From a virus, in the UHGV virus genome UHGV-0210818: 36,538 nucleotides of DNA; one strand, 5' to 3'. A program made the position numbers and the translations under genes. The notes below the pieces were generated by a model. The model saw nothing but the letters and a program-made list of their open reading frames with translations, did not search any database and had not been told where the DNA came from. Shown in pieces: positions 1 to 36,538 of the stretch; position 1 is the stretch's first letter; each line of letters begins with the position of its first letter.

Positions 1-264
1 ATGAAATACAAAGCGTTAAGAAATGTGATGCACGCAAAAGAAGTCACGCAGAAGGAGCTTGCTAAGGTTATCGGCGTTGCTCCCAGCACCATGAGCTTCA
101 AGATGAACGTCAAGGAAGGTTCTGAGTTTACGGTGGCTGAAATGTACAAGATACTTGATTATCTTGATCTGCCTGATAATGCACTGCACGTTATGTTCCC
201 GAGAGATGGAGAGCGGAGCAGGGAAGCTGTCAGGAGCATGACAGCTATAAAAATGGTTAAGTGA
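1..264 (+). CDS. XRE/Cro-like HTH regulator
   Basis: TQKELAKVIGVAPSTMSFKMN HTH pattern; its RBS is at the window end. Confidence 0.85.
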   Translation: MKYKALRNVMHAKEVTQKELAKVIGVAPSTMSFKMNVKEGSEFTVAEMYKILDYLDLPDNALHVMFPRDGERSREAVRSMTAIKMVK

Positions 265-276
265 GGAGGCAGCCAC

Positions 277-465
277 ATGAAGAACTACATAATCACCACC
301 CGCACCGAAAGCGTCTGGGGCGAGCTGTGGAACGACACGTTTAAGGTCAGAGTCAAAAATTCAGGAGCCGCTGTCGCAAAGGCTCGGGCGATAATCTTCG
401 GACGGCTTGACGGTGATCTTAGTGGGATAAGAGAGATCGCGATTACCAAGGTGAGTGAGGTGTAA
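277..465 (+). CDS. Hypothetical protein
   Basis: GAGGAGG RBS; tightly packed in the early operon. Confidence 0.7.
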   Translation: MKNYIITTRTESVWGELWNDTFKVRVKNSGAAVAKARAIIFGRLDGDLSGIREIAITKVSEV

Positions 466-657
466 ATGATGGCTGAGCTAGTTTACTATTTTTTGAGCGG
501 ACTTGTCCTGGCGATATTGATAGCAATCAACATCCGCAGTCACGGTGCTTACGTCTCGATCATGGTGATCTATGCAGGACTGTGGGTCGGTGTGGAGCTC
601 GTCTACGGAATAATCTGCGATATCGTTGAGATGGCCCGCAATAAAAAGGAGCGGTAG
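466..657 (+). CDS. Small membrane protein with two predicted TM segments
   Basis: Two hydrophobic stretches, basic C-terminus, GAGGTG RBS. Confidence 0.7.
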   Translation: MMAELVYYFLSGLVLAILIAINIRSHGAYVSIMVIYAGLWVGVELVYGIICDIVEMARNKKER

Positions 658-660
658 CCG

Positions 661-1419
661 ATGTCTAAAAACTGTAAAGGCTGCATTTATCGGCGGTCCC
701 TGCGGAGCAATAACACAGGGCAAACAGTCTGCAACTACCTGCTTGACACGGGCGAGCTCAGGGGCTGCCCTGTCGATAATTGCGATAAAAAACTAACTGA
801 GGAGGATATTAAAATGGCAAACAAGAAGCTGACACCCGAGCAGAAAGCGGGCATGGTGCGCCTGAGATTTGAGGAGGGCATGACGGTCACTGCTATTGCG
901 GCTAAGTACGGGATCTGCAGATCGGCAGCGTATAACGTGCTCGACGAATACAAAAAGCATGGTTACACACTGCCGGAGAGCGAGCCTGAAATAGCTTATG
1001 CGACCGACGAGGAGACCGAAAGAGCCGTTGATGACGAGCCTTGCTACGAGGTCACAGGTGATACCGACATAGATGCTTACATGGCTGACAGGAAAGAAGA
1101 AGAGCCTGCTTCGGCGGCAACCGAAACAAGCTCAGAACAGGAATCTTGCAAAGACGATCCTGAAAATATTATACCGCAGGAAGCGGAGAATGTCAAGCGT
1201 GAAATACTGCCCGATGCGGTCGTAAGGGCGGTCGTTGATGCTATCGAAGATTTGAACAAGCGCATACCCCAAATAGAAGAACAGACCGAGGCGATGCTCA
1301 GAGCAAGAGGCAGATTATATACCGACCGTGCACAGATGCGCAGATATCTTATCGAGCATGGATATAGGGACGTGCTAATAGTACTGGAGGAGGATAACGA
1401 TGGACATAGAAAAACTTAA
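661..1419 (+). CDS. Cys-rich N-terminus plus HTH protein; second in-frame start at 814
   Basis: CKGC...CNY...CPVDNC, then GMTVTAIAAKYGICRSAAYNVL (HTH). GAGGAGG precedes ATG 814. Confidence 0.75.
   Translation: MSKNCKGCIYRRSLRSNNTGQTVCNYLLDTGELRGCPVDNCDKKLTEEDIKMANKKLTPEQKAGMVRLRFEEGMTVTAIAAKYGICRSAAYNVLDEYKKHGYTLPESEPEIAYATDEETERAVDDEPCYEVTGDTDIDAYMADRKEEEPASAATETSSEQESCKDDPENIIPQEAENVKREILPDAVVRAVVDAIEDLNKRIPQIEEQTEAMLRARGRLYTDRAQMRRYLIEHGYRDVLIVLEEDNDGHRKT
1092..1133 (-). terminator. Intrinsic terminator for the antisense transcript
   Basis: Hairpin GAGCcTGcTTCGG-cggcaa-CCGAAaCAaGCTC (1102-1133), followed on the minus strand by TTCTTCTTT. Confidence 0.6.
1168..1196 (-). promoter_or_regulatory. 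Antisense sigma-A promoter TTGACA-N17-TATAAT inside a CDS
   Basis: Plus strand ATTATA 1168-1173 and TGTCAA 1191-1196, 17-nt spacer. Confidence 0.75.
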
Positions 1420-2461
1420 TCTCAGCGTGAGGACATATAACGCTTTCAAGCGTGCTGGCATCAACACCGTTGAGGACTATATTAATAATCCCGATAAGGA
1501 CAAGCTTAACGATGTCGTTGGCAGCAAGGCGGTAAACGAGTTCCTTGCGGCATCGGGGAATATGCTCCCTGTTCCGCAGGGATCTGCGGAGGAGATCGCC
1601 GAGACATTTAACTATGCTGTTCTTTCCGCTGAGATGGGCGACTATCTCCGCCGAAAAGAGGAACAGCTGAAGAACGAGTACATGAGCTTCACGGCAAACT
1701 GCGGAAGAATATTTGCAGAAGCGCAGGAGAAGCTTGCCGGCAGTAATCAGTATAACGGCTTGTTTGAAAAATGGATCACAGCTATGGGGTTTGCTAAAAG
1801 AAGCGTATACCGAATGATTCAGATATATGAATACCGCTCGTGCCAAATTGGCACGAGCGAGGGAAAGCGGTTTTTCGATGCTCTCCCGAAAACATTGCAG
1901 GCTGATATATCCGCTCCCTCCGCCCCCGCCGAGCTCGTTGAACAGGTCATGAGCGGCGACATCACGACCCACAAGGAATATATCGAACTGAAAAAGCAGC
2001 TGGAATCACAGAAACAGAGCTATAAAAAAGTGCTGGAAGAAAATCAGGAGCTGCGCAGGGACAGGGTGAACGCCATGAACATGGCGGAAAGAAAAGAAAT
2101 GCAGGTAGCTGACCTTGAAAAGCAGGTCAGGGAGCTGGAGAGCCGACCTCGTGATGTTGCGGTGCAGAGTGATCCCAAAGACGCGGAACGCATAGCAGCA
2201 CTTGAAAAAGAGATCGAGGAGCTCCGTTCACAGCCCACTGATTTTGATTTCGGAGAAACCGAAGCTCCCGGAACACTTGATGATGATCAGCTGTCGGAGC
2301 TGTATGAAACGCTGCATGGCAAGGTGCAGAGTGCACTGAAGGACTGCAAGGCATTTATCGGCATAAGAAATCTGCCGCAGGCGGTCAGAGACAGAGCACT
2401 TGACCGTTTTAAAACACTTGAAGATCTTATCAGATGGCACATAGAAGAAATGGAGGAATAA
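1400..2461 (+). CDS. Protein with RNA polymerase alpha-CTD-like N-terminus, DUF3102-like middle and coiled coil
   Basis: [24 protein letters not shown] matches the RpoA CTD consensus; G..F.EAQEKL...GLFEKWI...GF is a phage domain pattern. Confidence 0.75.
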   Translation: [353 protein letters not shown]

Positions 2462-2463
2462 AA

Positions 2464-3054
2464 ATGGCAGCTTTATATGAAATGACCAATGATTTTGCGG
2501 AACTGTTTGAACAGTATGACGCTATCACGGAATGCGAATTTGAATCCGACGGCAAGGGCGGATATGTGGACGATGACGGTAATCCCGTTGATCCTGAAGC
2601 ATATCGCAAGGAAATGCAGGAGGCATGGTTTGATACTCTTGACGGCATGGAGCAGGCACTTGTGGAAAAGGCTGAAAATGTGGCTGTATACATAAAGTCT
2701 CTTGAATCCGAAGCGAAGCAGCTCAAAGCCGAAGAGGATCGTCTGAAAGCACGCAGACAGTCGAAAGAGAACTCCGCAAAGAACATGAGAAGCTATCTGA
2801 TGCGCTGCATGGAGACGGCAAAAATCGCAAAGATAGACAAGCCAAAGGCTGTAATTTCTGTAAAAGACAGCCCTGAATCCGTTGAAATATCGGATAGCGG
2901 CGAGTTTATCAAGTGGGCGGAAAGCGGACATGATGATTATCTCAGATACAAGGGTCCCGAAGTAAACAAGCCTGCTGTCAAGGCGGCTCTTAAGGCGGGC
3001 GAGAATATACCGTTCGCGGTGCTCGCCCGTTCCAGGTCGCTGACAATAAAGTGA
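2464..3054 (+). CDS. Siphovirus Gp157 family protein
   Basis: M..LYE start, KAENVAVYIKSLESEAKQLKAEEDRL, C-terminal SLTIK; GGAGG RBS before ATG 2464. Confidence 0.85.
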   Translation: MAALYEMTNDFAELFEQYDAITECEFESDGKGGYVDDDGNPVDPEAYRKEMQEAWFDTLDGMEQALVEKAENVAVYIKSLESEAKQLKAEEDRLKARRQSKENSAKNMRSYLMRCMETAKIAKIDKPKAVISVKDSPESVEISDSGEFIKWAESGHDDYLRYKGPEVNKPAVKAALKAGENIPFAVLARSRSLTIK

Positions 3055-3055
3055 G

Positions 3056-3667
3056 GTGCGGACAATGGGAATACCTGTTCTTATCCTCGGAGAGAGCGGC
3101 AGCGGCAAATCGACCTCGATGAGAAATTTTGATCCCGATGAGGTCGGAGTTTTCAACGTTGCTTCCAAGCCGCTTCCCTTCCGCAAAAGGTTAAAAAAGG
3201 CCGATGGTGCGGGATATGCAACGATCATATCGGCGCTCAGAAATCCGTCGCTGAAAACATATGTAATTGACGACAGTCAATATCTGCTGTGCTTTGAGAT
3301 GTTCGCAAAAGCAAAGGAAACGGGCTATAACAAGTTCACCGATATGGCACTGAATTTCTATAATCTGATCCAGTTTATCATCAAAAGCACACCGCCCGAT
3401 GTTATCGTATATTTTCTGCATCACACGGAAACGGTCGATGGCAGAGTAAAGGCGAAAACGATCGGCAAAATGCTCGACGAAAAGCTTACCGTCGAAGGGC
3501 TGTTTTCCATAGTTCTGATATGTCAGACCGACGGCATGTCTCACAGCTTCGTCACTCAGAGCGACGGCAGCACAACGGCGAAATCGCCGATGGAAATGTT
3601 CCCGCTTACTATCGACAATGACCTTAAGCATGTCGATGAAGAAATAAGAAAATATTATGAGCTTTAA
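3056..3667 (+). CDS. AAA_24 / Sak4-like recombination ATPase (start may be ATG 3065)
   Basis: Walker A GESGSGKS, Walker B VIDD; lies between Gp157 and the SSB-like gene. Confidence 0.85.
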   Translation: MRTMGIPVLILGESGSGKSTSMRNFDPDEVGVFNVASKPLPFRKRLKKADGAGYATIISALRNPSLKTYVIDDSQYLLCFEMFAKAKETGYNKFTDMALNFYNLIQFIIKSTPPDVIVYFLHHTETVDGRVKAKTIGKMLDEKLTVEGLFSIVLICQTDGMSHSFVTQSDGSTTAKSPMEMFPLTIDNDLKHVDEEIRKYYEL

Positions 3668-3682
3668 CAGGAGGAAAAAATC

Positions 3683-4282
3683 ATGAACAAACCACAGGAT
3701 TTCGACACCGCAAAGGAATTCGCATCGTTCACCCCGCTTGACCCGGGCGGGTACATCTGCAAGATCGTGCAGGTGCAGGAAACCACATCTAAAAACGGCA
3801 ATCCGATGTTAAAGATCGGGCTGGACATTGCTGAGGGGCCGCATAAGGGCTTTTACACAGAGATGTTCAAAAACGACACAAGGCCGGACAAAAAGTGGGG
3901 CTGTGTTGTCAATCAGCTTGTATATGACAGCAACGGCGGCAACACCACAAACAGAGGCTTCAAAACGTTTATTACCTGTGTAGAAAAATCAAATCCCAAC
4001 TTTAAGACTGCGTGGGGCGACAAGTTCTGCGACTGCTTTAAGGGCAAGATTATCGGCGGCGCATTCGGACGTGAGCAGTATCTCGGCGATGACGGTAAGC
4101 TTCATTGGTCTACAAAATGCAGATGGTTCAGAAGCGTTGATGAGATAAGGGCAGGCATTCCCATTCCAGATGACAAGCTTTATGAGGGCAGTATGCCGCA
4201 GAGTGCGGCTGTCGGCACGCCCCCTGCATTTGACCCTAATGATTACGAAGAAGTAGTCTCCGACAGCAGCTTGCCGTTTTAA
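3683..4282 (+). CDS. Phage single-stranded DNA-binding-like protein (DUF669-like)
   Basis: PGGY.CKI..V.E.TSKNGNPML motif; acidic tail ending in LPF. Confidence 0.75.
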   Translation: MNKPQDFDTAKEFASFTPLDPGGYICKIVQVQETTSKNGNPMLKIGLDIAEGPHKGFYTEMFKNDTRPDKKWGCVVNQLVYDSNGGNTTNRGFKTFITCVEKSNPNFKTAWGDKFCDCFKGKIIGGAFGREQYLGDDGKLHWSTKCRWFRSVDEIRAGIPIPDDKLYEGSMPQSAAVGTPPAFDPNDYEEVVSDSSLPF

Positions 4283-4285
4283 GCC

Positions 4286-5605
4286 ATGGAACTGAGGGAT
4301 TATCAGATCAAAGCTATCTCAGATGTACGCAAGGCATGGGCGGCAGGTTATCACCGCCCTTGCGTTGTTATGCCGTGCGGTGCGGGAAAGTCAATCACAG
4401 TCGCCGAAATCGCAAAGCGGACGACCGAAAAAGGCAACAGAGTGCAGTTTCTTGTGCATCGTCAGGAACTTTGTGAACAGATATGGAACACTTTCAGCAG
4501 TTACGGTGTCGACATGACGCTTTGCGACATAGGCATGGTGCAGACGATATGCAGGCGGACAAGCCGTATGCTCCCTCCGTCGCTTATCATTACCGACGAA
4601 AATCATCACTGCCTTGCCCCGTCGTACCGCAAGATATACGAGGCATTTCCGAATGCATATTGCGTAGGCGTTACTGCAACGCCTGTACGCCTTAACGGCG
4701 GCGGCCTCGGAGAGGTAAACGACTGTCTTATCATGGGACCGACCGTAAAGGAGCTTATCGCCCGAAATTGCCTTGCTCCGTTTGATTATTATGCGCCGCC
4801 CGTCGCTGACCTGTCGGGACTTAAAGTCAAGCGCACGGGAGATTATGACCCAAAAGACATTGAGATGGCTTTGAACAAGCCAAAGATATACGGAGATGTC
4901 ATATCGTATTACAAGCAGCTTGCGGACGGTATCAAGGCGGTGTGCTACTGCGCAACGATCACATCGTCACAGGCTATGGCGGCAGAGTTTACGGCAAGCG
5001 GCGTGCCTGCGGCGCATATCGACGGTGAGACACCGCCGAAGCTCAGAGCAGAGATCATTGCGAAATTCCGCAGCGGAGAGATAACGATACTTTGCAATGT
5101 TGATCTTATCTCCGAGGGATTTGACGTGCCTGACTGCGGCTGCGCTATCCTGCTTCGCCCGACTAAATCGCTGACGCTGTACATACAGCAGGCAATGCGA
5201 TGCATGAGGTATCAGCCGGGTAAACGGGCGATAATAATCGATCATGTCGGCAATGTACACCGCTTCGGGCTGCCGGATCAGGACTTTGAGTGGTCGCTTG
5301 ATCCTGCGCCCGCGAAGAAAAAGCAGGAGAAAACCGACGAGGAGCTTAAAATACGTCAATGTCCCGAATGCTTTGCCACACACGCATGGTCGGCTGTCTG
5401 CCCGATATGCGGATATACATATCCGATAAACACGAGGGTCATTGAAGAAACAAAGGAAGCCCGCCTTGAACGTATCACGGAGACTGTCAAGCATTACAGC
5501 AAGCCTGCCGAATGCAGGAGCCGTGAGGAGCTGTCCGCTTACGGAAAGCTCAAAGGATATAAGCGGGGCTGGGTGTATTATGCAGCTAAGGAATTGAGAT
5601 TGTAA
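4286..5605 (+). CDS. SF2 DEAD/DEAH-box helicase with C-terminal Zn ribbon
   Basis: LRDYQ, PCGAGKS, DENH, TAT, SEGFDVP, QQAMRCMR, CPEC..CPIC. Confidence 0.93.
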   Translation: MELRDYQIKAISDVRKAWAAGYHRPCVVMPCGAGKSITVAEIAKRTTEKGNRVQFLVHRQELCEQIWNTFSSYGVDMTLCDIGMVQTICRRTSRMLPPSLIITDENHHCLAPSYRKIYEAFPNAYCVGVTATPVRLNGGGLGEVNDCLIMGPTVKELIARNCLAPFDYYAPPVADLSGLKVKRTGDYDPKDIEMALNKPKIYGDVISYYKQLADGIKAVCYCATITSSQAMAAEFTASGVPAAHIDGETPPKLRAEIIAKFRSGEITILCNVDLISEGFDVPDCGCAILLRPTKSLTLYIQQAMRCMRYQPGKRAIIIDHVGNVHRFGLPDQDFEWSLDPAPAKKKQEKTDEELKIRQCPECFATHAWSAVCPICGYTYPINTRVIEETKEARLERITETVKHYSKPAECRSREELSAYGKLKGYKRGWVYYAAKELRL

Positions 5606-5620
5606 GGAGGATAGAACAGT

Positions 5621-5920
5621 ATGTTAACGCCGGATCCATCACAGTACATTCATTACAGAGCACAGGACGCAATAGCAAATCTTTCGGATCAACTTGTAGG
5701 ATATTCAGAAGAAATTGCATCCACTGTTAACGAAATCGCAGATCGATATGAAGTTAGTAAGGAATTCGCACTCCTTATTGTACAAACAGCGATAGAAGAT
5801 ATGAAGGTAGATGTTGGACATCACAAGAATTATCAGCTTGATCTTATAACCGACGAAATGCATTTCGCTGTTGAGCGCATAGACGAACTCACAGAAGCAC
5901 TGACAGAGGGACATATATGA
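5621..5920 (+). CDS. Hypothetical acidic protein, visibly AT-richer than its neighbours
   Basis: AGGAGG RBS; ATGA overlap with the next gene. Confidence 0.7.
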   Translation: MLTPDPSQYIHYRAQDAIANLSDQLVGYSEEIASTVNEIADRYEVSKEFALLIVQTAIEDMKVDVGHHKNYQLDLITDEMHFAVERIDELTEALTEGHI

Positions 5921-6246
5921 CCGAAGAACACAACATTCAGAACCAAATACGAGCCGCCCTGTCCCCATATGCCGTGATATTCCGTGCGAATGTCGGCACG
6001 GCATATACGGCAGACGGGCGATATTTCACGACGGGACTTCCGAAAGGCTTCTCCGATCTGTTCGGATTCCGCAGATTTGATGGGAGGGCGATATTTATTG
6101 AGGTCAAAACGCCGAAGGGACGGGTACGTCCGGAACAGCAGAAATTTATTGAGGCCATGCAGTCATTCGGTGCGATCGCAGGCGTTTGCCGCAGCGTTGA
6201 TGATGCGTTAAAATTGATCGGAGGTGATAACGATGGATCTAAATGA
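5917..6246 (+). CDS. VRR-NUC domain nuclease
   Basis: EHNIQ..I, GFSDLFG, FIEVK, Q..F motifs. Confidence 0.9.
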   Translation: MTEEHNIQNQIRAALSPYAVIFRANVGTAYTADGRYFTTGLPKGFSDLFGFRRFDGRAIFIEVKTPKGRVRPEQQKFIEAMQSFGAIAGVCRSVDDALKLIGGDNDGSK

Positions 6247-8512
6247 GATACTCAGCCATTTTGACGGAGTAAAAAAAGAGGGCGGCAGTCAGTATAGAGC
6301 GAACTGCCCGGCCTGCGGAGACAGGAAGAAGCATCTGTACATAGCTGCCGCTCCCGATGGCAAGATACTGCTTGACTGCAAAAAAGGCTGTGATTTCAAG
6401 GATATTGTAGAGGCAGCGCATCTGTCAATGGCCGACTGCTTTGCAAATCCCGTAAAGCCTGCGCCATGGGTGCTGCTGCGTGAGCACGTTTACACGTCGG
6501 CAAACGGTGATGTTGTCGGAAAAAAGCAGATATATGACACCGGAGACGGCAAAAAGACGGGCGTATGGTACAGGCTCGAAAAAGGCAAATACATAAAGGG
6601 TCTGAGCGGCGTAAAAATGCCGCTCTATCATCTTGACAAGCTTGTGACATCTCACTCGACCGTGATAGTTGTTGAGGGCGAAAAGGACGTTGAAACAGCT
6701 GAGCGCATGGGATTTACGGCAACAACGTCCCCGAACGGTGCAGGCAGCAAATGGCGGCAGGATTTCGCAGAATTTTTTCGTGGGAGACCCGTTGTAATAA
6801 TCGCCGACAATGATGATGTCGGTCAGAAATACGCTGCCGATGTTGCGGAGCTGCTCTGCAAGACAGCGTCAAAGGTCAGGCTGATACCTTCCGCGGATAT
6901 TTATCCGCAAGTCAAGCCAAAGGGAGACATCTCCGATATTGCCGCCGAGCTTGGCGATGAAAAGACACGGGAGCTGCTGAAGGACGCTGTAAAAAATGCA
7001 GAGGATTTTAAGCACAATACAGCCGTAAAGCCTGCCGAGCCTGTCATAATGCCGAAGGATCCGTCGGCAACGATACTCGACCGTCTGAAGCTCCTCAAGC
7101 CTGATGTGAATTATGCATATAACGACAGGGGCAACGGCGAGCTGTTTGCCGATGTTTTCGGCGATAAGGCAAGATACAATGTCACGGCGAAGGAATGGTA
7201 TGTGTACCGTGATGGCTGCTGGCAGGAGGACACGGGAGCGATGCAGGTCAGCAAATACGCCAAGGAGCTTTACGACAACTTAAAAATATATGCGGCACCT
7301 ATCCCCGGCGAATACTCGTCGCACGTCTGCAAGCTCGGACGGCTCAGCACGAGGGAAAACATGATAAAGGATGCCCGTGACTGCAAGTTTATCCGCTCCG
7401 AGGATTTTGACCGCAATATATGGCTGTTCAATTGTAAAAACGGTACATATGACCTTAAGCGTGGATATTTTCGCAAGCATCTTCCCGATGATCTTATCTC
7501 AAAGATGTCAAATGTCGTTTACGATGAAGATGCGGATTCGCCTGACTTTGAAAAATTTCTGAAAGACATCATGTGCAATGACGAGGAAAAGGAACAGTTC
7601 CTTCTTTCCGCTCTCGGCTATGCTCTGAGCGGCGACACATCGCAGGAATGCATGTTTATCCTCTACGGCTCGACCACACGAAACGGAAAAGGAACGCTGA
7701 TGGAAACTATCGGTTACATGATGGGCGGCGAAAACGGTTATTCAATGACATCGAATCCCGAAACGCTTGCCCGGAAGCAGAACAAGGACAGCCGCCAGGC
7801 TTCGGGAGATATCGCCCGTCTGCGGGGAGCGAGATTTCTCAATGTTTCCGAGCCTGACAAAAGCATGATATTTGATACTGCACTTATCAAAACGCTTACG
7901 GGACGTGACACGATCACAGCGAGACATCTGCATCAGCGGGAGTTTCAGTTTGTTCCGAATTTCAAGCTTTTTATCAACACCAACTATCTCCCGCACGTTA
8001 CCGATGATACCGTGTTTTCTTCGGAGCGTATCAATGTTGTGACATTTGACAGGCATTTTACGCCGCAGGAACAGGACAAAAGTCTTAAAGACCGCCTGAA
8101 AACACAGGAAAATATTTCGGGCATCTTCAACATCTGTCTGCGGGGGCTGCGTGATTATCTCGAAAACGGATTAAAACGTCCCGTATCTGTTATTACGGCA
8201 ACGGAGGAATACCGCCGTCAGAGCGACAGACAGGGTATGTTTATCTCCGAGTGTCTCGAACCCGATCCTGATGGGGCGGTGAAGGCGAAGGAGGCGTATG
8301 AGGTGTATATGCGATGGTGCAATGACAATAACTATCACCCCGAAAACAAGTCGAACTTTATGGCGGGATTGAGGGGTAAAAGCTTGCTGACGGAACAGAA
8401 GAAGATCAATGGTGTGCCTTTTCACAATGTCCTGAGCGGTTTTAAAATAGCCGAGGAATACAGGTACAACAGCAATGATGCGGGTACATGGGAGGAGCAA
8501 ATACCACTCTAA
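6233..8512 (+). CDS. Primase-helicase (Zn-binding + TOPRIM + D5_N + SF3/P4-family helicase)
   Basis: CPAC..C..GC, VEGEKD, DND, GSTTRNGKGT, IKTLTGRDTITARHLH; GGAGGTG RBS before ATG 6233. Confidence 0.92.
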   Translation: MDLNEILSHFDGVKKEGGSQYRANCPACGDRKKHLYIAAAPDGKILLDCKKGCDFKDIVEAAHLSMADCFANPVKPAPWVLLREHVYTSANGDVVGKKQIYDTGDGKKTGVWYRLEKGKYIKGLSGVKMPLYHLDKLVTSHSTVIVVEGEKDVETAERMGFTATTSPNGAGSKWRQDFAEFFRGRPVVIIADNDDVGQKYAADVAELLCKTASKVRLIPSADIYPQVKPKGDISDIAAELGDEKTRELLKDAVKNAEDFKHNTAVKPAEPVIMPKDPSATILDRLKLLKPDVNYAYNDRGNGELFADVFGDKARYNVTAKEWYVYRDGCWQEDTGAMQVSKYAKELYDNLKIYAAPIPGEYSSHVCKLGRLSTRENMIKDARDCKFIRSEDFDRNIWLFNCKNGTYDLKRGYFRKHLPDDLISKMSNVVYDEDADSPDFEKFLKDIMCNDEEKEQFLLSALGYALSGDTSQECMFILYGSTTRNGKGTLMETIGYMMGGENGYSMTSNPETLARKQNKDSRQASGDIARLRGARFLNVSEPDKSMIFDTALIKTLTGRDTITARHLHQREFQFVPNFKLFINTNYLPHVTDDTVFSSERINVVTFDRHFTPQEQDKSLKDRLKTQENISGIFNICLRGLRDYLENGLKRPVSVITATEEYRRQSDRQGMFISECLEPDPDGAVKAKEAYEVYMRWCNDNNYHPENKSNFMAGLRGKSLLTEQKKINGVPFHNVLSGFKIAEEYRYNSNDAGTWEEQIPL

Positions 8513-8521
8513 AAGACAGGC

Positions 8522-8604
8522 GGTAGCAAAAGTAGCAAAAATTATGTAAAGTATTTTGAAATCACTATATAGAAATTTACATTAAAAATGCTACTTTTGC
8601 TACC
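8522..8604. repeat. 16-bp perfect inverted repeat around an AT-rich core; candidate replication origin
   Basis: GGTAGCAAAAGTAGCA 8522-8537 / TGCTACTTTTGCTACC 8589-8604, with nested ATGTAAA/TTTACAT; directly after the primase-helicase. Confidence 0.7.
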
Positions 8605-8637
8605 TTGAATAATTCAAGAAAGAAGTGATAACAAAAT

Positions 8638-9009
8638 ATGACCGTTGAAGACATTGAAAGAGCCGCTATGCAGGGCATAAAGCCGCATTATCTGACGGTG
8701 CCGCAGAAGTATCTTTACAGGGAATTAAAGTGCCTGCATATTCTGTATCGCATGGGACGGCTGACGAGGGACGAAGCGAGCGCCGAAAAGAAGGACATAC
8801 TTGCCGACTTTTATGCGCTGGAAGAGCGATGGTCGGTGCTGTCGGAGTATCAGGACAATATCCGCATGGCGGGTACGCTCCGATCGGAGATCGATAAGTC
8901 GGATAATGCGGCGGACAAGCTCAAGCTTGCACTGGAATGTATTGAGTGCATGACGGGTGAGGTTGGGTTTGCTAAGAGAAATTTGGAAGGAGTAGAAAAT
9001 GATGACTGA
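8638..9009 (+). CDS. Hypothetical phage protein
   Basis: 123-aa ORF in the operon, overlapping the next start. Confidence 0.75.
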   Translation: MTVEDIERAAMQGIKPHYLTVPQKYLYRELKCLHILYRMGRLTRDEASAEKKDILADFYALEERWSVLSEYQDNIRMAGTLRSEIDKSDNAADKLKLALECIECMTGEVGFAKRNLEGVENDD

Positions 9010-9706
9010 AGATAAAATTATAAGCGAACTCGAATCGGGAATCAAACGTGCTGAATATGTAAATATCAGCTATGTGAATGGCGTAGATGTTGATTTGTTA
9101 AGCAGCTTTCTTGAGCTTATTAAGCGTAAAAATGAAGCTCTTGCATCTGTGAAGCAGGCCAAAAACCTTGCGACGCAGTTCGACGAAACAATATGCGAAA
9201 GCAATGGCAACGATGCAGTCTATTACTATCAGCCGAAGTATTGCGCCCCAACTGCGGTGCGAAGTTTGATGGCGGTAATGAAAATGCGTGAAATATTATT
9301 TCGTGGAAAAAGAATCGACGACGATGAAGGTGGATGGGTTGAGGGGTATTATGCGAGCCAATCCAATTATTCTTGTACTAATAGGAAAACCATTCATTTC
9401 ATTCTCCGAGATGAATGCCGTGATATAGGCATGGGTGGGTTGGAATATTACGAGGTTGACCCTGAAACAGTGGGACAGTACACAGGGCTAACCGATAAGA
9501 ACAGAACTAAAATTTTTGAGTGGGATATAGTGAAATGTACTGACGACACAGGCATCGAAAACATTTTCATAATCATGTGGGACAGTCGTAGAGCTATGTT
9601 TTACTTAGATTCTCCAACCTTTACAACAGATTTTTATTATTACTCTGCGGATGAATTTGAAGTCATCGGCAACATTCACGATAACCCCGAACTTTTGGAG
9701 GTCTGA
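8999..9706 (+). CDS. YopX family protein (true start probably 9284), fused in frame to a damaged upstream gene
   Basis: MREILFRGK..., VDPETVGQYTGLTDKN, EVIGNIHDNPELLE are YopX hallmarks. Confidence 0.85.
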   Translation: MMTEDKIISELESGIKRAEYVNISYVNGVDVDLLSSFLELIKRKNEALASVKQAKNLATQFDETICESNGNDAVYYYQPKYCAPTAVRSLMAVMKMREILFRGKRIDDDEGGWVEGYYASQSNYSCTNRKTIHFILRDECRDIGMGGLEYYEVDPETVGQYTGLTDKNRTKIFEWDIVKCTDDTGIENIFIIMWDSRRAMFYLDSPTFTTDFYYYSADEFEVIGNIHDNPELLEV

Positions 9707-9708
9707 CA

Positions 9709-10020
9709 ATGAGTAAAAATCAATACGGAATGCAAAAGCCTGTTCAGAACGTGTTGCAACAGTGCATAAACGGATTCGAGCGCATGGAAAAAGGCGGCAT
9801 TGGTGTAGCGGACAGATGTGTAAAGCAGGCATGTGAAATGGCACTAAAATATATCAACGAACTTGAAGCAAGGTCAAAAGATCTTGCGGAAGTTGTCCGT
9901 TGCAAAGATTGTTATTATTACGACCGACAGGAAGATTACTGCAATATGTTTTACTTTGACCCACCAAGTGATGAATTTTATTGTCGTGACGGCGAAAGAA
10001 AGGATAGTGAAAATGAATGA
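9709..10020 (+). CDS. Hypothetical Cys-rich protein
   Basis: EVVRCKDC...C...FYC..GERK motif common in Firmicute phages; GGAGG RBS. Confidence 0.75.
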   Translation: MSKNQYGMQKPVQNVLQQCINGFERMEKGGIGVADRCVKQACEMALKYINELEARSKDLAEVVRCKDCYYYDRQEDYCNMFYFDPPSDEFYCRDGERKDSENE

Positions 10021-10048
10021 TATCAAACGCAAATAGGAGGTGATCCCG

Positions 10049-10279
10049 ATGCCTAAAGACACACTTTGCTGGTCATGCAGCAAGTCGTTTAAAGACCACG
10101 GCTGCTGCTTCTTCGACAGTTTCACGCCTGTGCCGGGCTGGGTGGCTGAGCCTAAGGTAAGACATGACTGCGGCAAGGAGTACACTTGCTATACGGTCGT
10201 TGCATGCCCGCTTTACGAAAAGTGGGATAGAGAGGTTTTACATAAGCAGGAGGAGGAAATCAACGATGATTTCGGATGA
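10049..10279 (+). CDS. Small Cys-rich hypothetical protein
   Basis: TLCWSC..C..PVPGW..Y.V..CP; AGGAGGTG RBS before ATG 10049. Confidence 0.75.
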   Translation: MPKDTLCWSCSKSFKDHGCCFFDSFTPVPGWVAEPKVRHDCGKEYTCYTVVACPLYEKWDREVLHKQEEEINDDFG

Positions 10280-10673
10280 CATCAAGCGGCTTAAAAGGCT
10301 TAAGCGCAACCTGATCCCCGAAAAGCAGGAAGACTGCGCCCGCTTTCTGAGACTTGCGGAAGGCGGTGCGATATCTTACGACAGGGTCGGCAGTTCGGGG
10401 AGCGATGAAAACAGGCAGGCACAGAAAAACGATGAATATGTCGCAGCGTGTGAAGAGCTTGAAGAGCTTAAAGCCGAGTGCACGGCTCTGGTGTATCATC
10501 TTACAGCTGAGATTAACAGCGTGTTTGCAGATGATGACGAAAAAAGGCGCATCGCAAAGCTGCACTATGTGGACGGCGTTACGCTTAACGCTATCGCAAG
10601 CAAGCATATGCACTATTCATACGGGTGCGTTAAAAATAAAAATGCAGAAATCGCAGCGTATTTAAATCTGTGA
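10266..10673 (+). CDS. ArpU/RinA-like late transcription activator
   Basis: AISYD...GS, R.I..LHYVDG.TLNAIA..MHYSY (sigma-r4-like HTH); last gene before terS. Confidence 0.8.
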   Translation: MISDDIKRLKRLKRNLIPEKQEDCARFLRLAEGGAISYDRVGSSGSDENRQAQKNDEYVAACEELEELKAECTALVYHLTAEINSVFADDDEKRRIAKLHYVDGVTLNAIASKHMHYSYGCVKNKNAEIAAYLNL

Positions 10674-10740
10674 CCTAAAATGACTTAAAATGACCTAATT
10701 GTACCGAGCGAAATATTACATCATATGATATGATTATACT
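10671..10740 (+). promoter_or_regulatory. Late promoter: three 10-bp direct repeats plus extended -10
   Basis: TGACCTAAAA TGACTTAAAA TGACCTAATT (10671-10700); TGaTATGAT (10726-10734); no consensus -35. Confidence 0.7.
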
Positions 10741-10862
10741 AGCGAAGATTGAATAGGAACACCGCCGACGGGTTTTCTTTTTCCATAAATTCTCCTCCCT
10801 GTCGGCTGTTCCGCTTCGCTTTCGATTGATTTTCAGCGTCCTGACAGGGGCGCTTTTCTTTT
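10741..10862 (+). ncRNA. Putative structured small RNA or late leader with anti-SD loop and terminator
   Basis: Nested helices AGCGAAG/CTTCGCT, GGAACA/TGTTCC, GCCGACGGG/CCTGTCGGC; terminator AGCGTCC..GGGCGCT+TTTCTTTT at 10835-10862. Confidence 0.6.
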
Positions 10863-10889
10863 ACTTAAAATTTCGGTAGGTGGTGACCT

Positions 10890-11318
10890 GTGAATGATAA
10901 AAATCTGATCCCGAATTCGGAGCGAACTCCCGAAGAGCTCCGAGAGATAACACGCAAGGGCGGCAAGGCTTCGGGCGAGGCGAGACGCCGAAAGCGTGAT
11001 ATGAAGCAGAAGATGAAGGCTCTGCTTGAACTGCCTGCTGCTGCGAATGACCAAGAACAGCTTGAAGCTCTCGGCGTGGATCCTGCCGATAGAGATAACG
11101 AGATGGTGCTTGTTATGGCGATGTTTTTAAATGCGGCTCAGGGCGACACTAAGGCGTTTGATCGGGTAATGCAGATACTCGGCAAGGACATCGGGCATGA
11201 GGAGCTTGCACTTAAAAAGCAGGAGCTTAAGTGCAGGCAAAAGGCTGCGTCCGAGGAGGATAATGCGGCGATTTCCAAGCTTGACGAGGTGCTTGGCAAG
11301 ATCGAGGGGGGCTTCTGA
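10890..11318 (+). CDS. terS: Terminase small subunit
   Basis: NLIP..ERTPEE.REI.RKGGKASGEARRRKR N-terminus; directly upstream of terL. Confidence 0.8.
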   Translation: MNDKNLIPNSERTPEELREITRKGGKASGEARRRKRDMKQKMKALLELPAAANDQEQLEALGVDPADRDNEMVLVMAMFLNAAQGDTKAFDRVMQILGKDIGHEELALKKQELKCRQKAASEEDNAAISKLDEVLGKIEGGF

Positions 11319-12565
11319 TGTTTACGTCAATGCAGCAGGAATATTTTCGGAATGCTACGCACCGATGGAACGTCAAGACGGGTGCGACACGTTCGGGAAA
11401 GACGTATATGGACTATTATGCTATTCCTAAGCGCATTCGCAATGTGGCGGGCAAGGACGGAGCTGTGCTGCTTCTGGGGCATACTCAGGGCACGCTGCTC
11501 CGAAACGTCATATACCCATTGCAGGAGCTGTGGGGTGATGAGCTTGTAAAGCCTATCCGCACAACTGACAACACGGCTATGCTCTTCGGGGAACGGTGCT
11601 ACTGCCTCGGAGCGGACAAGAGGACGTCTGTTGACAAGATACGAGGCATGTCCGTCAAATACTGCTATGGCGATGAGGTCGTGACGTGGAGCGAGGCGGT
11701 TTTCGATATGCTCAAATCCCGACTTGACAAGCCTTACAGCTGTTTTGACGGCACCTGCAATCCCGAGGGGCGGCAGCACTGGTTCAAAAAATTTCTCGAC
11801 AGCGATGCGGATATTTACTGTCAGAAATACACGCTTGATGACAATTCGACGCTTGATCCTAATTTCGTAAATGCATTAAAAACCGAGTATGCGGGGACTG
11901 TGTATTATGACCGATATATCCTTGGTGAGTGGGTCAATGCGGAGGGTGTTATATATCGCAGATTTAACGACAGACCGCAGGATTTTATCATTGATGGGCT
12001 TGACGGGCTGGATATCGTGTATGCCACAATCGGGGTCGATTTCGGCGGCGGTCGGTCGGCTCATGCGTTTAACTGCACGGCATTTACAAGAGGTCTCAGG
12101 GAGATGATAACCGTGCATGATTATCGGCGCAAAGATGCGGCGACGCCTGAGCAGTTATATGATGATTTTGCGGGATTTATTGCCGAGTGCAGGCTTATAC
12201 TCGGCAATGTACCTGTTGTTGATGTTTACTGCGACAGTGCGGAGCAGACGCTTATTGCGGGGCTGCGCATTGAGGCGGCTAAGAGGCGGCTGGGCGTTGA
12301 GATACATAATGCCCGAAAAAATCCCATAAACGACCGCATACGCTTTTACACAGCGATGATGGGTGCGGGGCGTTACAAGATACTCAGGAGCTGCAATGCG
12401 ACAATTGATGCGCTGTCGGAGGCGATGTGGGACAGCAAGGTACTGACGGCTGATGTAAGGCTTGACGATGGCACGACAAACATCGACAATCTCGATGCGC
12501 AGGAGTACAGCACAGAGCCGTTTATGCGGGATATGATGCAGAGGAGGTTAGGACTTGATATATAA
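11318..12565 (+). CDS. terL: Terminase large subunit, PBSX family
   Basis: GATRSGKT, YGDE, GTCNP..HWFK, RYILGEW..AEG, GVDFG, YCDSAE. Confidence 0.93.
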   Translation: MFTSMQQEYFRNATHRWNVKTGATRSGKTYMDYYAIPKRIRNVAGKDGAVLLLGHTQGTLLRNVIYPLQELWGDELVKPIRTTDNTAMLFGERCYCLGADKRTSVDKIRGMSVKYCYGDEVVTWSEAVFDMLKSRLDKPYSCFDGTCNPEGRQHWFKKFLDSDADIYCQKYTLDDNSTLDPNFVNALKTEYAGTVYYDRYILGEWVNAEGVIYRRFNDRPQDFIIDGLDGLDIVYATIGVDFGGGRSAHAFNCTAFTRGLREMITVHDYRRKDAATPEQLYDDFAGFIAECRLILGNVPVVDVYCDSAEQTLIAGLRIEAAKRRLGVEIHNARKNPINDRIRFYTAMMGAGRYKILRSCNATIDALSEAMWDSKVLTADVRLDDGTTNIDNLDAQEYSTEPFMRDMMQRRLGLDI

Positions 12566-13994
12566 ACTTGCGGGAGAGGCGTTTCCCGATATAAAGATCC
12601 CCGAGCTGACTGCTTTTTACGAGGAGCTTGAAAAGTGGTCGGATATATTCGAGGGGCGTCCGAAGTGGCACAAGGTCAAGCGTTCGGGCGGTCTTGTGAG
12701 AGGCACTGAGCGCATGATCAGCATGCTCAACACGGGCAAGATATTATGCGATGAATTCGGTCACAAATGCTTTGCGGAACAGGTCGATATCACCTGCGGG
12801 AATGATGCTTATGACAAATATCTTGCGGATTTTCTTGACCGTGAAGGCTTCTGGAAAACTGTTCCGCAGCTTATATCGAAAGCTTTTGCACACGGCGGGT
12901 GCGCTCTGAGGGAGTACATCGAGGACGGTGCGGTTCGGCTCGGTTACTGCGAGGCAAGGCAGTTTATTCCGCTGAGGTGGGACAACAAAGGCATTACGGA
13001 GTGCATATTTGCGTCCCGTGAGATCGTCGGCAGAAATTATTACACGCTGTTTGAGCGGCATTATTCCGAGGGCGGCGTTATAAAGACGGAGATGCGGCTG
13101 TTTCGGTCGGGCGATAAGAATGCACTCGGCGATCGGGTGCCTGTTTCGGAGATATATCCCGACATGGCGGACAATGCCGCATATCCTGTAAGCATGCCGC
13201 TGTTTCAGTATTTCAAGCCTGATATCACGAACAGCATTGAAGAGCTTGTCGGCAATGTTCCGCTTGGACAGTCATGCTTTGAGACGTGTGCGGATACGCT
13301 GCGCGCGCTTGATGTGGCGTTTGACAGCTTTGCGAGGGAATTTATCCTCGGCAAGAAGAGGATAATCGTGCCGTCGTCCTGTGTGCAGACTATTATTGAT
13401 CCCGAAACGGGTGAGACAAAGCGGTATTTCGATGCCGATGACGAGGCATTTCAGGCTCTCAAATGCGATGAGGACAAAGACCTGCATATCCAGGACAACA
13501 CTATGGAGCTGCGTATACAGGAGCATGTTGACGGCATAAATGCGCTGCTCAATGTGCTGTGCTTCCAGGTTGGATTATCAGCCGGGTCGCTGTCGTTTGA
13601 CCGTGCTCAGGGGGTAAAAACTGCGACGGAGATAATCTCCGAGGAGAGCAAAACGGCGCAGACTATCCGGTGCAATAAAAATCTGCTTATCGAGTTTATC
13701 GGGGGCATGTGCGACAGTGTGCTTGCTCTTGCCATGGAGACGGGCGAGGTGCCAAGGGGCGATTATGAGCTTTCGGTATCATTCCGTGACGGCATTGTTG
13801 TTGATGATAACACGCTTATCGACAACAACATCAAGCTTGTATCGGCGGGGCTTAAATCTAAGATATCCGCTATTATGGAGGTTCTCAAATGCGATGAGGA
13901 GACGGCTCGGCAGGAGTATGAAAAGATCATTTCCGAAAGCAGGGTTTCGGCGGGTATGACTGATCTGCTGGCGTTGAATGACAAGGAGGAATAA
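12555..13994 (+). CDS. Portal protein (A118/SPP1 Gp6-like)
   Basis: TTG start with GAGGAGG; PLGQS, EFILGKKRIIVP, KTATEIISE; follows terL. Confidence 0.9.
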   Translation: MIYKLAGEAFPDIKIPELTAFYEELEKWSDIFEGRPKWHKVKRSGGLVRGTERMISMLNTGKILCDEFGHKCFAEQVDITCGNDAYDKYLADFLDREGFWKTVPQLISKAFAHGGCALREYIEDGAVRLGYCEARQFIPLRWDNKGITECIFASREIVGRNYYTLFERHYSEGGVIKTEMRLFRSGDKNALGDRVPVSEIYPDMADNAAYPVSMPLFQYFKPDITNSIEELVGNVPLGQSCFETCADTLRALDVAFDSFAREFILGKKRIIVPSSCVQTIIDPETGETKRYFDADDEAFQALKCDEDKDLHIQDNTMELRIQEHVDGINALLNVLCFQVGLSAGSLSFDRAQGVKTATEIISEESKTAQTIRCNKNLLIEFIGGMCDSVLALAMETGEVPRGDYELSVSFRDGIVVDDNTLIDNNIKLVSAGLKSKISAIMEVLKCDEETARQEYEKIISESRVSAGMTDLLALNDKEE

Positions 13995-13997
13995 CCC

Positions 13998-15965
13998 ATG
14001 ACCGAAGCCGAGAAGATCGCATTATCCGAGCCGCTTGCGGAGATATTCATGAGCATGGAGGACGATCTTCTGCGGGCGATCGCCAAGCAGATATCCGAGG
14101 GCGGCGAGATAAATGCGTCCTCGGAATGGCGGCTGCTGAAGCTTGCGCAGGAAGGTGCATTGACTGCTGAGGCTGTGAGGATAATCACGAAATATCTCGG
14201 AAGTCAGGACGAGGAGCTGACGAGGGTGATAGCTGCGGCGGCTCTTGGTGTTATCGACACGCTTGAACCTGCGTTTCAGCAATGTGCGCTTGACGGGTTT
14301 GTTTCCGATGCATCGGAGATACCGATGTCAGCGATGTCCGCAAAGATCATAAGCACATACCGAAAGCAGGCGGCGACTGATCTTAACCTTGTGAACACGG
14401 TCATGATGTACAAGACGGGCAGCAGATACAAGGAGCTTGTCAACAGGATCTATGACGAGGCGAACAGGCAGGATTATCTGAACATTCTCGGCAAGCACAC
14501 GGCATCGGTCGTAACGGGTGCGGAGGCTCGGCAGAAGGCTGTGAGCAGCTGCATCAGGGAGTTTGCGGATAAGGGAATTCCCGCTTTTGTGGATAAGGCT
14601 GGGCGGGAATGGTCACCCGAAGCTTACATAAACATGGATATTCGGACGACTGTATCAAACACGGCGAATGCGGCTCAGGACGCTGTATGTGACAAATACG
14701 GCGTTGATCTGATCGAGGTATCATCACATATGGGAGCACGTCCGAAATGTGCGCCTTATCAGGGCAAGATATTCAGCAGGAGCAATCAGAGCGGCATTGC
14801 GCATGACGGAAACGGTCGGGAGATACGGTATGAGCCGTTATCAAGCACGTCTTACGGTCAGCCTGACGGGCTGTTCGGGATAAACTGTCGGCATCAGAAA
14901 TATCCGTTTGTTGACGGAGTGAATTTTCAGACGTATTTCCCGTATGATGAAGCCGAGAATGCGAAGAGGTACAAGGAATTCCAGACGCAGAGAGCTATGG
15001 AGCGTGATATCCGCAAGAAGAAGCGGGAATGCATGATGCTTGAGGAAACGGGAGATACCGAGGCTTTGAAGGCTGCGAGGGCTGATCTGAGGCAGTCCAA
15101 GAAGGCGTATAATGCTTACTCCGATGAGCATGGGCTGAGGACGAGGGAGGACAGGCTTAGGGTTGAGAGGAGTTCGGGTAAGGGTGCTGCGGATCAGAGC
15201 TCGGCTAAGCCTGTTCTTCCCGGCGGTTCGGGCGGTCATGCTGTTGAGATCGGTGTTTGGGGTTCTGATAATGGCGGGAATGGGAAGATTTATCGGGATA
15301 CGGGATTGACAAGCGGCGGCGGGAATGATATAATGAAAATGGGTAAGGTCAGTGAAGCGTATAAACAGGCTGCGCCTGATTTTTCAAAATATGTTGTGTC
15401 TGACGATGCTTCAAGCGTTGATTCCGTACGAAAGTTTCTTTCTTCCGAATTTGATCTTCCCGAAAGCGACTTTGATTTCTCGAATATCAGAAATGTAGAG
15501 GTTCTTCAACCGTTTGCTGAAAGACTGGTTAAAATTAAAAATGAAACAGGATTCAGCATTTCAAAAATTATGGCTTCTGATATAATTGACGGCGATGAAT
15601 GCTGCATTGCAAGTTATAAGCCCTATGAGAACATCATGTATGTTTCAAGCCGATATTTTAACAGCAAAGAAGCTTTAGCCGATACGCTAAAGGATTGGGC
15701 GAATAAGGGTGTAATGCCAAAGCAATGCCGCACGATCCAATACATTGCGGAGCATGAAGCGGCGCATGCAAGAATACCCGATGAATTGATAAAAAGCGAT
15801 GAAGCTGTGAAGATTTGGAGAAAAAGAAAATTAGATTCGGATAATGACGCCGACATTGATGAGTATTATGCTGATTCGGTTGCAATTTACAGAACTACAT
15901 CAAAATATGATACCAACATTCAAAAAGCAATTGATTACTTGATAAAAGGAGGGGTAAAAATATGA
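13998..15965 (+). CDS. Minor capsid protein (Phage_min_cap2 / MuF-like) with C-terminal HExxH metallopeptidase-like extension
   Basis: GREWSPEAY..M.IRT, VSSHMGARPKCAPYQGK, GLFGINCRH, QRAMER.IRK.KR; HEAAH at 15753-15767 followed by EYYAD. Confidence 0.88.
   Translation: MTEAEKIALSEPLAEIFMSMEDDLLRAIAKQISEGGEINASSEWRLLKLAQEGALTAEAVRIITKYLGSQDEELTRVIAAAALGVIDTLEPAFQQCALDGFVSDASEIPMSAMSAKIISTYRKQAATDLNLVNTVMMYKTGSRYKELVNRIYDEANRQDYLNILGKHTASVVTGAEARQKAVSSCIREFADKGIPAFVDKAGREWSPEAYINMDIRTTVSNTANAAQDAVCDKYGVDLIEVSSHMGARPKCAPYQGKIFSRSNQSGIAHDGNGREIRYEPLSSTSYGQPDGLFGINCRHQKYPFVDGVNFQTYFPYDEAENAKRYKEFQTQRAMERDIRKKKRECMMLEETGDTEALKAARADLRQSKKAYNAYSDEHGLRTREDRLRVERSSGKGAADQSSAKPVLPGGSGGHAVEIGVWGSDNGGNGKIYRDTGLTSGGGNDIMKMGKVSEAYKQAAPDFSKYVVSDDASSVDSVRKFLSSEFDLPESDFDFSNIRNVEVLQPFAERLVKIKNETGFSISKIMASDIIDGDECCIASYKPYENIMYVSSRYFNSKEALADTLKDWANKGVMPKQCRTIQYIAEHEAAHARIPDELIKSDEAVKIWRKRKLDSDNDADIDEYYADSVAIYRTTSKYDTNIQKAIDYLIKGGVKI
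15306..15334 (+). promoter_or_regulatory. Intragenic sigma-A promoter TTGACA-N17-TATAAT with extended TG
   Basis: TTGACA 15306-15311, TG 15326-15327, TATAAT 15329-15334, in-frame ATG at 15339. Confidence 0.8.
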
Positions 15966-16153
15966 TTGGAAAACTTAAATGCATGCGTTGTGAAAATTAT
16001 ATCAGTGGGCGACCAAGAGACTTATCTATAAAATGCAAGGCTTTCCCTGATGGCATTCCTGAAATGAAAATCGCCTTCATTACCCGTGACCCTTGTATCA
16101 ACTGTAACAACGGGATAGGTTTTGAACCTGAGAAAAAAGAAAATAAAGATTGA
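15962..16153 (+). CDS. Small Cys-rich protein; candidate immunity partner
   Basis: CMRC..CKAFPDGIP..C..CNNGIGFEP; ATGA overlap with the toxin-like domain. Confidence 0.7.
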   Translation: MIGKLKCMRCENYISGRPRDLSIKCKAFPDGIPEMKIAFITRDPCINCNNGIGFEPEKKENKD

Positions 16154-16204
16154 CCGCTTTGAAAAATCAAGGCGGTTAGTTTATACCCGAAAGGAAGTGG
16201 TATT

Positions 16205-16519
16205 TTGAATAATTTCACCGTCATTTACAAGATACTCAAAGCCCTTGAACAGTCAATGGACTATGAGGAATTTGACAGCGGGCTTATTTCTCCCGAAGCA
16301 CTTGGAATAACAAAAGAGCGCAGGGATAAACTTCTCGTTGAAATGCAGAATGAAGGGTATATCAGCGGTGTTTATGTAAAGCAGTATATAAGGGGCGGTT
16401 CCATCGTGAAATCAGATCGACCCGAAATCACAATAAAAGGGCTTGAATATTTGTCCGAAAACTCTATGATGAAAAAGGCTGCAAACCTTCTCAAAGGTGT
16501 TGCGGAAATAATATCTTGA
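16205..16519 (+). CDS. YjcQ-like winged-helix protein
   Basis: NF.VIYKIL..LE..MD.EE, EGYI.G, ITIKGLEYL.ENSMMKKA. Confidence 0.8.
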   Translation: MNNFTVIYKILKALEQSMDYEEFDSGLISPEALGITKERRDKLLVEMQNEGYISGVYVKQYIRGGSIVKSDRPEITIKGLEYLSENSMMKKAANLLKGVAEIIS

Positions 16520-16716
16520 CCGCCCTTGAATAAGGCGGTTTTTCTATTCGACAGTACGGCAGAATTTAGTCTGCAACACTCGAGTATTTTTATAACCGTC
16601 AACTGCCGCTGATAGGTGGTTTTTTATATCCAAGTGAAGAAGAAATAAGCGTTCCGTTCTCCAACTGTTGGAGGACTGAGCGCTATTTTTATGTCAAAGT
16701 GAAAGGAGCAACCACA

Positions 16717-16917
16717 ATGAATTTTATCAAAGTGCCTGACGCAAAGAACAACCCTATGCTTATAAACCTTGAAGAAGTGGCATATATCAAAACCAACAAT
16801 AACGGCGATGCTTGGATCGGAATGCGTAACGGTGCAGCGGTCGTTACACTGGACACGCCTGAAGAAATATACGAAATCCTGTGCGGCGAAGGAGGTAACC
16901 ACAATGAACACAAATGA
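16717..16917 (+). CDS. Small protein with FlbD-like pattern
   Basis: FIKV....P.LINLEEV.YI......I.MRNG......TPEEI; AAGGAG RBS. Confidence 0.6.
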   Translation: MNFIKVPDAKNNPMLINLEEVAYIKTNNNGDAWIGMRNGAAVVTLDTPEEIYEILCGEGGNHNEHK

Positions 16918-17239
16918 TTTCAACGCTATAATCCGTGAGCAGATAGAGAGGTGTGAAAACACGCTCTGTCAGAAAGCTGAGGAATATGCAACCGAGGACA
17001 GGTTACATAATTTCAAGGTTGCAGGTTCTATTCAGAACTGCCTGCCGACTACGGCTCTTGCGGGTATGATGTGCAAGCATACGGTGTCTGTGTATGACAT
17101 GATACGGGGGCTTGAAAGCGGCGAGGAATATCCGCTCGATATGTGGGACGAGAAGATCGGGGACAGCATAAACTATCTTCTGTTGCTTTCGGCTCTTGTC
17201 AGAGAAAGAAACTCGTTGTGCTGCTTCTCGGGAGACTGA
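16904..17239 (+). CDS. DUF1599-like (nucleotide-modification-associated) helical protein
   Basis: K..EYA.EDRLHNFK, KH, EKIGDSINYL; GGAGGT RBS. Confidence 0.65.
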   Translation: MNTNDFNAIIREQIERCENTLCQKAEEYATEDRLHNFKVAGSIQNCLPTTALAGMMCKHTVSVYDMIRGLESGEEYPLDMWDEKIGDSINYLLLLSALVRERNSLCCFSGD

Positions 17240-17330
17240 GGGACAACAACACACGCGAGCGTTAAGATTTCAACAGCTAACACGCACGTGTGTTGAAATG
17301 CGTTATCGTGAGTTTTCAAAATATAAAATC

Positions 17331-17352
17331 AGCGGCTTCGGCTGCTTTTTTT
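17331..17352 (+). terminator. Intrinsic terminator with UUCG loop
   Basis: AGCGGC-TTCG-GCTGCT followed by a T run. Confidence 0.7.
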
Positions 17353-17427
17353 ATGCCCGAAACGTGCTTACGGCGTTAAACTGAGGACGGAATAAACAGC
17401 CGACAGGCTATAAACGGAGGTAATCAC

Positions 17428-18033
17428 ATGGCAGATGAAATCACAAGCAAGACCGTAACCGACACCGCAAATGCGGCTGAAAACAACGGAGGTGATCCAA
17501 CACAGCCCGTAAGCTCTCAGCAGAGTGAAAAGGGTGTATCTACGTCCGCACCTGAGCAGACGGCAAAAACATTTACTCAGGAGGAGCTTGACGCTATCGT
17601 TAAGCAGCGTCTTGACCGTGCTAAGAAGGACATGCCCGACAAGGAGCAGTTAAAGGCTTTTAAGGCATGGCAGGACAGCCAGAAAACAGCCGAACAGCTT
17701 GCTGCCGAAAAGATATCCGCTGCCGAGAGCGGCAGGGCGGAGGCTGAAAAGAGGCTTGCGGCTGCGGAGGCTAAGAACATTGCATATTCCAAGGGCGTGA
17801 CTGCGGAGGCTGTTGAAGATGTCATTGCGCTGGCTATGGCTAAGGTCAGTGATGATACAGACATCGGCAAGGCTATTGATGCTGTTGTTGCCAAGTACCC
17901 GACATTCTGCGGGAACAAGGCGGCGGAGAAGTCTAAGATCACTACGGGCACGGCTTTCGGAAGCGGAGGAAACACGGAAGTATCGGGAGTTGAGGCGGCG
18001 TTTCTCGCCAGGAATCCCGGAATAAAAATTTAG
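17428..18033 (+). CDS. Capsid scaffolding protein
   Basis: KTFTQEELDAIVKQRLDR motif, coiled coil; upstream of the major capsid gene. Confidence 0.85.
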   Translation: MADEITSKTVTDTANAAENNGGDPTQPVSSQQSEKGVSTSAPEQTAKTFTQEELDAIVKQRLDRAKKDMPDKEQLKAFKAWQDSQKTAEQLAAEKISAAESGRAEAEKRLAAAEAKNIAYSKGVTAEAVEDVIALAMAKVSDDTDIGKAIDAVVAKYPTFCGNKAAEKSKITTGTAFGSGGNTEVSGVEAAFLARNPGIKI

Positions 18034-18046
18034 GAGGTAAGTCTAT

Positions 18047-19150
18047 ATGGCACATGAAGCACAGGAAAGATACTCTCCTCTTGTCCTCGCCAAGATCAGG
18101 GCGGAGAACAAGCTTAAAGAGGGTGTTGTATTTAACACGGATTATGAGGGCAGCCCTGCGGCGGGTGTTGTAAAGATCCCTGTAAGAGATGCAGAGGTCG
18201 AGGTGTCCGATTATGACCGTGCAAACGGCATTGACATCAAGCACGGCTCTACGGGTTACATTGACCTGCTTGTAAACAAGGAAAAGGCTGTCAACGAGCT
18301 TATTGACGGTTACGATGCGGAGCTTGTTCCCGATAATCTCGTTGCGGACAGGCTTGATTCTGCTGGATATGCGCTTGCGAGAGCGATCGACAATGACGGT
18401 GCTACCACGCTTATTGCGGGCGCAACTGTGATCAATATCCCTGCGATCACCGCTGACACTGCATATGCGGCTATTGTTGATATCCGCACGGCAATGAGCA
18501 AGGCGAATATTCCCGATGACGGAAAGAGATATCTGCTTGTAACACCCGACACTATGGGATTTATCCTGAAATCCCCTGAGTTTGTCAAGGCATCTGAGCT
18601 GGGAGATGCTGTTGTACAGGAAGGCATTGTCGGCAAGATCGCAGGATTTAAGGTCATCGAATGGAATGACAGCACTGCGAACCTTGCAATGGTTGCGGGT
18701 CACCCGAGATTTGCGACCAGAGTAAATGCGTTTAAGGTCGGTGTCAGACTTCAGAGCCTGGATCAGAGCGGCAAGTACATCGGTGCAAGTGCAGTACAGG
18801 GAAGAATGGTCTATGCTCACAAGGTCCTGAGAAGCGTTGCTATCAGGGCGGTATATGCTCCCGGCTCTCTTACTGCGTCGGCGGCTGCGGGCAGCACCAA
18901 GGGCAAGACTGTTGTCACCGTATCTGCGGGCGGTGCAACGGGCGGCACATATGCATACAAGCTCAATCCTGCGGCAAGAGTTGTATGCGGCACTACATCT
19001 ACCGAGTATGCGGGGACTGCTCTGACATCGGGCACGACTGAGATCGCTGCAGCTGCGGGCGATATTATTGAGGTCGTAAGCTTCGACAGCAACAGCAAGG
19101 CTGTATCGGTCGGATACATCACCGTAACGGCTGCAATGCTCAAGGCGTAA
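18047..19150 (+). CDS. Major capsid protein with C-terminal Ig-like extension
   Basis: IPDDGKRYLLVTP, GIVGKIAGFKV, AVQGRMVY.HKV; ~95-aa Ala/Thr/Gly beta-rich tail. Confidence 0.88.
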   Translation: MAHEAQERYSPLVLAKIRAENKLKEGVVFNTDYEGSPAAGVVKIPVRDAEVEVSDYDRANGIDIKHGSTGYIDLLVNKEKAVNELIDGYDAELVPDNLVADRLDSAGYALARAIDNDGATTLIAGATVINIPAITADTAYAAIVDIRTAMSKANIPDDGKRYLLVTPDTMGFILKSPEFVKASELGDAVVQEGIVGKIAGFKVIEWNDSTANLAMVAGHPRFATRVNAFKVGVRLQSLDQSGKYIGASAVQGRMVYAHKVLRSVAIRAVYAPGSLTASAAAGSTKGKTVVTVSAGGATGGTYAYKLNPAARVVCGTTSTEYAGTALTSGTTEIAAAAGDIIEVVSFDSNSKAVSVGYITVTAAMLKA

Positions 19151-19163
19151 AGGAGATAAGTCA

Positions 19164-19538
19164 ATGACGGTTGATAAGGACTACTATATAAGCGTTTACG
19201 GCGGCACTGAGTATGACGACATCGACCGTCTGCTTATCCGTGCGGGGCATATCATCGGAAATGTTGTGCTGATATCCCCAACGGGTGAGGAGCAGGAAGC
19301 GGCATACAAAAATGCCGTATGCGCTGAGGCGGAATATATAGGCTCTGTGGGCGGCATTGAGGCGTGGCAGGGTAATTTCTCGGGCAATGCTTCGGGCTTT
19401 AGTATCGGTTCATTCTCGATGTCCGGGGGTGGTTCTTCGGGCAATGGTTCGGGAGCTGCTGGCATGGGGATATGCTCCGAGGCTATGGCGTATCTTGATC
19501 GTGCGGGACTGCTGTACAGGGGGTGCGGGGTGAGATGA
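19164..19538 (+). CDS. Head-tail connector/adaptor
   Basis: KNAVCAEAEY, FSIGSFS, YL..AGLLYRG; position after the capsid gene. Confidence 0.8.
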   Translation: MTVDKDYYISVYGGTEYDDIDRLLIRAGHIIGNVVLISPTGEEQEAAYKNAVCAEAEYIGSVGGIEAWQGNFSGNASGFSIGSFSMSGGGSSGNGSGAAGMGICSEAMAYLDRAGLLYRGCGVR

Positions 19539-19891
19539 TGCCGTGTCCGATACCAAAATATCTACTGCCGCACACTGCTGTGCTGACTACGGAGTATGCG
19601 GAGGACAAGTGGGGACGCCCGAAAACCGAGGTAACGACGCTTGCTGTTATCCGCATCGAGCCCTGCATCAAGTTTGCAAAGACTGCCGAGGGTACGGACG
19701 TGCAGCTGTCGGCGACGCTGTTTTTCGACTGCAAAAACAGCCTGCCTTCCGATGTTAAGTTTCGCTTGGCGGGGGACGATGGCTGCGAGCGGCAGACGGT
19801 CACGTTCGGCGGCCGCAAGTATGTTGTCGGCGTTGTAAAGCCGCTGTATTCGGGAAACAGGTTACATCATTACGAGGTGGGGTTGATATGA
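19535..19891 (+). CDS. Head closure protein (Minor_capsid_1-like)
   Basis: PIPK.LL.H, D.WG, LFFD..NS, HHYEV.L. Confidence 0.8.
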   Translation: MMPCPIPKYLLPHTAVLTTEYAEDKWGRPKTEVTTLAVIRIEPCIKFAKTAEGTDVQLSATLFFDCKNSLPSDVKFRLAGDDGCERQTVTFGGRKYVVGVVKPLYSGNRLHHYEVGLI

Positions 19892-20313
19892 GCGTAAATA
19901 TTGTTGTTGACATCAATGCCGATGAGATAAGCGGTCGGGTCACTGCTGCTGTTGACAGGTCGATACCCGCCCTCACTCAGCAGATGCTTAAGGACAGCAA
20001 CTTTTATTGCCCCATGGATCAGGGTACGCTCAGAAACTCGGCTCTTATCGCATCTGATTCGGACGGCGGCAAGATAACCTGGAACACACCGTATGCGAGA
20101 TATCTGTATTACGGTGTGCTTATGGTCGGCGAGAACGGGTCGGCATGGGCTAAGCCGGGCGAGAAAAAGCATATCGCCGTGCCTGAAAAAGAGTTGACAT
20201 ATGACTGTGCATCGAACCCGAATGCTCAGGCGTTATGGTTTGAAAAGGCAAAGGATATCCACATGAGAGAATGGGAAACATTTCTCGGAGATCAGATAAG
20301 GAGAGGACTTTAA
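19888..20313 (+). CDS. Neck protein (Minor_capsid_2-like)
   Basis: P.D.GTLRNS, WNTPYARYLYYG, WFEKAK. Confidence 0.82.
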   Translation: MSVNIVVDINADEISGRVTAAVDRSIPALTQQMLKDSNFYCPMDQGTLRNSALIASDSDGGKITWNTPYARYLYYGVLMVGENGSAWAKPGEKKHIAVPEKELTYDCASNPNAQALWFEKAKDIHMREWETFLGDQIRRGL

Positions 20314-20314
20314 G

Positions 20315-20707
20315 ATGGTGGTGCATCAGCTTGCTATAATCGACGCTGTTACTAAGCTTGCGTCGGTTGACAGGATAGGTCTGCTGTCGCCCTCTGCGCC
20401 TTATGCGGCTGTTTTCGCGGGAGGCAAAGAGGTCAAGCGTTATCTTGACGGGACGGGCGTTTACACGCTCAACATACAGTTTTCGGGGCGGGGCAAGGAT
20501 CAGGTCGAGGTCTCGGAGACGTTATGCGGGATATGCAACGACTTATCTGCTATCCCTGCACACAGGCTCCCCGAGGGGGACGGGTGGAAGATACGGCGGA
20601 TAACTGTCGGGACACCTCCGTCACCCAAGGGTCAGAGCGAGGACGGCACGTGGTATTTTGCGTGCATAATATCAATTGAATATCATACAAGGAGGAAAAC
20701 CAAATGA
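20315..20707 (+). CDS. Tail terminator (Minor_capsid_3-like)
   Basis: Position before the major tail gene; YLDG, P...GQ.EDGTWYF. Confidence 0.7.
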   Translation: MVVHQLAIIDAVTKLASVDRIGLLSPSAPYAAVFAGGKEVKRYLDGTGVYTLNIQFSGRGKDQVEVSETLCGICNDLSAIPAHRLPEGDGWKIRRITVGTPPSPKGQSEDGTWYFACIISIEYHTRRKTK

Positions 20708-21222
20708 AACTTTCAGAGCTTATGGCGGGCATCACACCCAACGCCGATTATGAAGGCTATGTAATGGCTGACAACATGGTGCTTGCGGTCAACACTGCGG
20801 GCAGCACGGGTGCATCAAGTGTCGGCGATTACTCGGTCGCACAGGTCGGCGTTGAGGGAGTGGAATCATCACTCAATGCAGAGACCAATGACAAGCAGTA
20901 TATCAGGGCGGGCAAGTCAACGACAAAGAAGGGAACTCAGAGAAAGTTCTCTATCAAGGGTGATCGCTATGCCGGCGATGACTTCCAGGACTACGCCCTT
21001 TCGGAGACGATGAAATACGCTGTCGGTCAGGCTTGCGTTGTGGATTATGTTTACTTTAACTATCTAACGGGCAAAGGCGAAAAGGGCAAGGCTTCGCTGA
21101 TAGTCAACACCGATGCGGGCGGCAATGCGGGTGATAACTCGACATTTGACATCGAGCTGTCAAAGAGCGGCGATATGCCCGAGGCTTACACATGGTCAGC
21201 TTCTACGGGCGGCGGCGGTTGA
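20704..21222 (+). CDS. Major tail (tube) protein
   Basis: LNAET.DKQY, GDRYAGD.FQDY, GGNAGD...F; position. Confidence 0.8.
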   Translation: MKLSELMAGITPNADYEGYVMADNMVLAVNTAGSTGASSVGDYSVAQVGVEGVESSLNAETNDKQYIRAGKSTTKKGTQRKFSIKGDRYAGDDFQDYALSETMKYAVGQACVVDYVYFNYLTGKGEKGKASLIVNTDAGGNAGDNSTFDIELSKSGDMPEAYTWSASTGGGG

Positions 21223-21247
21223 TTTACGGCTGCATAATTCGCAATAC

Positions 21248-21272
21248 ACGGCGGGCTGAGATATGCCCGCTG
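21248..21272 (+). terminator. Hairpin after the major tail gene
   Basis: CGGCGGGC-tgagatat-GCCCGCTG; weak T tract. Confidence 0.45.
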
Positions 21273-21294
21273 TTCTATTAACGGGAGGTATACG

Positions 21295-21615
21295 ATGATA
21301 AGATTTGAAAATACCGACATTGATTTTGATGTCACGGATGCTGACACCTTTGAAGCTGTTGAAAATCTTGAAAAGGTGTGGAAAACATCTCTCGGAGAAA
21401 TGAAGGAGAAGCCTTCGGGTGACAGCATCAGGGCTGTGAACAGTGCTGTGAAGGAGTTCCTTGACGTTGCGTGCGGTGAGGGCGTACACGAGAGCATTTT
21501 CGGCGGCCGCACGTCGCTTATCAAGACTTACAAGGTCTGGAATGCGATCATCGGCGAGGTGGCGCGTCAGACCGAGGAAATGAAAGCTGTTATCGCCGCA
21601 GGCAAGACCGAATGA
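21295..21615 (+). CDS. Tail assembly chaperone
   Basis: Size, position, F.D...GEG....IFG. Confidence 0.7.
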   Translation: MIRFENTDIDFDVTDADTFEAVENLEKVWKTSLGEMKEKPSGDSIRAVNSAVKEFLDVACGEGVHESIFGGRTSLIKTYKVWNAIIGEVARQTEEMKAVIAAGKTE

Positions 21616-22244
21616 AAAGTCTGCTCACTGAAAAGCTCCCTGAGACTGTCCGCATAAACGGGCGGGAATATCCGATAAACACAGACTTTCGGGCGGCGAT
21701 AAGGTTTGAGATAACAGTACAGTCGGATATGCCGTCGGCGGAAAAGGTGCGGGGAGCGATAGAGCTGTTTTTTGGGGATTGTCCGCCTCCGCAGCCTGAT
21801 GCGCTGCTTATTGATGCGATAGCCAAATTTTACTCGGGATACAGCGACGCCGACGATCGCCCGAGCGGCGGAAACAGGAAGCGGTATTACTCATATGAGC
21901 AGGACGCAGGATATATATATGCGGCGTTTATGGAGCAGTACGGCATTGACCTTACGGTGGTCGGGTATATGCATTGGTACAAATTTATAGCGTTGTTCCG
22001 GGGACTTACGGAGGACACGGAGATAGTCAAGATAATGGGCTATCGGGCGGCTGATCTGAAGAAGATACACTCGAAATACGAAAAGGAACGCTTACGGAAG
22101 CTGCAGGAAGCTTACAGGCTCAGAGACGGCAGTGTGAAGCGTTTTGTATCGGCTGCGGAGCGGAGCAAGGCTATGCGTGACAAGGTGCTTGCGGACATGG
22201 AGAGAGCCAAGAGGGAGGCGATGAAGCGTGGACGGACGTGTTGA
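21612..22244 (+). CDS. Gp15-family tail assembly protein
   Basis: YPINTDFR, D..YIYAAF.EQYGIDL, HWYKF.ALF.GL...T...KIM.YR. Confidence 0.88.
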   Translation: MKSLLTEKLPETVRINGREYPINTDFRAAIRFEITVQSDMPSAEKVRGAIELFFGDCPPPQPDALLIDAIAKFYSGYSDADDRPSGGNRKRYYSYEQDAGYIYAAFMEQYGIDLTVVGYMHWYKFIALFRGLTEDTEIVKIMGYRAADLKKIHSKYEKERLRKLQEAYRLRDGSVKRFVSAAERSKAMRDKVLADMERAKREAMKRGRTC

Positions 22245-25200
22245 AATTGATGTAAATGTCAACTCGTCGCAGGTACAGCCTGCAATGAACAGTGCTGTGA
22301 ACAGCGTGCGAAGAGCCGCATCGGAGATGACAAATGCATCGGCTGATATGGCTGAGCCGTTTGAACGTGCGGTGCAGGGGTCAGCTGACGCTTCGGGAGC
22401 TGTCAATGGCATGAGCGATCAGATGACAGAGGCATTCCGGAGCTTTTCAGAGCAGGCTATCACAAGAATGGATATGCTCAACAGCTCGCTGCTGTCCATT
22501 GAAACGACGCTCGGGGAAATCTCAGATGCGTCGGATAATGCGTCTGAATCGGTCAACAAATTCTCGGCTCTTAAAGGCGTTTTAAAGGGCATTGGTGCGG
22601 CTGCGGTCGCTGCAGGAACGGCTGCTTTTGCACTCGGGAAATCCGCCGTATCCGCATATGCTGACTACGAGCAGCTTGTCGGCGGTGTTGAAACGCTTTT
22701 CGGGGCGGGCGGTCAGTCGCTTGAAGAATATGCCGAATCCCAGGGAAAGAGCGTTGAGAAGGTAAGGGCTGAGTATGAGAGCCTTATGAATGCGCAGTCT
22801 GCTGTATTTGCGAATGCGGACAAGGCGTTTGCGACTGCTGGACTGTCGGCAAATGAGTACATGGAGACAGCCACGGGATTTGCAGCGAGCCTTGTGTCAT
22901 CGCTTGGCGGCGACACGCAGAAAGCAGCCGAAAAGGCTGACATGGCGATTGTTGACATGGCTGATAACGCCAATAAGATGGGCTCTGATATGGAGTCAAT
23001 CCAAAATGCTTATCAGGGATTTGCTAAGCAAAACTACACAATGCTTGACAACTTAAAGCTCGGCTACGGCGGAACGAAAGAGGAAATGGAGCGTCTGCTT
23101 GATGATGCGGGCAAGCTCCAGAGCGAGAAGCTCGGCACTGAGGTGCAGTTTGACATATCCTCATATGCTGACATCATCGACGCTATCCACGTCATACAGG
23201 ACGAGATGGGCATTACCGGCACGACGGCGAAAGAGGCGGAAGAAACTATCTCGGGTTCGATAGCGTCCCTGCAGTCGGCGGCGCAGAATCTTATTGCGGG
23301 TCTCGGAAATCCCGATGCGGACATACAGGGACTTTGTGACACGATGGTCGAGGCATTTCGGACGGTCGAGAAAAATATCGAGCCTGTTATCAGCAACATT
23401 ATTGAAGCTTTGCCTGATGCTGCCGATGCGCTTATCGACGCTGTGGGCGATCTGCTGCCGTCTATGCTGTCGGCATTTACGGGGCTGTTTGACAAGGTGC
23501 TTACAGCTCTTGTGGAGATGCTGCCGAAGCTTGCACCTGCGGTGGCAAATGCGGCGGTGTCTGTTGTTGACACGATTGCGGACAATCTGCCTGCTATCAT
23601 CGAGGCGGTCGTGCAGACCGTTGTAAGTGTTGCAAATGCGCTGACTGAGGCACTGCCGAAGCTTATCCCGACGATAGTTGACGGTGTACTTATGGCGGCG
23701 ACGACGCTGCTTGAAAATGTTGATATCATCTTAAATGCGGCGGTGCAGCTTGTTGTAGCGTTTGAAGAAGGGATCATAAACTCATGGCCTGACATTATAG
23801 CACGTCTGCCTGAGCTGCTTGCATCGCTCGGAAACGCTATCATAAGCTTACTGCCTTTACTGCTTGAGATTCCCGTAAAGATATGCAAGATGATAGCAGA
23901 CGGTCTGACCAACTTCGACTGGCAGGAAACAACCGAAAAGGTGTTTGACGGAATGCTTGAACGTCTGAGGGATCAGGCACAGAGGATAAACTCTTACATC
24001 GCCGAGCTTTTTCGTGATCTTGGCTGGGAATCAGCAGCGAAGTGGGCGGAAGGCGCAGAGGACAGCGTAGCGCACATCGCAAGTCAGCACAGTACATCTG
24101 ATGGCGGCAAGGCAGGCGGAGGCGGTCGGTCATCGTCACGTTCAGGGAGCAACCCCGTGTCCACAAGCCCTGTTACAACGGGAATACTCGGTGCATTTGA
24201 TGTTGATGTGCCTGCGCGTGAGGCGGAAGAACGTCTGAACAAGGTCACCGATGAATTTAAGGAAGATTATGAAAATCTCCAGATGATGCTTATCAACGGT
24301 GATATTTCCGAGGGCGAGGAATATTTTGCGGCGCTTGAAGATCTTTTGAACAAGCACAATGCAAAGGGACTGTCCGCATACAACAAGTATTACAAGGAGA
24401 TCAAGGACGGCCGGCAGAAACTGCTTGATGACATCGCCAAGGAAGAGGAAAAGCAGCGGAAGCAGGAAGAGAAAGATGCCGAGAAAGCCGAAAAGGAAGC
24501 CGAAAATGCTGAAAAGAAGCGTGTAACGGCTGTCAAGAAGGCTGCTAAGGAAGAGATATCCGAAGCGAAAAAGACGGTCAGTGAGATCGTCAAGACATAT
24601 CAGTCGAAGATGAAGGAAGCCGAAAAGCTGATAAGCACTTACAAGAAGAAGCTGCTGTCGGTAGGCGATGTATTTGAGACTGAGAAAAAGACTGACAAAT
24701 TTGGCAACACGCTGACATCTCTCAAGATCGCCGACACTGACAAGCAGATCAGGGAGATGGAGAACTACGATGCCAAGATACGCAGGCTCAAAGAGCAGGG
24801 CGCAGGCGACGGACTTATCTCCGAGCTGATGTCCAAGGACATGGCAGAGGGCTCAAAGTATGCGGATTACATTTCAAAGCTTACAGATGAGCAGAGGGAC
24901 AAGATTTTCGAGAGCTATAAAAAGCGTGAGGAGCTTGCCGACAAGCTGTCCAAGGATATGTATGCTGACAAGGTATCGGAGATCGAGACGGGATTTATAT
25001 CCAAGATCGAGGAGCGCTTCGGGGAGATGCCCGAGGGTATGCGTGAGCTTGGCTCGTCGGCTATCAACAGCTTTATTGAGGGATTTGCGGGTGAGGACAT
25101 CATCGGCAGCGTACAGGACAAGGCAGAGGAGATTTTCTCGGCACTTGCGGACGCTGCGGAAAACGGCGTTTTTAACTCGCTTGACAGTCTTATCAATATT

Positions 25201-25482
25201 GATGACGGGTATTATGATGCGCTTGCCGAAAAGGTCAATGCCATTGTTGAGGCACAGGCTGCGGCTGTATCGTCGGCTATCTCGGCAAAGGGTGTGACTG
25301 TTAATGTCGGCGACACATCATCGGCTGGCGGTCAGGGTTACACAAAGGCTGACATCGACAGGCTTATCGCAGGCATAAACAAGCCCGTATCCCTCGAGCT
25401 TAACGGCAAGCAGATAGCTGAGTTTACCATTGCATATGCAAACGGCAAGTCCAGAGTAACGGGAGGTGCTACTATAAAATGA
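22228..25482 (+). CDS. Tape measure protein
   Basis: 1084 aa; DG.V.I N-terminus, QNAYQGFAKQNYTMLDNLKLGYGGTK, amphipathic repeats. Confidence 0.92.
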   Translation: MDGRVEIDVNVNSSQVQPAMNSAVNSVRRAASEMTNASADMAEPFERAVQGSADASGAVNGMSDQMTEAFRSFSEQAITRMDMLNSSLLSIETTLGEISDASDNASESVNKFSALKGVLKGIGAAAVAAGTAAFALGKSAVSAYADYEQLVGGVETLFGAGGQSLEEYAESQGKSVEKVRAEYESLMNAQSAVFANADKAFATAGLSANEYMETATGFAASLVSSLGGDTQKAAEKADMAIVDMADNANKMGSDMESIQNAYQGFAKQNYTMLDNLKLGYGGTKEEMERLLDDAGKLQSEKLGTEVQFDISSYADIIDAIHVIQDEMGITGTTAKEAEETISGSIASLQSAAQNLIAGLGNPDADIQGLCDTMVEAFRTVEKNIEPVISNIIEALPDAADALIDAVGDLLPSMLSAFTGLFDKVLTALVEMLPKLAPAVANAAVSVVDTIADNLPAIIEAVVQTVVSVANALTEALPKLIPTIVDGVLMAATTLLENVDIILNAAVQLVVAFEEGIINSWPDIIARLPELLASLGNAIISLLPLLLEIPVKICKMIADGLTNFDWQETTEKVFDGMLERLRDQAQRINSYIAELFRDLGWESAAKWAEGAEDSVAHIASQHSTSDGGKAGGGGRSSSRSGSNPVSTSPVTTGILGAFDVDVPAREAEERLNKVTDEFKEDYENLQMMLINGDISEGEEYFAALEDLLNKHNAKGLSAYNKYYKEIKDGRQKLLDDIAKEEEKQRKQEEKDAEKAEKEAENAEKKRVTAVKKAAKEEISEAKKTVSEIVKTYQSKMKEAEKLISTYKKKLLSVGDVFETEKKTDKFGNTLTSLKIADTDKQIREMENYDAKIRRLKEQGAGDGLISELMSKDMAEGSKYADYISKLTDEQRDKIFESYKKREELADKLSKDMYADKVSEIETGFISKIEERFGEMPEGMRELGSSAINSFIEGFAGEDIIGSVQDKAEEIFSALADAAENGVFNSLDSLINIDDGYYDALAEKVNAIVEAQAAAVSSAISAKGVTVNVGDTSSAGGQGYTKADIDRLIAGINKPVSLELNGKQIAEFTIAYANGKSRVTGGATIK

Positions 25483-25868
25483 CGTTTACTATCGGCGGGG
25501 TCGATGTGCTGCCTTTTGTTGAGTGGGATAATTTTACTATCACATCAAGTCCGCAGTATGACACATCTGACAGCTTTACTGCTGTGGACGGGTCTGTACA
25601 GGGTGAAGTATGCACAGGTACGGTGATATCCATATCGGCGACGCTCCGTGAGATACCGACCGAGACGGCGCAGGAGCTGTCGGCAGTGTTTGAGAGCGAG
25701 ACGTTTGCTGTCACCTATTCCGACCCTATATCCAAGACGGCGACGTTTAAGCGGCCTGATCTGTCGGCGGTATGCTCGTTTGAGGCGGACGGCACGGAGT
25801 ACTGGGATTACACGATAAACATGACATCTAAGCCTGTGCCGTACACGTCAGGCACGGGCGGTCTTTAG
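25479..25868 (+). CDS. Distal tail (Dit-like) protein
   Basis: 129 aa, beta-rich, directly after the tape measure gene. Confidence 0.7.
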   Translation: MTFTIGGVDVLPFVEWDNFTITSSPQYDTSDSFTAVDGSVQGEVCTGTVISISATLREIPTETAQELSAVFESETFAVTYSDPISKTATFKRPDLSAVCSFEADGTEYWDYTINMTSKPVPYTSGTGGL

Positions 25869-26913
25869 CTGGGCGGTAAAAATAGATGGTGAGACGTTCG
25901 GACCCGATAAGCTGAGCGGTCTTAACATCAGTGCGGCGGCTGATGGTCTTGGCATACGGGGCTGTGTATCGACGTGCTTTAAGCTGTCCGTCAAAAACGG
26001 CGGCATGGTTTTTTCGGACAATGCGGCTGTGGAGATATATGAGAGTGAGACTAAGTTCGGGCAGACATTTTACATAAGCAGCAGGACGGTCAGCAGTGAT
26101 AAAACTGTCACGGAGCTGGTCTGCTACGACAAGATGATGTTTGCGGACAAGCCTTATGATTACTCGGGGCATATAAGCACTGACAGTGATACGGCGGTCA
26201 AGGTATCTGTCGGAGTGGTGCTGACGGAGATAGGGTCGCAGCTGGGTGTGCAGATAGGCAGTGTGCCGTTTGCGTCCAAACAGCTTGATCTGTCGCAGAT
26301 AAAGGACAAGACCTGTCGGCAGATGCTTGAGCTGTTGAGCGAGCAAAATGTCGGGTACTGGTTTATTACGGAGAGCGATGCGGTCGAGTTCGGTGCGCTT
26401 GGATCTTACTCTATGCTGCTTGATGTTGACAAGCGGAGCGAGTTTTCGGGCGGCACGGTCAAAGGTCCCATAAGCCGTGTTATCATGACGGACAGTCTGG
26501 ATAAAAAAGTCTATGATACGGGCGGCGGCACGAGCGTTACAAGTCAGGTCATTGTATCGGCTGAGGACGTATCGCAGGAGATGGCTGCGGCTGTGCTTGC
26601 GAGGGTCACGGGCAAGTCATTTGACGGGTACTCGTGTCAGGCTGTATTCGGGGGATATGCCCGCGTTTACAGTGGATATCAGGCCGATGATGATACGGTC
26701 GTCATTGCAAACACGGTATCAATGGCACTTACGTCAGGCGGCATCTTCGGAAGCTTCGGGGCAAACGATGTGTCCGAGGTCGAGTATGATTACGGCGGAT
26801 TTTACAGCGATGCGCTTGAACGCAGGATCGCAAAAAATGCGCTGTACGGCATGTGTTCTGTTGATGCTGACAAGGGCTTCGTGTTTTATGATTACAAGGA
26901 GGCAACGACATGA
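25864..26913 (+). CDS. Tail tip/hub (Tal-like) protein; frame open from 25825 but first ATG at 26005
   Basis: ELVCYDKMMFADK.Y and TCRQML..L motifs; the in-frame upstream segment reads as protein. Confidence 0.7.
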   Translation, partial: FSWAVKIDGETFGPDKLSGLNISAAADGLGIRGCVSTCFKLSVKNGGMVFSDNAAVEIYESETKFGQTFYISSRTVSSDKTVTELVCYDKMMFADKPYDYSGHISTDSDTAVKVSVGVVLTEIGSQLGVQIGSVPFASKQLDLSQIKDKTCRQMLELLSEQNVGYWFITESDAVEFGALGSYSMLLDVDKRSEFSGGTVKGPISRVIMTDSLDKKVYDTGGGTSVTSQVIVSAEDVSQEMAAAVLARVTGKSFDGYSCQAVFGGYARVYSGYQADDDTVVIANTVSMALTSGGIFGSFGANDVSEVEYDYGGFYSDALERRIAKNALYGMCSVDADKGFVFYDYKEATT

Positions 26914-27152
26914 GCGAGGCTGTAAAAAGAGGGTTTAAGCGGCTGGATTTTGGCTTTTGGCAGTTCGACGGGGTGCTGCTTAGCGGCTTGCACCCCACAA
27001 AGATTACCGTCACCGACACGTCGATAACGTTTGATTACGCCGTCGGTGGTCAGCCTGTCAGCAGGGCGTATGCTCTGACTAAGGCTGACGGCAAGATTAC
27101 ATCGTTTACAAGCCCCGATGGGAGTGTGACGGAGGTGGTGCGTGATGGTTGA
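26910..27152 (+). CDS. Hypothetical tail-region protein
   Basis: AAGGAGG RBS; ATGA overlap. Confidence 0.7.
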   Translation: MSEAVKRGFKRLDFGFWQFDGVLLSGLHPTKITVTDTSITFDYAVGGQPVSRAYALTKADGKITSFTSPDGSVTEVVRDG

Positions 27153-27747
27153 CGAGGATATCGTTATCGGCTATATCCTTGGATATAATGACGGCACGGC
27201 AGCAGGCAGCAGCACGATAATCAGCAAATCCATCACAAAAAACGGCACTTATCATGCGGCTGATGATAATGCGGACGGGTTTGACCCTGTTACCGTCAAT
27301 GTTAAGATGTCCCAGAAAGAGATAGATGATCTTATAGAGTGGGTTATAGATCAGATCAAGCCGCAGCTGCCCGATGATACGGAGATCACGCCGCCGACTA
27401 TCGATGCGGACAGCGATTATGCTCCGAGTATGGACGGGGCGGATTATCCGTATCTTGTGAGCGTGTCTGCTGACGGCAGGATGCATGAGGTCATGTACGG
27501 CGTAGCGGTTGATACTAAGTACGGTTCCAGCAAAATGTACTATGTCGATCTGTATGCGGACGGCAAGCTGATACGCCATGACAGCAAGCTTGAGGTAACA
27601 GAGTATGGCACCATACCCGGCAAGACCGCAAAACTGCTGTCTAACGGCGCTGTTGAGGTCACATCGCGCTGGGCGGACGGCACAACAAAAGCACAAACAT
27701 GGGGACCCTATCTGTCGTACAGCAATGCTACGGTCTGGGCGATTTAA
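27142..27747 (+). CDS. Putative tail/adsorption protein
   Basis: KSITKNGTY.A.DDNADGF.PVTVNV motif; GGAGGTG RBS. Confidence 0.65.
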   Translation: MMVDEDIVIGYILGYNDGTAAGSSTIISKSITKNGTYHAADDNADGFDPVTVNVKMSQKEIDDLIEWVIDQIKPQLPDDTEITPPTIDADSDYAPSMDGADYPYLVSVSADGRMHEVMYGVAVDTKYGSSKMYYVDLYADGKLIRHDSKLEVTEYGTIPGKTAKLLSNGAVEVTSRWADGTTKAQTWGPYLSYSNATVWAI

Positions 27748-27759
27748 GGAGGTTTAAAA

Positions 27760-28419
27760 ATGGCAACAACATTAACTAATCCAATAGCGACAGTCACGCT
27801 TGCGGGCACGGCGGAGCGCATCACGCTGCCGTCTACATACTCATGGATATGGGTGCGAAATGACACAGATGCGGCTGTGTACATCTCGCAGGCTGATGAT
27901 GTCGGTGAGGGCGTGAGCGGCTCTGTCGCTGTCCCCGCAGGCGGTGCGGCTCGGTTGGCGCTTACCGGGGACAGCTTTTATGCGGTCGGCACGGGAGCGG
28001 TGCAGATTGTGGCGGCTAACTATACTGACTGCCCTTTTAAGGATGCCCCTGCGGTGAGCGGGGGCGGGTCGGAGAGTGGCGGCAATGGCATGACGCTGAT
28101 AGCGAGTGTTGCGGGTGTGAACACGACATCTAAGACGATAGAGGGCTTTGATATTAAAGTCGGCGATAGGTATTATTTCGAGGGGTACTATCAAGCAACG
28201 ATAAGCGGCTACTCTAAGCAGTTTGTTTTTATAAATTCAACCGTGGAAGTATGTGAATCATCTCAGGTAGTTAAAGTGCCTTTCTATGCCCTAAACTCAA
28301 CAGGCACACCAATACATAGTGACAGGAGCTTTCTTAATATTGCGTTTAGCAACAGCACTATGTCCTTGATGACGGGCGAAAGCGGTCTTGCCAAACTCAA
28401 CATCTATAAGCTCGATTAA
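27760..28419 (+). CDS. Putative receptor-binding or fibre protein
   Basis: Two beta-rich domains joined by SGGGSESGG; AAGGAGG RBS. Confidence 0.6.
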   Translation: MATTLTNPIATVTLAGTAERITLPSTYSWIWVRNDTDAAVYISQADDVGEGVSGSVAVPAGGAARLALTGDSFYAVGTGAVQIVAANYTDCPFKDAPAVSGGGSESGGNGMTLIASVAGVNTTSKTIEGFDIKVGDRYYFEGYYQATISGYSKQFVFINSTVEVCESSQVVKVPFYALNSTGTPIHSDRSFLNIAFSNSTMSLMTGESGLAKLNIYKLD

Positions 28420-28431
28420 GGAGGTCAGAAA

Positions 28432-28701
28432 ATGAAAATAGTAACCGACGAAAGCAACGTAATAACGGCTATCCTTTATGCAGGCGACATGGGCGGAGCT
28501 ATTGAAGTCACTGACCCGCCTGCCGACCTCGATACGCTTAAATACAAGTACATTAACGGCGCATTTATAGCATGCCCCGACTACACCCCTCCCGAGTCCG
28601 AGCCCGCGCCTGCTGTCAGCTCTGACGACAGGCTCTCGGCAACGGAGGACGCAGTAGCCGAGATTATAGAGATGTTGATGGGAGGTGATAGTGATGGCTG
28701 A
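28432..28701 (+). CDS. Hypothetical protein (XkdW-like position)
   Basis: YKY.NG.F, RLSATEDAVAE; RBS present. Confidence 0.7.
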   Translation: MKIVTDESNVITAILYAGDMGGAIEVTDPPADLDTLKYKYINGAFIACPDYTPPESEPAPAVSSDDRLSATEDAVAEIIEMLMGGDSDG

Positions 28702-28822
28702 GTTTTATGCTTACCGCATCATCTGCGGTAAGACTACAATTGCAAAGGTGCCTAAAAAGCTCAGAGAAGATGTGAAAACTGTACTGACTGAGCTGGGTTA
28801 TCCCAAGCTGGCGGAGGAGTGA
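28694..28822 (+). CDS. 42-aa CD1375/XkdX-like protein (not in the ORF track)
   Basis: MAEFYAYRIICGKTTIAKVPKKLREDVKTVLTELGYPKLAEE; GGAGGTG RBS. Confidence 0.8.
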   Translation: MAEFYAYRIICGKTTIAKVPKKLREDVKTVLTELGYPKLAEE

Positions 28823-28826
28823 TTTT

Positions 28827-29555
28827 ATGGAGATAACAAAAATGCTGCTGGATATCAATCCATACAGCAGACCTCACATCATGAGGGATAAGACTACCAA
28901 GGTTGCTGTGCATTATGTCGGCAATCCTGGAACATCTGCCCTGGCTAACCGTAACTACTTTAATAATCTCGCTAAAAATCACAGCCGATATGTATCATCT
29001 AACTACATCATCGGCATTGCTGGCGAGGTCATCGAGTGCGTGCCGCCTGATGAGATAGCTTACTGCACCAATCAGGCAAACGCATACAGCGTCAGCATTG
29101 AGTGCTGTCACCCTGACGAGACGGGCAAGTTTACGGATGCGACGGAAACGAGCCTTGCGGAACTGTGTGTGTACCTGCTTGAACGCTATCATCTGACGGC
29201 TGATGACATCATCAGGCACTATGATGTGACTGGCAAGCAGTGTCCGCTGTACTGGTCGCCGACTAAATATCAGCCCGCCGAGGTCGCTAACGCAAGGTTT
29301 AGGGCATTTAAAAAACGTGTGCGCCGCATGATGGGCGGCAAGCCTGCCAGCGGTGAGTTTAAGGTGCGTGTCATTGACGATGCGCTTAATATCCGCAAGG
29401 CTCCGGGGACAAGCTCTGAGGTGGTCGGAGTCATCAGGGGCGGCGGGGTGTACACTATCGTCAGTACTCAGACAGTCGGCTCGGTCAGATGGGGACGGCT
29501 TAAATCGGGTGCGGGGTGGATAAGCCTCGGAAGCAAGTATGTCAAGGAGGTGTAA
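28827..29555 (+). CDS. Endolysin: Amidase_2 plus SH3b-like cell-wall-binding domain
   Basis: VHYVGN, SSNYIIG, SIECCH, RHYDVTGK.CP; LNIRK.PG...WGRLKSGAGWI. Confidence 0.92.
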   Translation: MEITKMLLDINPYSRPHIMRDKTTKVAVHYVGNPGTSALANRNYFNNLAKNHSRYVSSNYIIGIAGEVIECVPPDEIAYCTNQANAYSVSIECCHPDETGKFTDATETSLAELCVYLLERYHLTADDIIRHYDVTGKQCPLYWSPTKYQPAEVANARFRAFKKRVRRMMGGKPASGEFKVRVIDDALNIRKAPGTSSEVVGVIRGGGVYTIVSTQTVGSVRWGRLKSGAGWISLGSKYVKEV

Positions 29556-30013
29556 TGGTGCATATTGATGCTAACAATTTAAAAAATATCGTACTCGCCG
29601 CCTGCGCAGCGGTAGGGAGCTATGTCGCAAATGCCCTCGGCGGCTGGGACTCGGCTCTTAAACTGCTCATAGCTCTGATGGCGGCTGACTACATCACGGG
29701 CTTTTTGCTTGCTATGATCTGGCACAGGTCTAATAAGAGTCCGACAGGTGCGTTATCGTCAAAGGCAGGGTTTAAAGGCATTTGCAAAAAAGGTGCGATC
29801 CTGCTGATGGTGTGGGTCGCTGTCATGCTCGATGGAGCTATCGGCTCGGAGTATGTGAGAGTAGCTGTGATTCTGTTTTTCGTCGGCAATGAGGGGCTGT
29901 CGCTCCTCGAAAACCTCGGATTGATGGGTGTGCCTTACCCGTCGTTTTTACAAAGAGCCCTCGAAGCTCTCAGGAGCAAGGGCGATCAGGGCGACAAGGA
30001 TACTGAGATGTAA
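29555..30013 (+). CDS. Holin (Phage_holin_4_1-like)
   Basis: LGGWD, DYITG, SS..GFKG..KK, NEGLSLLEN...MGVP.P. Confidence 0.9.
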   Translation: MVHIDANNLKNIVLAACAAVGSYVANALGGWDSALKLLIALMAADYITGFLLAMIWHRSNKSPTGALSSKAGFKGICKKGAILLMVWVAVMLDGAIGSEYVRVAVILFFVGNEGLSLLENLGLMGVPYPSFLQRALEALRSKGDQGDKDTEM

Positions 30014-30017
30014 TATG

Positions 30018-30056
30018 ATCCCCCGCTGGGCTGCTGTTTTGGCAGTTCGGCGGGGG
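30018..30056 (+). repeat. 39-bp hairpin/terminator, copy 1
   Basis: 35/39 identical to 31468-31506. Confidence 0.85.
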
Positions 30057-30113
30057 ATTATTTGTATATATTGATGTAATTTTATAGGGTGGGTTTGTGC
30101 AGGTATACAAAAC

Positions 30114-30180
30114 GTTCCAAATCGGAATATTTTTCTTGAAAAGGTATTGACAATTGTTCCAAATTGGAGTATACTATAAT
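30114..30180 (+). promoter_or_regulatory. Strong promoter with two palindromic operators
   Basis: TTGACA 30147-30152, N17, TATACT 30170-30175; GTTCCAAATCGGAAT 30114-30128 and GTTCCAAATTGGAGT 30156-30170. Confidence 0.8.
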
Positions 30181-30229
30181 TACAGAAAGGGGAGCGGAAA
30201 ACCCACAAACCGCAGAAAGGTTGATAAAT

Positions 30230-30460
30230 ATGAGAAAGTACATTGATGAAAACAACAACGAAGTAAAGGCAAGCAACTACCAGGAAGCCGCAGAAAAGCT
30301 TTACGGACAGGACAAAGGCTACAGCGGATGCAGAACAACAATTGCAAAGGCACATCGCGGATATGCAGATGTAAGAGTTTACAAGGCGGGCGACAAGATA
30401 GGCTCATATTACGGAGTCCAGGCAGCAACACCCGCAGAACACACTCTCAAAAGAATGTAA
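30230..30460 (+). CDS. 76-aa hypothetical protein; anti-defence candidate
   Basis: GAAAGG RBS; first gene after the operator-containing promoter. Confidence 0.75.
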   Translation: MRKYIDENNNEVKASNYQEAAEKLYGQDKGYSGCRTTIAKAHRGYADVRVYKAGDKIGSYYGVQAATPAEHTLKRM

Positions 30461-30513
30461 TTAAACACAGGGGCGGCGGTCAGAGCTCCGCCCCACAAAA
30501 AGGAGTAATAATT

Positions 30514-30858
30514 ATGACATTTAAACTGTTTAGAACGCTTTACGGTGAAGCACTGGAAGCCACAGACCTCGACCACTACATCATGGAGAGAGGATGGCAG
30601 GAGTGGATGAGCGAAATGCCGCTCGACACTGTTACAACTGTGCTGAAAAAGACATATGAGCTTGCTAAGGCTCCTGACAAGTGGGAGGCGGTCAAGAGCT
30701 GCTTTCCGAGCCTTAAAGCTCTATCTGACTATGTGGGTGTGCCGTACAGCACGCTGCAGAAGTGGAGCATAGGAGTAAGCAAGCCCACAGACTATATGCT
30801 GATGCTGCTGTCCTTTATTGCCGTGAGCGACATGACAGGGGCGCAGAAAGATGAGTAA
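30514..30858 (+). CDS. Protein with C-terminal HTH (Aca-like)
   Basis: SLKALSDYVGVPYSTLQKWSIG..KP.DY; AAGGAG RBS. Confidence 0.8.
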   Translation: MTFKLFRTLYGEALEATDLDHYIMERGWQEWMSEMPLDTVTTVLKKTYELAKAPDKWEAVKSCFPSLKALSDYVGVPYSTLQKWSIGVSKPTDYMLMLLSFIAVSDMTGAQKDE

Positions 30859-31435
30859 GCGAACCGATCTGACTGGGCGCAAGTTTGGCGAGCTTGTCGC
30901 AGTAAGATATGTCGGCGAAGCCAAGTGGCTCTGCCGATGCTCTTGCGGCGCAGAAAAGGAGGTGCTTGCTCAAAACCTCATGAGAGGTCATACACGGTCC
31001 TGCGGACATAGTAAGGATCGCATCGGCGAGCAGCATGGCAGACTCAAGATCATCAGCAAGCTGCCAAACGGGTATATGAGCATTTGCGAGTGCGGCGAGG
31101 AACGTTTTATATCTGCACAAGCTCTTGCAAAGCAGCCACCGATGATGTGCGAGCAATGCGCACGGCAACAGCAGGCAGCAGCTGTACGCAGCAAGGTTTT
31201 TGATGGCGGCACGCAGCCGTCAAAGATAAAACTTGATAAAGAGCCCACCAAAGCAAACAAGAGCGGTGTAGTTGGTGTCAACTGGGACAAATCACGGGGC
31301 AAGTGGCAGGCGAGCTTGCGGTTTAAGGGGCACAAGTATAATTTAGGACGTTTCGATAATCTGCAAGATGCAATTGATGCTCGGCGCAAGGCAGAGGAGG
31401 AAATCTACCTGCCTTACATTGAGGGTAAAAAATAA
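30851..31435 (+). CDS. AP2-domain protein with Cys repeats
   Basis: DLTGRKFG.L..., WLCRCSCG, SCG; NKSGVVGV.WDKSRGKWQA...LGRF...DAI.AR..AEE. Confidence 0.85.
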   Translation: MSKRTDLTGRKFGELVAVRYVGEAKWLCRCSCGAEKEVLAQNLMRGHTRSCGHSKDRIGEQHGRLKIISKLPNGYMSICECGEERFISAQALAKQPPMMCEQCARQQQAAAVRSKVFDGGTQPSKIKLDKEPTKANKSGVVGVNWDKSRGKWQASLRFKGHKYNLGRFDNLQDAIDARRKAEEEIYLPYIEGKK

Positions 31436-31467
31436 AAATCCAGGGCGATAATGGCGGTAAATGAACT

Positions 31468-31506
31468 ATCCCCTGCCGGACTGCTGTTTTGGAAGTTCGG
31501 CGGGGG
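31468..31506 (+). repeat. 39-bp hairpin/terminator, copy 2
   Basis: Direct repeat of 30018-30056 at an offset of 1450 bp. Confidence 0.85.
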
Positions 31507-31644
31507 GGCTTTTTAGGACACTTTTTAGGACACTTTTTGATTTCATACTCAAAATTAATGCTTTGATTTATAAAATCGAAAGTCAGCAAACCCAATAAAA
31601 TAGGGAATTTTCAGCTGAATGATTTTAGACCGATTAACGTATAG

Positions 31645-31672
31645 AGGAGTTCGATTCTCCTCATCTCCACCA
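31645..31672 (+). other. 3' fragment (T-arm plus acceptor strand) of tRNA-Ala or tmRNA; not a full gene
   Basis: AGGAG-TTCGATT-CTCCT-CATCTCC-ACCA. Confidence 0.85.
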
Positions 31673-31674
31673 TT

Positions 31675-31708
31675 AAAAAACGCCCTAATTTAGGGCGTTT
31701 TTCTTTTT
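31675..31708. terminator. Bidirectional intrinsic terminator
   Basis: AAAAAACGCCCTA-att-TAGGGCGTTTTT. Confidence 0.85.
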
Positions 31709-31750
31709 GTGTGTTTGATTTATAGGACACTATTTAGGACACTTTGATTT

Positions 31751-32848
31751 TTAACCCGTCAGAAGCTTGCTGAAAACATCATTTACGAGAGCGGCTGCAA
31801 GCTCTTTGTCTCCGTCTATCTCGTGGCTGTACACACCGTAAGTGTCCATGTCTTTACTATGCCCCACAAGCTGTTTTAGCAATCCTTCGGGCAGACCCTT
31901 TATTGCGGATACAAACGTATGACGCAGTTCATATGGGGACGCATCTGCTATTTCATGCTGCTCTTTGTATCTCAGCCAGCTTTTATAATATCTGCGTTCG
32001 GGCAGCGGTTCAGCATCGTTGGAAAAGACATAGTCGGTCGATATTTCCCTTTCCCGCTGATATTCTTTCTGAGATTCCAGGATATGTGCAGCGATAGGTG
32101 TTACGGCAAATTTTCTGAGGGCATTGCTGTTTTTTCCCGAAGTTGTTTCGCCGTATACGTTGATGCTGCGCTTGATCTCCACAAAATTATCAGATATATC
32201 AGACCATCTGAGCCCGCAGATTTCTCCGGGGCGCATACCCGTTACGACAGCCCAGCGATACGCAAAGATATACGGATCCTGGATCTCCTTGTTATATTTT
32301 ATAATGCTGCTTTCCGAAAACAGCGTTTTCAGGTCTGTCGGCTGCAAGATGGTGTGATTCGGAGCCGCTGCGTTTTTGGGGATATCTATATCTGCGGTGC
32401 TCAGTGTTGTCAAGTGCTTTTTTCGGCAGTCCTTTAAAAACAGGGACAGCTCAGAGCGGAGGTTTTTCAGCGTTTTTGCGGAAAGATTTCTTTTTTTATA
32501 TGCCGTATCAATAACCGCCTGTATGTCGGTATCGGTGAGGCTTGACAGTTTAAGTGTACCTATGCACGGCTTTATATACAGGCGATAATACTTTTCTGTC
32601 TGTACATATGCGCTATGAGATTTTTCATCTTTTACTTTGATGAGATATTTATCAAACACCGCCGATACTTTTGTCGCTGTTGATTCAAGTCCTTCATCGA
32701 GCCATGCATCAGCCTTGGCATTTGCTTCACGCTGTCCTGCTCTGCCGGGAGTGGAGCTGTAAAATGACTTTCTTACGCCATTTTTCTGGACTTTGATTTG
32801 CCAATGTTTTTGCTTATCATACCATTGTGCGGTGTTTGTACGTTTCAT
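31751..32848 (-). CDS. int: Tyrosine integrase
   Basis: TGMRPGEI.GLRWSD, YELRHTF, VGHS, YGVYSH. Confidence 0.93.
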   Translation of the reverse strand: MKRTNTAQWYDKQKHWQIKVQKNGVRKSFYSSTPGRAGQREANAKADAWLDEGLESTATKVSAVFDKYLIKVKDEKSHSAYVQTEKYYRLYIKPCIGTLKLSSLTDTDIQAVIDTAYKKRNLSAKTLKNLRSELSLFLKDCRKKHLTTLSTADIDIPKNAAAPNHTILQPTDLKTLFSESSIIKYNKEIQDPYIFAYRWAVVTGMRPGEICGLRWSDISDNFVEIKRSINVYGETTSGKNSNALRKFAVTPIAAHILESQKEYQREREISTDYVFSNDAEPLPERRYYKSWLRYKEQHEIADASPYELRHTFVSAIKGLPEGLLKQLVGHSKDMDTYGVYSHEIDGDKELAAALVNDVFSKLLTG

Positions 32849-32897
32849 GGGCGATCTCCTTTCGTTGCTTTTGGCATGTTGTGCGGGGATTTTTTTA

Positions 32898-33194
32898 TTA
32901 ATGCTTTACCGCTCCGCACTTTGCGCATCTGTCAGCACTAAGGGCGTTGACATGACTGCACGCAACGCATTGCCATGTGTAAGCATTAATATACGTTTCA
33001 GCAGCTGCTCTGATCGCTTCGAGGTGTTCCAAAATTGCGGCTATTACTCGCAATAAGATAAACAGGGCAACTCCACCGAATAATATTGTTGCCCCTGTTG
33101 ATGCAAGCAGGACGGTTGCTATCATAATAATGCCTGCGATAAGCGAAAGGGCAAGCACGATGATTGATATTGTTTTTACGGTTGATGATTTCAT
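32898..33194 (-). CDS. Two-TM membrane protein with RanBP2-type Zn finger
   Basis: Two hydrophobic segments; WQCVACSHVNALSADRCAKC. Confidence 0.75.
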   Translation of the reverse strand: MKSSTVKTISIIVLALSLIAGIIMIATVLLASTGATILFGGVALFILLRVIAAILEHLEAIRAAAETYINAYTWQCVACSHVNALSADRCAKCGAVKH

Positions 33195-33206
33195 GATATT
33201 ACTCCT

Positions 33207-34088
33207 TTATTGACATATTTTAATTGCTTCTTCGGCGCAATTGCAAAACTGCATTTTCCTATGTTTCCCATCATAGATGGTCACATCAAATTTTAACTTT
33301 TGCTCGTTTTGTGCGCTCCAGCGTACACGATAGTTGCGGGATTGTGCAGACCATGTTGCTGTGGTAACATCGCCGACAGCCGCAAATGACGGGTGATATT
33401 CATAAAACGCATCGTTTATCTGGTCTTGTATCAGTGTATCATAGGCAAAGAGCGGGCGTATTTTTATGTTTGACATCTCCGCAACACGCATGATCTTGAT
33501 ATAATTATCGCTTCTCAGTTGCTTCATCCGAAAATACGCACCTTTGCCTTTCGGAGCAAATTCAGGCAGCACTCTTTCGATGATTTCATATTCTGCCGCT
33601 GAACGTTTTCTGTTGATGCTGTCAATATAGTCTTGCTTGCGCCTATGCCAAAGTGTATTGCACCTGCCTACTTCTTCTTCGGCTCTGTCATCGACAAACG
33701 GTCTGTTACTGATTTCGATTAAAGTGCGCACGTCATTTACAGAAGGACCTTCGTCGGTAATCATATAACTCATACCAAGATCAAAAGGATAAACAAATAA
33801 TCGACAATGGTAGGAGTATTTTAGGATGTAATCAGGTATCTTTGGAAACCTTGCATCGTTTCCTGATAAACAATATATCCGATGCCTATACTTTGTGCAC
33901 ATAGCACAGGAGCATGAACTAACGACCTGTATATAATCGATGTGACGTTCTTCGGCATAACGGAGTTGACGTATTAATGCATCATTATGCAGTAATTCGG
34001 ATTCGCTCGCCTCGTCGTCAAAATCAATGTATTTATATGGCGACGTGTGTGGCTCGGGAACCAGTTCGGGCAGTTTGTTTTCTGTCAT
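33207..34088 (-). CDS. Hypothetical protein with MuF/minor-capsid-like motifs
   Basis: C..C.KY..RIYCLSG.D.RFP...HCR..YPF; GGAG RBS. Confidence 0.7.
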   Translation of the reverse strand: MTENKLPELVPEPHTSPYKYIDFDDEASESELLHNDALIRQLRYAEERHIDYIQVVSSCSCAMCTKYRHRIYCLSGNDARFPKIPDYILKYSYHCRLFVYPFDLGMSYMITDEGPSVNDVRTLIEISNRPFVDDRAEEEVGRCNTLWHRRKQDYIDSINRKRSAAEYEIIERVLPEFAPKGKGAYFRMKQLRSDNYIKIMRVAEMSNIKIRPLFAYDTLIQDQINDAFYEYHPSFAAVGDVTTATWSAQSRNYRVRWSAQNEQKLKFDVTIYDGKHRKMQFCNCAEEAIKICQ

Positions 34089-34122
34089 AGGTGTTTAACT
34101 CCAATTTATATTTATCCACTTA

Positions 34123-34728
34123 TTAATACGCGCTGAAACCATACAATTCCGCTAGGGTATAACCACTGAAATAGCAGTACACGTTATCATTAAATTTATC
34201 ATAGTTATCTTGTGAAATATAATATTTATCGCTTTTTCTATTTGCAATAGTTGCTACTGCCATAGGTTCAGAAATGTTGAAACAATTTACATAATCTTGC
34301 TCAGTTTCTACACCAAAGCCATCAGCGATTTGCAGAGGGCATAAAACATTACGAGCGAAGCAGTTTGCTTCTTTATTTGCAGACCGATTATCCTCTGTAT
34401 GCTGTAAAACGATATGTCCTATTTCATGCGCGATAGTAAATCTGATCGTTTTTTCGTCTTTTAGCTCATTGAAACAAATTATGTATTTTTTCTCTTTAAA
34501 GTTAGGTATGGTAAATCCATGTTCACTACTTGCATACCTCAAGAAAAATTCAGCATATGTACACCCCATTTTTCTTGAAAGTTCTGTATAAGTATATACT
34601 TTTATTTTGAAATCTCTCGGAAGGAGATCAATGAGTGAAAAAACATCTACGACAGGCAAACGCCCTTGGTATTTACATAATAATTCGTATGCAGCGTTTG
34701 TAGCTCTTTTATAGTCAGGTTCAATCAT
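34123..34728 (-). CDS. ImmA/IrrE family metallopeptidase (anti-repressor)
   Basis: RFTIAHEIGH, EANCFARNVLCP; start overlaps the repressor stop. Confidence 0.9.
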   Translation of the reverse strand: MIEPDYKRATNAAYELLCKYQGRLPVVDVFSLIDLLPRDFKIKVYTYTELSRKMGCTYAEFFLRYASSEHGFTIPNFKEKKYIICFNELKDEKTIRFTIAHEIGHIVLQHTEDNRSANKEANCFARNVLCPLQIADGFGVETEQDYVNCFNISEPMAVATIANRKSDKYYISQDNYDKFNDNVYCYFSGYTLAELYGFSAY

Positions 34729-35029
34729 TGAATTCCTCCTTAAATATTGTCTTAGCGACATCAAGCAGTTTCTTTCGCTGCTCTGGTGTCATTTTTTTTG
34801 CTGCTCTGTTGAGTATTACTATTTCTTCTGGCATGTCATCAGCATCTCTGCCAAGTATAAAGTCTGTTGTTACGCCAAAAATGTCAGCCATTTTTATTAA
34901 AGATTCATTATCTGGCTGCCTATTTCCCATTTCCCAATTACATATAGTATTTTGAGCAACCCCTAACATTTCCCCTAATTTGTTTTGACTAATTTTCTTT
35001 TGCTTACGCAAATCTGCTATCCTATTCAT
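34721..35029 (-). CDS. CI/ImmR-like XRE repressor
   Basis: SQNKLGEMLGVAQNTICNWEMGNRQPD; AAGGAGG RBS. Confidence 0.9.
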   Translation of the reverse strand: MNRIADLRKQKKISQNKLGEMLGVAQNTICNWEMGNRQPDNESLIKMADIFGVTTDFILGRDADDMPEEIVILNRAAKKMTPEQRKKLLDVAKTIFKEEFND

Positions 35030-35076
35030 AAAATCCTCCTTTGAGATAAAAACAGAGTATTGTATCTCTTATACAA

Positions 35077-35176
35077 ATAATATCACACAATGAGATGAAA
35101 ATCAAGTCAAATATACAAATATCTCAAAAAGAGATTGACATATCCCATTTTGTGATGTATAATCGCATTGTGAGAT
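35077..35176. promoter_or_regulatory. Divergent promoters with four 15-bp operators
   Basis: Rightward TTGACA 35135-N17-TATAAT 35158; leftward TTGATT 35105-N17-TATTAT; operators at 35082, 35121, 35142 and 35162. Confidence 0.85.
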
Positions 35177-35198
35177 ATAAAAAGGGGGTGATAATCAC

Positions 35199-35393
35199 AT
35201 GTGCGGTATTCACAAATATAGATTAGCAAAAGGTTTATCACAGTCAGATCTTTCAAAATTGCTAAATGTTTCGCAAAACACAATATCTCAATGGGAAAAG
35301 GGGACAAGAAAGCCTGACATTATAATGTTAAAAAAGCTAGCTTTCTTTCTTGGTTGCACAACAGACGAACTGCTTGAACCTATCGAAATCTAA
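35199..35393 (+). CDS. Cro-like XRE regulator
   Basis: SQSDLSKLLNVSQNTISQWEKGTRKPD; divergent from the repressor. Confidence 0.88.
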   Translation: MCGIHKYRLAKGLSQSDLSKLLNVSQNTISQWEKGTRKPDIIMLKKLAFFLGCTTDELLEPIEI

Positions 35394-35406
35394 GGAGGAA
35401 TCACAA

Positions 35407-36123
35407 TTGAACGAGCTTATAACATTCGATAAGCAATTGCCCGATAACCTCTCCGACCTTGCGGCGTTCGTCCTTGTGGGGCGTGAAAAACTTACAGCGG
35501 TCAGGGCAGAAATCAGAGCAATAGACAAGGTGCAGCTTGCAAAAGAAGTCAGGCAACAGAAACAGGATGAAGCGAGAATGCTTTCCGAAGCCTTGCTTGA
35601 TGCCGAGAAGCGTATCGGTGAATTGACTAAGGCTATTCCGCAAAGCAAGGGTGCAAATAACCGATATACTCCAAAAGTAGAAAGCGACAGTGCTGTCGGC
35701 TTCTACTCCCCAAAAACCAAATCCGAAGTAATAACCGACCTCGGATTTACACCGAAGCAAGTGGAGCGCTTTGAGATACTCGCAAATAATCCTGATGTGG
35801 TCGAACAGGTCAAGCAGGAAGCGAGAGAGAACGACGATCTTCCCACACGAACAAGAGTTATAGACATTGTTCAACAGAGGAAGAAGGAGTGTTCCAATAA
35901 AACAGAGGTTTTAAGTGCTTTGTACAGACAGTTCCACAATGCTCTGTTCGGCATTCTGACGCTTGACATTACAAAGGCAGATATGATCGCTGACTGGATC
36001 GTTGACTGCCGTGGAATAACCGTAAGCGAGTACATAGCCGACATAGGCAGGGCGATCGGCAAGCTTGAAAAGCTCAGAGCAGCATTTATAAATTACGAGA
36101 GGAGCAAAAAGCATGGCAAGTAA
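35407..36123 (+). CDS. Hypothetical early protein (TTG start), possibly DNA-binding
   Basis: AAGGAGG RBS before TTG 35407; helical, with an LGFTPKQVERFE HTH-like stretch. Confidence 0.7.
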   Translation: MNELITFDKQLPDNLSDLAAFVLVGREKLTAVRAEIRAIDKVQLAKEVRQQKQDEARMLSEALLDAEKRIGELTKAIPQSKGANNRYTPKVESDSAVGFYSPKTKSEVITDLGFTPKQVERFEILANNPDVVEQVKQEARENDDLPTRTRVIDIVQQRKKECSNKTEVLSALYRQFHNALFGILTLDITKADMIADWIVDCRGITVSEYIADIGRAIGKLEKLRAAFINYERSKKHGK

Positions 36124-36508
36124 ATATCTCACTCCCGAAGCAAGGGAGTACATTGAAAATCAGGTGCGTGACTTTGGAGAAATATCGACAGATGAAGTCA
36201 TGGATATGGTCAGACCGCATTTTCTGTTTGACCCCGAATCCGCACGCGAACAGCAGATCAGGCGTGTGGCTCACAGGATCATGGCAGGCGTGAGAGCCGA
36301 GGACAACACGCGGATATGCTTTGCTATCAAGAAAGATGCAGAATCAACATATGTAAATGTTGAGAATACCACGAGCGTCGAAGATCTCGACAAAGTAAGG
36401 GCACAGCTCGGCAGGAAGTATGACGGACTTAACAGGTCACTGAAAAAGGTCAATGAACGCTTCCGTGAGATTGATGGACAGATGAGCTTTGAGGTGAAAG
36501 AAGCATAA
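36113..36508 (+). CDS. Hypothetical early protein
   Basis: GAGGAG RBS; overlaps the upstream stop. Confidence 0.75.
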   Translation: MASKYLTPEAREYIENQVRDFGEISTDEVMDMVRPHFLFDPESAREQQIRRVAHRIMAGVRAEDNTRICFAIKKDAESTYVNVENTTSVEDLDKVRAQLGRKYDGLNRSLKKVNERFREIDGQMSFEVKEA

Positions 36509-36538
36509 TCAACTCAACCCTGAAAGGAGGCATGACGC

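Follow-up and report, generated by a model that had tools for sequence, protein, structure and literature searches.

A structured late-leader RNA with a variable anti-Shine-Dalgarno loop in temperate gut phages, a candidate silencer of cargo genes

A hairpin RNA between activator and terminase genes

The locus raises the question of which translation start is addressed by a phage RNA that displays the complement of one in an open loop. The window, that is the whole stretch of 36,538 nucleotides that was analysed (UHGV-0210818), is a tailed temperate phage that encodes an integrase, a repressor and replication, packaging, tail and lysis functions. Genome G127 represents the host species, identified by 30 CRISPR spacer matches to the window in a type I-C array (27–39 nt, 8 identical). 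The array has about 216 repeats, and none of the 30 matches lies within 10741–10862. A type II cas cluster (cas9-like, cas1, cas2 and csn2-like, by eye) adjoins the type I-C cluster (G127:C1:199068-227725, L248-L250).

The hairpin RNA is located between an ArpU/Ltr-like late transcription activator gene (10266..10673, + strand, 135 aa) and the small terminase subunit gene terS (10890..11318, + strand), which was assigned by its position before terL and by phrog_2412. The activator has a weak match to the phrog_36 transcriptional regulator (E 2e-5) and no Pfam match, and precedes terS as in PMC3753634. Three 8-bp direct repeats with 10-bp spacing were seen at 10671..10698 (+ strand) and are the predicted activator binding site. 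According to the available text of PMC3753634, Ltr binds to repeats directly 3' of the activator gene. The predicted late promoter (10726..10740, + strand) comprises an extended -10 (TG-A-TATGAT), then a second -10-like hexamer (TATACT), and has a poor -35; relatives share this layout. Repeats and an extended -10 without a good -35 are the arrangement of activator-dependent late promoters in the accessible parts of PMC3753634 and PMC3152322. The predicted transcription start at 10741 fits the extended -10 at 10726–10734, which was located by eye; the sigma-70 scan needs a -35, and this element is absent from its list. In contigs from one gut sample, the likeness of a related third phage to the window begins at 10740, behind a different promoter. 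The RNA thus moves as one piece, beginning at the predicted +1.

The leader scaffold (10741..10820, + strand) has a basal helix (10741–10747/10814–10820), an 8-nt bulge on the 5' side and two further helices (10756–10761/10807–10812 and 10764–10772/10798–10806). They enclose a pyrimidine-rich loop of 25 nt (10773..10797, + strand), the variable part of the RNA. This loop is complementary to a Shine-Dalgarno sequence (SD), a spacer, an AUG and 11 coding bases; its reverse complement reads as SD, 5 nt, ATG and 11 nt. The folding energy is -41.8 kcal/mol on the + strand (z -3.76; 0/200 shuffles fold equally well) vs. -34.8 on the - strand, and the loop is 87% unpaired on average in the folding computation. 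An intrinsic-terminator-like hairpin with a U tract follows (10835..10862, stem 10835–10854, + strand). It is the predicted 3' end of a 122-nt RNA, and its distance to terS is only 27 nt. Two G-U pairs in the hairpin favour the + strand. The original prediction of a three-helix hairpin, an exposed loop complementary to a translation initiation region and a terminator was recovered in each of these elements.

The Infernal search that had been proposed for a known phage motif returned no family. In Rfam 15, 0 families reached the gathering threshold in the window, the best loose match being anti-hemB (13 bits vs. 49.5, E 2), and no family matched the scaffold in 19 related loci. The int-alpA model (RF02996) left the window and related loci unmatched at gathering score and was above the cut-off in 0/5 records. 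A blastn search of GenBank phages gave no match, exact-pattern scans for a scaffold of this type gave 5 viral matches, all unrelated, and a metagenome scan yielded mostly noise and copies of one known subfamily among the matches listed. No account of the hairpin family was found in titles and abstract openings of the literature; the supplements of Weinberg 2017 and PMC10690425 could contain the motif. The late-leader RNA is real and, apparently, undescribed so far.

Related gut phages share the basal helix, the A-rich bulge on the 5' side and the upper helix, placed behind a promoter of the same type, with differing activator and terS genes on either side. In the covariation analysis of 13 sequences, 97.6% of cells could pair, with 20 double changes, on a consensus structure taken from the same alignment; 0/500 shuffles reached this, and every slid control was lower. 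The proposal of a non-coding RNA at the predicted late-promoter +1 is supported by this conservation and covariation. There are 22 distinct scaffold copies; the covariance model misses shorter scaffolds and scores one cargo-bearing family (family A, below) at 18–20 bits. The basal helix and the A-rich bulge, which start at the predicted +1, are the most conserved parts.

The loop varies. The host itself carries the closest copy in a prophage (L177, 88% identical to the window); the loop of this copy has 16 nt, all pyrimidine, with anti-SD and without anti-AUG. The differences between the third phage's contigs and the window yield the same 16-nt loop, and the 25-nt version was seen only in this window. 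The anti-SD part of the predicted anti-SD and anti-start loop is therefore kept in the two closest copies, and the anti-AUG part is absent from both. In the L177:1480 region on the minus strand, terS has a strong SD and lacks ATG, GTG and TTG at the appropriate spacing, and ATC may be its start codon. Since the anti-SD loop is missing in 13/22 scaffolds and many relatives lack the scaffold altogether, the scaffold is dispensable. Relatives without it have the same promoter-terminator-terS layout.

Loop and cargo Shine-Dalgarno sequences in related phages

Many relatives have a cargo gene between the late promoter and terS. The original prediction had sought the target of the loop elsewhere and overlooked the ribosome binding site (RBS) of this directly downstream cargo, which matches the loop. 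In cargo-bearing relatives with the scaffold, the cargo is located 165–195 nt downstream, and its SD is complementary to the loop in two independent families. In family A (L004, L015, L022 and L017), the loop ACCUCACG matches CGUGAGGU exactly over 8–9 nt, which 2–9 of 834 background starts reach. The same leader and SD precede three unrelated cargos. In family B, the loop CCCCCUAA and the cargo UUAGGGGG match over 8–9 nt in L350, L259 and L211 (0–4/834 background starts) and over 6 nt in L347 and L349 (46–57/834). Swapping loop and SD across both families leaves a match of 3 nt. All seven scaffolds with cargo directly behind (7/7) have an anti-SD loop vs. 2/15 others, namely the window and L177. 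L008 has kept the family A loop, and its cargo start matches only 5 nt; in L266, the anti-start stretch and the ORF that follows do not match. At the level of families, the sequences make a good case for cargo silencing, though it comprises two independent families only and the match was noticed post hoc.

The position of the cargo promoter was defined in L004. The leader (871–930) is followed by a near-consensus promoter (978–1006, TTGACA-17-TATTAT) and by the cargo start at 1039; no + strand terminator was called between leader and cargo promoter. On the read-through transcript, this SD of the cargo is to some extent paired already (unpaired probability 0.29). The cargo promoter of family B was seen by eye only and was not called by the promoter scan. 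In L335, a stretch complementary to the cargo SD lies about 170–250 nt 3' of the activator gene, past the terminator and immediately 5' of the cargo -35; therefore, only read-through transcripts would carry it.

PADLOC models match 3/11 cargo proteins, two TIR-like effectors and one PDC-S42; two of the cargo types look like defence proteins. A fourth protein has a weak and probably spurious match to Cmr5. The late slots of L015 (240-1935), L225, L199 and L350 share a two-gene cargo that encodes a 220–360-aa protein and a membrane protein. It belongs to no Pfam or PADLOC family and is a candidate defence system.

We give an even chance to a function of the structured late-leader RNA in which the apical loop acts as an anti-RBS and blocks translation of the relatives' cargo between leader and terS. 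By analogy with Ltr/ArpU biology, the activator would bind the repeats, and transcription would begin at 10741 late in the lytic cycle. As the covariation shows, the first 80 nt are a conserved scaffold that keeps the variable loop open, and in cargo-bearing relatives the loop would pair with the complementary cargo SD. The lysogenic cargo mRNA, starting at the promoter behind the leader, would be free of the loop and translated. On the strong late mRNA that reads through, the loop would be present and the cargo muted while the polymerase proceeds to terS.

The window has no cargo, and its leader abuts the terminator, which some transcripts must read through to reach terS. The loop may be the imprint of a lost cargo that started with SD-ATG-GAA-AAA-GAA. 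Alternatively, the RNA could be released as a 122-nt species and target, in trans, a start of this kind in another prophage. No cargo with this start was found: the one match among 401 family genomes is a chromosomal-looking 64-aa gene, and none of the viral matches to the predicted start (3 + 1) is at a late promoter. More tentatively, and with clearly less confidence than in the silencing of cargo in cis, the fixed late-leader scaffold of temperate phages of gut Bacillota may be a re-targetable antisense cassette. Its loop would be rewritten for the RBS of each defence cargo, providing an RNA-based self-immunity, and cargo-less copies would act in trans on the cargo of rival prophages.

Targets in trans and a survey of late leaders

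The endolysin start (28813..28831, + strand) had been named as the best match in the window and as a possible sRNA target. The early gene at 1400 is a better partner, with duplex energies of -21.9 vs. -19.7, and of -26.0 vs. -24.1 with a 27-nt loop. The product of this gene (1400-2461, phrog_1733) has at its N terminus a domain resembling the alpha-CTD of RNA polymerase (PF03118, E 4e-9). Among the 63 starts in the window, these two rank highest, as expected for an sRNA acting in trans on an own gene and timing lysis or early shut-off. A ParA/Soj-like early gene ranks first and fourth as partner of the leader anti-start stretch in 2/10 other phages (L379 and L380; G408 and G416). The energies themselves are at chance level. 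When the SD and AUG complements were fixed, the remaining loop was shuffled and the best in-window energy was scored (n=200), -26.0 was reached by 26/200 shuffles, and the endolysin value lay at the mean (-23.8 ± 1.9); 29/76 decoy anti-starts also reached -26.0. No in-phage target class of anti-start stretches was shared across 9 + 10 phage regions, and in the L177 prophage, loop and gene-1400 homologue match by only about 6 nt (by eye). The endolysin and gene 1400 were rejected as targets, and regulation of an own gene in trans is improbable. The adjacent terS was also rejected, with a duplex of only -5.3 kcal/mol.

RsaE, RoxS and RNAIII are C-rich anti-SD sRNAs of Bacillota, and their unpaired C-rich loops pair with SD sequences. 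The window RNA could act in this way on a host mRNA or as a broad blocker of ribosome sites. Its loop is open and the unit is terminated discretely. Moreover, a 31-nt query pairs well (about -29) with mgtE-like starts of two further genomes from the group; no such start was found in the host. A host gene starting with M-E-K-E, the other target put forward originally, was not found in the spacer-matched genome G127 either. This genome contained no match with ≤3 mismatches and none to the SD and start-proximal bases. Wobble patterns gave 3 matches vs. 4 in the reversed control. The best duplex was -23.9 among 300 starts, covering 426 kb of 2.6 Mb in an assembly that may be incomplete, and no host target was found in four congeners of G127. 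The duplex scoring that had been recommended thus placed the best phage partner at chance and found no host target. A host target is about as improbable as an own gene. A reading as RNA anti-CRISPR was rejected after host cas gene starts and the I-C repeat gave no convincing match by eye.

Late leaders behind ArpU-like genes were surveyed in 130 regions (68 of 193 genome matches, 52 viral loci, 3 GenBank records and 7 earlier loci). Of these, 97/130 contained both a promoter motif and a gene downstream, which left 68 after redundancy was removed; the window was merged with L177 in this step and is not among them. The search pattern was CAT, 3–13 nt and an anti-SD core, the spacing having been widened from 3–11 after a first look. 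This combination of anti-SD and anti-AUG was present in 18/68 late leaders vs. 2.6 ± 1.5 in 500 dinucleotide shuffles (maximum 9), a sevenfold excess. Other co-oriented gaps had it in 9/121 phage regions (p 8e-4) and 1/68 host regions (p 2e-5). The anti-start stretches are mostly located directly 5' of a hairpin. Single-stranded anti-SD and anti-AUG sequences 5' of the hairpin were observed in the unrelated phages L263, L266, L267, L268, L270, L281, L369, L374, L379, L380, L384, L385, L390 and L394. This excess, with roughly one in four of the late leaders carrying such a stretch, suggests that Bacillota phages have a class of riboregulators not described so far.

An anti-start motif can also be read as a start on the opposite strand. 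In the window, the loop would then mark where a minus-strand gene starts or once started, either a 15-aa peptide or the stump of a deleted reverse cargo. The 15-codon ORF (10739..10786, - strand) reads MEKENPSAVFLFNLR and has a perfect SD, a suitable spacing and A-rich first codons. Genuine minus-strand genes are present in the slot of some phages; L275 has a real one of 65 aa. The peptide had been offered as the alternative in the original prediction, and the closest copies argue against it: the start codon is missing from L177 and from the contigs of the third phage. The ORFs opened by 19 anti-start motifs are unrelated by eye, and 16/19 have only 3–33 aa. Among the 18 leaders, one anti-start is that of a real minus-strand gene of 65 aa and two more open ORFs >50 aa. 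No minus-strand promoter was called from the loop to 11415, and the start is part of a conserved hairpin whose + strand folds more stably. The ORF is an unlikely gene, and a minus-strand origin of the loop is very improbable. A type I toxin-antitoxin system or small minus-strand peptide was rejected as well, as no opposite ORF is conserved: the start codon is absent in the closest copies and ORFs elsewhere are unrelated.

The survey also revealed features of transcription. In 55/68 leaders, a hairpin resembling a terminator is located before the first late gene, 34 of them on the reverse strand. A second -10-like hexamer follows the promoter in 51/68, by a permissive pattern with no null model. 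The tandem -10-like hexamers of the window (10726–10740), L004, L011, L020, L211 and others are reminiscent of the lambda pR' pause and tR'. Terminator-like hairpins are located before late genes, in the window only 27 nt from terS, and late expression therefore seems to need read-through. ArpU-like regulators may also act in antitermination; 'antitermin' has 0 occurrences in the available text of the two Ltr papers (PMC3753634, PMC3152322).

These features would fit a leader with structural functions only, such as 5'-end protection of the late transcript, or pausing and terminator read-through, and a loop that has no current target. The strong conservation of basal helix and A-rich bulge from +1 onwards and the scaffolds that lack an anti-SD loop are consistent with it. 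Such a leader leaves the family-specific match of loop and cargo unexplained, and also the excess of anti-SD and anti-AUG, and relatives manage the same promoter-terminator-terS layout without the scaffold. A structural leader alone is rather unlikely, though less so than a target in trans in phage or host.

Relation to known systems

Silencing of cargo by the late leader was compared with known phage regulators. StxS and the lambda pR'-tR' short transcript are likewise short RNAs of temperate phages between a late promoter, here a predicted one, and a nearby intrinsic terminator (PMC7547250, in its available text). StxS represses stx1B at the stx1B RBS, that is, late-region cargo at its RBS (PMC7547250); here, the corresponding complementarity is found in families A and B, and the window has no cargo. 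StxS is described in the same text with a constitutive promoter under Q antitermination, RNase E cleavage, Hfq binding and rpoS activation. The window RNA differs from StxS by an activator-dependent-looking promoter, a Bacillota host, a seed in the apical loop and a loop that changes with the SD of the cargo slot. The poor -35 and the Ltr-type repeats point to activation, and the terminator before terS points to read-through. The protein encoded upstream had no Q-family match, and no sequence likeness of the window RNA to StxS was found (no Rfam match).

Leader hairpins of the T4 genes e, soc, 49 and I-TevI have an anti-SD arm only on the long transcript, so that the start site sets translation (PMC3014915, accessible part). 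An anti-SD arm 5' of the gene's own promoter is present in the relative L004 and not in the window. In T4, local hairpins mute late genes on early transcripts (PMC3014915). The logic of a window-type leader would be reversed: the cargo would be muted on the late transcript, by a partner loop 165–195 nt upstream and without a local SD hairpin.

RliG (RF02415) of Listeria A118-like prophages occupies the same slot, directly behind the ArpU-family activator and before an accessory gene (PMC7397523). According to the available text of this source, RliG is expressed in lysogeny, dispensable and of unknown function; unlike the window RNA, it has about 270–370 nt. The RF02415 model, run against the window and 20 loci, matches the A118 locus only and neither the window nor the other 19. 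In phage A118 (L402:1155-1526), RliG is located between the ArpU-family activator and gp68 and has a 6-nt complement to the gp68 SD, by eye. The anti-start excess in late leaders suggests a candidate function for orphan RNAs of this slot such as RliG.

How prophages maintain defence genes inside their strongest operon without harm to their own lytic cycle is an active question. The solved cases are mainly inhibitor proteins, as far as described in the accessible text of PMC11087260 and bioRxiv 10.1101/2025.02.27.640495. Tha/Ith (PMC11087260) and TerI/anti-TerI (bioRxiv 10.1101/2025.02.27.640495) resemble the proposed silencing in that prophage defence cargo is off during the phage's own lytic cycle. 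Unlike the proposed leader loop pairing with an SD, they use inhibitor proteins and antisense transcription. By the tests run, the window RNA is outside the StxS, T4, RliG, Ith and anti-TerI families. If the loop tracks the cargo RBS, it would be an RNA solution valid for any gene inserted in the slot.
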